From a virus (taxonomy: Duplodnaviria > Caudoviricetes): a DNA stretch of 64,000 nt. The position numbers were made by a program, and so were the translations under genes. A model generated the notes under the pieces. That model ran no database searches. It was not told the origin of the DNA and saw only the letters and a program-made list of their open reading frames with translations. The DNA is taken from positions 1,481 to 65,480 of the IMG/VR virus record IMGVR_UViG_3300014205_000023. One strand, given 5' to 3'. This document shows, one piece after another, positions 1 through 64,000 of this stretch (positions are counted from its first letter, which is position 1; each line of letters starts with the position of its first letter).

Positions 1-411
1 GTCTGCGCATCCGCTTCGCACGACGCCGCCGACATTCGCGGCAGGCTCGGGCGCGGTTGCGATGTTGAGTCGGGTAACGCCCTTGCGGATGTCCAGCAGC
101 TCCTGGCGCGTGACTTCCAGCTTCTTGATCCACTCGGCGCGGATGTACTCGGGGTGGCGCCGCGCCAGGTAGCACTCGGCCACGTCCAGCACGAGCCGCT
201 TCAGTTCAGACGGTGCGCCGGTGCCAAGCGCGCGCAGTGCCGTCAGGTCGTACACCGGAGTTAGGAAGCCCTCGACGTATCCCTCGGCGTCGGCAATAAC
301 GCGCGTCATTGGGTTGACGTCGGCGGCACCGTCGGCGTTGTCGTCCAGGATCTGCCGGACCACGTCCGAGCTGATCCGGTCTTCCAGGTCAGTCTGTACG
401 ACGTAGGTCAT
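1..411 (-). CDS. Mu gp36-like (DUF1320) head-tail adaptor, 3'-truncated by window edge
   Basis: Manual translation from ATG 411: MTYVVQTDLEDRISSDVVRQILDDNADG...IADAEGYVEGFL..YDL...ELKRLVLDVAECYLARR..., open to base 1. Typical gp36 pattern, and position downstream of the capsid gene. Confidence 0.8.
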   Translation of the reverse strand, partial: MTYVVQTDLEDRISSDVVRQILDDNADGAADVNPMTRVIADAEGYVEGFLTPVYDLTALRALGTGAPSELKRLVLDVAECYLARRHPEYIRAEWIKKLEVTRQELLDIRKGVTRLNIATAPEPAANVGGVVRSGCAD

Positions 412-414
412 GGC

Positions 415-1146
415 TCACAGTGCGGCGCCAAGGAACACGAGCCCGGCGGCCTCTGCATCCTTGTGCTTGCTGACCGGCAACAGCTTGGCGTCGCCCGGTA
501 CCCAGTAGGGAACGACCAGATCGCCGACCGTGACGCGCGTGCCCTTGCCGGTGTGCTTCCAGCGCTCGTGCGGCTCGTCCCTGTGCTCGTCGAGCGGCAC
601 TAGGCCGAACCGGCGCGCGGCAGGCTCCCACGCTTCGGGGATGTGCTTGACGTCCCCGTGATACCAGCGCACGGCGCGATCCACGTCGGTCTTGCCGATT
701 CGGATCGTGGTGAACGCCAGCGCACGGGTCGGCCCGGTGTTGATCCACTCGCGGCCGATTGGTTGCTCAGGTGCTGGCGCGGGCTCGTGCTCGTCGGCGC
801 CGACCATGACAGGGGGCGCGTCGAGCGGCGGGCTGTAGTCCTCGATAGGAACTAGGCCAGCGCTCTTGGCGTCCTTCCAGGTCTCGGCCGGCAACGCCTT
901 CGCCTCGCGGTGGCGCCAGTGGATGCGCCGCATCACCTTGCGCCCGTCAATCGTGAACAGCAGCGACACGTCGAGCGCTGCGCCTGGGTTGATCCATTGG
1001 CTTGGCTGCATAGTGTCTGCCACTGCGGCTTGCGCGGGGCCCTGGGCGGGCAGACCGAAGTCCGCCGCGCCCAGCGCCTGCGCAGGGTCGGAGGGGGAGG
1101 AGGCGGGGCCCTCCGACCGTCGCTTGTGCCTCCTAGATGCGCTCAC
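415..1146 (-). CDS. Hypothetical head-region protein with three internal ~50-aa repeats
   Basis: ORF abuts capsid stop. Repeats end AKSAGLV / ARRFGLV / AEAAGLV. Confidence 0.7.
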   Translation of the reverse strand: MSASRRHKRRSEGPASSPSDPAQALGAADFGLPAQGPAQAAVADTMQPSQWINPGAALDVSLLFTIDGRKVMRRIHWRHREAKALPAETWKDAKSAGLVPIEDYSPPLDAPPVMVGADEHEPAPAPEQPIGREWINTGPTRALAFTTIRIGKTDVDRAVRWYHGDVKHIPEAWEPAARRFGLVPLDEHRDEPHERWKHTGKGTRVTVGDLVVPYWVPGDAKLLPVSKHKDAEAAGLVFLGAAL

Positions 1147-1148
1147 GA

Positions 1149-2360
1149 TCAGATGGGGCTAGTGAGCAGGTAGCTGGTCGTGGCGGCCACAACCAACTCG
1201 TCTTCGAGCACGCTGACCTGGGCCTTGTAGCTGCCACCGTGACCGGCGAGCGGCTTGAACTCGACCTGAGTGAGCGGCTGGCCGCAGCGCAGCACCCAAC
1301 CGAAGGCGGCGTTGCGGATGCTGGGCGGGCCGCGCCGGACGATGCCGAACACGTCGGGCCACACGCGAAGGAAGGCAGCCGCGGCGCCCTCGGCCGAGCT
1401 GTCGTACCGGGCCTTCGTCACGAAGTAGTCGGCCGCGCCGAAGAACTTCGCGATCATCGCGGGAGTTGCGAGGCCGGGGCTGGAGCCGTTGTACTGGAAC
1501 AGCGCCAGAATGTCGGGGTGACGGCTGAGGACGTTGTAGACGCCGGACGAGCTGAAGAACACCCACTCGCCGCCGCCGAAGCCCTGCCAGCACGCATCCA
1601 TCGCGGTCTGGATGTCGGCGATCGGATTGCCGCCGCCGGCCGTGTTCCACCGGTCCGCCGCGGGAATGACCGCGGTGTTGGCGCCGTAGCTACCAGCTGC
1701 GCCGGCAATGGCTGCGATGCGCACTTCGCGCTGCAGGGCCTCGATGTCGGCAATGGCCTCGACCACGTCAACCATCTCGTCCAGCGGAGCGTCTTGATTC
1801 TGCAGGGTGCGAACCGAAACGCGATTGCTCAGCCCGTAGCACTCGCACGCATAGCTGGTCGTGCTGCGGGTCTCTTCGATCTCGTTCGCCTCGCCGCCGT
1901 CAGCCATCTGGTCGTTGGGCAAGCGGAGTCGGTCGCTCTGGCCGTAGGTCGGAATCACACCGCCTTCTTTGGCGACCTGAACCACCGGCATCAGCTCGGT
2001 GCCCACGTACGCCTCGTTGGCGTACTGCACCGACACGTTCGAGAGCGTCGAGTTGGTATGGACGTCGCCAGGAAGCACGCCCTTGGTGCGCAGGTCGACG
2101 AGACCACGGTTCGCGGCGGCAAAGGCCGCAACGTCGCGCGGGTCGTTCGAGCGGGCCACGTCGGCAAGGGCCGCGCGAAAGGCGCGATACTTCTGCCCCG
2201 CGGTCATGTTGCCAGTGCGCTCGGCGTGCTGCTCACGCCACCGAAGCAACGCCTGGTCCGTGAGAACCGGCGCCTGGTCTTGGACCTTGGCTGCGTCAAG
2301 CAGGCGCTTGACCTCGGCCACGTCGTCCTGAGTGAGCTGAACCAGCTGAGTGTTATCCAT
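1149..2360 (-). CDS. Major capsid protein (gpE-like) with ~90-aa N-terminal extension
   Basis: 403 aa; TNSTLSNVSVQYAN..YVGTELMPVVQV..GG.IPTYG pattern seen in gpE-family capsids; follows protease and decoration genes. Confidence 0.85.
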   Translation of the reverse strand: MDNTQLVQLTQDDVAEVKRLLDAAKVQDQAPVLTDQALLRWREQHAERTGNMTAGQKYRAFRAALADVARSNDPRDVAAFAAANRGLVDLRTKGVLPGDVHTNSTLSNVSVQYANEAYVGTELMPVVQVAKEGGVIPTYGQSDRLRLPNDQMADGGEANEIEETRSTTSYACECYGLSNRVSVRTLQNQDAPLDEMVDVVEAIADIEALQREVRIAAIAGAAGSYGANTAVIPAADRWNTAGGGNPIADIQTAMDACWQGFGGGEWVFFSSSGVYNVLSRHPDILALFQYNGSSPGLATPAMIAKFFGAADYFVTKARYDSSAEGAAAAFLRVWPDVFGIVRRGPPSIRNAAFGWVLRCGQPLTQVEFKPLAGHGGSYKAQVSVLEDELVVAATTSYLLTSPI

Positions 2361-2377
2361 TTTCTCTGTGTCCCGGG

Positions 2378-2788
2378 TCAGACCGACTCAACGAAAGAGC
2401 GGCCGTGGAAGTGCAGTCCAACGATGTCGCCGGCAACGCCGGTGTCTTCGAACACGCCGAAGGTCGGCGTCACCGTGTCGCCATCGGCCAACGCCGGGGC
2501 GTCACTGAAACCATCATTCATGGCATCCCACGCGGCGTAGACGCCAGCGGTTGCGCCGGCCGTGCCGACGACAACGGGGATGCAACCGGAGCCAATGGCG
2601 TAGACTTTCACGCCAGCTCCAGCCGCTGCGGTATGGGCCGCAACGTACATGCCACTGGCCGCGGTCGTGCAGTTCACGACCGTCGCGGCCAGTGCGGTTC
2701 GCTCAAGCAGGAAGCCGCGAGTCACGGCGCCGAGCGCCGTCACGGTCTTCTGCATGCTAAACTGCTCGTCAATGCGTCGAGTAGCCAT
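2378..2788 (-). CDS. Capsid decoration/cement protein (DUF2190-like), copy 2
   Basis: 136 aa, Ala/Gly-rich beta protein ending GVFEDTGVAGDIVGL; between scaffold and capsid genes. Confidence 0.75.
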   Translation of the reverse strand: MATRRIDEQFSMQKTVTALGAVTRGFLLERTALAATVVNCTTAASGMYVAAHTAAAGAGVKVYAIGSGCIPVVVGTAGATAGVYAAWDAMNDGFSDAPALADGDTVTPTFGVFEDTGVAGDIVGLHFHGRSFVESV

Positions 2789-2800
2789 GGCGTCTTGCTC

Positions 2801-3211
2801 CTACGCAGACTCGACGAACGTGCGAGGCTGGAACCAGAGGCCAACGATGTCGCCCGCAACGCCGCTGTCCTCGAACACGCCGTAAACGGCCGTGACGGTG
2901 TTGCCGTCGGCCAATGCTGGCGCGTTGGTAAAGCCGTCGTTCGCGGCTGCCCATGCAGCGTAGGATCCGGCCGTTGCGCCACCGGTGCCGACCTCGACAG
3001 GGATGCAACCGCAGCCGGGCCCGTACACCTTGACGCTCGCCCCAGCCGCGCCGGTCTCGGCAGCGACGTACATTCCGATCGTCGCCGTGGTGCAGTTGTT
3101 CACAGTCGCGGCGCCCGCGGTGCGCTCCAGCAAGTAGCCGACGGTCGCAGCGCCAGCGGCAACGACGGTCTTTTCCATCGCGTACAGTTCATTGATGCGT
3201 CGAGTGGCCAT
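2801..3211 (-). CDS. Capsid decoration/cement protein (DUF2190-like), copy 1
   Basis: 136 aa; colinear with 2378..2788, about 99 of 136 residues identical by hand alignment. Confidence 0.75.
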   Translation of the reverse strand: MATRRINELYAMEKTVVAAGAATVGYLLERTAGAATVNNCTTATIGMYVAAETGAAGASVKVYGPGCGCIPVEVGTGGATAGSYAAWAAANDGFTNAPALADGNTVTAVYGVFEDSGVAGDIVGLWFQPRTFVESA

Positions 3212-3219
3212 GATTCTCC

Positions 3220-4311
3220 CTAGCGGCTCAGGTGAGCTTCCACGCGGCGCTGTAGTGCCTCGCCGCTATCAGTCGTCTTGGTGGTCGGCTGCGGCAGCGG
3301 CGCCGTGCCGATCGTCGTCTGCTTGTCGAGCAGCACCATTGACGGGCGCGCTCGGATTGCAGCGAGTTGCTTGTCGTACAGGTCGCGATTGACCCGGAAC
3401 AGCTCGACCAGGCCATCCACCTCGGCCGGCACGATCTTGGTGCCGAGCAGCGCGGACAGGTCGCGGCGACACAATTCGGTGGTGGCCTTGTCGGCTCGGG
3501 CCTGTTGCTCGGCGCGCGCTGCTTCGAGGGCCACGGCGCGCTCGGTCAGCGCGGCAATGGTCGCATCGCGCTCGGCAATGGCCATCGCGAGTGAAGCGCA
3601 GCCGTCGTCAGACACGGCCACAACGGGCGCTGTCAGGTCGGCCATTGGCCCGGGCTCGTCGGCCACGACCTCGACCGGTGCCGGCTCGTCGACCACGGGC
3701 TCCGCAACGATGGCAGGCTCGGGCTCGGCCACGGGCTCCACCGGCTTGGGCTCCTCGGCCTCGACCGGCTCGGGAACCGACTGCATCTGCTTTCGCTTTG
3801 CCATAGCCTTTTCGCGTCGCCTCGCCTGTGCGTCCGGGTTGGCCGGGACAGGGGTCACGCTGAACTCAATCAGCTCGTTGTCTGCGAGCACCACGACGTC
3901 GTTGCCGTCGCGCATCTCGCTGCGCAGCTCGTTCGGGATGAAGCCAACCGAACCGGTTCGAAGCACGCCCTCGCGAACGAGTTGGAATGCCTGCTCGGCG
4001 CGCGGGTTGGCCCTCTCGGATGCGAAGACCACGGTTCCGCGCAGCTCGCCGTCGACCACGCCGACATTGACGGCCTTGCCGATTGGCAGCTCGCGGCTGT
4101 CGTGCGACCAGAGCACTACGGGGTTTGAGGCGTAGCTGTCGAGTCGCCAGGTTTGCTCGACGATTTCGCCGTATCGGTCGATGCGGTCGGTGCTGAAGGT
4201 GAAGTCGACTTCGCGCGAATCTTCGCGCATCGCTCGCACGTGCACGTCTCGCGTGCAGAGATCGCCCTGTCGTGCATCCATTCGGGCTGCCCGTTTCTGT
4301 TGCGGCAGCAC
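3220..4311 (-). CDS. HK97-family prohead protease fused to C-terminal scaffold
   Basis: DRYGEIV..LDSYASNPVVLWSHD..LPIGK, GSVGF, ELIEFSVTPVPANPDA; followed by Pro/Glu-rich linker and coiled coil. Confidence 0.9.
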   Translation of the reverse strand: MLPQQKRAARMDARQGDLCTRDVHVRAMREDSREVDFTFSTDRIDRYGEIVEQTWRLDSYASNPVVLWSHDSRELPIGKAVNVGVVDGELRGTVVFASERANPRAEQAFQLVREGVLRTGSVGFIPNELRSEMRDGNDVVVLADNELIEFSVTPVPANPDAQARRREKAMAKRKQMQSVPEPVEAEEPKPVEPVAEPEPAIVAEPVVDEPAPVEVVADEPGPMADLTAPVVAVSDDGCASLAMAIAERDATIAALTERAVALEAARAEQQARADKATTELCRRDLSALLGTKIVPAEVDGLVELFRVNRDLYDKQLAAIRARPSMVLLDKQTTIGTAPLPQPTTKTTDSGEALQRRVEAHLSR

Positions 4312-4320
4312 TCGGCGCCG

Positions 4321-5730
4321 CTATGCGGTTTCGTCATCGGTGGCTGACTCGTCGCTTTCGAGGTCTGTCAGGTCCACGTCTTCGCCGTCGTCTTGCGGCG
4401 CGGCCGGCGCTGGCGGCTTCGGAGCTTCAAGCAACTGCTCGCCGTCGCGCGGCTCTGGCTGCCCGATGTGCTCGTTGACCCACGCCACGGCCACCGGGTG
4501 GCCAACCTTGACCAGATCCGAAACGCCTCGCGCGAACTCGGCCACGTTCTGCGGCGTCGTCGTCACAATGCGCAGGCGCGGAATGGGCTCGGCATCGCCG
4601 AAGTTGAGCCGCACGATCCATGCAACCAGGTCGCGCCGAAGCGTGCTGGCCGCCGCAAGGGCGTCCGCGCTGCGGATGTCCATGCGCACGGCGGCGTGCA
4701 CTTCGCCAAGGCTGCGCGCGCCGCGCCTGCCCTGGTCGGTCGTGAGCGTCTGTCCTAGCGCCGCCTTGCTGATCTCGGCGCCGAAGAACTCGGCAAGCGC
4801 TTGGTGGTCGCTTGCGTCGCCCTTCCCGGCGGCGTTCGGCTGGCGAATGTCCAGCTCGACGCGCTCGCTGATTGTCGCGATCCCGTTGCTGGTCAGCGCT
4901 TCGAGCGCCTCAACCAGCGCGTCAATGTCCTTGCTGGTCGCGCCTTCCTTGTACTTGCCAATCCGCCATGGCTTCCAGGCAAGCTCGGCCAGGCGCAGCC
5001 AATCGCTGAAGTCCCAGTTGCGGAACAGCGCTGGCCAGATCAGAACCCGTAGCAGGCCCTCGCGCGCCGGCACGTCGCCGAGCACTCGTGGCTGGTGCTG
5101 AATCCACCGGCCTGGCCAAGCCTTCTGTACGTCAATCTCCGGCTTGCGCATGCCGGTGACAGAGTCGTCCCATTGGACGAGGGCCCCGTCGGAGTCGCGG
5201 AAGCAGAATCGGCGCGGGCTGTGACAGATGAAGCCCGCCGGCAGAATGGCGCCGCCATCAACTCGCCAGACGGTCTCGGATTGCGCATAGCCCCAATAGA
5301 TCCCGCCCTGCATGTGGACGAGCAGATCCTGTAGGCCCTTGATCTCGGGCGACAGGCCGAGCGCCTGTTCCAGTGCGTCCTCAACGAAGTCCGCGACGAG
5401 TTGCGCGCGAGCGGTCGGGCGCGTTGCTCCGCGCTCGACGTAGGGCTGTACCTGCAGGTCGAGGCCGCACAGCGCGGTCTCGCGCGTGAACAGCACCGAA
5501 TGCAGGTGCCCATCCTTCTGGCGGGCCTCGTTGCCGAGGTCAACCAGGTCGGTCGTGTATCCGAGATCCGCGCTCTGCAGGATCGTGCTGACGCGCGCGG
5601 GCGTGAGATTCCCGCCGATGCGCCGCATCTGGTCGGCTAGCGGCTGAGTCCCGATAGAGGACCCAGACGCTAGCTCGACCGTCGGTGTCGAGCGCGTCAG
5701 CGCGGACCGGATTCGCGACCAGATGGCCAA
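4321..5730 (-). CDS. Portal protein, Mu gp29-like (DUF935)
   Basis: KDGHLHSVLFTR, WGYAQSETVW, WLRLAELAWKPWRIGKY, EISKAALGQTLTT, GARSLGEVH motifs. Confidence 0.9.
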   Translation of the reverse strand: MAIWSRIRSALTRSTPTVELASGSSIGTQPLADQMRRIGGNLTPARVSTILQSADLGYTTDLVDLGNEARQKDGHLHSVLFTRETALCGLDLQVQPYVERGATRPTARAQLVADFVEDALEQALGLSPEIKGLQDLLVHMQGGIYWGYAQSETVWRVDGGAILPAGFICHSPRRFCFRDSDGALVQWDDSVTGMRKPEIDVQKAWPGRWIQHQPRVLGDVPAREGLLRVLIWPALFRNWDFSDWLRLAELAWKPWRIGKYKEGATSKDIDALVEALEALTSNGIATISERVELDIRQPNAAGKGDASDHQALAEFFGAEISKAALGQTLTTDQGRRGARSLGEVHAAVRMDIRSADALAAASTLRRDLVAWIVRLNFGDAEPIPRLRIVTTTPQNVAEFARGVSDLVKVGHPVAVAWVNEHIGQPEPRDGEQLLEAPKPPAPAAPQDDGEDVDLTDLESDESATDDETA

Positions 5731-5742
5731 GGCTGTTGACCG

Positions 5743-7626
5743 CTACTCAGACACGAAGACGTCCAGCACGTCGTTGGCCTGGATGTTGGGCGGGGCGCCG
5801 CCGGCCAGCGCGATGCTGAGCGAGTTGCCGACGATGGTAATCGCTTCCATGTTGGCGTGGGTCGTGCGGTTGAGCACCACGTAATGGTACGGCGTGAAGT
5901 CGAAGTGCAGTTGCAGCGTCGCCTTCGCAATGTCGGCCGCCAATACCGTGACGACCGCGCGGCTGTGCTGCAGCGAGCCGGCCAGCGCACCAAACCGGCA
6001 CGTTGCGTTGTCCCAGATGTCCGTGACGGTGGTAAGCCCATCGGCGCAGGCCGCGGCGGTCGCGCTCGGGCAGGGAGTGCCACCAACGGCATCGGCGGAA
6101 ACGATCGTTACGTCGCCGACCGTCACGTGGTCGACCTCGGCGAAGAATGCCTCTGTCGCAACCTGGTTGGCGATGATCGCGGGGTTAACCGTGCCATTGA
6201 TTGCCGCAACGAGGTTCGTTCGCGAGTTGACCGATGCGGCGCCGTTGTAGACCCAGATGCGGGCCGCGTCGCCGCCGGTCGGTGGCGTGTCACCGCGGAA
6301 CTCGTACACGTCAGCGCCGATCGTCACGGTATCGCCGGCCGCGGCAGCTCCGGGAGCGCCGAGCAGGCGGAGCCGGTTCTGGGCCGGCATGCCACTGAAG
6401 ATGTAGCCGCGGTGCCAACGGCCCGTGCCAGCGGTCGGCACGATGACGCCATTGCTCGCCACGGCTGCGCTCGTGGCGCTGAATCCCCAGGGAGTCATGT
6501 CGTCAATCTTGACGAGCGCCATGGCTTCCATGCGGCCAGTCGCAGCAATCGCGCGCACGGCAGCAGCGTCAGCGACCGGAGCGTGAAGCGCGCCGGTCAG
6601 CGCGTCCTTGCGCAGCCAGCGGCCAACGGCGCCGGCGGGAACCTGGCACCAGTCCGACGCGGCAGCGGCGCTGCCCAGGTCGTACATCCACAAGGTCATG
6701 TCATCGAGCTTGCAGACGAGCATGCCGTCGACGAGCCCGGCGTCGACAATCGCGACCAGTGCGGCATCGTCCGCGACAGGCGCGTGCGTGGCGCCAGTGA
6801 GCAGGTCGGTTCGGAGCCAGCGGCCGGTGCCAGCGGCGGGCACGGTCACCCAGTCGGAGGCGGCTGCGGCGCTGCCGGCATCGAATGCCCAGAGCTGCAT
6901 CGTGTCGAGCTGCACGCAAACCATGCCGTCCGCACGGTCAACGGCTGCGATGGCCGTGAGCGCGGCAGCGTCGGCCACGGGCGAATGGTACGCTGCCGAA
7001 CCGTCGAACTCGCCGAAGGTCAGCGCGGTCGTGTTGAGCGTGATCGCGCCGGTCGTCTTGAGCTGCCGGACGTGGCCAGCGAAGGTGCTGCCCAGCTCGA
7101 CGGGCACGAGCATCTGCGAGGTGACCTCGGCAGACTCGTCCGCATCGGTCGCGCGGGTGAACTGGAACTTGCCAGCGCCGCCGAGCGAGTCGCAAACGTA
7201 GAGCCCGTTGTTGGCGCCGGCTACCTCGTTCTGGATCAGGTAGCGACGGCCAGCGACGGCCGCGACGCCATCGATGTTGCCGAGCGCTCCGGCGACGTCC
7301 GCAAGCAGCACGTTGCCGGTGCGGGTATTGGCAGGGAGTGCCGCAGCGGTCGCGAGGTGGACCGCTTCCTTGTAGTCGCTCGTCGAGCCGGCACCGGCTT
7401 CGATCCAGCGGCCCGAGCCGGAGCCCGGAGCGATCACGGTGTCGCAGGCGGTCGCGGCACTGGTGGACGCGAATTGGAACAGCCGCGGACCGGCCTGTAC
7501 CACGCACAGCATCCCCTCGCAGCGGTCCTCAGCGGTAATCGCGGCCAGGGTGGTGGTGGTTGCAGTGGGCGCGTGGATGCGCTGACCAACCTTGCGGGAG
7601 AACGGTTCGCCACGAGAGAATGCCAT
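5743..7626 (-). CDS. Modular fibre/appendage protein with four HAP..GRW repeats
   Basis: 627 aa; repeats HxPVADxAAL...G.GRW; also a common fibre module (IDGV....RYLIQN....NGLY...TRATDAD.SAEV....GAITLNTTALTF). Confidence 0.65.
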   Translation of the reverse strand: MAFSRGEPFSRKVGQRIHAPTATTTTLAAITAEDRCEGMLCVVQAGPRLFQFASTSAATACDTVIAPGSGSGRWIEAGAGSTSDYKEAVHLATAAALPANTRTGNVLLADVAGALGNIDGVAAVAGRRYLIQNEVAGANNGLYVCDSLGGAGKFQFTRATDADESAEVTSQMLVPVELGSTFAGHVRQLKTTGAITLNTTALTFGEFDGSAAYHSPVADAAALTAIAAVDRADGMVCVQLDTMQLWAFDAGSAAAASDWVTVPAAGTGRWLRTDLLTGATHAPVADDAALVAIVDAGLVDGMLVCKLDDMTLWMYDLGSAAAASDWCQVPAGAVGRWLRKDALTGALHAPVADAAAVRAIAATGRMEAMALVKIDDMTPWGFSATSAAVASNGVIVPTAGTGRWHRGYIFSGMPAQNRLRLLGAPGAAAAGDTVTIGADVYEFRGDTPPTGGDAARIWVYNGAASVNSRTNLVAAINGTVNPAIIANQVATEAFFAEVDHVTVGDVTIVSADAVGGTPCPSATAAACADGLTTVTDIWDNATCRFGALAGSLQHSRAVVTVLAADIAKATLQLHFDFTPYHYVVLNRTTHANMEAITIVGNSLSIALAGGAPPNIQANDVLDVFVSE

Positions 7627-7692
7627 TGTGCAAATGCTCCAATACGGTCGGCGCGTCGTGGCGCCGTGTGGACTTGTGCGGTCAGGCGCTGC

Positions 7693-9264
7693 TCAGCCGA
7701 AGCCGCGAGCGCTGCCGAGTCGGTATGGTGTGGTGCGCGACGAGCCGCGCTCATCGCTGCCGGCCTTGACCGGGAAGCACATCGGCCCGGCGGTCAGGCC
7801 GTATACGGCCAACGCAACAGCGTCGGCGCGGTCTGGACTGCGGTTGAGCCGGCGCTTGAATTGATCCTTCGCCTCAACCCGCATGCGGCCCTTCGGGTCG
7901 CTGTAGTCGTAGCGGGGCGCGGCCAGCTCGGCCTGGAGTTTGGAATCGTCTGGGATGCAGCCGCCGTTACGCAGCCACAATGCCAAGTGGTGCCAGACTT
8001 CGGCGCGCTTGTTAGCAAACCGGTCGGCGTCGACTGCGCGCTCGGCAACGTTGACCGCTGCCACTCGAATGGTCTCGTCGCGGGCTAGCCAATCGTACGG
8101 CGAAGTACCTACGCCGATGACGTCCACCTTGACGAGCGGGCGGCCATCTATCGGGCCTCGGTGAAACTCGGCCGCAATGCGCGATGCCTTCGCGGCCAGA
8201 GTCGGCCCGTCCAGGTTCTTGAACGGTCGAATAGCCAGGATCTTCCTGCCGCGTCGCGCGCAAACCACACTCTCATCGTCGCCGAACCGAGCCGCGTCCA
8301 CGCCAAGCTCAAGCGGCCCGTCGTCTGCGTCCCAGACCAGCTCGTGCGTCTTCTCGTCGCAGTGCGACTTGTAGCGCTCGATTGAGGCCAGAACGTCGCC
8401 GAGCGGGATGATGCAATCATCGGCCGCGGTCGGAAACTCGCCTTCGACGTGGACCTGATAGAGCGCGGTGCCTTGGCCCCACGCTTCGGCCATCTCTTCG
8501 ATCCACTCGGCCGTGGCCAAGCCTTCGAAGCCCTCGACCTCGCGGCCCGCTATGACGTTCGGCGATTGGCGGCTGCTAATTGAGAACGTGCGCCACAGGG
8601 CCGACTTGCTCGCGAACGACTCGTAGAAGAACCCGGCCGGCTTGGTCGGATTCGAAATCATGAGCATCGTGCCGCCGCCGCCCATGTTGCCGAGGATCGT
8701 GTTGAACGCCGAGTCCTCGACGCCACTCGCCTCGTCGACGATGTACAGCTGATGGTGGCCGCTCATGCCGGCGCCGCCCTCGGCGCTCGACGTCGTGTAG
8801 CCCACCACGGAGCGGTTTCCGTCGGGCCAGCGAATGCCCGTGTGCGGCATCTTCGGGATGTGCGGCCAGAGTCCGCCCATTCCGATCTTGCGCGACCGAA
8901 TCACGAGGCGATTGATGTCGCCCCACAGAATCTCACGGACCTGTCTGTCGGCCGTGGCGGTCAGAACCACGCGGCCGTCGTCGTACCGAATCGGCCACCA
9001 CAAGGCCAGCACGGCAGCGATGAAGCTCTTGCCAACCTTGCGCCCGGCCTTGACCGTGACGCGCTTGTGCTCAGCGACTGCCCGGATGATCTCCGCTTGT
9101 TCCGGAATCAGCTGCAGGTCCAAGCACTCCCGCGCAAACAGTTCCGGGTCCTTCGCCCAGTTGGCCAGGTCGGTCGGCCGGGTCTGGTCCAACCTGCTGC
9201 GGCGCTCGTCCAGCAAGTCTCCCAAGATCGTCCAGGATTCTTGCGTAAACTTCGGGCGGGGCAT
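7693..9264 (-). CDS. terL: Terminase large subunit
   Basis: Walker A AGRKVGKS, Walker B YIVDEASG, ISNP motif III, nuclease LGVDAARFGDDESV and SPDRADA. Confidence 0.95.
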   Translation of the reverse strand: MPRPKFTQESWTILGDLLDERRSRLDQTRPTDLANWAKDPELFARECLDLQLIPEQAEIIRAVAEHKRVTVKAGRKVGKSFIAAVLALWWPIRYDDGRVVLTATADRQVREILWGDINRLVIRSRKIGMGGLWPHIPKMPHTGIRWPDGNRSVVGYTTSSAEGGAGMSGHHQLYIVDEASGVEDSAFNTILGNMGGGGTMLMISNPTKPAGFFYESFASKSALWRTFSISSRQSPNVIAGREVEGFEGLATAEWIEEMAEAWGQGTALYQVHVEGEFPTAADDCIIPLGDVLASIERYKSHCDEKTHELVWDADDGPLELGVDAARFGDDESVVCARRGRKILAIRPFKNLDGPTLAAKASRIAAEFHRGPIDGRPLVKVDVIGVGTSPYDWLARDETIRVAAVNVAERAVDADRFANKRAEVWHHLALWLRNGGCIPDDSKLQAELAAPRYDYSDPKGRMRVEAKDQFKRRLNRSPDRADAVALAVYGLTAGPMCFPVKAGSDERGSSRTTPYRLGSARGFG

Positions 9265-9910
9265 GCCGTTCGATTAGGCCAAGGATCGTGTCGTAGACTT
9301 TGCGCGCGTCGGGCGGCAGCGCCTGGCCGTAGTTCACTGGGTCCAGCACAGTGGCGATCCACTGGTTGGCCCTCAGTACCGCGTTAAGATCCTTGACGTT
9401 GGTGAGGTCCGCGATCTCGTTGATGCGGCCGATGCGCCTTGCGAGATGGTTGTGCTTCGCGGTCTCGTAATCGCGCAGGAAGTCCGAGTAGCCGGGCTCG
9501 CCAAGTCGCCCGCGCTGCATCCACGTGTAGATCGTTACCCTCTTGATCCCGACACGAGCCGCCGCGGTCTCAAGTAGGTTGCCCGCCTCGACCTGGCGAC
9601 AGATCGCCGCCTGCGCCTCTCGGCGTATGTCGGCCGAGGTCAACTCCTCGTCCAAGTACCGCCTGGGTCGGCCCAGCTGCTGACCGCGCAGCTCGTCCGG
9701 CACTGGGTCGGTCGGCGCATCCAGCGTGGGGCGCAGCTGAGCGCCGGGATCGCGAAACGTGACCAGGCCAGTCAGGCGCCGCCTTACGGTATCGCCGGAC
9801 ACGCCGAACGTGTCGCCTATCTCGCGAGTGGTAGCCCCAGCGCGGTACAGGATCGCGGCGTGCTGCCAGCGCCTGGCCTCTGCGGCGGCGTCCCGCTCCC
9901 TAGCTGTCAC
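9071..9910 (-). CDS. Probable terminase small subunit with two HTH motifs (start uncertain, GTG 9910 chosen)
   Basis: REIGDTFGVSGDTVRRR and LETAAARVGIKRVTIYTWMQRG HTHs; directly upstream of terL and overlapping it by 194 nt. Confidence 0.7.
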   Translation of the reverse strand: MTARERDAAAEARRWQHAAILYRAGATTREIGDTFGVSGDTVRRRLTGLVTFRDPGAQLRPTLDAPTDPVPDELRGQQLGRPRRYLDEELTSADIRREAQAAICRQVEAGNLLETAAARVGIKRVTIYTWMQRGRLGEPGYSDFLRDYETAKHNHLARRIGRINEIADLTNVKDLNAVLRANQWIATVLDPVNYGQALPPDARKVYDTILGLIERHAPPEVYARILDDLGRLAGRAPQQVGPDPADRPGQLGEGPGTVCAGVLGPAADSGTSGDHPGSR

Positions 9911-10106
9911 GACGTTGGCCGCTGCCGGGCTTTGGGTGGTAGGTAGGTACTGGCACGGGTAGGGCAGGTGAGGGCGGCCACGGGGCGTTGTGGCGCCGGT
10001 GAGGGTAGGTGTCGTTAGGCCGTGCAAGCACAGCTTGGCCGCACCCAGGGCCGGGCTGACCCGGTGTTGCCCAGGTCGATGCTGTTCCGGCTCGTGGCCG
10101 GTCAGC

Positions 10107-10182
10107 TGGGGTCAGAGGCAGGATTCGAACCTGCGGCCTGGAGGTTATGGGCCTCCCGAGCTGCCAACTGCTCCACTCTGAC
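10107..10182 (-). tRNA. tRNA with CAT anticodon (Met/fMet/Ile2-type), atypical
   Basis: 76-nt cloverleaf: acceptor GTCAGAG/CTCTGAC, D stem GAGC/GCTC, anticodon stem GGAGG/CCTCC with loop CC-CAT-AA, T arm GCAGG-TTCGAAT-CCTGC, encoded CCA. Confidence 0.92.
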
Positions 10183-10309
10183 AGTAGCCGTGCGCTCGCT
10201 GATGGCGTCGCTGCGGCGGGTAGTGATGCCTCCGGTACAACCCGGGGCACAGGCGGCTGTTGTGGCGCCGCCGAAGTCTTTGCTGGCCGCTGCTGGGGAC
10301 GGGTCGGGA

Positions 10310-10498
10310 CTACTTGGCGAGCCCGTCTAGGTAGGCGAACCCTTCTGCGCGCAGCTTCGGGTTGGCACTCGTGATCGCCATGTGGGCGCCGGCGAGCCGA
10401 ACCAGGGCGCGCGCCTCTTCGATCGTGACCGCGTAGCCGCGCTCGGCCAGGTCGGCGCTGACCGCCTTGGCGATGCGCTCCAACTGGGCCGGCGTCAC
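10310..10498 (-). CDS. Hypothetical protein
   Basis: 62 aa; GTGA overlap with the upstream gene. Confidence 0.55.
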   Translation of the reverse strand: MTPAQLERIAKAVSADLAERGYAVTIEEARALVRLAGAHMAITSANPKLRAEGFAYLDGLAK

Positions 10499-10761
10499 GA
10501 CGCCACCTCGGCGCTGCGGACCTCGACCACCGGGCAGGTCATGCCGGTGATGCTGTACAGGTAGGCGCTCTGTCGGCTTGCGCGCACGTTGAGCGAGTAG
10601 ACGGCTCCGCGCTTTCCCTCGACCGCGTAGGTAGCGCAGACGTACTTGGCGCTGTTGGGCTGCGCGGCCATGTCGATGACCGTGGCGACCTTGTAGGTGC
10701 GCCCGTTCAGCTTGACGGTCTGGCCAACGGCGAGGGATGCGAGGTCAACGTTCGTGGTCAT
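10495..10761 (-). CDS. Hypothetical protein (ATG 10761 chosen)
   Basis: MTTNVDLASLAVGQTVKLNGRTYKV...; plausible composition, coupled to the next gene. Confidence 0.6.
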   Translation of the reverse strand: MTTNVDLASLAVGQTVKLNGRTYKVATVIDMAAQPNSAKYVCATYAVEGKRGAVYSLNVRASRQSAYLYSITGMTCPVVEVRSAEVAS

Positions 10762-10773
10762 GCCAACTAAGCA

Positions 10774-10792
10774 TTGCACGGTGCGTGCCAAC
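10774..10792. promoter_or_regulatory. Quasi-palindromic site TTGCACG-GTG-CGTGCCAAC (degenerate second copy at 10793-10807)
   Basis: Same arms as 11881-11900; the 13-bp GCACGGTGCGTGC is the exact reverse complement of 11884-11896. Confidence 0.6.
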
Positions 10793-10842
10793 GTTGCACG
10801 GTTCGTGTTTCGACTAGTTAGCGATGACGTATGGCGGTGACA

Positions 10843-10981
10843 CTATGACACCGCTGTCATAGCAGAAACCGCAAAGTGAGTAGCTGCGCGCACTTGACCC
10901 CATGACAGCCGTGTCATAGTTGCGCAAGTTTTGCGCGCACGCTTTTACGCATGTGTAGTGCGTTACCGCGTAGTGCGTTAC
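10843..10981. repeat. Cluster of palindromes and direct repeats (res-like or operator array)
   Basis: CTATGACA-CCGC-TGTCATAG (10843-62), CATGACA-GCCG-TGTCATAG (10901-19), TTGCGCAA (10920-27), GTAGTGCGTTAC x2 (10955, 10970). Confidence 0.7.
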
Positions 10982-11223
10982 GCGGTCGGTATCTTACGGT
11001 AGCCACGAGCGTCTAGCCCGGCTGCGTCTCGGCCAGCGAGCATCGCGGCCTTTAGAATCGGGTACGTGGCCAGCCAGTGCTGAAGCGTGCGGACCGGAAC
11101 GGCGAGCTTGGCGGAGGCATCCGGTACCGTTCGCGAGCTCGACAGGGCCGCCTCGACCTCGGCCGTGTGGCCCTGTTCGAGCCTGGCGCCCAACTCCCTG
11201 CTACGGGCCGAAGTGCGCGGCAT
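10978..11223 (-). CDS. Small HTH protein
   Basis: MPRTSARS...TVPDASAKLAVPVRTLQHWL; start overlaps recombinase stop (TGATG). Confidence 0.65.
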   Translation of the reverse strand: MPRTSARSRELGARLEQGHTAEVEAALSSSRTVPDASAKLAVPVRTLQHWLATYPILKAAMLAGRDAAGLDARGYRKIPTA

Positions 11224-11870
11224 CACGCGGCCCTCGCGAGCATGCGCAACACGCTGCCCTTGGTCCAGGAGTCTCCGGTGCAGTGCCCGGCGGCCGGCTT
11301 GTGCCCGGCAGCGGCGAGCTGGTCGGCAATGGCCTGGAACGAGTGGCCGTCGGCACGGAGCGCCGAGGCATAGTCTACGGTGGCCTGGTCGTGCTCTGCT
11401 GCGGCATGACCCAGCTTGCGCCCGGTGGCCTTCAGAGCGGCCAGGGCGTCCCTGGTGCGCTCTCCGATAGCCTCGCGCTCCCACTGGCCCACGCTGGCCA
11501 GCACGTTCAGCACGAGCCGGCCCATGGCGGTGCGGGCATCAATGTGCTCGCACACGGAGAGCAACGACTTGGATCCGGTAAAGTGCTTCTCAATCAGGGT
11601 GCTAAGATCGACCACTCCGCCGCGGGTGAGACGGTCCAGCTTGTAGACGAGCAGGGCGTCGGCCTCGCCAGCGTCTAGGCGAGACAGCGCCGAGCCAAGT
11701 CCTGCCCTGAGCAGGTTCTTGGCGCTAACGGCCTCCACCACGACGTCGACGAGTTCAACTCCGTTCGCGGCCGCGTATGCCGCGATGCCGGCCCGCTGAG
11801 CGTCGAGCCCCAGCCCGCTGTCAGCCTGCTTGCCCGTCGAGACCCGAATGTAACCGATTGCGCGTGCCAT
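11223..11870 (-). CDS. Serine recombinase (resolvase/invertase family) with short C-terminal DNA-binding domain
   Basis: GYIRVST catalytic Ser motif, LDAQR, VYKLDRLTR, VLASVGQWEREAIGERTRDAL. Confidence 0.92.
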   Translation of the reverse strand: MARAIGYIRVSTGKQADSGLGLDAQRAGIAAYAAANGVELVDVVVEAVSAKNLLRAGLGSALSRLDAGEADALLVYKLDRLTRGGVVDLSTLIEKHFTGSKSLLSVCEHIDARTAMGRLVLNVLASVGQWEREAIGERTRDALAALKATGRKLGHAAAEHDQATVDYASALRADGHSFQAIADQLAAAGHKPAAGHCTGDSWTKGSVLRMLARAA

Positions 11871-11880
11871 GCCCGCAACC

Positions 11881-11900
11881 GTTGCACGCACCGTGCCAAC
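11881..11900. promoter_or_regulatory. Quasi-palindromic site GTTGCACG-CAC-CGTGCCAAC, 10 nt upstream of recombinase ATG
   Basis: Matches the 10774-10792 site. Confidence 0.6.
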
Positions 11901-12573
11901 TATCGCGGGATGGTGGGGAAAAAATTGGGAGGGGAGGCCGCGTGTGTTTTTGTCGTCCCACGGAACACACGAACGCCCATGTAGGATACTGCGGGCAAGT
12001 GTCGTTGACGCGGTGCGCTTGGTCGGTTCGAGCGCCCAACGTCCGTTGCCCGTTCAGTGCTGCGCCCAACCACCCGTAACCACTAGCAGCCGACCACGTC
12101 TCAGTCCCAGCGGCCAGCGCCGCACAGTGGCGCCCAGTGTAGGACAACGCCGCCAGTTGCAGCATGTTGCCGCACCGTGTCGGCACGGCCATTGCGGGCG
12201 CTTGCCTACATCGTAGCTAAGAGTCCGAGGCGGCCAAGCGCGCATTGTGTGTCAGTTTTGACGCGGTGCGAACCGCTACTTCGCACTGTATCCAATCGTT
12301 CACACCGTGTCAGCCTTGACACGCCCACCCATCGCAGCACCATCCACCAACTCCCCGTGCCGCTCTGCTCCAGCCTGCCCCGTACGCCCTCTTGCCAGCG
12401 CACGCCCTAGCACACCAACCCGCTACCAGCCTGCCCTCAGCGTGTCACTGTGCGGCAGCGTTACCCCATCCTGGCCTTGTCGCTGCTGTGCTGCTTGACT
12501 CGTTGCTCAAGCTGGGGCGTTCTGTCGAGCGCCGGCACTGGCCTGTGCTGAGCGGGACGTTGTGCGCCGGCTG

Positions 12574-12843
12574 TCAGAGGTACGCTTCTGGCCAGCTCGT
12601 GCAGAGCCGGTCGCACTCGTCGGCGTAGTCGTGGGCGTCAGTCCAGCGAGTGGACAGGTCGCTGCGTGGCTGGGCTGTCACGTTGGCGTTGCGATCCGGG
12701 GCGTCTTGGCCTCGGGCAACGTCATCGTCTGCCACTTCGGCGACGTAGTACCAACTGGGATGCGGTGCCGTGGGTCCGCAATCGGCTGTAGACCGCATTG
12801 GATGGCCTGTCGGGTGCGCTTCGTCGCATGCCCTAGCGGGCAC
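12574..12843 (-). CDS. Possible hypothetical protein
   Basis: 89-aa ORF on the operon strand; no motif recognised. Confidence 0.3.
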   Translation of the reverse strand: MPARACDEAHPTGHPMRSTADCGPTAPHPSWYYVAEVADDDVARGQDAPDRNANVTAQPRSDLSTRWTDAHDYADECDRLCTSWPEAYL

Positions 12844-12909
12844 GCAACTCGCACCCCCTATACATTAGCGGCGCGATCTGCTTGTCAGCGCTTGCCAAAC
12901 AAGGATGCG

Positions 12910-13347
12910 TCATGGGTGGACGCGCCATCCTTGGACCGATTGTTCCTGCCGCTTCGCTGTGTTGCAACTATCTTCGGAATCGTCTCCGGGACCGCCCTTG
13001 GGATTCTCGTGACGCGCTGCGCCCTGTAATTCTGAGACGGCATCGGCCAGGGCGTCGAGTTGCTGCCGAAGCTCGCAGATGTCTCGGTCGTGGCCACTTA
13101 GGCGCTTGTGGTCTGCGTCCTCACCCTCTTCTGGGCCGCGCAGCTCGGAGAAGCTCTTGCGTAGCGCCGCCTCTGGCACGAGCCAGCGCCGGCCGTCGCG
13201 GTACAGGAGCTTGGTACCCACTACCAGCTGCCGACGAGACAGGCGACGAAGGGCTCGCTGCCGGCCAACTTCGCTTTCCGGCAGGCCCATCAGCTTGGCG
13301 ACCTGCCGCACCGTCAGGTACCCATACCAGCGTTGGCTTCGAGTCAT
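12910..13347 (-). CDS. HTH (MerR/xis-like) DNA-binding protein with coiled coil
   Basis: YLTVRQVAKLMGL...GRRWLVPEAALR; ATGA-coupled to the upstream gene. Confidence 0.7.
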   Translation of the reverse strand: MTRSQRWYGYLTVRQVAKLMGLPESEVGRQRALRRLSRRQLVVGTKLLYRDGRRWLVPEAALRKSFSELRGPEEGEDADHKRLSGHDRDICELRQQLDALADAVSELQGAARHENPKGGPGDDSEDSCNTAKRQEQSVQGWRVHP

Positions 13348-13991
13348 GCTGCCGCCCTTACCTTGTGCTGCCGCATCCAGGCCGCTACGACGCTGGCCAC
13401 CTCGTCGACTTCCGCGCTGCGTCGCACTTCGTGGCCACTGTGCGCCAGCATGGCCGCCCTGACCGCCGCTTGCCTGCTGTGCGCCCTTTCGAGGTCGGCC
13501 CGGTGCTCTGCCCTGCCTTGCTCGCGGGCGGCCTTGTAGAGCATATGGGCCTGCCGCACGCATGCCAACAACTCAGACCCGCTCACAGCGTCCAGCTTGG
13601 CCCGGTTCGCTCGTGCCCAGGCCGCGGCGGCGCCCGACGCGATGCCGTACTCGCCCTCCAACTTCCGGCACGCCTCGGCTGCCCTCTGGCCGGTGGGCTC
13701 CGAGTAGCAGCAGCCAAGCACCGTGCGGGCCCAGCCTGGTAGCGACAGTAGCGCCGAGCGAATGGCGCGCTGGGCGGTCGCTGCGGCGATCTGCGGAGCC
13801 CCGGGCCCCTCGTAGGTACACGTGCCGTCCACGTGCTCGACTGGCGGGCACGGCAGCCCACGCAACCCCATTGTGGCGGCGCTGTCCTGGTAGAGCCAGA
13901 TCAGCTCGCGGATCGGCTCTGGTACGACCGGCCCGCGCCGCATCTCAGACCGCGCCTTGTTCTGCGCCCACGTGTCGTGCCAGTCAGTCAT
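13344..13991 (-). CDS. Hypothetical protein, candidate late-gene regulator by position
   Basis: 215 aa; last large gene of the early operon before the packaging region. Function is positional inference only. Confidence 0.55.
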   Translation of the reverse strand: MTDWHDTWAQNKARSEMRRGPVVPEPIRELIWLYQDSAATMGLRGLPCPPVEHVDGTCTYEGPGAPQIAAATAQRAIRSALLSLPGWARTVLGCCYSEPTGQRAAEACRKLEGEYGIASGAAAAWARANRAKLDAVSGSELLACVRQAHMLYKAAREQGRAEHRADLERAHSRQAAVRAAMLAHSGHEVRRSAEVDEVASVVAAWMRQHKVRAAA

Positions 13992-14202
13992 GGATATTCT
14001 TCCCAGTCCGCTCCGTTGCCAGCCGCCTACGTCTCTCGTGTCGGTTTAGCCCCAGATCCAGCAGTTCCCTGTTGCGCCTCTCGCGGTGCGTCTCGCACCT
14101 TACCCAGCGCCCAGTTCCACTGGTCGGAGCGATGACTGTTGGCTCGTCGCATTCGGTCATGCTGCATCCGGGCAGACATCCAGGGTCTGGCAGGTCACCC
14201 AT
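13984..14202 (-). CDS. Small Cys/His protein
   Basis: Overlap-coupled to both neighbours. Confidence 0.5.
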   Translation of the reverse strand: MGDLPDPGCLPGCSMTECDEPTVIAPTSGTGRWVRCETHRERRNRELLDLGLNRHERRRRLATERTGKNIHD

Positions 14203-14545
14203 TGATCACTCCCTCGGCCGATTCAAACGCAGCAAGCAGTTCGGCCGCGCGCTTGCCGACGTCCTCGTACAGACTGAGCGCGACGAAGTACAGGTTCCGA
14301 CCCTCATCGTCTGTGCCGTGTACCTTCTCGTACTCGGCCAGGTCGTCGGCCGGCACCAGTCCCCAGCCGCCATAGTCCCCGACCACTGCGATCTTGTCGC
14401 CCGCCCACTCGTCCGTCAGCAGCAGCCCGGTAGCGCGCATCGCCTTGCCGCCAATGGTGCCCCACTTCTTGACGCAGCCGCCGAAGCTGCCAGAATCGAA
14501 GTACTGCCGCTTGGTCAGGTTCACGATCGCGAAGTACTGCCCCAT
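14195..14545 (-). CDS. Conserved-looking phage hypothetical protein
   Basis: MGQYFAIVNLTKRQY...WAGDKIAVVGDY; GGAGG RBS upstream. Confidence 0.7.
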   Translation of the reverse strand: MGQYFAIVNLTKRQYFDSGSFGGCVKKWGTIGGKAMRATGLLLTDEWAGDKIAVVGDYGGWGLVPADDLAEYEKVHGTDDEGRNLYFVALSLYEDVGKRAAELLAAFESAEGVING

Positions 14546-14553
14546 CACGCCTC

Positions 14554-14778
14554 CTAGATCGCAGCAAGAACCAGAACCCACTTGCCTTCGAGCAACAGGT
14601 TCCACCCACATCGGCCGCACCTGTACACGACCTCGCCGTTAAACTCGGCCTGTTCGTCTAGCTTCCACCCGCGCCATGACCACTGCTCCCACTTCGGCTT
14701 GGTCGACTTGCACTGGGTGCAGCTCTTGGGCAACTGCAGCAGCTTCCCGTCGTCGTCGATTATGCTGTATCCGATCAT
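14554..14778 (-). CDS. Small Zn-ribbon protein
   Basis: CTQC...CGRC. Confidence 0.55.
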   Translation of the reverse strand: MIGYSIIDDDGKLLQLPKSCTQCKSTKPKWEQWSWRGWKLDEQAEFNGEVVYRCGRCGWNLLLEGKWVLVLAAI

Positions 14779-14996
14779 GGCTCGCCCAGCGCCGGCCCGC
14801 ACGGTTCGAGGCGGGGTGGCGCATAGCCAAACGGCGCGACCATACCATCGCCGACCACGACCAGCCTTGCCCCAATGTCGATGTGCACCGCGGCGATCAT
14901 GCGGAACACGCCATACTCATACCCGACGTCCACCAGCTCGCCTGGCTCTGCGGTGCTGTGCGCGGTACCGATGATTCGCTCCAAGTTGTGGCTCAT
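14775..14996 (-). CDS. Hypothetical protein
   Basis: ATGA overlaps at both ends. Confidence 0.5.
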   Translation of the reverse strand: MSHNLERIIGTAHSTAEPGELVDVGYEYGVFRMIAAVHIDIGARLVVVGDGMVAPFGYAPPRLEPCGPALGEP

Positions 14997-15361
14997 AGCT
15001 GTACATTCTCGTAGCGAACTGCTGCCGCGTCGTCCCCGTGGCAACCGGGCTCGTCGGAGTCGCACGGTTCGAGCCGAACCGGCCCTGGACAGACCGGCGG
15101 CGCCCATCCCAAGAAATCCATGATCGCTACGATCCTTTCCGTGCTCGCACAGACACCCCACTTCCCGCAGTCAGACTCAAGCTCGTAGCTGTCTGCCTTG
15201 CGCCACCAAGGGCCTAGCACTCGCATTGGGCGACCGCCGCCAGGAAGCGCCCACAACTGCCCGATCTCGATACTGCGCGGCTTCTCGTCCGTGCGGTACG
15301 TTACCGAGCGGATCGCCGCCTGGCACTTCTCGCACGGCCCGTCGCTGCACTCGCGGAACAT
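14993..15361 (-). CDS. Hypothetical Cys-containing protein
   Basis: 122 aa on the operon strand, coupled downstream. Confidence 0.55.
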   Translation of the reverse strand: MFRECSDGPCEKCQAAIRSVTYRTDEKPRSIEIGQLWALPGGGRPMRVLGPWWRKADSYELESDCGKWGVCASTERIVAIMDFLGWAPPVCPGPVRLEPCDSDEPGCHGDDAAAVRYENVQL

Positions 15362-15391
15362 ACCATCACCCTCTCACGGTTTCGCGCAGCT

Positions 15392-15580
15392 CTAGACGGA
15401 ACGCGCTAGCCTGCGCAGCCTTCGCCGTTCTTTCCTGTTCGGTGGAGCCGGCTGCTGTTCGGTCCAGCCCGCCGCCTTCCGCGCCTGCCTTGCCAGCTCG
15501 TGCCAGAACAGTTCTGCCAGTTGGTCGCCGACTTCCTGCGACACGAAGACCTGCGGATCGTCTGGTGTGTGCATGGCCAT
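15392..15580 (-). CDS. Hypothetical protein
   Basis: MAMHTPDDPQ...NRKERRRL. Confidence 0.5.
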   Translation of the reverse strand: MAMHTPDDPQVFVSQEVGDQLAELFWHELARQARKAAGWTEQQPAPPNRKERRRLRRLARSV

Positions 15581-15912
15581 CACTTCCCGCCGTAGCTCCA
15601 ATCCAACCACACCTCGCCAGCGTCCACGTCGATGTGGGCCGTGTACTGGCCAATCCCGGGCAGCGGGTCGTCGCTGACCCACGTGTTCTCGCCGGTCCGG
15701 TGCATGCCCAGCTTCGCCGTGAACGGCACGAGGTAGAGCGGCACAGACTCGGCGCCGATGTGGCTATCTCCGAACACGACCTCCCGGCTCGCGCCCGGCA
15801 ACTGCTCGCAGCCGTCAACGCTGCGCAGGCCGTAACCGCGCCGCCGCGCATCGCCGCACACTGGCCAGCCGCGTCGGCGCCACTTCCTGATGCGCCGTTG
15901 CAGCTTGGTCAC
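15580..15912 (-). CDS. Hypothetical protein
   Basis: GTG start overlapping the upstream stop. Confidence 0.5.
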   Translation of the reverse strand: MTKLQRRIRKWRRRGWPVCGDARRRGYGLRSVDGCEQLPGASREVVFGDSHIGAESVPLYLVPFTAKLGMHRTGENTWVSDDPLPGIGQYTAHIDVDAGEVWLDWSYGGK

Positions 15913-16256
15913 GGGTACACCTGCTCCCCATTGACGAACGCCACGACGTCCGCAAAGTACCCAACCCGCTCTGGCTCGTCCGGCTCTGAATGCGGCACGC
16001 TCATCACGAAACCGGGCCGGCACCCGCGCAGCTTCTGGTTGTGCTCCAGTGCGCGCCAGACCAGGTAGCCCGCGTCCCAACCGCCACCGACCGACACGTG
16101 GACGATCTGGCCGGCGCTGTCCACGATGAGCGCGGGCGGCAACGCATCGGCCCAGAACTGCGCGCCCTCGCGACTGGTGAACGGGAAGCGAATCCACGCC
16201 TGCGCGGACTCGTCGTTCGCGCCAAGGCGTACCCAGTAGCGGTTTGAACTGCTCAT
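15909..16256 (-). CDS. Hypothetical protein, paralogue of 17759..18007
   Basis: Shared YWVRLG...GA..WAD....AL...S.G.IV pattern. Confidence 0.6.
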   Translation of the reverse strand: MSSSNRYWVRLGANDESAQAWIRFPFTSREGAQFWADALPPALIVDSAGQIVHVSVGGGWDAGYLVWRALEHNQKLRGCRPGFVMSVPHSEPDEPERVGYFADVVAFVNGEQVYP

Positions 16257-17311
16257 CCTCGCCTCCCGTCGTCGTCCAGCATGACCGGCTCGGCGTCGCC
16301 TAGGTAGTGCCAGCCGTCGTCTTCTGCCATCGCCGACACAAGCGGATGCCACTCGCTCCCATTGCCGAGCGTGACCCTAGTGCCGTCGTATCCACCAACT
16401 ACCCCGCCGACGCGCGCCGGCCCGGTGTCGCACGCATACCGGCGGTACTGCCACCACTGCCCCACTTCGACGCGCGCCGGCTTGGGCAGTTCGGTGACGT
16501 CGGGAGCGGCGGTCATCAGGGTGCGCCAGTTGCCGTCGTGTATCTCTCGGCACTCCACATCGCAGTCGACCGGCGCAATGCCGCTCTTGTCCAACCAGAA
16601 CCGCAACCGCCGTTTCTGCGCCGGCTTGGGCGGCTCAGGCTTGCGCTCGACCATCCAGCCCGCATTGCCCAGAACGTGGCGGGCCAGTGCATCGGCACAC
16701 GGGTCGTGCTCTACCCTCTCGCCAACGCCCTTAAACTCATAGACGCCGTGCGGGCCGTCGTCGCGCTTGCCCTCGTCCACCGCATCCACGTACTCACTGC
16801 CCAGAACCATCCTGGTCAGCGCTTCGTCGGCCGGCTCGCCGTTGATCGTGAGTAGCGGGGCGGTGCGATCTAGGCCGAAGTGGTAGGCGATCTTGTCGAG
16901 CCGCTGGCCAGACGCTTCCGTCACCTGGCTGCGCAGTTCTGGAGTGTAGACCTTGCGCAACACCCGCTCGCGCAGTTCCTCGTCGGTCTCGGGCTGCTCT
17001 GGACGGATCGTCACGCCGCGGCACTGCCCAGGAGGCAGCACTATCGTCGTGACGCCCCCGCTCGTGTCCCAGACGACCGGCCCGCTCATGTAAGCCGGCG
17101 TCCTTCGCCCCAGCTCGGCCGGGTCGGTCGCCGCCGCGCAGGCCAGTGCCGCGCTGCTCGTGCTGTGCCGGCTCGTCTGGCGCTCCCACTTGATGTGCCG
17201 GCGACACTCGTAGCGGACCACCGCGTCGCCGCTCTGCTTGTGCCAGTGCGTCGTGCTGCTCATCGGGAGACCGCAGCGCGGGCATGGTCTGGTCGGTGCT
17301 GAGAAGGTCAC
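16253..17311 (-). CDS. Mosaic hypothetical protein containing a baseplate-J-like motif
   Basis: 352 aa; ETDEELRERV...ASGQRLDKIAYHFGLDR. Confidence 0.65.
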   Translation of the reverse strand: MTFSAPTRPCPRCGLPMSSTTHWHKQSGDAVVRYECRRHIKWERQTSRHSTSSAALACAAATDPAELGRRTPAYMSGPVVWDTSGGVTTIVLPPGQCRGVTIRPEQPETDEELRERVLRKVYTPELRSQVTEASGQRLDKIAYHFGLDRTAPLLTINGEPADEALTRMVLGSEYVDAVDEGKRDDGPHGVYEFKGVGERVEHDPCADALARHVLGNAGWMVERKPEPPKPAQKRRLRFWLDKSGIAPVDCDVECREIHDGNWRTLMTAAPDVTELPKPARVEVGQWWQYRRYACDTGPARVGGVVGGYDGTRVTLGNGSEWHPLVSAMAEDDGWHYLGDAEPVMLDDDGRRG

Positions 17312-17664
17312 TTGTCACCTACCGGTGTTAGGACGTACGATACGTCACACTCGGTTACGACACCATCGACGCATCGCACTCCCGAAACGCCGTCGCCGCC
17401 CTCCCAGAACATCACCGCCTCGATGGTTCCGCGGGTGGCCGGCAGTACGATCTTGATCAGTTCGTCGTAGCTCGTGCCCGAGCGCTCCCCGTACCACCAG
17501 AGATTAGGAAGCGCGACCATTACATCGGCTCGATCGCCGGGATCCATCTCGTCGAGGAAGCACCCCTCTGGCCTGTTGTCGTCGTCCCGTAGCCGAACCA
17601 AGTCGTCGGTCCGCATGCTGGCGTCCAGCACCAGCACCTCAACGTGGTCGATGTTGTAGCTCAT
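17308..17664 (-). CDS. Hypothetical protein
   Basis: MSYNIDHVEVL...; coupled at both ends. Confidence 0.65.
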   Translation of the reverse strand: MSYNIDHVEVLVLDASMRTDDLVRLRDDDNRPEGCFLDEMDPGDRADVMVALPNLWWYGERSGTSYDELIKIVLPATRGTIEAVMFWEGGDGVSGVRCVDGVVTECDVSYVLTPVGDK

Positions 17665-17758
17665 CGCCTCGCCCTCCACTCCAACTCGCGTTCCGAAATC
17701 GGTACGCTCGGTTCAAGCCCGAGCAGCCACCACACTAGGCGGGACAGGGCGCGGCGGA

Positions 17759-18007
17759 TCATGCCCGCCCCTTCCCGCTCAGCGCCGCGTTGTGCTTGGC
17801 GACTTCGCGCAGCACCGACTTGCGCTTGTCCGTACAGTAGACGATTCGTCCGGTGCTGGTCATGACCAGGGCGTAGCAGAACGACTCGTCGGCCCACGCG
17901 CGAGCGCCACGCAGTCGGTCAAAGGCGCCACACACCGACCATATCCCGCGCGCACCGCCCAACCTCACCCAATACGGCCCTTCGCTGTTCGTCTTCGTCT
18001 TGCCCAT
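17759..18007 (-). CDS. Hypothetical protein, paralogue of 15909..16256
   Basis: YWVRLGG motif. Confidence 0.55.
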   Translation of the reverse strand: MGKTKTNSEGPYWVRLGGARGIWSVCGAFDRLRGARAWADESFCYALVMTSTGRIVYCTDKRKSVLREVAKHNAALSGKGRA

Positions 18008-18300
18008 CACGCAACATCCTTGCTTTCGCGGTCCGCCTCGGTCTTGCACGAACGAGCTATGCGGTGTGCGAACCGCGTCTTCCCAACTACAACCGTTCCA
18101 AGACAGTCCGACTCTCCGCAATGGCACTGACACTTCCACTTCGGGAAGAACTTGCCGCCAATCCTCTCCAGTGGCGTCAGGTTCCAGATGCGCACACCGA
18201 CCGCAACGTCGTTGCCGAGCCTCTTCGCGCATCCAAAGCACACCGCTCCGTATGTCCTCACTTCTTGCCCGCACCTAGCACACAGATCATCATGCATCAC
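18007..18300 (-). CDS. Cys-rich hypothetical protein
   Basis: CARC..CFGC..CQCHCG; coupled to the RuvC-like gene. Confidence 0.55.
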   Translation of the reverse strand: MMHDDLCARCGQEVRTYGAVCFGCAKRLGNDVAVGVRIWNLTPLERIGGKFFPKWKCQCHCGESDCLGTVVVGKTRFAHRIARSCKTEADRESKDVA

Positions 18301-18911
18301 GCCGCTCCCTTCTCATCCACGCCCAACGCAGCCAGGCACGCGCGCGAGCCGTGCAGGTTCGTTGCGGCCTGGTTCTGTTCAGCCACCCACTTGCGCGCCC
18401 CGACGATTGCGATCCCTGCCGCATCGCGCACGTGTGTGTTGCTACGTGCCGGCCAGCCGGCAACAATTCGCGGCAGCATTGCCACAAGCAGTAGGTCGTC
18501 GCGCTCGCCCTTGCGTCGCCGCTTCGTGCCCAGCGCGCGCTTCCACTCGTCGGGCTCGACCAGCACGAGCGGCACGCCCATGTTGTGCGCCGCCTCCTCG
18601 ATGCCGCGAACGACCCCCTGCAGTCGCTCGACGTTCTTGGCTCGTGCGTACACTTCCTGCGCCGTGACGCCCTTGCCACCCCACATAGCGAGCTTGGGCC
18701 ATTCGACGGCGACGAGCACCGTTTCGACCAGGCCAGCGAGGGACAGAACCGAGCCGATGTGCTCGCGCGACTCGGCGCAGTTGAACTTGCCGGCACAGAC
18801 CAGCTCTGGCGATGACGTGAACGCGCGGGCCGGCTCACGGAAGCGCAGAATCGCATAGCCGCCGGCGCGCGCGCCTGGGTCGATGCCGAGCGATAGGAGC
18901 GGCTTGGTCAT
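18297..18911 (-). CDS. RuvC-like Holliday junction resolvase
   Basis: LGIDPG (catalytic D), VAVE, V.PDEWK, HVRDAAGIA. Confidence 0.85.
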   Translation of the reverse strand: MTKPLLSLGIDPGARAGGYAILRFREPARAFTSSPELVCAGKFNCAESREHIGSVLSLAGLVETVLVAVEWPKLAMWGGKGVTAQEVYARAKNVERLQGVVRGIEEAAHNMGVPLVLVEPDEWKRALGTKRRRKGERDDLLLVAMLPRIVAGWPARSNTHVRDAAGIAIVGARKWVAEQNQAATNLHGSRACLAALGVDEKGAA

Positions 18912-19222
18912 GGCGATGCCTCAAGCGACAGTTCCGGGTTCGCCTCGCATGCGTCGCGCAGCTCAACCAGGAACCGCAACGCACCGTCCGCACTGCCCCA
19001 GCCGTTGCTTGGGTTGAGCGCCGCGAATGCTGGCCAGTCGTCGCGCATCGCCCTGATCGCGAGCGTGAGTGGCTCAACCAGATCGCCGGCTCGCGGCTGG
19101 CCGGTGTAGAGCAGATCGCGAATGCCCAGCTTGCTCCACATCGGCGAGATGTTGTGCGTGATGTTGAGATCCAGCACGCTGTGCTTGCAGTGCTTGCAGG
19201 TCAGGTAGACGTCTAGGCTCAT
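18908..19222 (-). CDS. Conserved phage protein, paralogue of 34749..35072
   Basis: SLDVYL..NITHN..NPSNGWGS. Confidence 0.75.
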   Translation of the reverse strand: MSLDVYLTCKHCKHSVLDLNITHNISPMWSKLGIRDLLYTGQPRAGDLVEPLTLAIRAMRDDWPAFAALNPSNGWGSADGALRFLVELRDACEANPELSLEASP

Positions 19223-19231
19223 CTCATCACC

Positions 19232-19540
19232 TCACGGCTGCGCGCACGGGCACCCAGCTGGACTGTGCAGCGCGGCGAGTTGTCGGGAGCGCCAAGTCGT
19301 GGTCGCAACCTGTCGGCGCACAACGGACCGGTGCAGGCGCCGCTCCCTGTCGGCCGGGTTGTCGCGGTACGATGTGCGCCCCAGCTCGTTGCGACAGACT
19401 CGGCAGATCCATACCTGCCCCTCGTGCCACTCGTGCCGGCGACGCAGCACGTGGCAGCGCGGGCATTCGCGCATCACCACGGCATCGTCGCCAACGAACG
19501 AGAACCCAATCTGCCTGCTCATTGTGCCTTCGTGCATCAT
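19232..19540 (-). CDS. Zn-ribbon hypothetical protein
   Basis: CPRC...CRVC. Confidence 0.55.
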   Translation of the reverse strand: MMHEGTMSRQIGFSFVGDDAVVMRECPRCHVLRRRHEWHEGQVWICRVCRNELGRTSYRDNPADRERRLHRSVVRRQVATTTWRSRQLAALHSPAGCPCAQP

Positions 19541-19554
19541 GCCTCCAATCCGCA

Positions 19555-19833
19555 CTACCCAAGACGGAACGCGCACAACTCGGGGCGAATCGCGCCAGCG
19601 TCGTCCGCCAGCGCTCGGCATTCGAGACGCCCAGCCGCGCACCGGAACGAATCTTCCGCCGCATCGGTGGTCAGCTTGGCTTCGGCCTCAGTGCACCCAA
19701 GCTCGTTGGCGATCTGCTCGTCGCTCATTGGCCCCTCGTCGGCCAGGTCGAGGCAGCACAGGCCGGTGGGGAGCACGTAGCGGCAGGTGCGGCATTGCCC
19801 GGTGCAGGTCGACTTTGCTGGCCGCTTAGTCAT
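19555..19833 (-). CDS. Cys-rich HTH protein (sigma region-4-like)
   Basis: CRTC..CCLDLADEGPMSDEQIANELGCT. Confidence 0.55.
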   Translation of the reverse strand: MTKRPAKSTCTGQCRTCRYVLPTGLCCLDLADEGPMSDEQIANELGCTEAEAKLTTDAAEDSFRCAAGRLECRALADDAGAIRPELCAFRLG

Positions 19834-21259
19834 GGTCGGTCTCCGTCCAGTCGCGGTGTGGTGGGATTGGCGTGGTGTCGGCTGCCCATTGCTCGAAGGA
19901 TTGCGGCTCGTCGCGCCCGCCCGCTGTGTTGCGGAACGAACACGACCCGCCGAACCAACGCAGCTTGACGATCCCGGTCGGCCCATTGCGCTGCTTGGCG
20001 ATGATGATCTCGGTTTCGCCGCTCGTGTCCTTCGCGCCGCGCTGCTCGTCGTAGTACCCAGGCCGGAACAGAAACAGCACGTCGTCCGCGTCCTGCTCAA
20101 TCGCGCCTGATTCGCGCAGGTCGCTCAGCATCGGTCGCTTGTCGCTTCGGCTCTCGACGCCGCGGTTCAGTTGCGACAGGAGCAGCACGGGCACGCTCAG
20201 GTCGCGCGCCAAGCACTTCATCGCGCGGGTCATCTGCGACACCTGCTCGTCGCGGCTCGCATTCTTGCTGGCCTCGGCGCGAACGAGCTGTAGGTAGTCG
20301 ACCAGCACAAGCCCTAGCGGCAACCCGCCGCGCTTGGCTGCGCTGGCCATGCGCCGCGCTCGACTGCGAATGTCCGTGGCAGTCAGTCCAGCGCGGTCCT
20401 CGATTGTGATCGGCAGTTGCTCCAAGAGCTGCGCCGCGCCGTTCACTTCGCTGCGATCGTCGTGCGTCATGGTCCAGGGCCGCTGAATCTTGCGCAGGTC
20501 AACGCCGCACTCGGCCGAGATGAGCCGTGCGCTCAACTGCTCGTGTGGCATCTCCAACGAGAACCACGCCACGGCGCACACCTCGGCCGCATTGCGCGCG
20601 ATTGCCCCGGCAAGTGCCGACTTGCCCATACCCGGCCTGGACGCGAGCACGACCAGATCGCCGCCGCGCAGACCGCCTAGCATGCGGTCCAGGTCGACGA
20701 GCCCCGTTTCGAGCCCGACCGTGCCGCGGTGCTCGGCCGCCACCATCTGCTCGGCAACGCAGCACAGCGACTCGCGCAGGGTCACGCCGTCGCGGTGCGA
20801 ATCGTCCTGGCCAAGCCGCATCACCTCGGCCTCAAGCTCAGCGAGGTAGCCGGCCACGTCCGACGCCGCCCCGTACCCAACGGCCGCGCGCTCGTGACAG
20901 ACCGCAATGGCCCGGCGCAGGCGTGAGAGCGCCACGACCAGCTCGGCGTGCTGCGACACGTGCGCGGTCGCGGGCGTGCCATCCACGATCTGAGCGAGCC
21001 GCGACGCCCCGCCACAGCGCTGCAACGTTTCGGCCGCGCGCATGGCCTGACCGACCAGAACAATGTCGACCGGCGACGACTCGGACCGCAGGCCCGTGAT
21101 CGCCCGCCAGATGTCGGCGTTGGCCTCGCTGTAGAAGTGCTCGGGCCGCAACACGTCGGCCACTTCGTCCAGCGCCTCACCGGACAGCATGCAGGCGGAC
21201 AGCACCGCGGCCTCAGCGTCGAGGTCGTTCGGCGGGACCAGGCCGGCACAGGTCGTCAC
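19826..21259 (-). CDS. dnaB: Replicative DNA helicase DnaB
   Basis: PPNDLDAEAAVL N-domain, ASRPGMGKS, VDYLQL, LSQLNR, DLRESGAIEQDAD, IIAKQRNGPTG. Confidence 0.97.
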   Translation of the reverse strand: MTTCAGLVPPNDLDAEAAVLSACMLSGEALDEVADVLRPEHFYSEANADIWRAITGLRSESSPVDIVLVGQAMRAAETLQRCGGASRLAQIVDGTPATAHVSQHAELVVALSRLRRAIAVCHERAAVGYGAASDVAGYLAELEAEVMRLGQDDSHRDGVTLRESLCCVAEQMVAAEHRGTVGLETGLVDLDRMLGGLRGGDLVVLASRPGMGKSALAGAIARNAAEVCAVAWFSLEMPHEQLSARLISAECGVDLRKIQRPWTMTHDDRSEVNGAAQLLEQLPITIEDRAGLTATDIRSRARRMASAAKRGGLPLGLVLVDYLQLVRAEASKNASRDEQVSQMTRAMKCLARDLSVPVLLLSQLNRGVESRSDKRPMLSDLRESGAIEQDADDVLFLFRPGYYDEQRGAKDTSGETEIIIAKQRNGPTGIVKLRWFGGSCSFRNTAGGRDEPQSFEQWAADTTPIPPHRDWTETDHD

Positions 21260-22071
21260 GATACCGCCTTGCTGGGCTCAGGGGCGGGCTGTGGGCGCGT
21301 TGGGGTGCGGGGCGGGGCACAGGCACCGACCACCATGAAGGGCTCGCGACAGCGCATTGGGTCGCCAGCCACGGGCAACGAGTGCTGGGCTGGCTGGTCG
21401 GTCTTGCCAAGGAAGAACTCGACGCGCTCGCGTGACCGAAAGACCAGCTCTGGGTCGGTCTGCCCCTCGTCGCGATGCCACTTGGACGACCAGAGCCCGT
21501 CAACCGCCAGCCGAAGCTCGGCCTCGGTCGAGTCGGTCAGCCTGGCGCGGATCTGGGCGCGTCGTTTTGGGGTGAGCGTCAGGGGGCTGGACTTGCCCGA
21601 CTCGGAGCGGCGAAGCAGGAAGTGCGACCAGACCGAATCGACCGCAGGATCCTCTCTTATGGGTATGGGATTGGGATTGGGTCTGGGGCATGCCTCGGCT
21701 ATCGTTTTGCCATCGTGTTTGCCATGCGGTTTGCCATCGTTTTGCCATCGGCTTTCGGCACCACGCACCCCAGCGGATTGACGCGCTTTTCTGGTCTTCG
21801 CAGTCTTGCGAGCGCTCGGGTTGTACCGCGTGAAGTCGTGCAGCGCGTACCCGTCGGGCGCACTTTCGAGCAATCCTACCTGCACGAGACGCTGCGTTTG
21901 CTCGCCGTTCGCATCGTCGAACATGCGCGCGACACACTCCGGCACGTAGCCGTCCGTGAGCTGGTCGAGCGCCCACGATCGGAGCCTCGTCCAGAGCCCC
22001 ACGGCGGCGTTGCCGGCCGCTACCAGCTTTGGGTGGCTGTGCGCCTTGTCGTCAAGTCGTCCCCAGGTCAT
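21256..22071 (-). CDS. Replication initiator / replisome organiser
   Basis: MTWGRLDD..HSHPK..AVGLW..TDGYVP N-terminus, YALHDF, C-terminal helical domain; directly upstream of dnaB. Confidence 0.75.
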   Translation of the reverse strand: MTWGRLDDKAHSHPKLVAAGNAAVGLWTRLRSWALDQLTDGYVPECVARMFDDANGEQTQRLVQVGLLESAPDGYALHDFTRYNPSARKTAKTRKARQSAGVRGAESRWQNDGKPHGKHDGKTIAEACPRPNPNPIPIREDPAVDSVWSHFLLRRSESGKSSPLTLTPKRRAQIRARLTDSTEAELRLAVDGLWSSKWHRDEGQTDPELVFRSRERVEFFLGKTDQPAQHSLPVAGDPMRCREPFMVVGACAPPRTPTRPQPAPEPSKAVS

Positions 22072-22096
22072 TCATCGCCTCTCTGTTCTGCCCTGC

Positions 22097-22459
22097 TCAT
22101 GCCTGCCCCGCCTCCCCCGGATACAACCCACCCAGAACTTGCACGACGTAATCGGTCAGGCTCGTGCACTCGCGGATCGGCCCGCCGCCTTCCACCATGC
22201 CCCTGGGCTCGCCTTGCCTGCCCAGCGCTGCCGCGACCAGGGTTCGCAGTGGCGTGCCGTGTTGCAGTGCAATCGAGAACGTGACGCTCCACTCCTCGAT
22301 CATCGTGCGCAGCGGCGAGCCGACCTTCGCGACCGTGACGAACAGCTCGCCGACCGTGCCGTCCGGGTACTCGCCGGTCGATACGTAGACGCGAAACCCG
22401 GCGACGCGCGCTGCGACCGTGACGCACTTGCGCCGAGCGGGGAGGCGACGACGGGTCAT
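22097..22459 (-). CDS. Stand-alone TSCPD domain (class II RNR NrdJ C-terminal-like)
   Basis: RRRLPARR..T, VYVSTGEYPDGTVGELFV..K.GS, SIALQHGTPL, EP.G, CTSLTDYV. Confidence 0.8.
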   Translation of the reverse strand: MTRRRLPARRKCVTVAARVAGFRVYVSTGEYPDGTVGELFVTVAKVGSPLRTMIEEWSVTFSIALQHGTPLRTLVAAALGRQGEPRGMVEGGGPIRECTSLTDYVVQVLGGLYPGEAGQA

Positions 22460-23076
22460 GCGAACCCCCGCCAGTCGTGTTCGTCGCAGTACCGCCGGAC
22501 GAACTCGCGCCACTTGCGGTCCAGCTGGCTCGACAGGTACCGGCGCCCATCCCACCGGCACGGGAGCCAGTCGGGGCAGCCCCGCTCATCGTCGGCCTCA
22601 GCGGCCAGCGCGGCCCGTAGCTCGTCGCTGGCGTCCCAGGCCGTCTCCAGCGCGTCGAAGCGCTTGGTAGCTGGCGTCAGCACCACGAAGCCGAACAGGC
22701 TCAGCACGACCAGCCTCGTGGCCGTGGTGACGAACGCGGCGGCCTCCTCGGCGGCGTCGCTCAGGTCGTCGTACTGCGAGACGCGGTTGAACTGGGTCCG
22801 CTCGCCGTCGGCCAGCTCGCTCTGGAGCTCCACGTGGTACCGAACCTTGCCGCGCCACTCGACCCGGCGCACGGCGGCGTACACGTAGGCGGCGCCCCAC
22901 GGTGCGGCCTGGTCGTCCACGCGCATGGACCAGCACGCCACGAGCCGAGCCGAGCCGGTCTCGACGGTCAGCGCCACGGGGAAGCCCAACGCCTCGGCGA
23001 CGTGAAGCCAGTCGAGGGGGCCGATGGGCGACGGGCCGGACCGGGCGGCGAAGGACAGTAGCGCTTGGCCGGTCAT
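22456..23076 (-). CDS. Hypothetical protein
   Basis: 206 aa; ATGA-coupled to the TSCPD gene. Confidence 0.65.
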   Translation of the reverse strand: MTGQALLSFAARSGPSPIGPLDWLHVAEALGFPVALTVETGSARLVACWSMRVDDQAAPWGAAYVYAAVRRVEWRGKVRYHVELQSELADGERTQFNRVSQYDDLSDAAEEAAAFVTTATRLVVLSLFGFVVLTPATKRFDALETAWDASDELRAALAAEADDERGCPDWLPCRWDGRRYLSSQLDRKWREFVRRYCDEHDWRGFA

Positions 23077-23270
23077 GGGCGCACCTCGGCGCCATGGTTC
23101 CGCCATGGTCCTGCAGTCAGCCATGGCCGAACGGCGCAGATAGCGTCAGCTACGGGCCAGCAATGTCCGGCACGTAGCCGAAGCCACGACATCAAGACGG
23201 TAGCGGGACTGGCGCGAAACTGGCAGACGTCTAGGCTGTTTCGCTCTTTTCCGCGCCGTGCCCATGGTCG
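23077..23270. other. Candidate attP region
   Basis: Only sizeable gap in the leftward operon, immediately after int. Arm-like repeats GCCATGG at 23091, 23102, 23120 (CCCATGG at 23261) and ACTGGC at 23208, 23219. Confidence 0.5.
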
Positions 23271-24304
23271 GTGATCACGGTTTCGAGCGGCGGCGCCAGG
23301 TTCACGACGTTGCGCAGGTTCGCCATGTGGTCGGGCAGCATGTGCGAATACCGCTCGGTCGTGTGCTGCGTCGTGTGGCCAAGGATCCGCGCCAGGTCGA
23401 ACATGCTCCCGCCGTTCGCGAGGAAGTGCGAGGAGAAGGTGTGTCGTAGCTGGTGGGCGCCGCCGCTCAACTCGGCGAGTTTGACCGCTCGCTGCCAGTG
23501 CTTCACGGGCCACTGCAGTCGGTGCCGACCGTAGCGCGAGCAGAACAGCGGGCCGCTCGGCAGCACCGGCCCGAGCGACGCGAGCGCAGCATCCGAGAGC
23601 GGAACTTCCCGAGCCCGCCCCGACTTCGGCCGCCACTCGCGCGTCACGGGCACGCGCACGAGCCGGGCATCGACGTCCACCCACTGCCACTCGGCCGCGA
23701 TGATCTCGCCGCAGCGCATCCCGGTGTTGACCGCGAACGTCACGAGCGGGGTCAGCCACCGGGCCGTGGCTGAGCATGCAGCGAACAAGCGCGCCAGTTC
23801 GTCCGCTCCGAACGCTCGCGCCCTCGACGGGCCCGACTCGCGCAGCGGCTTGATCGCTGGCCGGCTCACCGGCTGCCCGCTCGCGCGAGCCCAGGACAGA
23901 ACCGCCGACAGCGCGCGCAGCTCCGAGTTGACCGTCGAGGGGCGCATCCCGGCGCGCACGCGCGCGGCCTTGAACGCCTCGACCGTGGCCGTCGAGAGCG
24001 TAGCGAGCTTCGCGTTGCCCAGCGCGGAGCAAAGCGTTTCGATCTGGTAGCGTCTGGACTCGTGCCATGTCCTACGCCCCAGCTGCCTTTCCGCGTGCTC
24101 CCGGTAGCGGTGCGCGCAGAAGTCGGCGAACGTCATCCCGGCTCGGGCCTCCGGGCAGTCCTCGGCCCGCAGGCGCAGGCGCTCGCTCGCCTCGAACGCA
24201 TTCGCCTCGGCCTTCGAGCCCCTGACCAGCTTCTCGTGCGGCTTCCCGCCCGACCAGATCACTACCCGCCACTGCCCCTTGCGAGAGCTGCGATAGACCG
24301 GCAT
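23231..24304 (-). CDS. int: Tyrosine integrase
   Basis: NTGMRCGE (R), HQLRHTF (HxLR), LGH..TTERY (H, Y); N-terminal arm-binding-like segment. Confidence 0.95.
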   Translation of the reverse strand: MPVYRSSRKGQWRVVIWSGGKPHEKLVRGSKAEANAFEASERLRLRAEDCPEARAGMTFADFCAHRYREHAERQLGRRTWHESRRYQIETLCSALGNAKLATLSTATVEAFKAARVRAGMRPSTVNSELRALSAVLSWARASGQPVSRPAIKPLRESGPSRARAFGADELARLFAACSATARWLTPLVTFAVNTGMRCGEIIAAEWQWVDVDARLVRVPVTREWRPKSGRAREVPLSDAALASLGPVLPSGPLFCSRYGRHRLQWPVKHWQRAVKLAELSGGAHQLRHTFSSHFLANGGSMFDLARILGHTTQHTTERYSHMLPDHMANLRNVVNLAPPLETVITDHGHGAEKSETA

Positions 24305-24455
24305 CCGCCGACTCTACCACGGCCGCGTCAGCCGGGATCCGCCACGTTCGAGGCCCGATCCGCACAGCGCCAGGCACGCGGCCAGCGGCGAGCAGCCGCC
24401 GCACGGCGCGAGCGGGCAGCATCCACCGCGCGCCGAAGTCCGCCGGGCTGAGCAT
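24072..24455 (-). CDS. Excisionase-like HTH protein (ORF runs on into int in another frame)
   Basis: MLSPADFGARW...VRRLLAAGRVPGAVRIGPRTWRIP, an HTH_17-like pattern. Confidence 0.7.
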   Translation of the reverse strand: MLSPADFGARWMLPARAVRRLLAAGRVPGAVRIGPRTWRIPADAAVVESADAGLSQLSQGAVAGSDLVGREAAREAGQGLEGRGECVRGERAPAPAGRGLPGGPSRDDVRRLLRAPLPGARGKAAGA

Positions 24456-24466
24456 GGTGGGGGAGG

Positions 24467-24634
24467 TCACGCCGCCTCCAACGCGCGCAGTAGGGTCATC
24501 GCAACGCGCCACGCCTCGGGCGCCGAGCTGTAGGCGGCCTCGTCGTGCATCTCGCGGAGCACCTCATCGCGCTCCTCGACTGGCCGCCCCCGCCACGCGC
24601 AGAGCATCGTGTCGACCCACTCGTCGCGCATCAT
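24467..24634 (-). CDS. Small hypothetical protein
   Basis: Coupled to dam. Confidence 0.45.
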   Translation of the reverse strand: MMRDEWVDTMLCAWRGRPVEERDEVLREMHDEAAYSSAPEAWRVAMTLLRALEAA

Positions 24635-25098
24635 GCCGCTGCCCTCCGCGCGCCCCGCGGCGCCCACTCCCACTGCCCGAAGCCGCTCGTCCCGTACCCG
24701 TCCCACACAGACAGCATCAGATCTTTCGGGTAAGGCGCCGTCTCGCCCACGAACGTGAGTCGCGGGTTGAGCCCGAGCACGAGCGCCCTGCCGAGCACGT
24801 GGTCGCGAAACCAGTTCGTGCCGATTGACGCCGGGGTCAGCATCAGGATCGTGCGACCCGGACCGGCCGACTCGCTGCACTTCGCGGCCCACGGGTCGAT
24901 GGTGCGGAACGGCGGGTTGAGCCAGAGCACACCAGACAGGCCCGTCCAGTCTTGAGCCAGCGAGTCGTCGCGCTCCGAGAAGTGGCGCGAGCAGGCAGCG
25001 TTTTCGGGGCAGGCTGCGAGGTCACACGACGGCGCACCGAACCGGCCAGCGACGGCAGCGAAGAACTCGCTCGGCGTTCCGTAGTCCTGCCGGCTCAT
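24631..25098 (-). CDS. dam: Phage DNA N6-adenine methyltransferase (Dam-like)
   Basis: YGTP..FF, DLAA..ENA, DSLAQDW, WLNPPF, LTPAS..TNWF. Confidence 0.9.
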   Translation of the reverse strand: MSRQDYGTPSEFFAAVAGRFGAPSCDLAACPENAACSRHFSERDDSLAQDWTGLSGVLWLNPPFRTIDPWAAKCSESAGPGRTILMLTPASIGTNWFRDHVLGRALVLGLNPRLTFVGETAPYPKDLMLSVWDGYGTSGFGQWEWAPRGARRAAA

Positions 25099-25694
25099 CG
25101 CCCCACCCTCATCTGCGCCAGCTCTTCCAGCTCGTCGCGGTACGCCAGATCAGCAGCGGCGCGCAGCTCATCGAGTTCGCGCAACCGCTCAAGCCTCTCC
25201 TCTACAGTGCGCACCGAGCCGGCCTGGCTCGTGGCCATTCGCGAGCGAAGCAGCGCGGCGTCAGCGTCGGCGGCCTGGACGTGGATGTTCAGCGCGTGGT
25301 CTTCCGGCGCGCGCGGGGCGGCGCTGCCCTTGTCGGCAGCGATGCGCTCTAGGTTGGCCAGGTGCGCGCGGGCAATCGCGAGCGGGACCGACGTCATGCC
25401 GGTGAGCGCAAGCAGCAGGTTGTCCCGCAGCGACCAGTTCGCGTCTTCGTTGGCCGGGTCGATCTTGGCGTTGATGCGCGACTGGCTCAGCCCGAGCCGC
25501 TGCGCTACGCACGCGACGCTGACCCGAGCGGTGCTCGCCGTGGCCAGCGCGTCACGCACCAGCGCGGCCACGCTCTCGGTTGCGAAAGTGCGCTGCGTCC
25601 TGGGCATCTGCGCAGGGAGAGCTTTTGCGCGCTCGTGCACTGTTGCGCTCTCGGCCGAACTGCGACGCTCGTTCTGTGCCACCATGATCGCCAC
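25095..25694 (-). CDS. CII/Cro-like HTH regulator
   Basis: VACVAQRLGLSQSRINAKIDP; first gene of the leftward operon, divergent from the repressor. Confidence 0.6.
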   Translation of the reverse strand: MAIMVAQNERRSSAESATVHERAKALPAQMPRTQRTFATESVAALVRDALATASTARVSVACVAQRLGLSQSRINAKIDPANEDANWSLRDNLLLALTGMTSVPLAIARAHLANLERIAADKGSAAPRAPEDHALNIHVQAADADAALLRSRMATSQAGSVRTVEERLERLRELDELRAAADLAYRDELEELAQMRVGR

Positions 25695-25700
25695 CTCGCT

Positions 25701-25746
25701 TCTATCTCTATTACAGGTGCGGTTCGTATGTCAACTGTAATTGCGA
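25701..25746 (-). promoter_or_regulatory. Leftward early promoter with operator
   Basis: Minus strand reads TCGCAATTACAG-TTGACA-N9-CACCTG-TA-ATAGAG. Confidence 0.7.
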
Positions 25747-25788
25747 CGACCGGTGGACACCGGCAGCGAGCGGCCTAGGATTCGGCCC

Positions 25789-26226
25789 ATGACGAAGCGC
25801 GACCACACCGGCCCGGCCGCAGGATTCGCCGAACGGCTCATCGATGCGCGGACCGCTGCCGGGCTGTCCGTCTCGCAACTAGTAGAGGGGGCGCGCGTTC
25901 CGCAGCCCACAATCTGGAACTGGGAAGCGGGCAAGCGCGGCAAGGGCTCGCTCAGCACCGCGCTGGTCGGCCGGGTTGCGCAGTGCCTGAGCGTGCGCGT
26001 CGAGTGGCTGCTTTACGGCACCGGCCCGCAGCGGATCGGAGACGAGCAGGCGTCGGACGAGTACCACCGCCGCGCAGCAGCCATAGCTCTGGCCCGCACC
26101 GACGGCGTGCGCGAGGAGGCCGTCGCGTATGTGCTTGGCCTGCGAGGTGCGAGATACGCTCAGCTCACGGCGGCGCAGTGGCTCACGCTGATTCGTGCGC
26201 ACGAGGCGACGCTAGAGGACGCATGA
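25789..26226 (+). CDS. XRE-family HTH repressor (no S24 peptidase domain)
   Basis: FAERLIDARTAAGLSVSQL...QPTIWNWEAGKR...VEWLLYGTG. Confidence 0.85.
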   Translation: MTKRDHTGPAAGFAERLIDARTAAGLSVSQLVEGARVPQPTIWNWEAGKRGKGSLSTALVGRVAQCLSVRVEWLLYGTGPQRIGDEQASDEYHRRAAAIALARTDGVREEAVAYVLGLRGARYAQLTAAQWLTLIRAHEATLEDA

Positions 26227-26462
26227 TCACGACGTGCCCGGAATGTGGCGGACAGGTCTCAGACAGCGCGCCGAGCTGCCCGCACTGCGGATTCACGCCG
26301 TACCGTCAGGCGCCGGTGATGTCTGCGCAGCAGCGCCCCATCATCGTGCGCGAGAAGCCGGGTTTTCTAGACGCGAAGGCGAACCTGGCCGGGTGCATCT
26401 GGGCAATCGTGCTTATCCCGGCCGTGATCGTGTTCGCGCTGATCGCCGCCGCCGCGTGCTAG
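26223..26462 (+). CDS. Zn-ribbon membrane protein (lysogeny-expressed candidate)
   Basis: CPECG..SAPSCPHCG plus C-terminal hydrophobic helix; ATGA-coupled to the repressor. Confidence 0.75.
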   Translation: MITTCPECGGQVSDSAPSCPHCGFTPYRQAPVMSAQQRPIIVREKPGFLDAKANLAGCIWAIVLIPAVIVFALIAAAAC

Positions 26463-26785
26463 CCGTAGCGCCGATCCGCGATATCGGACACGCGCTCCGC
26501 ATCGTCGAGGTAGCCGTGGCAGCACGCGATCCGCTCTAGCGAAGCCGAAACGCGCGCGATCCCCGACATGGCTGTAACCGCCATGCGCGTAGCCGCGTCC
26601 AGCTCGGTGGCGATCGTCGCCACGTCGCTTCGGTCGTCCCTGGCCTGAGCGCGCGCGACCGCTCCGACCATCATCTCGTGCGCTCGGCCCAACTCTCGCA
26701 CGAGCCGTAGCGCCGTCATTAGATCACGATCTGCCGCTGAATCAAGGGCATCGCGCGACTCAAGCAGGACCACTTCCCTCCGCAT
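26459..26785 (-). CDS. Hypothetical protein
   Basis: 108-aa helical ORF convergent with the repressor operon. Confidence 0.5.
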   Translation of the reverse strand: MRREVVLLESRDALDSAADRDLMTALRLVRELGRAHEMMVGAVARAQARDDRSDVATIATELDAATRMAVTAMSGIARVSASLERIACCHGYLDDAERVSDIADRRYG

Positions 26786-26841
26786 CGAATCTCCCCGACC
26801 TTCCCAAATCCGAAGCTAGCAGAAAAAAACGGGGGGGGGCG

Positions 26842-26879
26842 GAATTACTCTTGCATTCGCAATTACACCTGCTATAGAT
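26842..26879 (+). promoter_or_regulatory. Rightward early promoter with operator
   Basis: TTGCAT-TCGCAATTA-CACCTG-CT-ATAGAT; A7 tract upstream. Confidence 0.7.
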
Positions 26880-26985
26880 GGATCCAGGTGGCGCGCTGAA
26901 GGCTGCAAGCGTCTCTCGTGCTCGGCGCCACCTGGCCTTGCGACGCAGGCAGCCTTCAACGCGCGACCGAGAAAGGTGGCGACAG

Positions 26986-27246
26986 ATGAAGGTGGCAACG
27001 ACGGCAGACCAGCGACGCACGGCGCGGCGCGTTCAACGGCTGCTCGACGCAGCACGCGGCGCCGACTGGCTCGCGACGATGACGACCGGCACGGCGCCGG
27101 CACTACTTGCCCGCCGCGCCCGTGAACTGCGCGACGAGCACCGGGACGAGATGCGCGAGGCGATCCGGGTGGTCGCTGCGCATGTAGACGAACGCGCGCG
27201 TAGCACGATGCGTGCCGAGACGGAGCGGGAGGCGACCAGTGTGTAA
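26986..27246 (+). CDS. Hypothetical protein
   Basis: First ORF after the rightward promoter; GAAAGGTGG RBS. Confidence 0.55.
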
Positions 27247-27991
27247 GCACCTATCAGCGATCCTGATCGAGGGTGGAGAGCTACTCCACAGCGACGTGAC
27301 GGACAGCCACGAGGCGCTCATCGCGGCGCGCGGCCTGCGAGACGGCCACGCACAGCTCGGGCGTTTCGTTCGCGTCGAGCTGGTCTGGCCAGACGACCCC
27401 GAGCGCATCGCGGACGTCGAGGCGTGGACGCTGCACCTGGACGAGCCGTCCGCGCCAGACTGGTGGACCGACGATGTGCAGGCGGACTGTGCGCGTCGGC
27501 TTCGCGCTGTCGTGGCGCGCGAGCTGCTGGCCGACGAGCGCGCGTGCGTACTCGGTGGGTGCTGGGTCGTGCTGCCGGGGGCCAGGCTCGGGCGGCTCGT
27601 GGGCGGGCGGATCGCATGGGCGCGCAGCGCGGACCTGCGCAGCGCGGACCTGCGCAGCGCGAACCTGGGCGGCGCGGACCTGCGCAGCGCGAACCTGGGC
27701 GGCGCGGACCTGGGTGGCGCGGACCTGAGCTACGCGGACCTGCGCAGCGCGAACCTGGGCGGCGCGGACCTGCGCAGCGCGAACCTGGGCGGCGCGGACC
27801 TGGGTGGCGCGGACCTGAGCTACGCGAACCTGAGCGGCGCGAACCTGGGTGGCGTGGAACTGAGCGGCGCGAACCTGCGCGGCGCAGCTCGCTGCTCGTG
27901 TCCCAATCACCAGATCCATGGCTGGCGACGGCTCGACAATGGGACGCTGGCCCGCGACACGGAAACACCGGTCGGTGAGGTGCAGCCATGA
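27239..27991 (+). CDS. Pentapeptide repeat protein (start approximate)
   Basis: About 17 A(D/N)Lxx repeats ([15 protein letters not shown]) after an N-terminal domain. Confidence 0.9.
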
Positions 27992-28371
27992 CCAGCCATG
28001 CCACGCGCGCGCGCGAATCGTCTACGTGCGAGCCGGCCGACGCCGACCCGTGCGCCACGACCCAGCGCTGCCATGGTTGCGACCTGGCCGAGTGCGAGTG
28101 TTGCAGCGACGAACCGGACGAGGACGAACAGGACAACACCTGCCGCGCCTGCGCCGGCACTGGCATCGGCCACGGCGACCCTGACACGAGCCGGTGCGGG
28201 CAGTGCGGTGGTCGCGGGTACCACCGCGCCGAGTGCGACCCTGACGAGAACTACGAGAGGATGTGCGAGGACCGCGAGTTCTGGGCCGACGTGCGCAGGT
28301 TCGAGCCGTGCGACGACGGCGACTATGGGGACGGGGTTGAGGTGTTCTGCACGGGGGCGCGCAGGCCATGA
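27988..28371 (+). CDS. Cys/acidic protein with DnaJ-like CxxCxGxG motifs
   Basis: [16 protein letters not shown]. Confidence 0.6.
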
Positions 28372-28524
28372 CCGCCCGCGACCGCGAGCGCGCCGACTAC
28401 TTCGCTGCCGACGTGCTCTGCGAAGTGCTGGGCGACGGAAGGATCGTTGAAGCGACGGACCTAGCGGAAGCGGTCGAGGCGGCGGGGCTCTGTGACGACG
28501 AACTGGACGAGGAGGGATGAGACA

Positions 28525-29574
28525 ATGGACCTGCTAACCACAAGCCGCATGCGCGCCTACCAGGCGTGCCCCAGGCTGCACCAATACGAGTATGAGCTTG
28601 GCTATCGGCTCGCGGTCGAAGCCGAGGAGCTGCGCTTCGGCACCTTGTGGCATGAGGGGCAGGCCGCATGGTGGCTCGCCGACAGCGCGCGCTTGGAGGC
28701 CGGCATCGATGCCATCCGGCGCAACTCGGCATACCAATTCGACGCCGTGAAGGCCGAGGAGTTGTTGTTGGGCTACGACGCAATGTGGAGCGGCGAAGCG
28801 CTCACGGTGCTCGCCGTCGAGGTCGAGTTTGCGTGCGACCTGCGCAACCCCGAGACCGGCGCCGCAAGCCGCACGTTCAAGCTCGGAGGAAAGCTCGACG
28901 GCGTCACGCTAGACGCCGCGGAGCGCGCCCTCATCGTCGAGCACAAGACAACGTCGAAGGACATAGCCGACGGCTCAGAGTACTGGCGCCGCCTACAGCT
29001 CGATTCGCAGGTGAGCACTTACTACGAGGGCGCGCGAGCGCTCGGGCACGAGCCGCAAGGGTGCATCTATGACGTCGTGCACAAGCCGACGATTCGCCCC
29101 TACCAGGCAACGCCGGTCGAGCTGAGGAAGTACACCAAGGCTACGAAGGACAAGCCGAGCGCGCTTTACGCGAACCAGCACGAAGCCGACGAGACGCCAG
29201 AAGACTTCCGCGTGCGGCTGCGCCAGAGCATCGTTGAGGAGCCGGGCCGCTACTATCGCCGCGGAATCGTCGTGCGTCTCGAAGAGGACGAGCGCGATGC
29301 GGCCTTCGACCGGTGGCAGACGGCCGCCGCCATCCGCGAAGCCCGCCGCGCCGGGCGCTGGCCACGCAACCCCGACGCCTGCGACCGATGGGGGCGCACG
29401 TGTCCCTACTTCGACGTGTGCACGCGCACCGCTTCGCTGGACGATCCGCTGCGCTTCCGTCGCGCCGAGCGCACCCACGAAGAACTTTCGACAGCCATTC
29501 AACCAGTCAGCACGAAGGAGACCGACGACAATGCAAACAGCAGCAACAGCACTCAAGCCAGCGACGCCGCGTAA
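28525..29574 (+). CDS. PD-(D/E)XK exonuclease (RecB/AddB/Cas4-like, probable Fe-S)
   Basis: CPR...RFGTLWH, GKLDG, IVEHKTT, QVSTY, C-terminal C..C..C. Confidence 0.85.
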   Translation: MDLLTTSRMRAYQACPRLHQYEYELGYRLAVEAEELRFGTLWHEGQAAWWLADSARLEAGIDAIRRNSAYQFDAVKAEELLLGYDAMWSGEALTVLAVEVEFACDLRNPETGAASRTFKLGGKLDGVTLDAAERALIVEHKTTSKDIADGSEYWRRLQLDSQVSTYYEGARALGHEPQGCIYDVVHKPTIRPYQATPVELRKYTKATKDKPSALYANQHEADETPEDFRVRLRQSIVEEPGRYYRRGIVVRLEEDERDAAFDRWQTAAAIREARRAGRWPRNPDACDRWGRTCPYFDVCTRTASLDDPLRFRRAERTHEELSTAIQPVSTKETDDNANSSNSTQASDAA

Positions 29575-30493
29575 GCCAGAGCCAGCGAAGCCGCTTCGGA
29601 TGACGCTCGACGCCATCACAAGCGGGCGGCGCAAGCGTCCCATGCGCGTCTTGCTCTACGGCACCGAAGGCATCGGAAAGAGTACGTGGGCAAGTGGTGC
29701 CCCGGCGCCCGTGTACCTCGGCACCGAGGACGGCACGGCCCAACTCGACGTCGCGCGCTTCCCAGAGCCACAGACGTGGGGTGAAGCGCTCCAAGCCGTC
29801 GACACGCTCACGACGCAGGAGCACGTCTACAAGACGCTCGTGGTCGACACGCTCGACTGGCTGGAACCGCTTGCGTGGGATGACGTGTGCGGCAAGGCCG
29901 GCGTCGACAACATCGAATCGCTTGGCTACGGCAAAGGCTACGTGGCTGCGCTCGACCGCTGGCGCGACCTGCTGGCAAGGCTCGACGTGCTGCGCGACAA
30001 GCGCGGGATGCACGTCATCTTGCTGGCTCACTCGTGGATCAAGACGTTCCGCAACCCCGAGGCTGACGACTTCGACCGCTACGAGCTGAAGCTCCACGCC
30101 AAGTCTGCGGGGCTCGTCAAGGAGTGGTGCGACGCGGTACTGTTCGCGGCCTACGAGACGCTCGTTGCCGAGAAAGACAAGCGCGTGCGCGGCGTCGACA
30201 CCGGCGCACGCATCGCGCACACCGAACGCCGAGCGGCCTGGGACGCGAAGAACCGGTACGGGCTTCCAGCGCAGCTCCCGCTTGACTGGTCGGCATTCGT
30301 CGAAGCCGTCGAGGTCGGGGCCCCCGCCAGCGCGACGGCGCTCGCCGCGCGCATCACGGAAGCTCTCGAAAAGGCGCCGGCCGACCTGGCAGCCAAGGTG
30401 CGCGTCGCGGTCGACGCGGCCAAGCAGGACGCCGGCCAGCTCGCACGCATCCTCGACAAGCTCACTGCAAAGCTCAACATTCAACAGCAGTAG
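29531..30493 (+). CDS. Sak4-like / AAA_24 ATPase recombination protein
   Basis: LLYGTEGIGKS, YKTLVVDTLDWLE, GYGKGY, ILLAH, EWCDAVLF, AKNRYGLP. Confidence 0.88.
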   Translation: MQTAATALKPATPRKPEPAKPLRMTLDAITSGRRKRPMRVLLYGTEGIGKSTWASGAPAPVYLGTEDGTAQLDVARFPEPQTWGEALQAVDTLTTQEHVYKTLVVDTLDWLEPLAWDDVCGKAGVDNIESLGYGKGYVAALDRWRDLLARLDVLRDKRGMHVILLAHSWIKTFRNPEADDFDRYELKLHAKSAGLVKEWCDAVLFAAYETLVAEKDKRVRGVDTGARIAHTERRAAWDAKNRYGLPAQLPLDWSAFVEAVEVGAPASATALAARITEALEKAPADLAAKVRVAVDAAKQDAGQLARILDKLTAKLNIQQQ

Positions 30494-30506
30494 GGAGACA
30501 ACGACA

Positions 30507-31019
30507 ATGATGAATCCAGGACGATACACGGCGCGCGCAGTGGATGCGGCGCTTGGCTACACGGCAGGCGGGAAGGAGCAGGTCGCGGTTGCGTTCCAGA
30601 TCATCGGCGGCGAGCACGACGGCGAGGCGCTGCAGTGGTACGGCTACTTCACCGAGAAGACCACGGAGCGCACTATCGACAGCCTGCGCGCGTGCGGCTG
30701 GACCGGTGACAACATCGCGCAGCTCGACGGCATCAGCGCCAACGAGGTTTCGTTGGTCGTGGTGCACGAGGCCGACCAGAACGGCGACATGCAGGTCCGC
30801 GTGAAGTGGGTGAACCGCGCGGGCTCGGGAGCAATCCAGCTCAAGAGCCGCATGGACCAGGGGCAGGCGCTGCAGTTCGCGCAGCGCATGCGCGGCAACG
30901 TTCTCGCGTTCGACAAGCAACAGGTTGCGCGCACCGGAGGGAACGGTGCGGCGGCAAGACCTGCGCAGAGCGGCAACCGCGCGCCCGCCCCAGTGGATGA
31001 CGATCCGCTGCCATTCTGA
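30507..31019 (+). CDS. ssDNA-binding protein (DUF669-like)
   Basis: PGRYTARAV..., acidic DDDPLPF tail; follows the Sak4-like gene. Confidence 0.8.
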   Translation: MMNPGRYTARAVDAALGYTAGGKEQVAVAFQIIGGEHDGEALQWYGYFTEKTTERTIDSLRACGWTGDNIAQLDGISANEVSLVVVHEADQNGDMQVRVKWVNRAGSGAIQLKSRMDQGQALQFAQRMRGNVLAFDKQQVARTGGNGAAARPAQSGNRAPAPVDDDPLPF

Positions 31020-31089
31020 CCCAGCTCGCGCAGCGCCCGCCCGGCAGCGCCCAACGGTGCCCCGGGCTTGAGGGCGTAGGAGGATAGCG

Positions 31090-31332
31090 ATGCGTTCACT
31101 ACTTGTTCTGGCTCTGGCCCTCACGGCAACGGCGTGCACCGACAACGAGGGGGCCACGCGCGCCCTGGAATCAATGGGCATGAGCGACATTCAGCTAACC
31201 GGCTACGAGTGGACCACGTGTTCCGATAGCGACACGTTCCACACCGGGTTCCGCGCGACGAATCAGGCCGGAAAAAAGGTGTCCGGCGTAGTCTGTTGCG
31301 GGTGGTTCAAGGACTGCACCGTTCGGTTTTGA
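31090..31332 (+). CDS. Small lipoprotein
   Basis: Signal peptide with lipobox ATAC; CSDSD..GF.A...SGVVCCG. Confidence 0.8.
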   Translation: MRSLLVLALALTATACTDNEGATRALESMGMSDIQLTGYEWTTCSDSDTFHTGFRATNQAGKKVSGVVCCGWFKDCTVRF

Positions 31333-31401
31333 AGCCGCGCCAGCCCAGCGGCATCCGAGTGCGAGCCTCGGACTGGCGACCAACCGACAGGAGAGACGAC
31401 G

Positions 31402-31728
31402 ATGGGAACACGAGTCTATGGCGCGAGCGACGACCTGATCGAATTCGAGGGCGACTTAAGCGGCGAGGTCAGCTGCTACGGCACGGACGACGACGGGCAC
31501 ACCGGCGTGCTGCTCACGTTCAGCGACGGCACGATCCTGGTGGTGAAGTACGGCAAGCCCGGCTGCGGCGGCGTTTGGGGCATCACGACCGTTCACGCCG
31601 GGAAGATGCTCGACCGGATCGATGCGTGCTCGGACGAGGATGCCGACCCGCATAGCGACCAGGCCTTCTTCAAGGAAGGCGTGAGCCTCAAGTGCTGGGC
31701 GGCGACGCAGTGGGAAGTCGTGCATTGA
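31402..31728 (+). CDS. Hypothetical protein (cassette 1)
   Basis: VYGASDDLIEFEGD; starts in the repeat. Confidence 0.8.
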   Translation: MGTRVYGASDDLIEFEGDLSGEVSCYGTDDDGHTGVLLTFSDGTILVVKYGKPGCGGVWGITTVHAGKMLDRIDACSDEDADPHSDQAFFKEGVSLKCWAATQWEVVH

Positions 31729-31777
31729 CCGGCGCTGCGCTGGCCGTGACCGAAACCAACCGACAGGAGAGACGACG

Positions 31778-32650
31778 ATGGCAGACAAGTCCAAGATCAG
31801 CTGGTGCGATGCGACGTGGCAAGTCGTAGCGGGTTGCTCCCCAGTGTCTCCCGGCTGCGCGAATTGCTACAGTGCGCGGTTGCTCGCTACCCGCCACCGT
31901 CATCTGCCGTGGGCGCGCGGGCTCGCAGTGTACGACGACAGCGGCGATGGCGAGCGGAAGGCGCACTGGACCGGCAGGGTGGTGTGCCGGCGAGACCAGC
32001 TCACGTGGCCGTTCCACAAGCGCGCTCCGCTCGTGGTGTTCGTCGGCGACCGCGGAGACCTGTTCCACGCTGCCGTGCCAGACCGGTTCATAGCCGAAGT
32101 GTTCACGGCCGCCTACCTGTCGCAACACACGTTCCTGATGTTGACGAAACGGCCGCAGCGAATGTGTGAGTACGTGACCGCGCGGACCGCCAGCGACGAC
32201 GACGCGATTCGCAACATCTGGCTCGGCACCACCGTCGAGGACCAGCAACGCCACGACGAGCGCGTGCCCATCCTGCGCGAGACGCCCGCCGCGCTGCGGT
32301 TCCTGTCGGTCGAGCCGCTGCTCGGGCCGGTCAAGCTCGATCTGCGCGGGGTTGGCTGGGTTATCGTTGGCGGGGAGAGCGGGCCGGGCGCGAGGCCGTG
32401 CCACCGGGAATGGGTCACCAGCATCGTGCGACAGTGCAAAGATGCGGCTGTCCCGGTGTGGGTCAAGCAGCTCGGCGCTAATCAGCGCTACGACTTCGGA
32501 GCGAGCCACCCGTTCCCACGACAGCGCTCCGGTTCCGACATGGCCGAGTGGCCCATTGACCTGCGCATTCGTGAGCGGCCAGCGATTGGCGCTGCGCGGG
32601 CCGTGACCGAAACCAACCGACAGGAGAAACGACGATGGGACGAACGTTGA
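31778..32650 (+). CDS. Gp37/Gp68 family (DUF5131) protein (cassette 2)
   Basis: SKISWCDATW..GCSPVSPGCANCY, LTKRPQR, IWLGTTVEDQ, FLSVEPLLG, WVIVGGESGPGARP, VWVKQLG. Confidence 0.92.
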   Translation: MADKSKISWCDATWQVVAGCSPVSPGCANCYSARLLATRHRHLPWARGLAVYDDSGDGERKAHWTGRVVCRRDQLTWPFHKRAPLVVFVGDRGDLFHAAVPDRFIAEVFTAAYLSQHTFLMLTKRPQRMCEYVTARTASDDDAIRNIWLGTTVEDQQRHDERVPILRETPAALRFLSVEPLLGPVKLDLRGVGWVIVGGESGPGARPCHREWVTSIVRQCKDAAVPVWVKQLGANQRYDFGASHPFPRQRSGSDMAEWPIDLRIRERPAIGAARAVTETNRQEKRRWDER

Positions 32651-33354
32651 GGCGAGTGCCAATGGATTTCGATCACCCAATCGGCAAGCTGTGGCCCGGG
32701 TACGTACCGCCGACCTGGCGGCCGTGCCCGAAGTCTGGCGTCGACTGCTTCAGCGGCGGCACCGCGGCCGGCGCGTGGCTGGAGTCGATTGCGCGCCTAA
32801 TCGCCATGGTTGGAGACGAGGGCGCGGTCTCGACCCAGGCGGCGGGACTTCGGGCGCGCGGACGAACCTACCCGCATCCGTACCTTACCTCATGGGATCA
32901 GGCACCAAGGAACCGCGTTCGCGGCGGGCTCGTCCCGCTGACCGACGACCTGCGCGCGCTGGTAGAGGGTCTATCTGGAACGAAGCACGGCAACAGTCTC
33001 CTCGGCTTCGATGCGTACCGGATCGCGCACAAGCTGGCAGAGGTCGCGGGCATGCCCGATCGGTGGGATTGGTGCAAGGTGTGCAACGGAACTGGCACCC
33101 ACCCGGACGACATCGCGGCGTCCGAGAGCTGGGAGCCGACGCACCCACCTACCGGAGACGGCTACCAGCTATGGGAGACGACCTCCGAGGGGTCTCCGGA
33201 ATCGCCAGTGTTCGCTTCGCTCGACGAGCTGTGCTCGTGGTGCGCAGACAACGCCACGACGTTCGCCAACTATCGTGCGAGCGCTGCCAAGTGGCGCGAG
33301 ATGCTAGACACCAACCTCGTGATGCACGTCGAGGGCAATGTGGCGTTCATGTGA
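32635..33354 (+). CDS. Hypothetical protein (cassette 3)
   Basis: MGRTLRRVPMDFD..W...PPTGDGYQLWETTSEGSPESPVF. Confidence 0.8.
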   Translation: MGRTLRRVPMDFDHPIGKLWPGYVPPTWRPCPKSGVDCFSGGTAAGAWLESIARLIAMVGDEGAVSTQAAGLRARGRTYPHPYLTSWDQAPRNRVRGGLVPLTDDLRALVEGLSGTKHGNSLLGFDAYRIAHKLAEVAGMPDRWDWCKVCNGTGTHPDDIAASESWEPTHPPTGDGYQLWETTSEGSPESPVFASLDELCSWCADNATTFANYRASAAKWREMLDTNLVMHVEGNVAFM

Positions 33355-33403
33355 CCGGCGCTGCGCGGGCCGTGACCGAAACCAACCGACAGGAGAAACG
33401 ACG

Positions 33404-33712
33404 ATGGCAAAGAAGATCAAGACAGCGAAGCGAACGACCAAGACCAAGGCGCAGTGGGAGCTTGAAGTGCGCGAGCTGCAGGACCGCATCTATGAGCACC
33501 TGCGAGAGGGGAACGCGGTGGCCAAACGCGCCGATGACCTAGCCTCCCAGCTCACCGCAGTCCGCGCCGAGTTGGCGAAGCAGACGGCATCCTGCGCGCA
33601 TGCCAACGGCGAGGCGGACGCGCTCAAGCTGGCCATGCGCATGCTGGCCAACACGATCATCGGCAAAGAGACGTTCAGCTCGTGGCCGTGGCAGGCGCCC
33701 GAAGCGAAGTGA
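33404..33712 (+). CDS. Coiled-coil protein (cassette 4)
   Basis: Starts in repeat copy 4. Confidence 0.7.
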   Translation: MAKKIKTAKRTTKTKAQWELEVRELQDRIYEHLREGNAVAKRADDLASQLTAVRAELAKQTASCAHANGEADALKLAMRMLANTIIGKETFSSWPWQAPEAK

Positions 33713-33749
33713 ACCGCCCGCCCTGCGCGGCAAAGGAGGGAGTCTAGCG

Positions 33750-34325
33750 ATGCGACTATGGAAGGTACTGAGCGAGGACGGCGCGAGCTGCCACGGCGGG
33801 GACGCGAAGTGGAGCCTGCCGCGCGACAGTCGGCCCGGCGAGTGGATGCCCAAGCGCGATCCGGTGCTGTGCGTGTCGGGCTACCACCTATGCCGCGACG
33901 AGGATTTGGTCCACTGGCTCGGGCCGCGCATCTGGCGAGCCGAGGCGAGCGGCGAGATCCTGGTCGGCGACGATAAGGTCTGCGCCGAGCGGGTGCGGCT
34001 AGTGGCGCCCACGGTATGGGATGAGCCGCTTGCGCGCCGGTTCGCTGCGCTATGTGCCTGGCGCGCATTGTGCCGCGAGCGCCGCGCTGGACGTGAGCCG
34101 CACGCAGACAGCTGGGTCGCGGTCCGAGCGGCTCTGGCCCATTCGCGCGGCGAGATCGGAGGCGATGAGTTGGCTGCGGCGAGGGATGCGGCGTGGGCTG
34201 CGGCGAGGGATGCGGCGTGGGCTGCGGCGGGGGATGCGGCGAGGGCTGCGGCGGGGGCTGCGGAACGAGCGGCGCAGACGCGGATTTTGCTGCGGGTGAT
34301 CGCCAGAGCGGCGAAGGAGGGATGA
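33750..34325 (+). CDS. Hypothetical protein with AARDAAW repeats
   Basis: CVSGYHLC...DKVCAERVRLV plus tandem AARDAAWA repeats. Confidence 0.75.
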   Translation: MRLWKVLSEDGASCHGGDAKWSLPRDSRPGEWMPKRDPVLCVSGYHLCRDEDLVHWLGPRIWRAEASGEILVGDDKVCAERVRLVAPTVWDEPLARRFAALCAWRALCRERRAGREPHADSWVAVRAALAHSRGEIGGDELAAARDAAWAAARDAAWAAAGDAARAAAGAAERAAQTRILLRVIARAAKEG

Positions 34326-34329
34326 GGGG

Positions 34330-34752
34330 ATGAGCGACAAGCGACCGACGAGGGCGGAGGTAATCGCGGACGAGCTGGGCATCGGCAGCCGCTTCGTGCC
34401 AAATCACGTACTGGCCGCGGCTGTGCTGGGCGCGTGCTACGCATCCGTGCTCCGCGGCGCCTGCCGAATGCGCGACCTGTACCGCGCGTGCCGAGAGGAC
34501 TATGGGCGGCTGGTCACGGCTCTGCGCGAAACCGACGCGCTGCGCATCGCCGAGCAGCGCCGCGCTGAGCAAGCCGAAGCTGAGCTGGTGCGTGTGCAAG
34601 ACCTGTGGGTCAAGTCCGACCAGCTGCGCCAAGGGCAGGTAGACCGCGCCGAGGACCTGCAGAGCGAGCTGGAGCGGCTCGTTGCGTGGTGCGAGAGGTG
34701 CGGGCATGGGTGCGACGGGCTGCGCGGCGCGCGGCAGGGAGGTGGGAAGTGA
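34330..34752 (+). CDS. Coiled-coil hypothetical protein
   Basis: RAEQAEAE motif. Confidence 0.65.
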   Translation: MSDKRPTRAEVIADELGIGSRFVPNHVLAAAVLGACYASVLRGACRMRDLYRACREDYGRLVTALRETDALRIAEQRRAEQAEAELVRVQDLWVKSDQLRQGQVDRAEDLQSELERLVAWCERCGHGCDGLRGARQGGGK

Positions 34753-35072
34753 GCCTAGACGTGTACCTATCCGAGACGCGGCCAGTGGACATCTACCAGG
34801 CCAACATAACGCACAACCTCAACACCATGGCCGCGGAGGCAGGCATCTATGAGGCCCTATGGCGCCCAGACGAGCACGGGATCACCCACGCGCGGCAGCT
34901 CATTGAGCCGCTGCGTGCCGGACTTGCGCTGCTCATCGCCGAGCCGGAGCGGTTCGCGAAGCACAACCCGAGCAACGGGTGGGGGAGCTACGATGGGCTC
35001 GTTGCTTTCGTGCGCGAGTACCTAGCGGCGTGCGAGAAGAACCCGGACGCGCAAGTGCGGGTGTGGCGATGA
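34749..35072 (+). CDS. Conserved phage protein, paralogue of 18908..19222
   Basis: GTG start; SLDVYL..NITHNL..NPSNGWGSY. Confidence 0.8.
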   Translation: MSLDVYLSETRPVDIYQANITHNLNTMAAEAGIYEALWRPDEHGITHARQLIEPLRAGLALLIAEPERFAKHNPSNGWGSYDGLVAFVREYLAACEKNPDAQVRVWR

Positions 35073-35422
35073 GCGACCGAATCGACCTCGACGCGCTTGA
35101 CGCGGCGGTGGCAGGGATGACGCCGGGAGAGTGGCGTAGATCGGTCGCGAGCCACTACGACGTTGTAACAGACGCTACCCCGTACGGGTCCAGGCTGGTC
35201 GTGGACGTCCAAGAGCACAGCGACGCGGCCGGCATCATCGCCCTACGCAACGCCGCCCCCTCGCTCCTAGCCGAGCTGCGCGAGCTGCGGGCGTGGCGGG
35301 AGCGGCGAGAGCGGGAGCGGTGCGAGACGTGCGCCCGGAATCGCTCCGTGCGCGGTGAACTGGTCGGTTGCGGCCGTGATATTGACGGGTGTGCCGACTG
35401 GCGCGGGAAGGGGGAGAAGTGA
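35069..35422 (+). CDS. Ead/Ea22-like protein
   Basis: DLDAL..MTPGEWR...DAAGIIALRNAAPSLLAELREL. Confidence 0.7.
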   Translation: MSDRIDLDALDAAVAGMTPGEWRRSVASHYDVVTDATPYGSRLVVDVQEHSDAAGIIALRNAAPSLLAELRELRAWRERRERERCETCARNRSVRGELVGCGRDIDGCADWRGKGEK

Positions 35423-38170
35423 GCTACGAATGCGCAATCGGGACTGGAATCCAAGGGCTACCAGCGCGCTCCGGTGGTCTGCGGTGCGACGGTTGCGGCA
35501 TTCTCCGCAGCGTCACCAACCGCCACGGCCAGCCTTACTCGTGGCTACTCGACAACCGAGCGGCGCCGCGATGGCACATGAGGCGCGAAGGCGTGAAGCG
35601 GCTCGACCTGTGCCCGGAATGCTGGGCGCTGGCCAAGGCAGCGACGGACGGGCAGGTGTCCCCATGACCGCCCCGCCGCGCCCAACGCCGGCCGAGCTTG
35701 CGCGGCACTGTTGCGGGCTGGGGCATCGGCTCGTTGCGTCAGAGCACTGGCTTGCTGATTTCGTGTGCGTGGACTGCGGAGCGCGCGCCCACTTCTCACA
35801 CGACGCGGGCGGGCTCCGCTGGCAATGGGACGTGCTGCCCTGGACGTCCCAGAAGCCGCCCTGCACCGGCGCGGCACGGGGCGACGAGAGGAGGGACGAG
35901 GGATGACGGACACAATCAAGCCCAGGGTGCGCGACGGCGTTCCGCACTGCTCAGAGACCGACTGCCCGCAGTACGACGGCAAGAGGTGCGCCGTGATCGG
36001 CTGTAGACCGTTCGCCATCTGCGAGCCGTACGTCGAGCGCATGGCGAAGGAACTGGCTAGCGTTGTGGCCGAGCGAGACCGGCTTCGGGAGGCGCTGGCG
36101 GAGCTGGTGAACTGCGTCGAGGTACTGATTACCACCGACTATGGGACGATCGCGGCCGGGGACGCCGAGGTGGCCATGTACTCAGCTGCCAACGACGCCC
36201 GCGCCGCATTGGAGGAGACGAAGCGATGAGCACGACGGACGACACGCGCACGGCCACGCTCGTGGCGCCTGACACAATAGCGGCCCTCACCGCCGCCCTC
36301 GCCCGCGCCGAGCAGGCCGAGCGCGAGCGGGACCGGCTGCGGGCGGTGATTCTCCGCGCTGGCCTGTGGCAAACGGCGCCGTGCTGCCTGTGCGGCTACA
36401 ACGGGCCAGGATACTACCAGCCGGGAACGCACGACTGCGCCCGCGCCGCATTGGAGGACGTGAAGCGATGAGAGAACCGATTCGAGCGTGGGCGCTGGTG
36501 TGGTCCGACCTGGGCCTTGCCCGCGTCACCACGAGTAAGGAAGACGCGGACAGCGCCGAAGCTGGGCACCCCGGCATGAGGGCCGTCGAGCTTGCCGAAG
36601 CCGCCCCGCTGCGCGCCGAGGTCGAACGGCTCCGCATGGATGCCGGTCGGCAACTGGCCCGCTGCGCCGTGTTCATGCAGGCGATGTCCTGGCTCGCCCG
36701 CAATGGCTATCAGGAGCGCGCCAAGAAGTTCGTCGAGCGAGCCGACGCGGCGGCGGCAGACGTGCGCCCGGAGGATTTCGTGGTGGCGAAGCCGTGCGGC
36801 GCTGACGCAGAGGAGACAAAGCGATGAGTGACGTAGATGATCTACGATCCAAGGTAGTTCTGAGGGCTCCGGGATGGTGCGCGGCGCAGCGTAAACTGGA
36901 GTCGATGGGGGAGTCGGTCGAACGTCGGCCGCTGCTCGCTGTCGCCCCCGCTACCACCGCCCTCGCCAGAGCAGAAACGTTGCAGGTGATCGTTGACGAG
37001 GTAAACGCGAGCCGCGAACAGCTTCTCGACCGCGCCGAGCAGGCCGAGCGGGAGTGTGATCGGCTCGCCGAAATTGTCGCCCAACGCAACGATGAAATCG
37101 CTGCTGTCGGAGAGCGCCTTGACGACGCACTCGAACGCGCCGAGCAGGCCGAGCGTGAGCGGGACGAGGCGGCGCGGCTGTGCGTGGAGATGCAGGAACG
37201 CGAGCGCGCTCGTCTGTTCGAGACGTGCCCTGACGATTGCGGCCAGCCCAAGGCCGACGCCGACTGTATCAGGTGTCTAAATCTGTACCCAGAAGAGCAC
37301 GCCACAATCGAGCGCTGGCGAAAGGAGTTGGACCGATGAGCTACTCAAGATGGGGCGCGCCTGGGCGCTACAGGGTAGGCGGGCGATGGTACGACGGCAC
37401 CGGAGACTGGTACGTTTACGCTGATGTGTGCGGCAAACTGGCCGTGCTGGGCCCGAGCGAACACTACTTCACGGACGACGAAGTCCGCACCATGCACGAC
37501 CGGCGCGACCTGTCCGCGGTCACTGGCGCCATGAGCAAGCACAGGGCAGAGTTGCTCTGGTACTTCGGCGAGTACTTGGACGACTGCGCGAGATTGGACA
37601 GCGAGGAAACAGAACGGAAGGACACGAGCCGATGACCACCCCAACGAAACCCCTCACCCCCGCCGACTGGTGGGCGGCGCTGCCCATCGCGCAGCAGGTC
37701 GCGCTACTCGAAGCCGCGCCGCTGATCGCGGGTCCGTGGCGCAAGGTCGGCACGACGTGGGGCCGGGCTGAGCGCGGGCCGTACGACCGCTGGGCGGCGC
37801 TGGTGTGGCGAGAGGGCGGCATGTGGGTAAGGCGCGTCGAGGGCGACATCAGCGGCGCGCGCCGAACCGTGGCCGCAGCCAAGCGCATCGCCGATGCCGA
37901 GCTGCGCGCGGCGGGGTGGAGGCTGATGTGAGCGCCGAAGGATGGCGCTGCTGCGCGACGTGCTCCAACCTGCGCCGCCCGGGGCCTCGCCGACGTGCTG
38001 CGTCGTGCTGGCATCTCGGACTCTACCTGTTCCCCATGTCGCCGTGGCGCTCCGACTACGGCCACGCCGGGAGCAGATGCACCAACTGGCTACCCCGCCT
38101 CGTCACGCCCCGCCCCGAGCTCGTGGGCTACGCGGTGCGGGTGGGGGCGGACGTGCTGGCCAAGCGCTGA
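35419..38170 (+). CDS. Chain of nine small translationally coupled hypothetical genes (35419-35667, 35664-35906, 35903-36229, 36226-36471, 36468-36827, 36824-37339, 37336-37635, 37632-37931, 37928-38170)
   Basis: Each start overlaps the previous stop by 4 nt (ATGA/GTGA); purine-rich RBSs; several CxxC and coiled-coil motifs. Confidence 0.75.
36196..37155 (+). repeat. Coding-embedded repeats
   Basis: CGCCCGCGCCGCATTGGAGGA-N3-GAAGCGATGAG at 36196 and 36438 (partial at 36810); exact CGCGCCGAGCAGGCCGAGCG at 36304, 37031, 37136. Confidence 0.9.
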
Positions 38171-38190
38171 CCCCGCCCGCAACGACGAAA

Positions 38191-38218
38191 GCCCGACCCG
38201 CCGCGAGGCAGGCCGGGC
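38191..38218. terminator. Hairpin at the convergence of the two transcription arms
   Basis: GCCCGACCCGCC-GCGA-GGCAGGCCGGGC with two mismatches; weak A/T flanks. Confidence 0.55.
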
Positions 38219-38233
38219 CGTCATTTACCTAGA

Positions 38234-38320
38234 TGTCACGCGGGGTTGCGTGACACCGCACGGAAGCATAAAAGGTTTTACCTTCTTATCTTGGGCAAGA
38301 TAACTTTCCTGTGCAAGATA
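38234..38320. repeat. AT-rich palindrome cluster
   Basis: TGTCACGC-N6-GCGTGACA (38234-55), TTATCTTG-GG-CAAGATAA (38286-303), extra GCAAGATA (38313-20). Confidence 0.75.
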
Positions 38321-38366
38321 GCTGGGAAAGGGACCGAGACTAGCCGAACCGTCGGCACCTGCGCGG

Positions 38367-38882
38367 CTATGCCGACACTACGCGGCCCATGCCGCGGCAC
38401 GACGAGCTACAGTGCCGCTCAGCTGCTCTCACAGCGGCCTTGAGCCGTGCCGGGCGTCCAGGCCAGGACCGGGTGGCATAGAGCGCCCCAAGGGCAACCT
38501 GAGCCCCTGCGCCGATGGCTCCGTACCCGTCTGGCCAGACCGTGGCGTTAAGCTGGTCGTCCAGGTAGAGCAGCACTCCGCCGACGCCGAGCAGCACCTC
38601 CAGGGTTGCGCTTCGCTCGTCGCAGTCCCGCAGCCGCTGCCGCACTACCGGGGCGAGCTGGTCCACCACCCACGCGCGCGGGTCCGAGCCGTCCCAGCGG
38701 GGCAGTGCCCACCTGACCGCCACGTCACAGGCACGACCGTCTCCCGCGACCCCGTACACGTACCCGCCGACCTTGCGCACCTTGGGCTTGGCCGATAGCT
38801 GCAGCTCGTCGCCGACCGATACGGCCGTGTCGCTGAGCAGCCAGCACTTGCCGCGGTGGGAGATACCGGCAACGATGGTCAA
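38367..38882 (-). CDS. Proteasome-beta/HslV-like Ntn threonine protease
   Basis: TTG start overlapping the upstream TGA; after Met removal T1, D17 and K33 fall at the canonical positions; GVAG and GAIGAG motifs. Confidence 0.8.
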   Translation of the reverse strand: MTIVAGISHRGKCWLLSDTAVSVGDELQLSAKPKVRKVGGYVYGVAGDGRACDVAVRWALPRWDGSDPRAWVVDQLAPVVRQRLRDCDERSATLEVLLGVGGVLLYLDDQLNATVWPDGYGAIGAGAQVALGALYATRSWPGRPARLKAAVRAAERHCSSSCRGMGRVVSA

Positions 38883-40294
38883 GACGTGGCCCTCGGCTCT
38901 ATCGTCGTCTCGTAGTAGCCCTTGCGTCCCTGCTCTCGGTGGTAGAAGTCGACGCGAATCACCCTGTTCGCGTGGTATCCCATCCCGTGCGCCCATGCGT
39001 CGGTCGGTGCCAGGGTGCCCAGGGCCTCCACGTACACGCCCTTGATCTCGTGCACCTTCTGGTGATGAATGTGACCCGTCAGCCAGCGCCTGTGCTTCGT
39101 TGCGCCCCAATCCTCGCTGCGCTTCTGCGCCATCAGCAGCGGCAGTTCTTCCAGCTTGGGGCCGTCTCCGTGCGTGAAGCCGAACAGGTTGGCGCCGAAC
39201 CGCAACCACCGGAACACGTCCGCGCTCTTGTCCACTGTCACGCGCGGGTCGTTGCGAAAGAATGCCTCGACGCCCAGGCCCAGGAACATCGCCGCTAGAG
39301 GATCATGATTCCCGGGGCATAGGACGACGTGCACGCGCTTGTGCCGGCGCAGGCAGGTATGCACAACGGCGCACGTGGTATTCAGCGCAACACGGGCAAC
39401 CTTCTGCAGTCGCGTGTCCGTGTCCAGTTGGTTGCCTGCCCGAGCGGTGCGCGCATTGTTGCTGTCGCAATGCACGAGGTCGCCAAGAATCGGCACCACG
39501 GCCAGGTCTGCCGGTACCGAGTTGTCGACCAGTTCTGCGATGGCCTCGACGTGTAGCCGCTCTGCAATGTCCGTGTCGTAGTCGGTGCCCGTCTCGTTCG
39601 CCCAGGCGTACATTCCAAAATGGGCGTCAACGATTGGATACATTGCGAGCCGGTCCGCGTCCGCCGTGAGCGGGTGCGGCTGCGGCTTGTGCGACAAGAA
39701 CCACGCATCCGGCAGGCCCTTGATGGCCTCGTGCATCCACGGAAGCAGGTCGTGGTCCGCGTCTCGCGCCGTCTTGACCCACTGCTGAACCGGCCGCCCG
39801 TCCTTGCCCAGCAGCGTCGAGACGCCGCGCAGGTGGTACAGGTCGGGGGCGCCCAGCGCATGGCAGGCCGGGTCTTTCGTGGGGTCGCCTGTTGCGCCCA
39901 CGGGCCCCGCGCTCGGCACGGTGTCGCGCGTGTTCACTTTCGGCGCTTGTTCACGACACATGAACGAATCTGGATCATGAACAGGTCGCATTCCCGGGAA
40001 GGCAACGAACGGCCCGGCCTGCTCGGTTACGCGCTCAACATGCCCGCCCGGTATCCACGGGAACGGGTTGGGCGGCGTTGGCCGCTCAGTCTCGACTGGC
40101 GCTGGCCCGTGGTAGCGCAGCACGATCGGGTCGGCCATCTCCTGGGCGCGCCGGCTGCCGAGCATATGATTGATGGCCCTGGGCGTGACCCCGTACGCCC
40201 GCGCGATATCGGCCTTGGTCTCGCGCGCGGCGAGTCGTCGCAGCACGTCGCCGATCTGCTCGTCGCTCCAAGCTGTGCCTGGTACCTTGCCCAT
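38879..40294 (-). CDS. Calcineurin-like metallophosphoesterase with N-terminal HTH
   Basis: DAHFG, GDLVH, GNHD, THGD, GHIHH; N-terminal KADIARAYGVTPRAINH. Confidence 0.85.
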   Translation of the reverse strand: MGKVPGTAWSDEQIGDVLRRLAARETKADIARAYGVTPRAINHMLGSRRAQEMADPIVLRYHGPAPVETERPTPPNPFPWIPGGHVERVTEQAGPFVAFPGMRPVHDPDSFMCREQAPKVNTRDTVPSAGPVGATGDPTKDPACHALGAPDLYHLRGVSTLLGKDGRPVQQWVKTARDADHDLLPWMHEAIKGLPDAWFLSHKPQPHPLTADADRLAMYPIVDAHFGMYAWANETGTDYDTDIAERLHVEAIAELVDNSVPADLAVVPILGDLVHCDSNNARTARAGNQLDTDTRLQKVARVALNTTCAVVHTCLRRHKRVHVVLCPGNHDPLAAMFLGLGVEAFFRNDPRVTVDKSADVFRWLRFGANLFGFTHGDGPKLEELPLLMAQKRSEDWGATKHRRWLTGHIHHQKVHEIKGVYVEALGTLAPTDAWAHGMGYHANRVIRVDFYHREQGRKGYYETTIEPRATS

Positions 40295-41016
40295 TATTCC
40301 GCCTCCAATCGCGACACTTCGAAATGCATGCCATCTGGCACATCCCAGTACCCGCCCCACGCGAACCCGTGCCGCTCGGCGAGGGGCACCAGTTCACGCA
40401 CAGACCCGCGCGAGCCAATGCCGGCCGGTGCATGGCCGCGCGGATTCCACCCCGCATTGATGTCGAACGCGGTGGCCCAGGCGTGGCTGCTCAGGTTGGT
40501 CCGCGAGCCACGCACGAACCGAGGGCACCACGAGCCGGCCCAGGTCTTGACGAGCGGCAACAGCCCGGCCGCTTCCCACGCGAGCCACAGGTCGAGCAGC
40601 TGCGACGTGGCCCGCTTGTGCCATTGGATGCGGCACGAATCAGGGGCGCCCACGATGCCGCGCAACTGCTGCAGGTGCACGCTCACGACGTTGTTGCGCG
40701 CCCACGAGTCGGTGATGGTGATCGCTTCCGGGTCGGTCGCAGTCGGCGCGGCTCTGAACTGGAAGTAGCCGAACGCCGCGACCTTCTCGCCCTTGCTCAG
40801 CGCGCGCAGGTGCTCGGACGGCTCGGCCTTGGCTGCCTCGCACGCCCATTCCAGGTCGCCAACGCGGCCGGTCATCGCGAGCCCGTGCGCGCCTTGCCAG
40901 ATGCGCGTTGCCCGTTCCGTGAGCGGTCCGAACAGGCCATCCGCGGTTGAGCCGATGATGCGCTGCCAGGCCATGACGTCAATGCCGGTCGAGCCAGGAG
41001 CGAGCGGGTTAGACAT
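40294..41016 (-). CDS. Endolysin: peptidoglycan-binding domain plus M15 peptidase
   Basis: DVMAWQ..ADGLFGPLTERATRIWQ..GRVG; SSHAWATAFDIN, WGGYW..DGMHFE. Confidence 0.92.
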   Translation of the reverse strand: MSNPLAPGSTGIDVMAWQRIIGSTADGLFGPLTERATRIWQGAHGLAMTGRVGDLEWACEAAKAEPSEHLRALSKGEKVAAFGYFQFRAAPTATDPEAITITDSWARNNVVSVHLQQLRGIVGAPDSCRIQWHKRATSQLLDLWLAWEAAGLLPLVKTWAGSWCPRFVRGSRTNLSSHAWATAFDINAGWNPRGHAPAGIGSRGSVRELVPLAERHGFAWGGYWDVPDGMHFEVSRLEAE

Positions 41017-41740
41017 GGGGCACCCCCGGTATGCGCCGGTCTGGAATGCCCAGCACGGCGAGGGCCGGTGCCCAGCCCACCGCGTTGCCCGACGGCGTGT
41101 GGGGGCGCCAGAAGCGGGCAAGGCTGCTGTAGTCGACGTGGTCCAGGTTGTGCGCGCAGCTCAGCGGTTGGATCAGCTTACCGTCCTTGTGCTTGGCGCT
41201 GGGCATCGCGCGCCACCCGTAGATCCATACCTGGTGCGTCTTGTCGTCGTGCGGCCACGGCTCCCACTGGTACTTGCTCAAAACCCAGGGTTTGCCCGTT
41301 GGGTAAAGCAGTGGGCTTCGGTCAAGCGGCTTGACGTGGCGCGACTGCATCGCGGCCATGACCGCGGATTCAATCATCGCGCTGTGCTCGCGCTCGCCAC
41401 AATCGAAGCAGAGCGGCCACGGGTCGTGCGTCACCTCCCGGCACCGGACGCAGGCGTGCGACTTCGGCGCTGGGTCAAGCGGCGCCTGCGACTGGGGTTG
41501 GATGCGCACCTCGGCGAAGCGAGCAATCCGGTCGTCAATCTCGGGCGTCAGCAGTGCGCAGTCGAGCAGGTCAGCCACGTGCTGCGTTGTGCGCGCCGAC
41601 ATGGCCCGTCGAATCCCGCCCACGCTCAGCGCGTCACAGGTCACCTCGATAGTGACCTCGGGAGACAGGTCAAGGCGAGCCCACTCCAGCGGCTCGTGCT
41701 GGCCAGCACGGACCGCGGCGAGAATGTCGGCCTCACGCAT
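41009..41740 (-). CDS. Lysis-region hypothetical protein with inserted Zn finger
   Basis: QHVADLLDCALLTPEIDD...IYGW...IQPL..H..DHVDYS; insert CVRC..CFDC. Confidence 0.7.
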   Translation of the reverse strand: MREADILAAVRAGQHEPLEWARLDLSPEVTIEVTCDALSVGGIRRAMSARTTQHVADLLDCALLTPEIDDRIARFAEVRIQPQSQAPLDPAPKSHACVRCREVTHDPWPLCFDCGEREHSAMIESAVMAAMQSRHVKPLDRSPLLYPTGKPWVLSKYQWEPWPHDDKTHQVWIYGWRAMPSAKHKDGKLIQPLSCAHNLDHVDYSSLARFWRPHTPSGNAVGWAPALAVLGIPDRRIPGVPHV

Positions 41741-41978
41741 CGCTCCCCCGGTCGTTGAAGTCCAGCACCTCGCATGCGTCGCGAATCAGCACGTCACAGG
41801 CCAGGCTCCACTGCGCCTCCGTGAGCACCCCACGCGGGTCAAGATCGTGCTCAGCCGCGGCAGCTCGGAACATGGCGCGCGTCGTCAGTCCCATATGCTG
41901 CCTGAAGATGTCGTAGGCCCGTAGCCGAATGGTCCGGCCAACTCCGAGCGTCTTGGCCCGTTTCCTCGGTGCGCTCAT
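41733..41978 (-). CDS. Hypothetical protein
   Basis: Coupled to both neighbours. Confidence 0.55.
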   Translation of the reverse strand: MSAPRKRAKTLGVGRTIRLRAYDIFRQHMGLTTRAMFRAAAAEHDLDPRGVLTEAQWSLACDVLIRDACEVLDFNDRGSDA

Positions 41979-42310
41979 TGGCCGCGCTCCGTTGGTTCAG
42001 CGTCCGGCACGTCCAGCACGCGCGTGCCGTTCTCCAGTTCGTCGCTGCTCGGCGGCGGGGCCGGTGCGGTATCGGCCGCAGCGATCAGGTCGGCCCGCAC
42101 GATCTCGCACGCGGCGTAGATCGATGCGTCCAACACCTCCTCGTTGCGCTCGCGCAGGTAGTCTCGAGCGTCGCGGAGCAGGTCGAGCAGACCATAGCGG
42201 CGCTGGCCCATTTCGAGCCGCTTGGCAAGCTCGGCGATGACCCGCAGCTCATCGGTACCGAGTTGAGCCAGCACTACCAGACAATTCGCGTGCGCCTGAC
42301 TTCGCGTCAT
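41975..42310 (-). CDS. Possible all-alpha (MazG-like) NTP pyrophosphatase
   Basis: GQRRYG..L..DYLRE.NEEVLDASIY acidic helix motif. Confidence 0.45.
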   Translation of the reverse strand: MTRSQAHANCLVVLAQLGTDELRVIAELAKRLEMGQRRYGLLDLLRDARDYLRERNEEVLDASIYAACEIVRADLIAAADTAPAPPPSSDELENGTRVLDVPDAEPTERGQ

Positions 42311-42463
42311 ACTACCTACCTACTCCCTTCGCGCGCACCGCCAGACGGAACGCGCACTACACACGCAAAAACGCGCAGCAGTGCACCCGACAGAGCCGAG
42401 CGCACAGTGCGCGTTACGTTGGCGCGAGCCGGTACAGGCCGGCCAGCGCTGATTGGTGCTGTG

Positions 42464-42910
42464 CTACCCGCAGCCGTGCAGCACAGAAGCGATCGCAGTG
42501 CCGGCCGCGCCAGTCACGAGCGCGACCAGGGCAGCGACGCCCCAGCGCACCCAATGGCGGCCACGCTCTTTGCGCTCGTTCAACTGAGCGCGCAGGTCAT
42601 CAACGCGAAACTGCCCGGTGGTTTCTGCGAGCCCGTTGGCTCTTCCCTCAAGCTTCTCGGCGCGACCCTCCAGGAGCGTGAGCCTGGCGTTGGCCGTCAT
42701 CAGTACGCCCTTCATCTCGGCCATGGCACCCGCCGACTCGTCAACCTTCTTGTTGACGTCCCAGATGATCGCTAGGTGCTTCTCGCGCGCGTCTCGTTCG
42801 CGCACGTTCTCGTCTATCAGTTCCCGAACGAGGCGCTGATTGGTGTCGATGAATTCGCGCCAGTAGTGGCCAGTCGGCGGGGTGCTGGGTGCGGCTGGAA
42901 GAGGCGTCAT
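42464..42910 (-). CDS. Coiled-coil plus C-terminal TM protein (holin/XhlA-like)
   Basis: Heptads followed by WGVAALVALVTGAAGTAIASVL. Confidence 0.6.
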   Translation of the reverse strand: MTPLPAAPSTPPTGHYWREFIDTNQRLVRELIDENVRERDAREKHLAIIWDVNKKVDESAGAMAEMKGVLMTANARLTLLEGRAEKLEGRANGLAETTGQFRVDDLRAQLNERKERGRHWVRWGVAALVALVTGAAGTAIASVLHGCG

Positions 42911-43095
42911 GGCTGGCAATCCCTGGCAGCATCGGGCACCACGTGGCAGCCAGCGGCAGTCATGCGCTCTGGCCAGGTTGGCTCAGCCAACCACCGCACC
43001 GTTGCAAGCTCGTCAGCGCTGGACTGGTCAGCCCTGGCGCACCAGAGCAGGTCGGCGCGCTGGTCGGGTAGGGGCGTGGCGTATCGGTAGACCAT
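42907..43095 (-). CDS. Hypothetical protein
   Basis: 62 aa; coupled to the next gene. Confidence 0.45.
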   Translation of the reverse strand: MVYRYATPLPDQRADLLWCARADQSSADELATVRWLAEPTWPERMTAAGCHVVPDAARDCQP

Positions 43096-43098
43096 GGC

Positions 43099-43371
43099 CT
43101 ATTCCCTCGTGTAGACGCTGGCCGCGTCGGCGCCGAACCGTGCGCGCAGGGCGTCCTGGATCTTGCTGGCCGCTCGGTTGCGCACCGGGGCTCGCTCAGC
43201 AACGCGCTGGAGCTCAGCCACCGGGTCAACCCCGCCGTCGATCAACTCGGCCGCAACCGCACCGATCGCGCCAAGGATGCCTAGCGCTGCCCCGGCGTCA
43301 CCTGGCAGGCCACGACTCGCCGCGGACAGGCCAGAACCGACCGTCCGCACTACGCTTCCTAGAGCACTCAT
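43099..43371 (-). CDS. Hypothetical amphipathic protein
   Basis: ATGA-coupled to the lipoprotein gene. Confidence 0.55.
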   Translation of the reverse strand: MSALGSVVRTVGSGLSAASRGLPGDAGAALGILGAIGAVAAELIDGGVDPVAELQRVAERAPVRNRAASKIQDALRARFGADAASVYTRE

Positions 43372-43808
43372 TGGCACCCCCACTCGACACCGGCCGTCAC
43401 GTCCACGTCAGTCCCGCCAAGCACGGTCTGGAGCGCACACCATGCGGCTCGCAGCGTGCCAAGGTCGAGCGGTCGGCCCGTCTCCAGGTCGGTCGCTGCG
43501 GCGTTCTGCGCCGTGGCCACAGCGTCCAGCGCGAGCCAGATCGCATCCCACTTGCGGTGGCACGCCATGAGCCGCAGCTGAGCGTCGGGCAGGTCGTCCG
43601 CAGCCGTGATGGCCGCCAACGCCTCGCGCTGCTCTGCCTCGGCTACGAGCGGGATAGCGGCGTTCGCGGCCAGTGCAACGGCGTTGACGGCCGCGCGCTG
43701 TCCGGCCAGTGCAGACGCGCCGCAGCCAGAACAGAAGACCACCATCCAGATCGCGAGCAACGCGCACGACGCCGCAACGAACCGACCAGGCCAAGGGCTG
43801 AGCATCAT
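43368..43808 (-). CDS. Lipoprotein (spanin-like candidate)
   Basis: Hydrophobic leader with lipobox-like CSGC; within the lysis cluster. Confidence 0.6.
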   Translation of the reverse strand: MMLSPWPGRFVAASCALLAIWMVVFCSGCGASALAGQRAAVNAVALAANAAIPLVAEAEQREALAAITAADDLPDAQLRLMACHRKWDAIWLALDAVATAQNAAATDLETGRPLDLGTLRAAWCALQTVLGGTDVDVTAGVEWGCQ

Positions 43809-43895
43809 CGTCTGTCTCCGGGCAGTATCGCCACGAGCATTAGGATCAGGCCGAACACGAGCGCCACAGCGGCGCCAGCGGCCAGGCCGTGCAAC

Positions 43896-44165
43896 TCAGG
43901 CACCGGGCTTGTCCTGGCCGTTCTGCGCAGTGCCGGCCGGGGTCGTGGGGGCAAAGAGCGCCTTGAACACGCCAGGCACGCGCGCGGCCGTGAGAAAGCA
44001 GATGCGGTCAATCGTGCCCCAGAACGCCTTGCGCCAGCCGGTGAGCGAAACCGGGTCGGGCCTGGGCGCGGCGTTCGCGATGACGTACGCCACGACCGAG
44101 ACCACGAGCAGGATTGAGTCGAGGTGGGCAATGCAGAACTGGTAGGCGGCGATGAGGGTGGGCAT
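43896..44165 (-). CDS. Holin-like membrane protein
   Basis: HLDSILLVVSVVAYVIANAA TM helix, charged C-terminal tail. Confidence 0.6.
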   Translation of the reverse strand: MPTLIAAYQFCIAHLDSILLVVSVVAYVIANAAPRPDPVSLTGWRKAFWGTIDRICFLTAARVPGVFKALFAPTTPAGTAQNGQDKPGA

Positions 44166-44193
44166 GGGAAGGGTCTCATGGGTGCGGGGCGGG

Positions 44194-44922
44194 TCAGGCG
44201 TAGCGTGCGAGGTAGCCGTGGAGATTGGCCAGCTCCGCCGCATCTAGCAGTGACGGGCGCCACCCCCAGTCGTAGATTTTCCCGTTGAAGCCGATCGAGT
44301 TGTTGAAGGCCGCCCCGATGGCAGCGTCCCCTCCCACCGGATACCCGTGGTAGTTGCCCTGTCCCAGGCTCCCACCGTTGCGGTAAAGCGTCGCCTTGCT
44401 CGTGCCGTTGTCGAGCTGCCACACCATGCGCTGGCGACCCGACGCAGCGGCAGCGATCCCGACGTAGGCGTTGGTGTTGTCAAAGTGGCCGCTCTTGTTC
44501 CCGGCGTTGACGAGGTGACACAGGAAGAACCGGCCCGTCTGCACGTCGAACAGGCACTCTGTGGTGCCTGCCGCGTTGGTGGCATCGTAGGCACACCAGA
44601 CGGTGTGCGACACGGCCGCGCTTACAAGCTGCCCGGCCGCAAACGGCATGAACTGCGCGCCGGCATAGACGATGGCTGGCCATGCCCCGGTGTCGTCGAT
44701 GCCTGGGCGGGTCGGGGCGTTGCTGTTCACTGCCTGGATGATTCCGCCCACCTTGTCGGTGAGCGCCGACAGCTTCAGCACTCCGCCGCCAATGTCGACC
44801 GTCGTTCGGTCAGCCACGTCGGGGCGCATCCACACCGCGCTCGCTCCGAGTTGCTTCGGGGTCCACAGCGATCGGCCGTACGACCCGCACGCGCTCACCC
44901 CAACTCCAACCCAGGTACCCAT
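44194..44922 (-). CDS. LamG/concanavalin-like tail-tip protein
   Basis: LWTPKQLGASAVWMRPD, LTDKVG, FNGKIYDW...ELANLHGYLARY. Confidence 0.7.
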   Translation of the reverse strand: MGTWVGVGVSACGSYGRSLWTPKQLGASAVWMRPDVADRTTVDIGGGVLKLSALTDKVGGIIQAVNSNAPTRPGIDDTGAWPAIVYAGAQFMPFAAGQLVSAAVSHTVWCAYDATNAAGTTECLFDVQTGRFFLCHLVNAGNKSGHFDNTNAYVGIAAAASGRQRMVWQLDNGTSKATLYRNGGSLGQGNYHGYPVGGDAAIGAAFNNSIGFNGKIYDWGWRPSLLDAAELANLHGYLARYA

Positions 44923-47072
44923 TACAACACCGGCGCCGTGGTGACCCACGCGCTCCCGTCTGGCAGTCCGTAGACGGTCACGGGCTGGCCGTTGATCGTA
45001 CTCACGACGTTGGCCGCGCCGTTGATCTGCTCGGCGCCGTCTCCCTCGATCGTGATGTTGTGCGTCGTCGCCGATCGCGTGTGGTCGAGGAACTGCACTT
45101 CGCGCTCAGCGTTGGCCGCGACGGGGGGCATCGTGCAGGTCACGTCACCGCCCGAGCAGTCCACGAGCACGCGGGACACGCCGATCGGGATCGGGTTCGG
45201 GTTGGTCGTGTGGTCGACCGTGATGCTCGACACGTAGCAGGTGCCCGAGTGAACCACAGCGGACCCGTCGGTCTTCCACGGCGTGGCGATGCCGACGAAG
45301 TGGTTGCCGCCGTCGATGACGAGCCCGCCAGCCACGCTCGCAACTACCTCGATCCCAGTTGTGAGGTTGTCGCCCGCGATGTTGCGGATCGTGTTCCCGC
45401 TTATGGTGACGACGCCAGTCGCCGCGAGGTCGCGCACAAGGATCGCGCGGTTCGGCTGGACGTTCGTCGCACAGCACCCGACGATCGTGTTGCCGTGAAT
45501 TGAGACCGTGCCCGAGTGCCCGCGCACCTCGATGCCGGCGCCGCAGTAGTTGGGGACACCGTTCGTGAACCAGTAGCCGTCGATTCCAGTGATCGTGTTG
45601 TTCGCGATCTCGCACACCGCGTCTGGGTTCGCCGTCCCGAACACGGCGATGGCGCTCGTGCCTGACAGGTGCATGTCCGAGTCGTAGACGGTGTTTCCGT
45701 TGACGATTGCATGCCCGTGGCAGTCGACGACGAGCAGCCAGACGCCGATCATCTCGGCGGTCGTGTTGCTCAGGATGTTTCCAACGATCTCCGCCGACTC
45801 GGCGGCCACCTGCATCGGCGAGAACCAAGTTCTCTCGACCCAGTTGCCCATGAACCGAGCGCCCTTGCTCTGGCCCGCTGTCGAGTTGCAGTTGATGCCG
45901 TTCAGGTTCGTTTCGCGGATGATGCAGAACGATCCGCTGATGCCGGGGCAGTCGCCATCGTTGTAGAGCGCCTCGTCTCGGAACGCCTTGGCGGTGACCC
46001 GCTCGTACCGGAAGCGTGGACAAGCGTTCGCATAGAGCCCCTTGCGCCCGAGCTGCGCCGTCTGCACTCCGTCGAACGCGACCACCGCTCCTTCTAGCTG
46101 CACGTTTTCCAACGCGCAGTCAGAGCAGTTGACGAACGAGAGCAGGCCGTAATAGGCGCCGGTGGGGGCTCCCACGGCGGTGTCTGCGCGCCCGTCCACG
46201 ATGCGCGTCGCGCCATTGCCTGAGCCGCGCACGGTCACGCCGGTCGCGCTCGTGAGCCCCAGGTTCTGGCAAACGCCGTACGAACCGGCACTGAGCTGCA
46301 CAACGCCGCCACCCGCCGCCTTGGCCGCGTCAAGCGCGAGCTGGATTGCCGGGCCATTGTCCGTGCCCCAGTCGCAATCAGCAGTCCCGGCGACGCTGGT
46401 CAGCGCGACATCGGCCATCTCGACACTGCCCGCGCTCGTGAACGAGGCAATCGTAGTGAAGTGGTCCGCACCGGCCAGGCCAGCACCGCGCACGCGCAGG
46501 GTCTTACCGACGTCGCCGGCCACGAACGGGTTGGATGCGCTCGTCAGTGTCGCGTCGGTCGCAACGGTCGTGCCGTTGGTCACGAATTGCAGGTCGGCGA
46601 TGGCGCCGTACGCTTCGGGGCGGAAGGTGCCGAGCGACGACGAGAGCCGCAGCGCGCGGTTGATGGGCCGCACCATCCCGTACGCTGCCGAGCTTTCCTT
46701 GTTCGTGTCGTTCTGCTCGTCCGCAACCAGCACCTCGACGCCATCGCTGGTCGGCACATAGAACTTTCCCGTGGCCGTGCAGGCCGACGAGGGCTCGCCA
46801 GTCGCGGTGTCGATGCCGCCATTGATGACGCACTGCAGAGCCGCAGCGGTCCCGGCGAGCAGGGCCGTGGTCGTGCAGGTCTCGTTGTGCGCGCCCGCGA
46901 CGGCCAGCGCGTAGCTGGTCGTAAGGCTCGTGTCGTCCGTGCGCACGAGCGTCCAAGCACACGTGTTGACGCCGACGGTTGACGCGAGCGTGGCCGTGAT
47001 GGCGCCGCCGGCAGCGATGCTGACGCTGGTCGTCGTCGCGCTGCCGTTGATCGTGAAGGCTGGGCTGGGCAT
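44922..47072 (-). CDS. Tailspike with right-handed beta-helix (putative depolymerase)
   Basis: PEAYGAIAD...DNGPAIQLALDAAKAAGGGVVQLSAGSY followed by Asn-ladder repeats (VNGNTV, IANNTI, IHGNTI). Confidence 0.85.
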   Translation of the reverse strand: MPSPAFTINGSATTTSVSIAAGGAITATLASTVGVNTCAWTLVRTDDTSLTTSYALAVAGAHNETCTTTALLAGTAAALQCVINGGIDTATGEPSSACTATGKFYVPTSDGVEVLVADEQNDTNKESSAAYGMVRPINRALRLSSSLGTFRPEAYGAIADLQFVTNGTTVATDATLTSASNPFVAGDVGKTLRVRGAGLAGADHFTTIASFTSAGSVEMADVALTSVAGTADCDWGTDNGPAIQLALDAAKAAGGGVVQLSAGSYGVCQNLGLTSATGVTVRGSGNGATRIVDGRADTAVGAPTGAYYGLLSFVNCSDCALENVQLEGAVVAFDGVQTAQLGRKGLYANACPRFRYERVTAKAFRDEALYNDGDCPGISGSFCIIRETNLNGINCNSTAGQSKGARFMGNWVERTWFSPMQVAAESAEIVGNILSNTTAEMIGVWLLVVDCHGHAIVNGNTVYDSDMHLSGTSAIAVFGTANPDAVCEIANNTITGIDGYWFTNGVPNYCGAGIEVRGHSGTVSIHGNTIVGCCATNVQPNRAILVRDLAATGVVTISGNTIRNIAGDNLTTGIEVVASVAGGLVIDGGNHFVGIATPWKTDGSAVVHSGTCYVSSITVDHTTNPNPIPIGVSRVLVDCSGGDVTCTMPPVAANAEREVQFLDHTRSATTHNITIEGDGAEQINGAANVVSTINGQPVTVYGLPDGSAWVTTAPVL

Positions 47073-47139
47073 AGGTAGTCCGGTGCGTCACGGCACAAGC
47101 CGGCGCGTGGTCGGGAATCGTCGTCTTTGGCGTGCTGGG

Positions 47140-47952
47140 CTAGGCGGCTGCGTCAGTCACTTTTCGCCACGCGGCGCCGTTGTAGACGCAGATTTGGGTC
47201 AGGTCGGTGTCGTAGACCGTGAGCCCAGCAACGGCCGTTAGTGCCCCGCGCTGTGCTGTCGTCACGCACATGAGCCCGAGCGGGTTGGTAAGCGCGACAT
47301 TGCCCGTGAGCGGCGTGTCTGCGTGTGTGTTGTTCTGCGCGCCGATTGAGAGCGTGGCCGGTGCAACCCCGTGGCCAAGGTCGTTGGACTCTTGCCCAAC
47401 CGCTGGCGCGGCCACCGCGTAGCCGAACCGCAGACTAGGAGCCCCAACGAACACGTCGGTAGCAGAAACGAACAGCCGCTCAACACCGCCCGGGCAGATG
47501 GCGAAGTCGTTCGGTGGCGACACGCCCACGTCCCCGTCCGTGTCGATGCGGAATCGCACCGCGGCGGAGGCGTCCTGTAGCTCCAACGCCCCGTGCGTCG
47601 CGACGCCGTGACCTGGCCGCGCTACCCAATTTCCGCCGATGTCTGTGGCGCCAAGCCCGTCGCCGCCGCGCGAGAAGTAGACGCCGCCGGTCGATGCCGC
47701 TGCCGCGCTGTTTACGTCCTGGGCGTGGGCCGTTAGGACTTCGCCGGTTACACCCGGGGTCGTGTCGGTGGCCTGGTAGATATTCGGCGCCGCAACGTCG
47801 TAAGCCCAACACAGAAACTGCCCAAGAGCGAACGTCACTGTCCCGCCCGAATGCGTCGGCGCTAGCCCGCCAACAAAATCGAACGTGGTCCGCGCGCTGC
47901 AGGCCACCACGGCCCCGTCCTTCTTCAGCTCGAACAGATCAACAAGGCTCAT
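47140..47952 (-). CDS. Tail fibre-like protein
   Basis: VRFRIDTDGDVG, TTAQRGAL..AGLTVYDTD...YNGAAW. Confidence 0.7.
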   Translation of the reverse strand: MSLVDLFELKKDGAVVACSARTTFDFVGGLAPTHSGGTVTFALGQFLCWAYDVAAPNIYQATDTTPGVTGEVLTAHAQDVNSAAAASTGGVYFSRGGDGLGATDIGGNWVARPGHGVATHGALELQDASAAVRFRIDTDGDVGVSPPNDFAICPGGVERLFVSATDVFVGAPSLRFGYAVAAPAVGQESNDLGHGVAPATLSIGAQNNTHADTPLTGNVALTNPLGLMCVTTAQRGALTAVAGLTVYDTDLTQICVYNGAAWRKVTDAAA

Positions 47953-47961
47953 GGTGGTTCT

Positions 47962-49074
47962 CTACAGTGTGCGGCGAACGAATCCGTAGCGGTGCCAGGC
48001 CGACACGGCGCCCGGGGGCTCGCCGGCCGGCGCGGTCGCGACGACGATCGCCAGCGCGTCTAGGTACGCAGCAATCAGCGTGTCCAGCTTGGAGATTGAG
48101 TAGGTCAGCGGATTGGTCACGTCCTCGGTCGTGTGACAGAACGGCTCAAGCGGCGGGCCGAAGTCACCATCCAACACGCGATGCCGCTCATAGATGCGCC
48201 ATCGAAGGTCCGCGCTGAGCACCGTCGCGCTGGCCGTGTTGGTGGCGGTCGGTGCGAGCAGGGTGCAGAACAGGTCGTCCCCGTTGTGCCAGTTCGCAGC
48301 CGCAGCGGAACCGTTCCGGCAGTGCGCAACGATGACCTGCCGCAACCTGTTGAGCAGCGCGATGGCGCCGACCTGGCTGTTGCACGCCGTGGACAGGGTG
48401 CGGTTGGTAGCGTCCGCGACCGGGTGGCACGGGCCGGCGCCGACCAGCACGCGGTGTGCCTCGTAGTGCGTGCGCAGGTCGTTGGCGCCGTTCTGTAGCG
48501 AGTTGCCATCCGCGCCATACTCGCCGGCAACGTCAAGCGCGATGCCGACCAGCCCAGCCAGCGCCGCTACCGGTCCGGCCATGATCGCTGCTTCGCGCGC
48601 CGCCTCGGTCGTGTGGTCGACCAGTTCGGCAGTCAGGATCGTCGTGCTGTTGACTCCCATGCGCAGCGTCGCGCCGTCGCCCCGCTCGGTGACGATCGGC
48701 AGGTCCACCTCGGCTAGCACCGAAACAGTCCCGGTCTGAGTTGCGGCCCAAATGTAGCGATCCTCGCCGGCCGGGTCGCCTTGGTACGACGGCTGCCCGA
48801 GCGTGCTGGTGTACTCGTGGCACGTCACGCTGTAGACGCCCGGCGCGTCCGGCGTGAACACGTCCGTTGCAAGACCGCGCTCCAACGCCTCGGCCGCAGT
48901 GCCCGGCACTGGGTCGCCCGCGTACTGAGACGAGAGCAGCAGGCCGGTGGCGAGCGCCGACGACTCGGGAACGGCCGTCAGCTCGTAGGCAAAGGCGGTC
49001 CCGGTCGTAGCCGTGACGTCAAGCGTCACCTCGTCATCAGCGAGCGGGCTGGCTGGGGTGTGGGTGACAGCCAT
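47962..49074 (-). CDS. Hypothetical virion protein
   Basis: 370 aa in the tail-distal cluster. Confidence 0.65.
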   Translation of the reverse strand: MAVTHTPASPLADDEVTLDVTATTGTAFAYELTAVPESSALATGLLLSSQYAGDPVPGTAAEALERGLATDVFTPDAPGVYSVTCHEYTSTLGQPSYQGDPAGEDRYIWAATQTGTVSVLAEVDLPIVTERGDGATLRMGVNSTTILTAELVDHTTEAAREAAIMAGPVAALAGLVGIALDVAGEYGADGNSLQNGANDLRTHYEAHRVLVGAGPCHPVADATNRTLSTACNSQVGAIALLNRLRQVIVAHCRNGSAAAANWHNGDDLFCTLLAPTATNTASATVLSADLRWRIYERHRVLDGDFGPPLEPFCHTTEDVTNPLTYSISKLDTLIAAYLDALAIVVATAPAGEPPGAVSAWHRYGFVRRTL

Positions 49075-49077
49075 CGG

Positions 49078-49752
49078 CTACCAGTCTGGATAGGAGGTGC
49101 AGGTGCAGGTGATGATGATGCTCCACACCCTGGAGTCTGTCGCCCAGTTTGCGCCCGACTCGCTGTACAATGTCAGTACATGGCGAAAGCCGCCCGTGTT
49201 GATCGGGATGGCGAGCGCGTCCTTGAACAGCCAGTGGTTACCCTCGTAAGTAGCCTTGTCCGCAACGCTGTCCGTGATGGTTTCAAGCACAACGCGGGCC
49301 CCAGTGTCGTTGATTGTAGACAGCTCTACGTACTGCGGAGTTGGAGCCCCCCCGGGGAAGGCTCCGTGAGCCTGCCCTCCTCGGCACCACAGCGCCACCT
49401 TTTGAATCGCCTGATTGTGCGGGAGTCCAATCAATTCGAATTCCATCGCACCCTGGGCGACCGTGTTTTCCCAGAACATGCCCGCGAGATCGTACGCCCA
49501 GTTGCTAAGCACCTGGGCGCAGTAGAGCGGCATCGTCTTGGGAACGTCGCGCGACGCGAGTTTGATCAGCGACGTGCCGGCGCACGTCAGCCCCTGTCCG
49601 CCGACAAGGATCGTCGCCGTTGGGTTGTACGTCCCGCCGTCGGTACCATCAATCGCGCGCGTGGTGTTGGTGTCGATCCCGTTGATCTGCGCGGCGCTGA
49701 TCGTGGTGGTGTCGTCGGTCCAGTTGCCCGGGTTGACTCGAACGATGGTCAT
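49078..49752 (-). CDS. Tail fibre attachment-like protein
   Basis: ISAAQINGIDTN..RAIDGTDGGTYNP; follows the gp48-like gene (ATGA overlap). Confidence 0.65.
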   Translation of the reverse strand: MTIVRVNPGNWTDDTTTISAAQINGIDTNTTRAIDGTDGGTYNPTATILVGGQGLTCAGTSLIKLASRDVPKTMPLYCAQVLSNWAYDLAGMFWENTVAQGAMEFELIGLPHNQAIQKVALWCRGGQAHGAFPGGAPTPQYVELSTINDTGARVVLETITDSVADKATYEGNHWLFKDALAIPINTGGFRHVLTLYSESGANWATDSRVWSIIITCTCTSYPDW

Positions 49753-50399
49753 AGGTAGGTCTTTCCGACAACGCCGATCCCGACAACGAACGAACTGCCA
49801 ACGCCGACGCAATACGCGGCCCAGGCCGGTAGCGAGCGCTCGAACGCAACGGCCACCGCGTCGCGCTTGGCGTCGTAGCTCGCGTTGGTGCTCAGCGCGT
49901 TCGTGTTCAGCACAACGCCGTACCGGCAGCGGTTCGTTGACCACTCAAGCGACGGCGGGCCGGGGTTGATTCCGGGCCAGTAGACAGTGTGGTCGGCAGG
50001 GTCCACAACGCGCAGCTCTTCGAAGTTTGCGCCCAGTGCTCGCGCGGCTACGTCTTCGAGGTCGCCGTAGCTGTTGCCTACAAGCGCGCGATTGTGCGCC
50101 GCGAGCCGCTGCCGACGCTCGTAGTCCGAATCTTCAAGTACAGGCCGAAGCCCGCAGCACGTCTCCCAGCCGGGCAGCGCCTCAATCATGCGGGTCGGGA
50201 TGGCCTGGTTTGCTGCGCGCCGAGTGCACGCCCACGCGGACGCCAACACCGTTGCCTCGCCGTACGCCTCGCACCAGTTCTCGGTGCCGCTGTTCGGATC
50301 TAGCGCCGGCTCAAGCGCGCCCAGGATAGCGCGCTGCTCTAGGCTGTGGAAGTCCTCGTCCTCGCCAATCGGGACTGGAAACTGTACGGCTAGACCCAT
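49749..50399 (-). CDS. Baseplate wedge protein (Mu gp48 / DUF2313-like)
   Basis: LPGWETCCGLRP....ERRQRLAA; RSLPAW. Confidence 0.75.
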   Translation of the reverse strand: MGLAVQFPVPIGEDEDFHSLEQRAILGALEPALDPNSGTENWCEAYGEATVLASAWACTRRAANQAIPTRMIEALPGWETCCGLRPVLEDSDYERRQRLAAHNRALVGNSYGDLEDVAARALGANFEELRVVDPADHTVYWPGINPGPPSLEWSTNRCRYGVVLNTNALSTNASYDAKRDAVAVAFERSLPAWAAYCVGVGSSFVVGIGVVGKTYL

Positions 50400-50407
50400 G
50401 GCGGCGC

Positions 50408-50917
50408 TCAGTAGAACGTGACGACAACGGTCAGGACCGCTGCGCCCACGTCGCCCACGTCCGCGTCTGTGCCGTGCGGGGAGTGAATGACGAACGTGCC
50501 GCCGCTGCTCGTAACAGTGAGCGGCCTGCCTTGCACCACGTCGCCGGCCGTCGCCGAGATGATCTCAACAGTGGCGCCAAGGAAGTTGAGTGTTTCGACG
50601 ATGCCAAGCGAGTCGGTGAACGTGGCCGGGTAGGCGATGGTGTAGCGGCCAGTAGCGGTCTTCGTGACCGTTGGCTTCTGCGCGTCGCCGTTGCCCCATA
50701 GTGAGCGGTGCTGGACGGCCGCGGTTGCATACACTACCGGCGCGGCCACCGCGGTTGTGTTGAACCGGACAACGGCCTGCACCTTGCAGCACGTGAGCTG
50801 CGCGACGTCCTCGGCCTCGCGATTGTACTCGCCAGCGGTCAGCTCAGACTCAGGGTTCTGTACTGGCTTGGCGTCAACCTTCGGTCCGCCGTAGTCTGCT
50901 AGGTCTCGTGCATCCAT
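50408..50917 (-). CDS. Hypothetical baseplate-region protein
   Basis: 169 aa between the J-like and gp48-like genes. Confidence 0.6.
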   Translation of the reverse strand: MDARDLADYGGPKVDAKPVQNPESELTAGEYNREAEDVAQLTCCKVQAVVRFNTTAVAAPVVYATAAVQHRSLWGNGDAQKPTVTKTATGRYTIAYPATFTDSLGIVETLNFLGATVEIISATAGDVVQGRPLTVTSSGGTFVIHSPHGTDADVGDVGAAVLTVVVTFY

Positions 50918-50921
50918 TGCG

Positions 50922-52475
50922 CTAGGTCTTTCGGCGGAACGCCAGGCAGGAAATCGTGATGATGCGCGGCGCGCTGGTCACAACCGCTGGGACGTCCGGC
51001 GTGTAGCTCGGCGTGTAGGCCGATGTGCCGGTCGCGCCGGTGCCGTGCAAGAAGCACTCGGCAAAAGACGCATCGCGCACTTCCGGGTAGGCCGTGCTGA
51101 GCGAGGCGAGCAGCGGAGATGCCAGGTCGGCCGGGTACGAGACGTCTGGCGACGGGTTGCGCGCGGCCCGTGGTAGCCGGTCGGCGCTGTCCGTCTTCTC
51201 GCCGGGCCCGAGCGCCATGATGGCATCGCGCAGAATCTTGCCGTAGAGCTTGATGTTGTACGCACCGGGCGACACGAACATGCCGCGCGTGATGTTGCTG
51301 AATGCATCGACGGTGGCGTCAAGCGTCAGTGAGTACGCGCCCGCGCCGCCGCCTACCGCGGTGATTGTGAACTCAGCGAACTCGCCAAAGCCGTCATCGC
51401 CGCCGGTCGGGTTCCAGATCGCAATGCGGTTGCCAGCGGCCGGAACGTTCGTGGCGGTGCTGTTCACGATGATTTGGCGCGTTGCTGGCGTCACCGTCGT
51501 GACCTCGGCCCGCACGTGGGTTGCGGTCTCCGCGTCGCTTGGCCACGGGACAGCATCGCGCCACCCACCACCGGCCCCGCCCGATGCGATTGGCAGCGGC
51601 AGGTCCAGGTCAATGACGATCATGGTGGACTGTGCAACGATGCTCGTGACGAGCAGGTCAGACCAGCCCGGCATCTCAGCGATGATGCCCGCCGCAACGC
51701 TGGACGTGACCGACGCGCCCAGGAGCCGCGTGGGGTCGTCGTTCGTCACCACGCACACGTCATAGCTGCCGGGCCCGCGCGCTGCCGAGTAGACGAACGC
51801 GGCCGACACGGCTGCGCTGGCGTCCTCGGACCAGCCGATTACCTGCGACGGATTGCCGCCCACTGCTGGGAACTGAAGCCTGCGCAAGAGCCGTTCGCGC
51901 AGTGCCTCGTCGTCGTCCGCCGCGGCCCCGCCGGTGATGCCGCCGGCCGAAACGGTGCAGGTGCGGGCCAGACCGCCAATCGCCGCGCTGTCCCAGGTCA
52001 GGATGTCGCCTGAGTCTAGGTTGCCAAGCTCGCCAGCTTCGACCGATTGAATCTCGACGTAGCTGCCAGACGGCCCGGTGACAGCCACGGTGACCGAGTA
52101 CTGTACGCCGTCGCCGCTGGTCGCCTTGAACGACGCGGGGATGGTCACAGACAGCGTTGTGGGCGTTGTGGTGTAGCGCACCAGCCCGGCCGCGAAAGAC
52201 GCGGAGCGGGCCGTGATGCCGTACAGCGAGCACATCGCAGCCAGGTCGTCGCCGGTCGCGGTCAGCGGCGAGAACCGGGCGACGACGATCTGGTTATTGG
52301 CGATCGCGATGCTGAGCCGGTTCGCGAACGCCTGGGCCCGGTAGTACAGCTCCGAGCCCTTGGCGACGTTGGCGGTCAGCCCCGCTTGGTGATACGACCA
52401 GCGAATGTCCGATAGGATCTGCCCGCGGATCTCGTCAGGCGTCGGGTAGCTTTCGTTCTGGACTGCTAGGGTCAT
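50922..52475 (-). CDS. Baseplate J-like protein (Mu gp47)
   Basis: ATGDDL..YGITAR, GELGNL, ITGGAAADDDEALRERLL, GGNPSQ..WS, ARGPGS. Confidence 0.92.
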   Translation of the reverse strand: MTLAVQNESYPTPDEIRGQILSDIRWSYHQAGLTANVAKGSELYYRAQAFANRLSIAIANNQIVVARFSPLTATGDDLAAMCSLYGITARSASFAAGLVRYTTTPTTLSVTIPASFKATSGDGVQYSVTVAVTGPSGSYVEIQSVEAGELGNLDSGDILTWDSAAIGGLARTCTVSAGGITGGAAADDDEALRERLLRRLQFPAVGGNPSQVIGWSEDASAAVSAAFVYSAARGPGSYDVCVVTNDDPTRLLGASVTSSVAAGIIAEMPGWSDLLVTSIVAQSTMIVIDLDLPLPIASGGAGGGWRDAVPWPSDAETATHVRAEVTTVTPATRQIIVNSTATNVPAAGNRIAIWNPTGGDDGFGEFAEFTITAVGGGAGAYSLTLDATVDAFSNITRGMFVSPGAYNIKLYGKILRDAIMALGPGEKTDSADRLPRAARNPSPDVSYPADLASPLLASLSTAYPEVRDASFAECFLHGTGATGTSAYTPSYTPDVPAVVTSAPRIITISCLAFRRKT

Positions 52476-52477
52476 GG

Positions 52478-52867
52478 CTACGCCTGAACGGTATCGTCCT
52501 GGCCGGTGGTCAGGTCGCGGTACGTGATGGTCCGGTACGTCGTGCCGGCCGAGTTGCTGCCCACCTCGACGCTGCGCAGCTCAATCGCGGGCGGCTTGCT
52601 CGCGGTCAGCACCGACAGGGCCGCGATGATGCGGTAGCGCGCCTCGGACATGTCGCTTTCGGAGATGAAGCGCTTGGGGACGTCGGCAAACGAGACGAGC
52701 AGCAGCACGCGCTGAGCGGTGCTCTGCATCGAATCGTTGCCGCCGGTCGTCGCGTCTAGCTCGTAGCGCTTCGTCTGTGCGTTCACAGACCGCGACGAAT
52801 GCAGATCTGGCCTGGGCAGCACCGGGAGCGTGACGGGCAGCGCGTGGGGGCCTCGGGTGTACGGCAT
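52478..52867 (-). CDS. Baseplate wedge initiator (gp46/gp25-like)
   Basis: QSTAQRVLLL...RIIAAL..ITYRDLTTG; directly upstream of J. Confidence 0.65.
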   Translation of the reverse strand: MPYTRGPHALPVTLPVLPRPDLHSSRSVNAQTKRYELDATTGGNDSMQSTAQRVLLLVSFADVPKRFISESDMSEARYRIIAALSVLTASKPPAIELRSVEVGSNSAGTTYRTITYRDLTTGQDDTVQA

Positions 52868-52871
52868 GGGG

Positions 52872-53195
52872 CTATACGATCGGCAGGTACTTGTCCTCGA
52901 AGCCGTTCGGGTCGGTCGGGTTGCCGGCGGCGGTCGACGTTTGAAGCGCGCCAACGTCGGACGCGATCTTCGCTTCCGCGTTCGTGCGGATGTACGTGAC
53001 GATCGCTTGCGCCAGATTCGTTGCGAGCGAGCCAAAGCCGCGGAGGATTGGAATGCAGTCTGGAACGGCCGGCAGCTCCACGCTGGTGTCGGCCGCGTAG
53101 TTGCCCACGAACTCGTCGTAGATCGCTGCCGCCATGCCGGTCTTGGTCACGGCGCCATCGTCGGCCACAGTCACGGAGCCAGCTGTCATGGTCAT
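52872..53195 (-). CDS. Hypothetical baseplate protein
   Basis: LAQAIVTYIRTNAE motif. Confidence 0.6.
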   Translation of the reverse strand: MTMTAGSVTVADDGAVTKTGMAAAIYDEFVGNYAADTSVELPAVPDCIPILRGFGSLATNLAQAIVTYIRTNAEAKIASDVGALQTSTAAGNPTDPNGFEDKYLPIV

Positions 53196-53199
53196 GGCG

Positions 53200-53541
53200 T
53201 CAGGCTCCTGGCGGTGGGTCGAGGGGGCAGAACGGGTTGGGTAGCGTGGGGAGCTTGGGAAGCGGCAACGGGGGGGGGATCGGGATGGCTGGGATGTTCA
53301 GGATCGGCAGCTTCAGCGGGATCCCAAGGTCAGGAAGCGGGGGGAAGGGAAGCGTAGGAAGCTTGGGGAGCGGCAACGGCGGCGGGATTGGAAGCGCCGG
53401 CAGGGTCAGCAGCGGGAGCTTGAGTGGAATGCCGAGGTCCGGCAGGGGCGGGAAGGGCAGGACCGGCAGCTTCGGCAACGGGAGCGGCGGGGGAATTGGC
53501 AGCGCCGGCAGCGACAGCGGCGGGAACTTGCAGAGACTCAC
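53200..53541 (-). CDS. Pro/Leu-rich repeat protein
   Basis: 44 of 113 residues are Pro; 36-aa unit x2.5; GTGA-coupled to the spike gene. Confidence 0.7.
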   Translation of the reverse strand: MSLCKFPPLSLPALPIPPPLPLPKLPVLPFPPLPDLGIPLKLPLLTLPALPIPPPLPLPKLPTLPFPPLPDLGIPLKLPILNIPAIPIPPPLPLPKLPTLPNPFCPLDPPPGA

Positions 53542-54212
53542 GGGATGATGGTCCAGCGAGTCGACGCGACGCCGGCCACGCCAGTCGGGCCGTACAGAAT
53601 CGACGCCGCCGGGGCTGGCATCGGCGGTGACATGGGAGCCATGGTCCCGAGCTGCCCGCCAGCGGTCGCACAGACGAACGTGCCTCCGTCAATCTGCACT
53701 GTGCCGTCCGCGTGTAGGCTGAGCTGGGCGTTCCCGACCCCAAGCGTGATGCTGTCGTCCTTCATGACGAGGAACGAACGCCCGTTCGTCATCGTCAGCG
53801 TGCCGTCTTGGCCGCTCAGCTCGACCATCATCGTTGCGTCTACCGGCTGATTCACCGTGTAGAGCACAACGGCGTCGCGGACCTGCTTGACCATGGCCCG
53901 CGCTTCGCCGTCCGTGACGATGCAACGATCGCCTGGGTCCATCGAACCGACCAGCGACGCAAAGCGATTGTCACGAACGCCCAGCACGTAGCGGCGATTG
54001 GCGTCCTGCAGGTAGAGCGCCTGCGCGGAGCCGTCGTCGTTCGGGTCGTTCGGCCGCGCGATGAAACCGTCCAGGCCCCAGAATGGCGAGGTTGCGTCTA
54101 CCCCGCGCCCATCCGACTGGTAGCCGAGCGAGCAACGAACCTCGCCCTCGTCGGCAGTACTCGACAACACGTCAGCGACGCCGACGCGAGAGGACACCGT
54201 TGCTGGGGGCAT
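53538..54212 (-). CDS. Baseplate central spike (Mu gp45 / gpV-like)
   Basis: WGLDGFIARP, LGVRDNR, MDPGDRCI; beta-repeat C-terminal half. Confidence 0.8.
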   Translation of the reverse strand: MPPATVSSRVGVADVLSSTADEGEVRCSLGYQSDGRGVDATSPFWGLDGFIARPNDPNDDGSAQALYLQDANRRYVLGVRDNRFASLVGSMDPGDRCIVTDGEARAMVKQVRDAVVLYTVNQPVDATMMVELSGQDGTLTMTNGRSFLVMKDDSITLGVGNAQLSLHADGTVQIDGGTFVCATAGGQLGTMAPMSPPMPAPAASILYGPTGVAGVASTRWTIIP

Positions 54213-54214
54213 GG

Positions 54215-54970
54215 CTACGACGTGGCGATCTGCGCTTGCAGAAGGTCGACCCACTGGATTGCGCCGTCCAACCTGCGCATCACGTACAGGTGGCAGCGCG
54301 TGAAGATTGGCGCGAGGTATTCGCGGGGCAGCAATCCGGGGAAGGCCCAGGAGTAGCCGATGTCGCTCACAGCTACCGAGTTGGGAGTGATTACGATAGA
54401 GCCGCTGAGCGTTGACAGCGGCCACGTCGACAGGTCTTCCGTGACCGTGAGCAGCTGTCGCGCGGGGTCGTCGGTTCGCTGCGACAAGTACCAGTCGTAG
54501 TCGTCCACACCGAGCACAGCATCGTCGGCGCCCATGTTGCACGTCACGTAGATTGCCGCGGTCGTGCCGGTCCAGGGCCGCGGGATGCCCATCAGGGTTG
54601 AGCCAGTGTCGCCAAACCCTGACGCCGGGAGCCGCACATTGCCGACCGGCCACGTCGGGTAACCGTCCGTGTCGCACGCCTGGGCCATGAGCGAGGCAGT
54701 GGCAGACGCAGCCTCGTTGACCAGCGGCTCCACTGTCTCGACGTAGGTGGCGTCAACCGCTGCGATGGTGTACCAGCCGTCATTGCTCGTGCTGAGCGTG
54801 ACGCGCAGGCGCTGGCCGGCAGCGAACCCGAGCGCCACGAATCCGGGCGCAACGCTCGGCGTGATACGCTTCGTTGCGGCAGAGAACGCCGCGGTGACGC
54901 CGCCCGCTGCCGTCCAGACATGGGCCGGTGCGAACATCTGCCGGAACTGCGCAAAGCTCGGAATGATCAT
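54215..54970 (-). CDS. Hypothetical baseplate protein
   Basis: 251 aa between hub and spike. Confidence 0.6.
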   Translation of the reverse strand: MIIPSFAQFRQMFAPAHVWTAAGGVTAAFSAATKRITPSVAPGFVALGFAAGQRLRVTLSTSNDGWYTIAAVDATYVETVEPLVNEAASATASLMAQACDTDGYPTWPVGNVRLPASGFGDTGSTLMGIPRPWTGTTAAIYVTCNMGADDAVLGVDDYDWYLSQRTDDPARQLLTVTEDLSTWPLSTLSGSIVITPNSVAVSDIGYSWAFPGLLPREYLAPIFTRCHLYVMRRLDGAIQWVDLLQAQIATS

Positions 54971-56169
54971 CAGTCAACCCCGAGCACAAGCGCGCCCTTG
55001 GGAATCAGCTTCAGCTTGGTCCGCTCGCCGCGGTCGTCTACCGTGAACTCGCGGTCCATCACCCACAGGTCGTCGTCAATGCCGAGCGCTTCGATGTAGC
55101 AGTGGCAGATCGTGTCAGGCGTCCACACGGCGCCGGTTGCGGCAACCAATCCGGCAACAGTTGCCTCCAAGTAGTACGCCTGTGCCGCGCGCGTGCCCAT
55201 GATGAGCCGCGCCATGTTCTTGCAGCGCTGAATGTCGCGCGCTTCCTTGTCGCACACGAAGCGCGGCTTCCACTGTGCCGAGCTGGACGAGTACGACCCC
55301 GGACCGGCCTGGATTGGAACGGTCGCCATCTTGCCGTACGGTGCGCCGCTGGGCCGCGTCAGCCCCTCGACGTAGCAGCGAGCGCCCGGCATCGCGCAAG
55401 CCTTGGCCGAGTCGTCGTCGCTGGACTGACCGCGCACAACCACCTCGGAATAGAGGCCGTCGTTCGAGTCGTGAATGGTCAACTCGTCAACGCAATAGTC
55501 GCCGCTGACCTTGTGCGCCGAGTCCTGAACGATGGTGTAGCTGGCGGCCTGGTCGTAGTCCGGCGCGGTAAGGTACAACTCGCCCTTGTAGTTGCAGAAC
55601 AGCACTACGCCGAGCCGCGAGAACACGCGCGAACAGAACTGGTAAGCGGTCTCGCCCTCCTGCGCCTGCAGTTCCTTGAGCGTCAGCGCCTTGACGTCGC
55701 GAGCCGCCGCCCGGCCCTTCGGTGCCTTGCCGGTCAGCGCGTTGACGTGCGCGGACGAGTCGCCAATCAGCGTGTCGAACCCGTACGCCGCAAGTACCTC
55801 AAGCAGCACGTTCGACACAGGAACGTCCGACTTGAACCGGCGCGTAAGCTCTGGGTCAACGCTGCCCTCGTTCGCCGCGGACAGCTTGGATTGCGCCACC
55901 ACGTCCAGCACGCACCCGTCGCTGCTAAGCCTGGCGTCGGTCGATACGATGATCGGCGTGGCCAGTGGGTTGCCGTTCACCAACAGTTCGAACGGCTCGC
56001 CGCGGCGCAGTCTGTTACGATAGTCGGCGAACTGCTCGCGGGGCGGTACAATCGTCAGGTCGTACGAGCCGAGCGCATCAGAGAACCCCTCGCGAATGCT
56101 GGCCTTGGTCCATGCAGTGCAGTCGGTCCCGTCAGAGAACCGCACAGAGAGCGAGCCGCCGCGAGCCAT
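54970..56169 (-). CDS. Baseplate hub (Mu gp44-like)
   Basis: WTKASIREGFSDALGSYDL, QEGETAYQF, YSEVVVRGQ, VWTPDT. Confidence 0.85.
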   Translation of the reverse strand: MARGGSLSVRFSDGTDCTAWTKASIREGFSDALGSYDLTIVPPREQFADYRNRLRRGEPFELLVNGNPLATPIIVSTDARLSSDGCVLDVVAQSKLSAANEGSVDPELTRRFKSDVPVSNVLLEVLAAYGFDTLIGDSSAHVNALTGKAPKGRAAARDVKALTLKELQAQEGETAYQFCSRVFSRLGVVLFCNYKGELYLTAPDYDQAASYTIVQDSAHKVSGDYCVDELTIHDSNDGLYSEVVVRGQSSDDDSAKACAMPGARCYVEGLTRPSGAPYGKMATVPIQAGPGSYSSSSAQWKPRFVCDKEARDIQRCKNMARLIMGTRAAQAYYLEATVAGLVAATGAVWTPDTICHCYIEALGIDDDLWVMDREFTVDDRGERTKLKLIPKGALVLGVD

Positions 56170-57056
56170 CAGGCGTAGTACCTGTAGGCCGTGCCGCTCT
56201 TGACGATCGGGTTGCCGAGTAGCGTCGGGTTGAGCGTCATCAGGTCGGCAAGGCTGTTGCCGGTCGAGTCGGCCAGCTCGTCCAGGGTCGTATCGCCGAC
56301 GGTCGTACCGGTTGCGATTGTGCGCGACAGCTTGACGCCGGCTTTCTCGCCCAGAGACTCAAACGCGCCCCAGAGCTTCACGAGCGCGTCTTTCGCGGCG
56401 TAGTACGAGTGGTTCTGCTCGGCATCGATGAAGCCGATCAGCTCGTCAATCTTGCCCTGCGCCTGGTTGATCATGCCGTCAATGGCCAGGTCAACGCTGT
56501 ACATGGCAGACTCGACCATGGCGATTGCGTCCCATGCATCGGTCACGGCTTCCTCGCTGGGCCACGGGATGTTGGCCGCCGCAACGGACGCCTGCGCCTC
56601 GGTCTTGGCCGCCGCGACGCTCACGTTGGTTGCGTCGTCCCATGCGTCCGCGGTCGGGTCGGTCAAGTCCTCTTCCCACTTGAACTCGACGAGCACGCCC
56701 GAGGTTGTGCGCGCCTCGACTGTCACGGACCCGCTGATGATGCGCACGTCGAGCGGGCCGAGCAGCGGGTGGATCATCTCCTTGGATGACCCGTCGAACA
56801 GGACGCGCTTCCACTCGTCCCACTTCTGCGGGAACGATTCGAGCTCCAGGCTGTTCAGAAAGTACAGCTTAAAGCCGCCCGCGTGCGACTTGCGCCCGAC
56901 GTTGTCGTGCCCGTCGCGGTCGATGTACGGGTAGTGGCGCGGCGTGACGCAATTGTCGAAGTCGAACGAAGCGACGTCGTACTCGGGCGACACAAGCCCG
57001 TCGAGCTTCATGCGGGCAAGGCCGAGTACGGCCGACATGGGCGATACGGTTGCCAT
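56169..57056 (-). CDS. Mu gp43-like DNA circularisation / tail-tube initiator protein
   Basis: ASF..HYPYIDRDGHDNVGR, LFDG..MIHPLLG; C-terminal LysM-like segment. Confidence 0.8.
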   Translation of the reverse strand: MATVSPMSAVLGLARMKLDGLVSPEYDVASFDFDNCVTPRHYPYIDRDGHDNVGRKSHAGGFKLYFLNSLELESFPQKWDEWKRVLFDGSSKEMIHPLLGPLDVRIISGSVTVEARTTSGVLVEFKWEEDLTDPTADAWDDATNVSVAAAKTEAQASVAAANIPWPSEEAVTDAWDAIAMVESAMYSVDLAIDGMINQAQGKIDELIGFIDAEQNHSYYAAKDALVKLWGAFESLGEKAGVKLSRTIATGTTVGDTTLDELADSTGNSLADLMTLNPTLLGNPIVKSGTAYRYYA

Positions 57057-59281
57057 CAGAACAGGCTCACGCCGGACCAGGGACTGCCGCCGGGCTTACG
57101 CCCGCCGCCCTGGTTGTCGATCTTCACGCCGTCGATCTTGTCGGCCGCGCCAGAGATAGACCGGACCAGGTTGGACAGGGCGCCGCCCATCTCGTTGGCC
57201 GTGCCCTCATCCTTCTCCGAGGTCTGGAGGCCGGGGATCTTGCCGAGACCAGGGATCTGGCTCATGAGTAGCCCGAGGCCGCTGCCGTACTTGAGGATTC
57301 CGCCGAGCGCGCGCTGACGTCCGATCTGGTCGGCGTCGTATGCGTCGGCCTCTTGGGCCGTTACGTCACCGGCTGCAGCGGCTTCGGCTGCGCTGCCTAG
57401 CGGGTGGGCCATGTTGAAGCCCTCGTCATACAGCTTCTGGTACTTCGCCCACTTCTTGGCTCGTTCGGGATCCATTCCCTCGGCGCCGGCAATCTCGGCC
57501 ACCTTCTCAAGCGGCAGATCCGGCCCCATCGTCTCCCGAATCTCGGCAAGCTTCCTTTGCTCTGAGCCGCTCAGGGCGAGATCGGCAAGTCCTTGTTGGC
57601 CACGCTCTGCCATCCGCGTACCCTTGCGGAAATCGGCCTTGCCCTTGTCGAGAATGCCGGCTGCATACAGCTTCTCAACTAGTTCGCCGAGCCCGTCGGC
57701 CGCCGCAAAGGCAGCCTCGGCCAAGAAGTCAATGGCCTGCGCGCCCTGGTCAGACTGAAGTAGGCTCGACAGTTGCGTTGCAAGGCCGGTGAACGCCGGG
57801 ATGAGCGAGTCGTTCGCCGACGACTTCAGCGACTCCCACGCAGTAGTGAGCTGTGCGCTGGCGGACTGGCCACGAATGGCCGCGTCCTCCTGAACGTCAC
57901 TGTACTGGGCGCCGGTCGTTGCGGCATTGGCCAACATCTCGCGGACGGCCGCCTCTCCAGCGGCCAGATCCTTCCCGCCCTTGCTGGCCGCCTCAAACGC
58001 TGCGATGAGTGGGGAGATGGCCTTGACGCCGCGCTTGTCGAAGGTGTCCTCCATCTTTCGCTGGTCGCCCTTGTAGCCCTTGATGACGCCAACGAGTACG
58101 TCGTTGATGTCCTTGGTCTCGTGCCCCTCTTTGCCCTTCTTCCAGATGCTGAAGCCGGCGCCGCGCTTGATGTCGTCGCTCTTGGCCACGAGCTGGCCAA
58201 ACATGCTCTGGAGCGCGGTCTTCGCCTCGGCCGCCTCGCCAGTAGAGGACTTGGCGATCTGCATGAGGCCGCCCACCTTGCGCACGCCCTCTGAACCCTT
58301 CAGCCCGCCGAAGCGCTCAGTGGTAGCGCCGATCTCGGCCATGTAGGCAGCCATGTCGGACAGCTCAAAGGCGCCCTTCTTGCCCTGGAAGGTCAGATCG
58401 GCAATGGCCTGGGTCATCTCGCCAGTGCCTTCAATGCCGAACTTCTGGAACAGCGTCGCCATCGTGTTGCCGAGGTCGGCGCCGGCCACGTCGGTCGCGA
58501 CCATGATCTCGGCCATCTGGTCTTGCCACTGCTGGGCAACGTCGAGCCGGCCCGTGCGCGTCGTGAACTGCGACACGGCGGCGCCGATCTGCTCGGCCTT
58601 TGCGCCGGGCGTACCGAGCGCGGCCTGTTCCCAGCCGCTTCGAATCGCCGTAGCGCTCTGTGCCTTCTCGCCCGGCATGCGGCCCTGCACGGCTACCTTG
58701 CTGGCCATGGTCTGTAGGTCCAGGCCCTCGCGCAACGCAGCGCCGCCGACCAGTGACGCGCCGGCCAGTGCCGAACCGGCCAGGCCCATGCCGAGCCGCG
58801 CGCCCTCGCCAGCGAACCCGGCGATCTTGCCAATGCGCTCGTTGCGGAGCCTGGCATTGGACTGTGCCCAGCGCTGCGCGTTCCTGGCCTGCTCTTTCTG
58901 AGCTCGGGTCTGTCGCTTCAGTGCGTCTGTGATCAGGCGCTCGCGTAGCTTCTGCGTCCTGGCCTCGCCAGCGACGGACCTGGATTGCGCCCTCTCCGTC
59001 GCGGCGTGGACCTTCTGCTCCTGCTTGATCCGGTAGTCGGCACTCTTCTGTGCGAGCTTCTGCCAGCGCGCGGCCTCGCGCTCCTGCGTCCTGTCCTGTG
59101 CGGGTGCGCGCCCAGCGCGAGGGGAGCCGGGGGCGCCTGGCATGGCCCGCAGCTTCATGCCCTGGCCAGCGAATGCGCGAGACGCGGAAGACGCGCCCTT
59201 GGCCGCCTGCTCAATCGACTTGAAGGCAGCGATGACCTCGGCCGCGCCGGTCGAGCTGAAGTTGTAGCGGACCGAACTCAC
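57056..59281 (-). CDS. Tape measure protein
   Basis: 741 aa, Ala/Gly-rich helical; QGKKGAFELSDMA core. Confidence 0.88.
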   Translation of the reverse strand: MSSVRYNFSSTGAAEVIAAFKSIEQAAKGASSASRAFAGQGMKLRAMPGAPGSPRAGRAPAQDRTQEREAARWQKLAQKSADYRIKQEQKVHAATERAQSRSVAGEARTQKLRERLITDALKRQTRAQKEQARNAQRWAQSNARLRNERIGKIAGFAGEGARLGMGLAGSALAGASLVGGAALREGLDLQTMASKVAVQGRMPGEKAQSATAIRSGWEQAALGTPGAKAEQIGAAVSQFTTRTGRLDVAQQWQDQMAEIMVATDVAGADLGNTMATLFQKFGIEGTGEMTQAIADLTFQGKKGAFELSDMAAYMAEIGATTERFGGLKGSEGVRKVGGLMQIAKSSTGEAAEAKTALQSMFGQLVAKSDDIKRGAGFSIWKKGKEGHETKDINDVLVGVIKGYKGDQRKMEDTFDKRGVKAISPLIAAFEAASKGGKDLAAGEAAVREMLANAATTGAQYSDVQEDAAIRGQSASAQLTTAWESLKSSANDSLIPAFTGLATQLSSLLQSDQGAQAIDFLAEAAFAAADGLGELVEKLYAAGILDKGKADFRKGTRMAERGQQGLADLALSGSEQRKLAEIRETMGPDLPLEKVAEIAGAEGMDPERAKKWAKYQKLYDEGFNMAHPLGSAAEAAAAGDVTAQEADAYDADQIGRQRALGGILKYGSGLGLLMSQIPGLGKIPGLQTSEKDEGTANEMGGALSNLVRSISGAADKIDGVKIDNQGGGRKPGGSPWSGVSLF

Positions 59282-59631
59282 ATCGACCCCAGCTTGGCGT
59301 CGGCCTTGGCGATGACGCGCGCGATCCCGGCGTCTGCCATCTCGGCCGCGTCGCGGATGCGCGAGTAGCCGAGCGCGTCAACATAACTCGCGTATTCCAT
59401 GCCCATCAGCAGGTCGATATCAAACTCGCCCTCGACACTGGCCGGCATTGGCCTGGCCATGGTCGAGTGTTCAAGCCGGCCGGTCCTGTTCTGGTACGGG
59501 TGCCGGTCGCGCTCGAACTCGGCGGCGCGTTGAACGGCCCGCAAAGCCCTGTCCGGTAGGTGACGAAAGAACGCCTCGGCACTGCGCGTCAGTGCGCGCA
59601 CCTCGGAGTCGTCAACGTCAACCTTGTACAT
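59278..59631 (-). CDS. HK97 gp10-like tail completion protein
   Basis: YQNRTGRLEHS...GMEYASYV. Confidence 0.65.
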   Translation of the reverse strand: MYKVDVDDSEVRALTRSAEAFFRHLPDRALRAVQRAAEFERDRHPYQNRTGRLEHSTMARPMPASVEGEFDIDLLMGMEYASYVDALGYSRIRDAAEMADAGIARVIAKADAKLGSM

Positions 59632-59634
59632 GGG

Positions 59635-60276
59635 TCAGTCCTGCGGTTCTGCGGCGGGCGGCTCGGCTTCGACTGGCGTGGGCGCTCCCCACCCGAGCAG
59701 GTCTGCCAACCGCATGGCGAGAAGTGTAAACGCTTGCGTCAACCACTCGCGCGAGCAGTCGGCAAGCACGGCTTCGGGGATCTCGGTGTGTCGAGCGGCC
59801 CAGCACCCGCGCGCGACGGCCTCGACCGTCTCGTGGTCCAGCTCAGAGCGCAGCGGCGACTCGGAGCGCTTTACCTCGGTTAGCAGGTTGTGGAGACAGG
59901 CTAGCTGGTCGCTGGTCAGGTGCTTGCGCATCCACTGCGGGCCGCCCGAGAACGCCGGGTACGGGATGGCGCCCGGATCTTCGACGGGTACCTTGCACGT
60001 CCTGAACAGCACCTCGACGATCTTGGCGTCGCAGAGAATGTCGGGGTCGTGCCGGGCCATCTCGTCCGTGCCGGCCCGCTCCCTGGCGTGCTGGTGCGCG
60101 GCGACGACGGCGCCGTCCTCCTCGGCCTTGGTCGGCACAAGGAAGGCCACTTCTGGAATCGCCTTGCCGCCCAGGCCGAAGAACCCCGAGACGTCGAACC
60201 GGTGCGCCTTGCGCTGCCGCGCGTCGAGGATCTTCGTCAGTTCGCTGACTGGTACGGCCGCAGTCTTCTCAGCCAT
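59635..60276 (-). CDS. Tail assembly chaperone-like protein 2
   Basis: Between tube and tape measure genes; LTSDQLACL..SPL. Confidence 0.65.
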   Translation of the reverse strand: MAEKTAAVPVSELTKILDARQRKAHRFDVSGFFGLGGKAIPEVAFLVPTKAEEDGAVVAAHQHARERAGTDEMARHDPDILCDAKIVEVLFRTCKVPVEDPGAIPYPAFSGGPQWMRKHLTSDQLACLHNLLTEVKRSESPLRSELDHETVEAVARGCWAARHTEIPEAVLADCSREWLTQAFTLLAMRLADLLGWGAPTPVEAEPPAAEPQD

Positions 60277-60871
60277 GGGTTGTACCTCCTCGGATCTTCC
60301 AGATGCGGCCGAACGCGGCCCGGTACGCCATGAGCTGCCCGCCCGTCAGCTCGCCGACGCACCGGCCGAACCAGCGATCGGGGCGCGGGTTCCGGCACGT
60401 GCCGTGCGGCCCAAGCGACACGTCGCAGCAATCGGCCATGGCGGCGGCTAGCGCGATGTTCTGCGCCGACACAGCGCCCTCGCTGAGCGCTGCATCCCAC
60501 AGGTCAGCGTCGACCAGTACCTCGCATGGCGAGACGATGTGGAGCGCCCCGAACACCGCAACGGACAGCGCGCGGTGCTCTGCGCAGCTCAGCCGATCCA
60601 CGTCAGCAGATGCACGAAAAGCGCGCCCCTCGCCGGCCATGAGTGCCAGCGAAACGAGCGCGCTTAGTGCCCCATCGGTCGGCCTGTCGGCGCCCTCAGA
60701 GTCAGTAGCGGCTGCGAACTCCAGCCCAGTCAGAGCCCGGACCGCCAGAGGCAGGTCGGGTGCGAAGGAAAGCCGGTAGGGGATGTGGAGCGTCGGCCGG
60801 TCGCAGCTGGCCAGAAGACGCCACAGGCGAGCGTGGCCTACGTGCTTTGGGGGCTCCGTAGGCCAGCGCAT
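60269..60871 (-). CDS. Tail assembly chaperone-like protein 1
   Basis: Directly after the tube gene; LAVRALTGLE pattern. Confidence 0.6.
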   Translation of the reverse strand: MRWPTEPPKHVGHARLWRLLASCDRPTLHIPYRLSFAPDLPLAVRALTGLEFAAATDSEGADRPTDGALSALVSLALMAGEGRAFRASADVDRLSCAEHRALSVAVFGALHIVSPCEVLVDADLWDAALSEGAVSAQNIALAAAMADCCDVSLGPHGTCRNPRPDRWFGRCVGELTGGQLMAYRAAFGRIWKIRGGTTHG

Positions 60872-60878
60872 GCCAATG

Positions 60879-61250
60879 CTACTCGAACAGAGCCGGAGTC
60901 CCCACGAAGTCAAAGCTGATGTTGGCGGTCTGGCCAACGCCGGCCGAGCGCTTCACCGAGGTGATGTAGCCCTTGGTGACGCAGGACTTGCCGCTGCCGA
61001 CTTGCTGGATCTTCAGCTCGACATTCGTGCGGTTGATCTTGGCGCCCTCAAAGTCGTAGTCCTCGCCGGCAATCGGCGAAACGTTCGTGGCGCTCACGGT
61101 CCGCTTGTCGGGCGATGGCGACAGCCCGGCCCAGCCGAGCGGGATCGTCATGACCTCTTGGTCGTCGCTGACAAGCTCCGTATCGATCGTGGTGTTGTTG
61201 GCGAGCAGGATGCCGTCGCAGTACAGGACGCAGTTGCTATAGAGTGCCAT
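60879..61250 (-). CDS. Tail tube protein
   Basis: 123 aa directly after the sheath gene. Confidence 0.8.
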   Translation of the reverse strand: MALYSNCVLYCDGILLANNTTIDTELVSDDQEVMTIPLGWAGLSPSPDKRTVSATNVSPIAGEDYDFEGAKINRTNVELKIQQVGSGKSCVTKGYITSVKRSAGVGQTANISFDFVGTPALFE

Positions 61251-61264
61251 GGTCGGGCTCCGTG

Positions 61265-62815
61265 CTAGTAGGCGTCCCCAACTTCGAGGATCTTCGTCTC
61301 GCTCTTGAGGTTGTGCTCAATCGCGAACAGCTCAGCCGAGATCGTGACGCCGGCCGGGATCTTCGCGGTGATGATGCTGGCCTTCATCTTGTCGGCCTTG
61401 CTCGGGGCGAGTACCGGGCCGTCGTAGATGCCGAGCGGCTTGGAGCTGGTCAGGTCGTCTATGACGCCGATCATGATGCTCCGCACGCTGTCGGGCGTGG
61501 TCGTGCGCGCCTTGGGCATCTGGCCCGCGGCGGGGTTGTCATCCACGAAGGGCTGCTTCTGCGCCGCATACCGGTCAGCAAAGAGCTGCCAGGCAAACGT
61601 CACGGCGCTCAGGATGTGCCCCTCGCGCGCCTTGTAGTCCTTGTCGCCGGTGGCCGACTCACTGCGCGACGAGATATCGCGCACCAGGTAGGTCTTGCCG
61701 TTGGGCCGCGTCGCGATGGGCGAGCCGCCGTTGTTCAGGTCGGCTCGGACCTCGGTTGCGCTGGGCCGGTCTGCAATGAGCGCCGGGGCCGGGATGGTCC
61801 AGGGCGTGTTGTCGGTGGCGCAGTAGCCGGCGATGTTGGCCGACGGGTGGGCAACCTCAGACACGCGCTTCACTGCCGCGCAGTGGGCCGCGATCATGCT
61901 GCCAGGCAGATCGTTGTTCTCGGCCCAGTACGAGTGGGCGCGGGTCGAGTTGAGCGCAACGCACTGGGTCGTGTGCGCCCCCTGCGTGCCAGTGAAGCCA
62001 GAGAACTGGAGTTGCTCTTTGCCGTTCGCCGGTGCGGCTTGCGCCACGATGGCGGCCAGGAACTCACCGAGCTGGTTGTCAGTCGCGAGCGGGGCGGTGG
62101 TGATCCACGGGAGAACGTGGTAGTAGTTCTCGTGATTCATCGCCGAGGCAATGACGGCGGTGCCGTCGTCCTCGGTGGTGCCGGCAGTGACGGCCGCCTT
62201 CGTCACGGTCAGGGTGCACGGAACAGTGAAGCGTGCCCGGCAGCCGAACCCGGCGCCGCCTAGGATCTGGCCGTGGCGCGGACCCTTGTGGACGTGCGTA
62301 ACGGTGACATTCGGCGATGCGTCGGTCACGACAATCGGAAGGCTGGACTGCTCCGCGTCGTTCAGCGCAACGACGGCATTGGCCACAACGGTCGCAACCA
62401 GATCGCCGCTCGTCACCGCAACGTCAACGGTGCGGCCCATGATGGTGAACCGCAGCGTAGAGTTTGCGGTCGCGCTCGCACCGCCAGCAATCGCAAATTC
62501 GACGTGAGCCGCGTTGCCAACGGACTCGGTGACCGCTGCGCCGTAGATGGTCGCGGACGGGTCGACCGCCACATAGTAGCGGTACATCCACGTGACTTCG
62601 CTTCGACGGCCGAAGCGCGTAACACAGTCGGCCTCGTCGAGGATCGGCAGCGTCGGGTCGAGCGTGTCGACGGTCTCAGAGCCGGTTGCCTGCTTGTTGC
62701 CGTACAGGACGACGGTGCGCACGGTGCCACCGGACGAACCGGGGCCCGCACCAAGAATCAGTTCACGCCGATCGCTCGGGGTCGGGTCAAGGGGATCAAC
62801 ACCAGTGAGGGTCAT
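61265..62815 (-). CDS. Tail sheath protein (Mu gpL-like)
   Basis: FGRRSEVTWMY, SDLPIV, PSATEVRADLNNGGSP, YLVRDIS. Confidence 0.9.
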   Translation of the reverse strand: MTLTGVDPLDPTPSDRRELILGAGPGSSGGTVRTVVLYGNKQATGSETVDTLDPTLPILDEADCVTRFGRRSEVTWMYRYYVAVDPSATIYGAAVTESVGNAAHVEFAIAGGASATANSTLRFTIMGRTVDVAVTSGDLVATVVANAVVALNDAEQSSLPIVVTDASPNVTVTHVHKGPRHGQILGGAGFGCRARFTVPCTLTVTKAAVTAGTTEDDGTAVIASAMNHENYYHVLPWITTAPLATDNQLGEFLAAIVAQAAPANGKEQLQFSGFTGTQGAHTTQCVALNSTRAHSYWAENNDLPGSMIAAHCAAVKRVSEVAHPSANIAGYCATDNTPWTIPAPALIADRPSATEVRADLNNGGSPIATRPNGKTYLVRDISSRSESATGDKDYKAREGHILSAVTFAWQLFADRYAAQKQPFVDDNPAAGQMPKARTTTPDSVRSIMIGVIDDLTSSKPLGIYDGPVLAPSKADKMKASIITAKIPAGVTISAELFAIEHNLKSETKILEVGDAY

Positions 62816-62821
62816 CGGTCA

Positions 62822-63088
62822 TTACTCCTTGGCCGACTTCGCCGGCTTGCTGACTTGGGTGGGCACGGCGAACTTCGCCTGCGCCTCTCCAATCGACTGC
62901 GCGACGAGCTGGTCAACCAGGACCAGATCGCCCTTCGCAATGGCCTTGCGCAGATCGCCGTGGTCGCGAATGACCTGCTCGAACTGCTTCTCGCGGCGCC
63001 GGTCGGTGCCGACGTACACGGGCGCATCGGCCCACGGGTTGCTTACCGCGGCGCCTGGCACTCCCTGGACCTTCAAGAATCGGGGCAT
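62822..63088 (-). CDS. Small pre-sheath protein (Mu gp38-like)
   Basis: LRKAIAKGDLV motif, just before the sheath gene. Confidence 0.7.
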   Translation of the reverse strand: MPRFLKVQGVPGAAVSNPWADAPVYVGTDRRREKQFEQVIRDHGDLRKAIAKGDLVLVDQLVAQSIGEAQAKFAVPTQVSKPAKSAKE

Positions 63089-63149
63089 GATCTCTCCCTG
63101 GCCGTCCCGGTTGGGGCAGCCCGAATCGTCGTTGCTGCGGCGCTCGCTG

Positions 63150-63632
63150 CTAGGCCATCTGGCCAGCGCGCATCAGTCGCCAGTTCGTGCCGTCAAAGTA
63201 GAAGTCGGCGAAGTAGCGCACCGACACCGGCATAGTGATCAGCGTGCCGGCACCGGCGCCGCCGTTGACAACAGCGTACGTGTTGGCCGTCACGTCCAGC
63301 CGCGTAATGGTCAGCTCGTCACCGGCCGCTGCACCGGTCGTGCTGAGCGTCGCCACGTGGTTCGCGGTCAGCGTAGCGGCGGGCAGAATGCGCCAGCGCT
63401 TGCCCGATGCGTACAAGGTCGCGTCGGCGTTCGTCAGGTTCGCGCCGAGTTGCTGAACCCTGACCCGGTGCCAGCGCCCGACGGTGCCGCCCGAGTAGGA
63501 TAGAACCGTTTCGCTGTTGGCCGTGGTCGTGTCGCCCGGGATCCAGCGGTATAGGTGCGGCTGGTCCAACGGGATCGCGTAGTGCGCAATCGACGGGCCC
63601 CAGTCGGTCTCAATGGCGCTGATTGACGCCAT
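63150..63632 (-). CDS. Small fibre-like protein with one GRW module
   Basis: LYRWIPGDTTTAN..TVGRWHRV; C-terminal FYFDGTNW. Confidence 0.65.
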   Translation of the reverse strand: MASISAIETDWGPSIAHYAIPLDQPHLYRWIPGDTTTANSETVLSYSGGTVGRWHRVRVQQLGANLTNADATLYASGKRWRILPAATLTANHVATLSTTGAAAGDELTITRLDVTANTYAVVNGGAGAGTLITMPVSVRYFADFYFDGTNWRLMRAGQMA

Positions 63633-63858
63633 GACCGTAGCGGCACGGCGAGCCTCAGCCACGGGCCAGGCCCTCCAGGTACCAGATGTCAAGCAACCGC
63701 TCGGCGAAGTGTCCGATCGTGCTGTAGCGTCGCATCAGCTGGGAACCTCGTCGGTCAGCGGCCAATCGTCTGGAGCTTGCAGTTCGTTCCCGAGCAGGTA
63801 GACCTGGCACGCGGACAGGATCCGCAGCATCTGTAGGAGCACGTCGAGTCGCGACACG

Positions 63859-63999
63859 TCAGTCAAGATCCTCGCTCCCGTCCGGCGCACCAAGCGTGCG
63901 ATCCATGATCCAGGTCGTCTCGTCGAAGCCGCCGTCGGTGCCGTAGATGCTGACCTGCATATCGCGGTTGACGTCTGCGGGATCTTCGAGCACGTCGGC
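63859..63999 (-). CDS. C-terminus of a neck/tail-terminator-region gene, 5'-truncated
   Basis: Manual translation ADVLEDPADVNRDMQVSIYGTDGGFDETTWIMDRTLGAPDGSEDLD*. Confidence 0.5.
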   Translation of the reverse strand, partial: ADVLEDPADVNRDMQVSIYGTDGGFDETTWIMDRTLGAPDGSEDLD

Positions 64000-64000
64000 G

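Follow-up and report, generated by a model that had tools for sequence, protein, structure and literature searches.

Two 19-bp sites that flank a serine recombinase unit in a phage genome probably serve as -24/-12 cores for two sigma-54 (RpoN) promoters, both of which read in the same direction along the minus strand; one of these promoters, P-g88, would be equipped with a host-style enhancer. The stretch of DNA under analysis, hereafter the window, is 64,000 nucleotides long. If the sites are two promoters of this type, they mark two ordinary transcription units, and neither a switch in the DNA nor a mobile element is involved. The sequence match, the geometry, the conservation pattern and the association with the host are observed; from them we infer binding, activation, transcript starts, the host itself and read-through into the terminase genes.

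The paired sites and the genes around them

The features of the region are the following:

10182-10107, minus strand: tRNA-Met, after the 62-aa gene and followed by the small and large terminase genes
10498->10313, minus strand: 62-aa gene, after the 88-aa gene
10498..10761, minus strand: 88-aa gene (MTTN...), the first gene behind P-g88
10774-10792, read on the plus strand: left site, TTGCACGGTGCGTGCCAAC, exact
10775..10790, minus strand: P-g88, putative promoter with the sigma-54-type core TGGCACG-CACC-GTGCA, the same as the left-hand site
10981..11223, minus strand: 81-aa helix-turn-helix (HTH) protein, in TGATG overlap with the recombinase; stop at 10978-10980
11226..11870, minus strand: small serine recombinase, 215 aa (PF00239, E 1.1e-32; weak PF07508); stop at 11223-11225
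11882-11900, read on the plus strand: right site, TTGCACGCACCGTGCCAAC, exact
11883..11898, minus strand: P-rec, putative promoter with the sigma-54-type core TGGCACG-GTGC-GTGCA, the same as the right-hand site; score 14.5/15, joint best in the window; conserved in the relative L007 with a different spacer
11901..12910, minus strand: about 1 kb without a convincing gene, upstream of P-rec
23234-24304: tyrosine integrase

The original prediction described matching sites around a 1.1-kb unit that holds the recombinase, a coupled HTH gene and a palindrome-rich spacer, and all of these elements were located, the spacer with two dyads. The left and right sites agree at 16 of 19 positions, and the differences are confined to a 3-nt centre (GTG versus CAC). 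As had been described, the arms are in direct orientation and the centres are reverse complements, so that the central 13 bp of one site are the exact reverse complement of those of the other. The virus record (65,480 bp) has no further copy when one mismatch is allowed (the reversed control pattern yields 0), and an exact agreement of 16 bases lies far outside what 128 kb of strand would produce by chance. A partial third copy at 27201-27219 lies inside an open reading frame and was treated as a chance match. The predicted position just 5' of an ATG is also borne out: each site ends 12-13 nt ahead of a minus-strand start codon (11870 and 10761). No Shine-Dalgarno sequence and no sigma-70 -10/-35 element was found at either 19-bp site. 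The notion of bracketing needs qualification: the sites do flank the unit, but only since each of them precedes one of two successive co-directional transcription units.

The recombinase belongs to PF00239, with the N-terminal catalytic domain, the serine nucleophile and the Arg/Asp/Arg set. It carries Ser11, Arg9 and the DRLTR motif, and Y7, R9, S11, D79, R80 and R83 are invariant in 35 members of its family. Its C-terminus is a short HTH-like piece of the 'Recombinase' domain of large serine recombinases. The ATG of the 81-aa gene shares one base with the TGA stop of the recombinase gene, an overlap that couples the two genes in translation. The 81-aa protein has a predicted five-helix fold (pLDDT 86) and 68% identity to its counterpart in L007, and its distant relatives carry HTH_23 or HTH_28. 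A fold search returned only generic HTH matches. BLASTP detected no similarity to small terminase proteins or to the DNA-binding end of the activator of L242, and the comparison with the end of the L252 activator gave a weak profile match over the helix-turn-helix only (probability 16%). The phage also encodes a tyrosine integrase, as the original prediction had stated.

The 11901..12910 region may be a control region for P-rec. Several of its blocks recur in L007, namely GCACCGCGTCAACGAC (near -140), a tract of CCCTCCCAA-TTTT and repeats of TGTAGG, and it contains a sigma-70-like promoter match at 12313-12285.

Sigma-54-type cores and a candidate enhancer

Read on the minus strand, both sites are TGGCACG-N4-GTGCA, with the GG-N10-GC signature and 11 of the 12 positions of the sigma-54 consensus TGGCACG-N4-TTGC(T/A) (PMC7910581, PMC9765219). 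The mismatch is at -15, where every phage copy of the core has G or C and the consensus has T; validated promoters of M. xanthus also show G or C at the first T of TTGC (PMC7910581, PMC9765219). P-rec and P-g88 are the top two sigma-54-like sites in the window, with two sites scoring at least 14.5/15 against a shuffle mean of 0.23. When 12 correctly registered copies from 6 phage contigs were compared, TGGCA(C/T)G and (G/C)TGC(A/T) were invariant, while the positions of the N4 spacer took 3-4 different bases each. The GTG/CAC centre falls inside this unconserved spacer and would be devoid of function. Its reverse-complement relation can be explained either by chance (1 in 64) or by a loop flip after promoter duplication, the loop being that of a 5-bp GCACG/CGTGC inverted repeat. 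Sigma-54 does not need the GCACG-N3-CGTGC symmetry, which 3 of the 5 closest copies show.

Sigma-54 transcripts start 19 bp from the motif centre (PMC4591121), which corresponds here to motif position 27-28. The A of the ATG is found at motif position 29-30 in the window and in L007, L298, L268 and L283. Transcription from P-rec is therefore predicted to start at about 11872, 2 nt ahead of the recombinase ATG, and that from P-g88 at about 10764, 3 nt ahead of the ATG at 10761. With starts 2-3 nt before the ATG, the mRNAs would be nearly leaderless, and we know of no described class of sigma-54 promoters with leaderless mRNAs.

In the arrangement that we propose, P-rec would drive the serine recombinase gene together with the HTH gene that is coupled to it. 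P-g88, located about 1.1 kb downstream of P-rec, would drive the two small genes, and read-through from it would probably reach the tRNA-Met, terminase and head genes. The palindrome-rich spacer would be the enhancer of P-g88. Its elements are:

10844..10861: proximal dyad TATGACA-CCGC-TGTCATA; centred 70 bp before the middle of the P-g88 motif, near -88 relative to the predicted start
10901..10918: distal dyad CATGACA-GCCG-TGTCATA; centred 127 bp before the middle of the P-g88 motif, near -146 relative to the predicted start
10922..10936: small palindrome GCGCAAGTTTTGCGC, which borders the cassette on its upstream side and is kept in 3/3 cassette copies

A search of the spacer for TATGACA-N4-TGTCATA dyads gave 2 against 0.03 expected. 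Binding sites for activators of sigma-54 promoters (bEBPs) lie about 70-200 bp upstream, a range into which both dyads of P-g88 fall. A host activator, once bound to the dyads, would reach the closed sigma-54 complex through a DNA loop and open it. Since genes for sigma-54 and for an activator are both missing from the phage, it probably borrows those of the host. No ATGACA-N4-TGTCAT dyad was found in the DNA upstream of P-rec, and this promoter would need either another activator site or the enhancer that lies about 1 kb downstream.

Protein matches point to the Myxococcota as the probable phylum of the host. Terminase matches in this phylum reach 42% identity (E 1e-81), compared with a best E of 1e-28 for the phylum of an Actinomycetes metagenome-assembled genome; the sole named terminase match is Chondromyces, and the named recombinase matches are Sorangium and Polyangiaceae. 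The ATGACA-N4-TGTCAT dyad is present in 69 of 401 Myxococcota genomes, and the reversed control pattern gives a handful of matches. A sigma-54 motif is found 68-191 bp from the dyad in 14 of 45 places (0.8 expected), with 14 motifs firing away from the dyad and 1 toward it; the 14 cases include orthologous loci, so that the number of independent events is below 14. In 3 of the 5 Myxococcota genomes checked, a gene with the architecture FHA-GAF-Sigma54_activat-HTH_8 ends just upstream of the dyad; the checked genomes have 15-27 PF00158 activator genes each. The chromosomal unit consists of an FHA-GAF-AAA+-HTH_8 activator gene, one or more dyads, a sigma-54 promoter and a gene for a lipoprotein of about 180 aa, unnamed in NCBIfam. 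The phage cassette shares with it the dyad (the proximal copy is identical over 18 bp to the dyad that adjoins the FHA-GAF activator gene of the Myxococcota genome G324), the gap between dyad and promoter (54 nt in the phage, 52-62 nt in Myxococcota), the type of core and a first codon close behind the promoter. In contrast with the chromosomal unit, the phage copy has no adjoining activator gene and would drive phage genes.

The association between dyad and promoter extends to other viruses. Among 59 matches to dyad-N40-70-TGGCAYG in the viral collection, 18 have TGC at the -12 place, against about 1 expected, and the dyad-plus-promoter cassette is also found in phage contigs that lack a serine recombinase. 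The unit formed by enhancer, promoter and small gene is present once in the window and twice in tandem in L007, and L298 has at least 3 promoter copies; in all of them it lies between conserved phage genes.

Relatives and alternative readings

L007 is the only close relative with DNA, and it has the same recombinase-HTH unit at the same place. The centres of its sites are CCC and GAC around the unit and CAT in a third copy. Another relative, whose terminase is 67% identical, has its recombinase gene immediately 5' of the gene for the small terminase and lacks both the 81-aa gene and the second unit. More distant Myxococcota prophages with a related terminase showed neither recombinase nor motif near the terminase gene. 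Of the 161 other recombinase homologues, only L007 carries the motif upstream of the gene, and the idea that the motif is a property of the recombinase family was discarded with a single case in 162 loci; the L188 and L189 loci have sigma-70-like regions at that position. One contig from an independent assembly (L255), compared in order to detect inversion, is identical to the window. Other searches were fruitless: 50,697 phage records gave no blastn match to the region, exact peptides from three proteins (recombinase, 88-aa protein, terminase) led to no close relative in IMG/VR, and the HTH profile had no match in JGI metagenomes. The 7 matches to GTGCAACGTTGGCACG in IMG/VR were all due to chance. 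An extended sigma-54-type pattern retrieved 87 stretches from metagenomes; those inspected were unrelated sigma-54-like sequences, none with a relative of the unit.

Two of the readings in the original prediction involve recombination: the sites would be crossover sites of the serine recombinase, and the 1.1-kb unit would either invert, through the 13-bp inverted cores, or be excised, through the direct arms. A catalytically intact serine recombinase does lie between the sites, and the combination of exactly inverted central 13 bp and direct outer arms is indeed suggestive. We nevertheless regard such a role as very improbable. Serine recombinases cut around a central dinucleotide, and the 3-nt centre, being odd, places the dyad axis on a base pair. 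The GTG and CAC centres of the window are compatible in inverted alignment only, and the CCC and GAC centres that are partners in L007, neither identical nor complementary, are incompatible in either alignment; with CCC, GAC and CAT, the L007 centres do not fit as crossover sites. Furthermore, five other virus records that bear the cassette (one of them complete) have the sites but no PF00239 gene, the core and the dyads are also present in bacterial chromosomes, and nearly all other recombinase homologues (160 of 161) have no motif upstream. Across the 12 copies the left arm is invariant, and the matching positions of the right arm vary without compensating change. A second contig, from a different sample, keeps the recombinase unit in the same orientation according to its gene table, and inversion would only turn the unit's own genes, with no evident target to be switched. 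An invertible switch is therefore not upheld by the odd centre, the L007 centres or the records that have sites and no recombinase. Nor does the self-excising mini-element fare better: the relative with the 67%-identical terminase keeps the recombinase without the 81-aa gene, and the 1.1-kb segment is hence not a conserved insertable unit. The proposed check for relatives that lack exactly this segment revealed no empty site among the few relatives, and L007 keeps the unit in place. A genome-wide search for inverted repeats that might be other targets of the recombinase found nothing beyond chance; a 26-nt pair at 12281-12306 and 39623-39648, considered as an inversion target, was at about chance level.

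Two further explanations leave the DNA in place. One is that the sites are operators for a phage DNA-binding protein (the 81-aa HTH protein, a self-repressing recombinase as in Tn3/gamma-delta, or another regulator) at two promoters that are not sigma-54-dependent, their likeness to sigma-54 cores being a coincidence. The near-palindrome GCACG-N3-CGTGC in 3 of the 5 closest copies would suit an operator, as would a third half-site, CGTGCAAC, that adjoins the left site (site L), the coupling of the HTH gene to the recombinase and the lack of dyads at P-rec. We consider it unlikely, as the symmetry is not kept: positions 11-12 of the right arm vary while their partners, positions 6-7, are fixed, and no compensation is seen. 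Core and dyads are found, moreover, in host chromosomes and in virus records without a homologue of either the recombinase or the HTH protein, and neither site has a sigma-70-type -10 or -35 element. The autoregulatory operator pair contemplated in the original prediction thus survives in part: the sites appear to be regulatory DNA, but they fit sigma-54 cores and not operators of the recombinase or the HTH protein. The other explanation places the activity in RNA: the motif would fold into a hairpin just ahead of the start codon and regulate how read-through transcripts are translated or processed. Pairing within GCACG-N3-CGUGC is possible, and the AUG that follows at 12-13 nt lacks a Shine-Dalgarno sequence. 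The predicted folds differ, however, among copies, and their stability does not exceed that of shuffled sequences (z -0.9 to +1.7); in one copy (L007-3) the stem is impossible although TGGCACG and TGCA are retained. No Rfam family was matched and no stable or conserved hairpin was detected, making a function in RNA hardly credible.

Known counterparts and biological meaning

The sigma-54 promoters proposed here resemble classical enhancer-dependent promoters such as glnAp2, activated by NtrC, and those activated by Nla28 in M. xanthus: they have the same GG-N10-GC, agree with the consensus at 11 of 12 positions, lack -10/-35 elements and would need an AAA+ activator in trans, and P-g88 has its two dyads near -88 and -146. 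They differ in that the genome encodes neither sigma-54 nor the activator, in the G (or C) at -15 and in the nearly leaderless mRNA that is predicted, and also in that the whole enhancer-promoter unit recurs as a cassette before small accessory genes. Among phages, the Pseudomonas phage YuA (Ceyssens et al. 2008) reportedly has predicted sigma-54 promoters; both phages would use host sigma-54-type promoters, in different host groups, and for YuA we know of no connection with a particular enhancer of the host.

The hix/gix sites of Hin, Gin and Cin offer a parallel in the small serine recombinase and in the imperfect palindromes that flank a segment, which in the case of Hin holds the recombinase gene. 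Sites of this kind are, however, even-length, have a 2-bp core identical in both partners and need a Fis-bound enhancer, whereas the phage sites exist without a recombinase and have a 3-nt centre, which in L007 is not conserved between the partner sites. The res sites of Tn3/gamma-delta also consist of dyads that adjoin a resolvase-type gene, but the phage dyads are downstream of the recombinase operon and are found as well near sigma-54 activator genes in bacteria and in phages without resolvase. The recurrence of enhancer, promoter and small gene as a unit between conserved phage genes is reminiscent of phage morons; the difference is that the promoter is sigma-54-type with its own enhancer, and that no terminator was identified.

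A broader interpretation, possible but tentative, is that a temperate myxobacterial phage ties its serine recombinase and the entry to its packaging operon to a signalling pathway of the host by means of a copied enhancer of an FHA-GAF activator. The cassette would be portable, would yield leaderless mRNAs and would be shared among unrelated phages, and the 81-aa HTH protein could modulate the enhancer. If the sigma-54 reading is right, the region does not hold a new DNA switch; instead, phage genes, possibly including packaging genes, are plugged into sigma-54/activator signalling of the host. Control of phage genes by sigma-54 is, as far as we know, little documented in the literature. Promoters of the sigma-54 class stay shut until an ATPase under signal control opens them; their transcripts begin about 12 nt past the GC and depend on sigma-54 and on ATP hydrolysis by the activator. 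Because they are signal-gated, the phage would express these genes only with a specific host pathway on. That pathway would be the one of the FHA-GAF activator, whose normal target is an operon for an envelope lipoprotein. For this uncharacterised family of myxobacterial activators, the comparison yields ATGACA-N4-TGTCAT as a candidate binding site, along with an operon as target.

Two sites with sigma-54-type cores

The two 19-bp sites that surround the serine recombinase gene and its coupled HTH gene (10774-10792 and 11882-11900) are exact as originally described, and they are the sole copies in the 65,480-bp genome. The virus record, which is rated as complete, carries terminal repeats, and the window covers nearly all of it. 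Every gene around the sites lies on the minus strand, in the following order:

12910-11901, minus: gene-free stretch of ~1 kb, upstream of P-rec
11898->11883, minus: P-rec, the site before the recombinase gene, core TGGCACG-GTGC-GTGCA
11870->11226, minus: serine recombinase, 215 aa (PF00239, E 1.1e-32)
11223->10981, minus: 81-aa HTH gene, with an ATG overlapping the stop codon of the recombinase gene
Between the 81-aa and 88-aa genes, minus: spacer, 216 bp
10790->10775, minus: P-g88, the site before the 88-aa gene, core TGGCACG-CACC-GTGCA
After the spacer, minus: 88-aa gene, 62-aa gene, tRNA-Met, small terminase, large terminase

Both sites match 11 of the 12 positions of the sigma-54 consensus TGGCACG-N4-TTGC(T/A) (PMC7910581, PMC9765219), with exactly 10 nt from the GG to the GC doublet. 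Replacement of the first T of the -12 element by G or C is frequent in validated Myxococcus xanthus promoters (table in PMC9765219). By a simple weighted score, the sites are the top two of the window, and the number of sites scoring at least 14.5 of 15 is 2 versus a shuffle mean of 0.23. An ATG lies 12-13 nt past the end of each, and neither a Shine-Dalgarno sequence nor a sigma-70 -10 element was found before either ATG. If transcription starts 19 bp from the motif centre (PMC4591121), the predicted transcripts would begin 2-3 nt ahead of the ATG. A second TGGCACG is made by the first codons of the recombinase, ATG GCA CG, 28 nt past the -24 element of the promoter (window 11863-11870; 385-392 in the related contig L007); no -12 element follows it in either, and it may be a coincidence.

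Conservation of the sites and the recombination readings

The only relative found with DNA is L007, a 2.3-kb contig whose recombinase and 81-aa protein counterpart are 63% and 68% identical to those of the phage; on a sister contig from the same sample, the terminase is 66-69% identical. In L007 the motif stands before the recombinase gene as in the window, and the whole spacer cassette occurs twice in tandem, with a different small gene behind each copy. The site centres are CCC, GAC and CAT, and the third copy keeps TGGCACG and TGCA although it has lost the palindrome. When these sites were aligned with those of the window and with copies found later in other phage contigs (12 in all), TGGCA(C/T)G and (G/C)TGC(A/T) were invariant and four spacer positions varied freely. 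Changes at position 6 are not followed by the would-be palindrome partner, and RNA folding of the sites gave no consistent or unusually stable hairpin. Such a pattern of conservation is typical for a sigma-54 promoter and not for a symmetric binding site of a protein or a stem in RNA.

These observations bear on the proposal that the sites bound an invertible switch or a self-excising mini-element. The 3-nt "core" on which that proposal relied is part of the N4 spacer, and in L007 the cores on the two sides of the recombinase-HTH unit neither match nor complement each other; therefore, they would be unusable as partner sites by a serine recombinase. Recombination is thus not supported. That the centres of the two sites are reverse complements may be due to chance; an alternative inference is that duplication was followed by a flip of the 3-nt loop within the GCACG/CGTGC inverted repeat. 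The third possibility raised, an autoregulatory operator pair, pointed in the right direction in that the DNA appears regulatory; autoregulatory operators are disfavoured as the sites fit sigma-54 promoters. The sequence data are best explained by two sigma-54 promoters, of which one has a host-type enhancer.

The recombinase itself is intact, one of a large family of proteins 215-240 aa in length. In a relative with a 67%-identical terminase (the contig of protein P0124), the small terminase gene follows it immediately and the 81-aa gene is absent from between the two; three other loci (L120, L134, L150) have homologues at distances of 0.4-3.4 kb upstream of terminase genes, and in L189 one lies between replication genes and later genes. 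This recurrent position at the replication/packaging border may point to a function in connection with late genes or packaging, not integration. A search of the phage genome found no candidate substrate sites. The original prediction that the phage is temperate holds, since a tyrosine integrase, Dam and DnaB are encoded elsewhere in the genome.

The cassette in other phages

A scan of IMG/VR for the dyad followed by N40-70 and TGGCAYG returned 59 matches, 18 of which have TGC at the -12 place (~1 expected). In L298 (IMGVR_UViG_3300022206_000011, 880-2940, minus strand), three TGGCACG-N4-xTGCA copies are found, one with three dyads upstream. An identical leader, atgtatatctgc-ATGACGACG, stands behind two of the three, before different small genes, and resembles the ATGATGACGACG and ATGACCACG starts in L007 and the window. 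The locus looks like an L007-like array of sigma-54 promoter-plus-gene cassettes.

No PF00239 gene was found in five cassette-bearing virus records (one complete, one 85% complete), nor relatives of the recombinase or the 81-aa protein in the fetched cassette-bearing stretches. Among 161 other loci with a recombinase homologue, only L007 has the motif upstream. Judged by this distribution, the cassette is independent of the recombinase. No virus record searched encodes a sigma-54 or activator domain.

A different arrangement was seen in L284 (IMGVR_UViG_3300028595_000006), a complete 39-kb phage without a sigma-54 or activator gene: about 10 consensus or near-consensus sigma-54 motifs lie in tandem at 10616-10810, head to head on both strands with 39-40 nt spacing. 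Such an array might hold many closed complexes. Smaller versions are found in L299, L287 and L262.

The spacer dyads and their Myxococcota counterparts

The spacer contains two TATGACA-N4-TGTCATA dyads (0.03 expected), centred 70 and 127 bp upstream of P-g88. They are kept in all three cassette copies (one in the window, two in L007), and the DNA between dyad and promoter is constant in length and variable in sequence. A 12-bp direct repeat, GTAGTGCGTTAC, occurs twice at 10955-10981 and overlaps the end of the 81-aa gene.

With at most one mismatch, the dyad is present in 69 of 401 sampled Myxococcota genomes, versus only a handful for a reversed control pattern. At 14 of 45 fetched places, some of them orthologous so that the independent cases are fewer than 14, a motif of sigma-54 type with a score of 13 or more out of 15 (background 0.018 per place, or 0.8 in 45) lies 68-191 bp off and fires away from the dyad; at one of the 45 it fires toward it. 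In three of five genomes examined, a gene for a 600-650-aa activator with FHA, GAF, Sigma54_activat and HTH_8 domains ends just upstream of the dyad. The conserved unit (L242, G324:C1:7734500-7741500; L252, G173:C1:581500-588500; L248, G333:C29:17000-24000) carries one or two ATGACA-N4-TGTCAT dyads, one of which is identical over 18 bp to the proximal dyad of the phage. The gap from dyad to promoter is 52-62 nt, compared with 54 nt in the phage, and the promoter is followed by genes for a ~180-aa lipoprotein and a protein with a CarboxypepD_reg domain.

On sequence grounds, the spacer is best explained as an enhancer of host type. A res-like multi-site array for the recombinase had been proposed for 10843-10981; an enhancer fits better because the same dyads adjoin sigma-54 activator genes in bacterial chromosomes and occur in phages without a resolvase.

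The host of the phage is probably a member of the Myxococcota. Myxobacteria depend heavily on sigma-54, and counts in five genomes gave 15-27 activator genes per genome. The phage terminase found its best match in the 401 Myxococcota genomes at 42% identity (E 1e-81), with four matches below 1e-54; in a control, the phylum of an Actinomycetes MAG, the best was E 1e-28. The control sample includes one unpublished genome (G526), on which the comparison does not rest because the best control match is in another (G598). The only named terminase match is Chondromyces, and named recombinase matches are Sorangium and Polyangiaceae.

In the proposed mechanism, a host activator would bind the two dyads and open the sigma-54 closed complex at P-g88, so that the small genes, and probably the tRNA and packaging genes too, would be transcribed into an mRNA with almost no leader. 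P-rec has the same type of core, no ATGACA-N4-TGTCAT dyad, and ~200 bp of upstream sequence conserved with L007. It may be served by a separate activator site or by the enhancer 1 kb downstream; enhancers of the sigma-54 class can act at a distance, as established for NtrC. The ~1 kb upstream of the recombinase (11901-12910) has no convincing gene. Its blocks conserved with L007 are GCACCGCGTCAACGAC, which recurs at 12258-12270, repeats of TGTAGG/CCTACA, and a tract of CCCTCCCAA-TTTT; a sigma-70-like match lies at 12313-12285. The region could contain the sequences that control P-rec, a site for packaging or the substrate of the recombinase.

When 1.84 billion cluster representatives were searched with a profile of the 81-aa protein and its counterpart in L007, just 32 proteins matched; some of these are multi-HTH repeat proteins, up to 909 aa long, that match HTH_8 or HTH_23. 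In a profile comparison, the HTH of the 81-aa protein showed a weak alignment to the HTH of the host activator (probability 16%), a likeness that may serve as a lead only.

The FHA-GAF activator reached no named equivalog in NCBIfam. For this uncharacterised activator family, the Myxococcota unit provides a candidate binding site and a candidate target.

Follow-up and report, generated by a model that had tools for sequence, protein, structure and literature searches.

The closest described systems in which a repeated module sits between phage genes are the promoter-early stem-loops (PeSLs) of T4-type phages (Arbiol et al. 2010, PMC2839356; Comeau et al. 2014, PMC4122927), for which a logic of whole-gene exchange has experimental support (PMC2839356). 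Short repeats at gene boundaries have also been described in mycobacteriophages: the start-associated SAS and ESAS repeats of Cluster K (Pope et al. 2011, PMC3203893) and the stoperators of Cluster A, named in the same paper. On the side of the enzymes, Sak4 together with its cognate SSB anneals and recombines short homologies, even when these have diverged by 12-20% (PMC5928155).

Here we describe a locus in a complete, temperate and uncultured phage with a genome of 65.5 kb and 67% G+C. The whole stretch of DNA that we analysed, hereafter the window, is 64,000 nucleotides long, and all coordinates refer to it. Directly behind a predicted recombination module, four consecutive genes each start in a near-identical leader. 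We argue that these four leaders most likely record recent shuffling of whole genes at gene boundaries.

Four genes behind one leader

The initial annotation had noticed that four consecutive and unrelated genes start in the same sequence, and this proved correct. A 25-nt core, CCAACCGACAGGAGARACGACGATG, lies at 31380, 31756, 32613 and 33382, on the + strand in all four cases, and each copy ends in the ATG of one of the consecutive genes. The expected number in the window is 0, the core occurred in none of 100 dinucleotide-preserving shuffles, and a scan of the whole 65,480-bp genome found no core beyond the four copies. The four encoded proteins have no mutual similarity by blastp. At the 3' end of every copy the order is the same: GGAG, 8 nt, ATG.

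Around this core the copies differ in extent. Copy 1 (31379-31404, +) is partial, reduced to the start region that forms the 3' half of the leader; with the G that follows the ATG, it matches copy 2 over 27 exact nucleotides (31379-31405 and 31755-31781). Copies 2 (31726-31780, +) and 4 (33352-33406, +) are full length. Their first bases are the TGA of the gene before and their last the ATG of the gene behind: copy 2 links genes 1 and 2, with 49 nt separating the two codons, and copy 4 links genes 3 and 4. Copy 3 (32588-32637, +) lies inside the frame of gene 2 and lacks the first 5 nt; the rest equals copy 4, at 51/51 nt with the next G included (32588-32638 and 33357-33407). Copies 2 and 4 are identical at 54 of 56 positions, with 2 mismatches (31726-31781 against 33352-33407). 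Both identities reproduce those first reported, as does the observation that copies 2 and 4 begin at the preceding TGA and that the leader supplies ribosome site and ATG. We read the repeat as one complete gene junction, in which 49 nt separate a TGA from the next ATG.

Neighbouring copies are the most similar ones: copies 1 and 2 carry one variant, copies 3 and 4 the other. Since only two sites vary between the copies, the order of events is not reconstructable. A stretch behind gene 4 that might have been a fifth, partial copy was discarded, as its score falls within the null distribution, at about the top 5% of stop-downstream regions. Among about 160 other phage loci scanned, none had a comparable repeated leader ahead of unrelated genes; the longest other case was a single 31-nt pair. 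The operon also contains another junction repeat, distinct from this one, 3 kb further downstream.

Could the array be an artefact of assembly, with fragments of different genomes chained through a repeat of about 55 nt? The size of the repeat is indeed near common k-mer sizes. But the same proteins also occur in assemblies by JGI, ENA and Logan, where the contigs measure 65,596 and 65,498 bases, the copies carry private variants, and one junction is uniquely truncated. Moreover, GC3 of the four cassette genes is 0.79-0.87, matching the remaining genome. We consider an artefact very improbable.

Native gene ends and one recombination scar

Each of the four genes begins at its native ATG at the right-hand junction, and two of the three left-hand junctions fall on a native stop. 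Gene 1 (31402-31728, +) encodes a hypothetical protein of 108 aa (phrog_10666) with native start and stop: its 260 homologues measure 104-108 aa at 97-100% coverage, and both termini match those of P0242 and P0243. Gene 3 (32635-33354, +) encodes a Cys-rich protein of 239 aa from a widespread phage family that has no Pfam model. It starts natively with MGR and ends natively with VFM; the family counts 685 homologues, in whose alignment M1, G2 and R3 are nearly invariant and four Cys are invariant. Gene 4 (33404-33712, +) encodes a coiled-coil-like protein of 102 aa, has native start and stop, as judged from its termini against P0364 and P0366, and is followed by no leader copy. It is rare, with two true homologues. 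Native stops are thus kept in three of the cassette genes, and DUF5131, encoded by gene 2, has no end of its own.

Gene 2 (31778-32650, +) belongs to the phage Gp37/Gp68 family (PF07505, E 7e-71); its start is native and its native last codons and stop are missing. Its ORF passes through copy 3 and overlaps gene 3 by 16 nt, which the initial annotation had taken for a recent join. The alignment bears this out. Homologues end 1-8 residues past the invariant P268 of the conserved EWPxDLRVRExP motif, whereas the protein here extends 22 residues past it. Of these, 20 (residues 271-290) are the translation of copy 3 plus the first 16 nt of gene 3. This comparison shows the join to be a recombination scar, which cost DUF5131 its native end.

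The four genes do not seem to travel together. Homologues of gene 1 have unrelated neighbours in 20 other phage loci, and the gene 3 family occurs in 80 viral loci, jumbo phages included, again beside other genes. Protein-atlas clusters of gene 3 are 85% viral, and the atlas entries for genes 1 and 3 read only 'hypothetical, viral'. The many unrelated phages that carry the 108-aa and 239-aa proteins in other company support the conclusion that the gene set is no fixed block; rather, four independent and widely travelled phage genes may have been joined to the junction within this lineage.

A simpler history would be a one-off local event, in which a handful of events, illegitimate or by gene conversion, placed a good ribosome site ahead of neighbouring genes; the repeats would have no continuing role and would decay or be deleted. 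There are only four copies, in a span of at most 2 kb of a single genome, one junction is imprecise, and the leader turned up nowhere else in the collections searched, all of which would fit such an accident. However, three separate full-spacer junctions lie exactly at native ORF ends, so that repeated precise events or selection would be needed, and the different junction repeat downstream suggests a recurrent process. We therefore find the one-off event a distinctly doubtful explanation.

A candidate expression module

What does the leader do? It carries an AGGAG Shine-Dalgarno sequence, is A+C-rich and has very little predicted structure. Compared with shuffled sequence, the three long copies fold more weakly (z +1.2 to +1.6), while the partial copy 1 is close to neutral (z +0.1); fold analysis of the leader found no hairpin, and its 5' half neither forms stable pairs nor contains an inverted repeat. 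Its copies rank among the least folded starts of the genome: when 81 start regions are ordered by least structure, genes 1-4 come 23rd, 8th, 11th and 4th, and the genes of the neighbouring recombination trio come close by, with SSB-like 2nd, Sak4 3rd and exonuclease 7th.

The motif GGAGA-N1-5-CGACR-ATG is found 6 times where 0.03 are expected, always at ATG starts, and only ahead of the four cassette genes, the Sak4 gene and the SSB-like gene. The Sak4 gene is directly preceded by GGAGACCGACGACAATG (29517-29533), and the SSB-like gene by GGAGACAACGACAATG (30494-30509). The 3' half of the leader would then be a start region of the type that the phage also uses for its Sak4 gene and its SSB-like gene. 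Together with the 8-nt gap between GGAG and ATG, these features support the earlier proposal that the leader is an expression module. We infer that it boosts translation. Each copy would drive translation of one whole accessory gene within a long rightward operon.

Could each copy instead start or stop transcription of its own gene, as a PeSL-type module or a promoter for a phage polymerase? Its position, from a stop codon to Shine-Dalgarno and ATG, is that of a PeSL. Yet 31000-34000 holds no sigma-70-like promoter, the only such site in 25-40 kb being at 25754, the array has no terminator-like site (hairpin plus T-run), and the three long copies fold below the shuffled level. No phage sigma factor was found in the genome and, by eye, the leader shows no GG-N10-GC pattern of sigma-54. 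A search for T7-type RNA polymerase gave no match in the genome, nor in the control genomes of the same search. The leader has no match in Rfam, and none of its 12-mers recurs elsewhere in the genome on either strand. A promoter module is highly unlikely.

The leader could also be a shared translational operator. A regulator would bind the unfolded leader; it might be a small RNA, a repressor of the RegA type or the phage SSB, which would act on its own and on neighbouring messages in the manner of T4 gp32. The four genes would then share one regulon with Sak4 and SSB, and the likeness of the copies would be kept by selection and gene conversion, with recombination being incidental. In fact, selection for a shared regulatory site combined with gene conversion would be expected to give the same picture. 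The restriction of the 3' motif to these six start regions and their unusual lack of structure speak for an operator, and the SAS of Cluster K mycobacteriophages, start-associated repeats with a suspected translational role, offer a precedent (PMC3203893). But an identity of 51-56 nt, including the G+C-rich 5' half, far exceeds what a binding site needs, and the Sak4 and SSB regions have only about 15 nt in common with the leader. The motif is missing from the gene in between, at 31090, no regulator was identified, and the DUF5131 scar is left unexplained. We regard an operator as unlikely.

A predicted annealing module next door

The array begins 360 nt after the end of the SSB-like gene at 31019, close behind the trio of exonuclease, Sak4-like and SSB-like genes, just as first described. 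The PD-(D/E)XK exonuclease (28525-29574, +; PF12705, E 1.8e-15; phrog_1218 exonuclease, E 2e-29) has an alternative GTG start at 28492 and the start region GGAGGGATGAGACAATG; it adjoins Sak4 in 34 related loci. The predicted Sak4-type single-strand annealing ATPase (29531-30493, +) matches PF13479 AAA_24 (E 3.5e-52) and the Sak4-like family phrog_124 (E 5e-48). Its SSB-like partner (30507-31019, +) has a weak match to DUF669, with an E of 0.0026 that is under the Pfam cut-off, and is kept after Sak4 in 18 loci. The acidic C-terminal tail of this protein, DDDPLPF, can be compared with DDDIPF of E. coli SSB and NDYPPF of HK620 SSB (PMC5928155). By sequence, the pair looks like a Sak4 module as defined there, a core-only RecA-like AAA_24 protein beside a distant SSB that ends in an acidic C-terminal tail (PMC5928155).

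Between trio and array lies a gene for a small signal-peptide protein (31090-31332, +; phrog_902) that stands outside the repeat family and has a different ribosome site, AGGAGGATAGCGATG. In loci L108-L110, its homologue immediately precedes that of the 239-aa gene.

The sole tyrosine recombinase of the genome is an integrase at 23231-24136 (PF00589 and Int_N). Together with the one-directional array of promoterless ORFs, its presence might suggest a site-specific, integron-like cassette array served by a phage recombinase. However, this integrase appears to be of ordinary phage type and sits 7 kb off on the other strand, the leader is free of attC-like inverted repeats and hairpins, and no attI or Pc arrangement is evident. 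We regard such an array as hardly credible. The initial label 'integron-like' is therefore a poor fit: exchange would be based on homology and no attC-type hairpin is present, and the published model of such logic is the PeSL (PMC2839356).

A leader private to one genome

The leader had been called portable, and between phages this is not supported. Exact searches of IMG/VR, JGI metagenome contigs and GTDB genomes with a 25-mer, a 21-mer, a 16-mer and a 20-mer from the 5' half returned single chance matches only, in generic ribosome sites and once within a capsid gene (L183). A blastn comparison with phage sequences, which had been proposed as a check, gave a best E-value of 2 among GenBank phages, and the regions upstream of homologues of the cassette genes are devoid of the leader. 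As it is absent from these upstream regions and from all collections searched, the leader was probably acquired in this phage lineage.

A close relative was sought through Sak4, portal and cassette genes 1 and 3, and the collections searched contained none. The best matches reach 57-60% amino-acid identity for Sak4 and 47% for the portal, and only the recombination trio is common to the other phages found. No related genome bears the leader, and gain, loss or swap of a cassette was not observed.

How the junctions may have spread

How could such an array arise? We propose that a lineage-private stop-to-start junction with a strong start region was spread by recombination at gene boundaries, and that its copies are still substrates for annealing, a reading in which we place about even confidence. 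The near-identical copies would reflect recent recombination that put whole ORFs into a junction already present, or exchanged them there, and that left one imprecise join after DUF5131. Being direct repeats of 51-56 nt, 769-857 nt apart, they would still be well suited to annealing by the neighbouring exonuclease/Sak4/SSB system. If the copies are annealing substrates, the cassettes should be deletable, duplicable and exchangeable with co-infecting kin. We infer that homologous or annealing-type recombination made the leader copies and still acts on them. Homologous exchange cannot, however, explain how each ORF was first joined so precisely to the leader.

A bolder version makes the leader a dedicated homology arm of integrase-free gene capture. 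The exonuclease, Sak4 and SSB would load, drop and swap ORFs from start to stop, the gene content would vary between virions of one population, and the common start region would couple expression of cassettes and recombination genes. We think this rather improbable.

The array as documented is a singleton example. If our proposal is true, junction-repeat gene shuffling does not depend on promoter-terminator cassettes such as those of T4-like phages: a bare translation leader can also serve, in an operon of a temperate, high-G+C phage, beside the very annealing genes that would drive the process. This would give phages a simple and testable route to try accessory genes without breaking expression, and for phage engineering it would suggest a natural design of 'homology arm plus ribosome site'.

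Comparison with known systems

Stoperators resemble the leader as short asymmetric repeats found at gene boundaries in one orientation. They are, however, 13-bp repressor sites distributed genome-wide, whereas parts of the leader of at least 12 nt do not recur outside the array. Integrons likewise string together one-directional, promoterless ORFs parted by a recurring element, but the array has no folded attC and no evident IntI/attI/Pc platform, and the exchange that we propose would be by homology rather than site-specific.

The likeness to SAS is closer. Both are asymmetric repeats with an AGGAG core that lie a few bases (3-7 bp for SAS) before the mostly ATG starts of unrelated non-structural genes, both sometimes overlap the upstream stop, and for both a role in translation is suspected. 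Yet SAS are 13 bp long, dispersed in 11-19 copies over the non-structural half and conserved across a phage cluster. The leader, by contrast, is a near-identical, contiguous stretch of 27-56 nt, private to one genome, with 4 copies (6 with the loose motif) at consecutive genes within 4 kb. The 17-bp inverted repeats of ESAS have no counterpart in it.

PeSLs differ in their parts: the leader lacks their sigma-70 promoter, stem-loop/terminator and AT-rich tract, it measures about 50 nt against about 100 nt, and there are four copies in one cluster against about 50 PeSLs per genome. Its bearer, too, is a temperate Sak4-module phage of 67% G+C and not T4-like, with no sister genome showing indels at the module. 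In their logic, the two systems converge. Each has a repeated intergenic module that runs from the upstream stop to the Shine-Dalgarno and start codon of the next gene (PMC2839356), here in copies 2 and 4, each flanks small accessory genes of unknown function, and each offers homology for the deletion, insertion and swapping of whole genes, mini-circles included, which is partly shown for PeSLs and proposed here. Thus, the best reading of this comparison is that the leader would work like PeSLs, yet stand outside the PeSL family.

A junction copied around four whole genes

A single stop-to-start junction recurs at four unrelated whole ORFs, around which it has been copied with one imprecise join. 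The 25-nt core of this leader occurs in four copies, all on the + strand, with no further copy in the whole genome and 0 matches in 100 shuffles. The genes that start at 31402, 31778, 32635 and 33404 are consecutive, and the ATG of each forms the end of a leader copy (31379-31404, 31726-31780, 32588-32637 and 33352-33406, respectively). From the preceding gene's TGA onward, copies 2 and 4 are identical at 54 of 56 nt; copy 3 starts 5 nt later and from there on equals copy 4 (51/51), and copy 1 shares only the final 27 nt. The copies differ at 0-2 positions, adjacent ones being the most similar. The initial annotation had described these copies and their identities, the unrelatedness of the genes and the recombination trio upstream, and every factual statement in it was borne out.

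The four proteins are not related to one another. For gene 1 (31402..31728; 108 aa, phrog_10666) there are 260 homologues, 104-108 aa long, with 97-100% coverage and the same first and last residues. The family of gene 3 (32635..33354; 239 aa) is large and viral (685 matches, no Pfam model), its M-G-R start and ...VFM end being almost invariant, and the two true homologues of gene 4 (33404..33712; 102 aa) share its termini. Gene 2 (31778..32650), whose product is a DUF5131 / Gp37-Gp68 protein, begins at a native start. Homologues of this protein end 1-8 residues past the invariant proline of ...EWPxDLRVRExP; gene 2 extends 22 residues past it, 20 of which come from translating leader copy 3 together with the opening 16 nt of gene 3. 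Given these native termini, the repeat's right edge lies on a native ATG in all four genes and its left edge on a native stop in two of three junctions. The third left junction, between gene 2 and copy 3, is a scar at which gene 2's own end and 5 nt of leader were lost. Genes 1-4 are thus travelled genes that were taken up whole, and all their joins lie at native ends except the one behind gene 2.

The phage and its recombination module

The source is a complete temperate tailed phage, because the IMG/VR record (65,480 bases, 64,000 of them in the window) has direct terminal repeats and an estimated completeness of 100%, and genes for a Mu-type portal, a DnaB helicase and a phage tyrosine integrase are present. 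The G+C content is 66.8%. That the repeats are an assembly artefact is unlikely in view of parallel assemblies. The array sits in a long rightward gene row, downstream of the region's sole sigma-70-like site (25754); up to ~38 kb this row holds a single terminator-like match, at 34985, 3' of the array (mean in shuffled sequence, 7.3). Outside the region studied, genes were called with a rough script based on GC3. In lambdoid phages, the early operon of recombination and accessory genes has a similar layout.

Ahead of the array lie a PD-(D/E)XK exonuclease (28525..29574), a Sak4 (29531..30493; AAA_24, phrog_124) and an SSB-like protein (30507..31019) with a weak DUF669 match. The latter ends in ...DDDPLPF, a tail of the same acidic kind as that of the HK620 SSB, which is required for stimulating its Sak4 (PMC5928155). 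Sak4 and its SSB act on oligonucleotide-length homology and tolerate 12-20% divergence (PMC5928155). In IMG/VR, identity to the nearest Sak4 proteins is 57-60%, and to the nearest portal 47%. The phages that carry them have only the trio in common with this one: genes 1-4 follow the trio in none. Relatives with these four genes in fixed order, which by the initial annotation would refute cassette exchange, did not appear. Just 5' of the module, at 27239-27991, a protein is built of pentapeptide repeats (A[D/N]LxG/S units, 15-nt period, ~17 copies); pentapeptide-like repeats of 15-nt period also lie in the sequence flanking the Sak4 module in several other phage loci (e.g. L019, L023, L027 and L039).

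An open start region

No promoter-like or terminator-like site and no Rfam match was found in the leader, and no leader stretch 12 nt or longer is repeated anywhere else in this phage. A promoter reading fails this direct test, and the phage encodes no sigma factor; a search for a T7-type polymerase gave no match here and none in its control genomes either. The RNA of the three long copies folds more weakly than shuffles (z +1.2 to +1.6; partial copy 1, +0.1). Ranked by least structure among 81 gene starts, SSB-like comes 2, Sak4 3, gene 4 4, exonuclease 7, gene 2 8, gene 3 11 and gene 1 23, with ensemble energies between -5.6 and -13.3 kcal/mol (median, -19.1). The motif GGAGA-N1-5-CGACR-ATG occurs 6 times (0.03 expected), solely before Sak4, SSB-like and genes 1-4. 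The start regions of Sak4 and SSB genes in other phages are A+C-rich too. Weak folding and the motif common to Sak4 and SSB-like mark the leader's 3' half as a start region for translation that is strong, open and of the local type; in the G+C-rich 5' half, no signal could be recognised.

The main alternative is a shared translational operator: the SSB-like protein, for example, would act on the open leaders much as T4 gp32 acts on its own message. Such an operator would account for the common motif and the absence of structure, but is a poor fit to 51-56 nt of identity and to the scar in gene 2.

The genes flanking the array, at 31090 and 33750, have another common start-region type, AGGAGG...TAGCGATGCG (31071-31092 and 33727-33752), found at exactly these two genes; 10 nt are identical up to and past the ATG, which may be chance (~0.3 such pairs expected over all gene pairs). 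Within the downstream flanking gene (33750-34325), a 12-nt-period tandem repeat of ~8 units (34169-34264) encodes AARDAAWAAA-type tetrapeptides.

A leader private to this phage

Some 100 viral loci, jumbo phages included, carry homologues of gene 1 or gene 3, nearly always with unrelated neighbours. In a few, a DUF5131 gene or a 31090-type small gene adjoins the gene 3 homologue in a different order: the latter lies directly 3' of the 31090-gene homologue in L108-L110 and directly 5' of DUF5131 in L115 and L116, so the same small genes recur together in other orders. Nothing resembling the leader lies upstream of the gene 1 and gene 3 homologues. The initial annotation had cast it as a portable module; the same leader around other genes was not found elsewhere, exact searches with four different leader parts (IMG/VR, JGI metagenome contigs, one genome per GTDB species) and blastn against GenBank phages returning chance matches only, and no close relative appeared. 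Given its absence upstream of these homologues and from all collections searched, the leader was joined to genes 1-4 inside this lineage and not brought along by them.

Across ~160 phage loci, only two other repeated leaders precede unrelated genes, in two copies each: an A+C-rich 20-mer ending GGAG (L077, - strand of the locus, 15680-15699 and +436) and a 31-nt AT-rich leader (L114, 4200-4230 and +710). The viral contig L023 (IMGVR_UViG_3300042196_000297) carries at 6911-7320 a 36-nt direct repeat in at least 6 copies, spaced 72-76 nt, that looks like a phage-borne CRISPR-like array.

How the array may have formed

We propose that the leader copies arose recently through gene-boundary recombination, and that the leader would hand each incoming gene a ready-made start region within the operon. 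As direct repeats of 51-56 nt, spaced 769-857 nt, the copies would be substrates for the adjoining annealing module, which could then delete, duplicate or exchange cassettes. Homologous exchange cannot explain how each ORF was first fused precisely to the leader; the sole homology available for that step is ATGG (start) and TGA (stop).

Some 3 kb 3' in the same operon lies a second, different junction-repeat family, a 35-nt block at 36196-36230 and 36438-36472 (32/35 identical), with a weaker, partial third copy at 36794-36828. It encodes an ...EE(T/V)KR end, a ribosome site and an ATGA stop/start overlap, connects otherwise unrelated small genes, and suggests a recurring process within this operon. 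A further exact repeat, a 20-mer that encodes RAEQAE, lies at 36304, 37031 and 37136. A neutral one-off duplication would agree with the singleton status of the array, yet explains the data less well, as neither the three exact junctions nor the second family fits it easily.

Relation to known systems

An integron-like reading fails a direct test; in structure the leader is not like an integron element. The SAS of Cluster K mycobacteriophages (PMC3203893) resemble it in position and Shine-Dalgarno content but differ in length, copy number, dispersion and conservation. Closest in logic are the PeSLs of T4-type phages, which also span stop codon, Shine-Dalgarno sequence and ATG, and for which sister-phage indels and mini-circles have been demonstrated; the whole-gene exchange proposed here is of the same kind (PMC2839356, PMC4122927). 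The leader lacks two defining PeSL features, the promoter and the stem-loop. What sets this case apart is a leader that does without either, next to a Sak4 module; its anatomy is clean, in a single genome.
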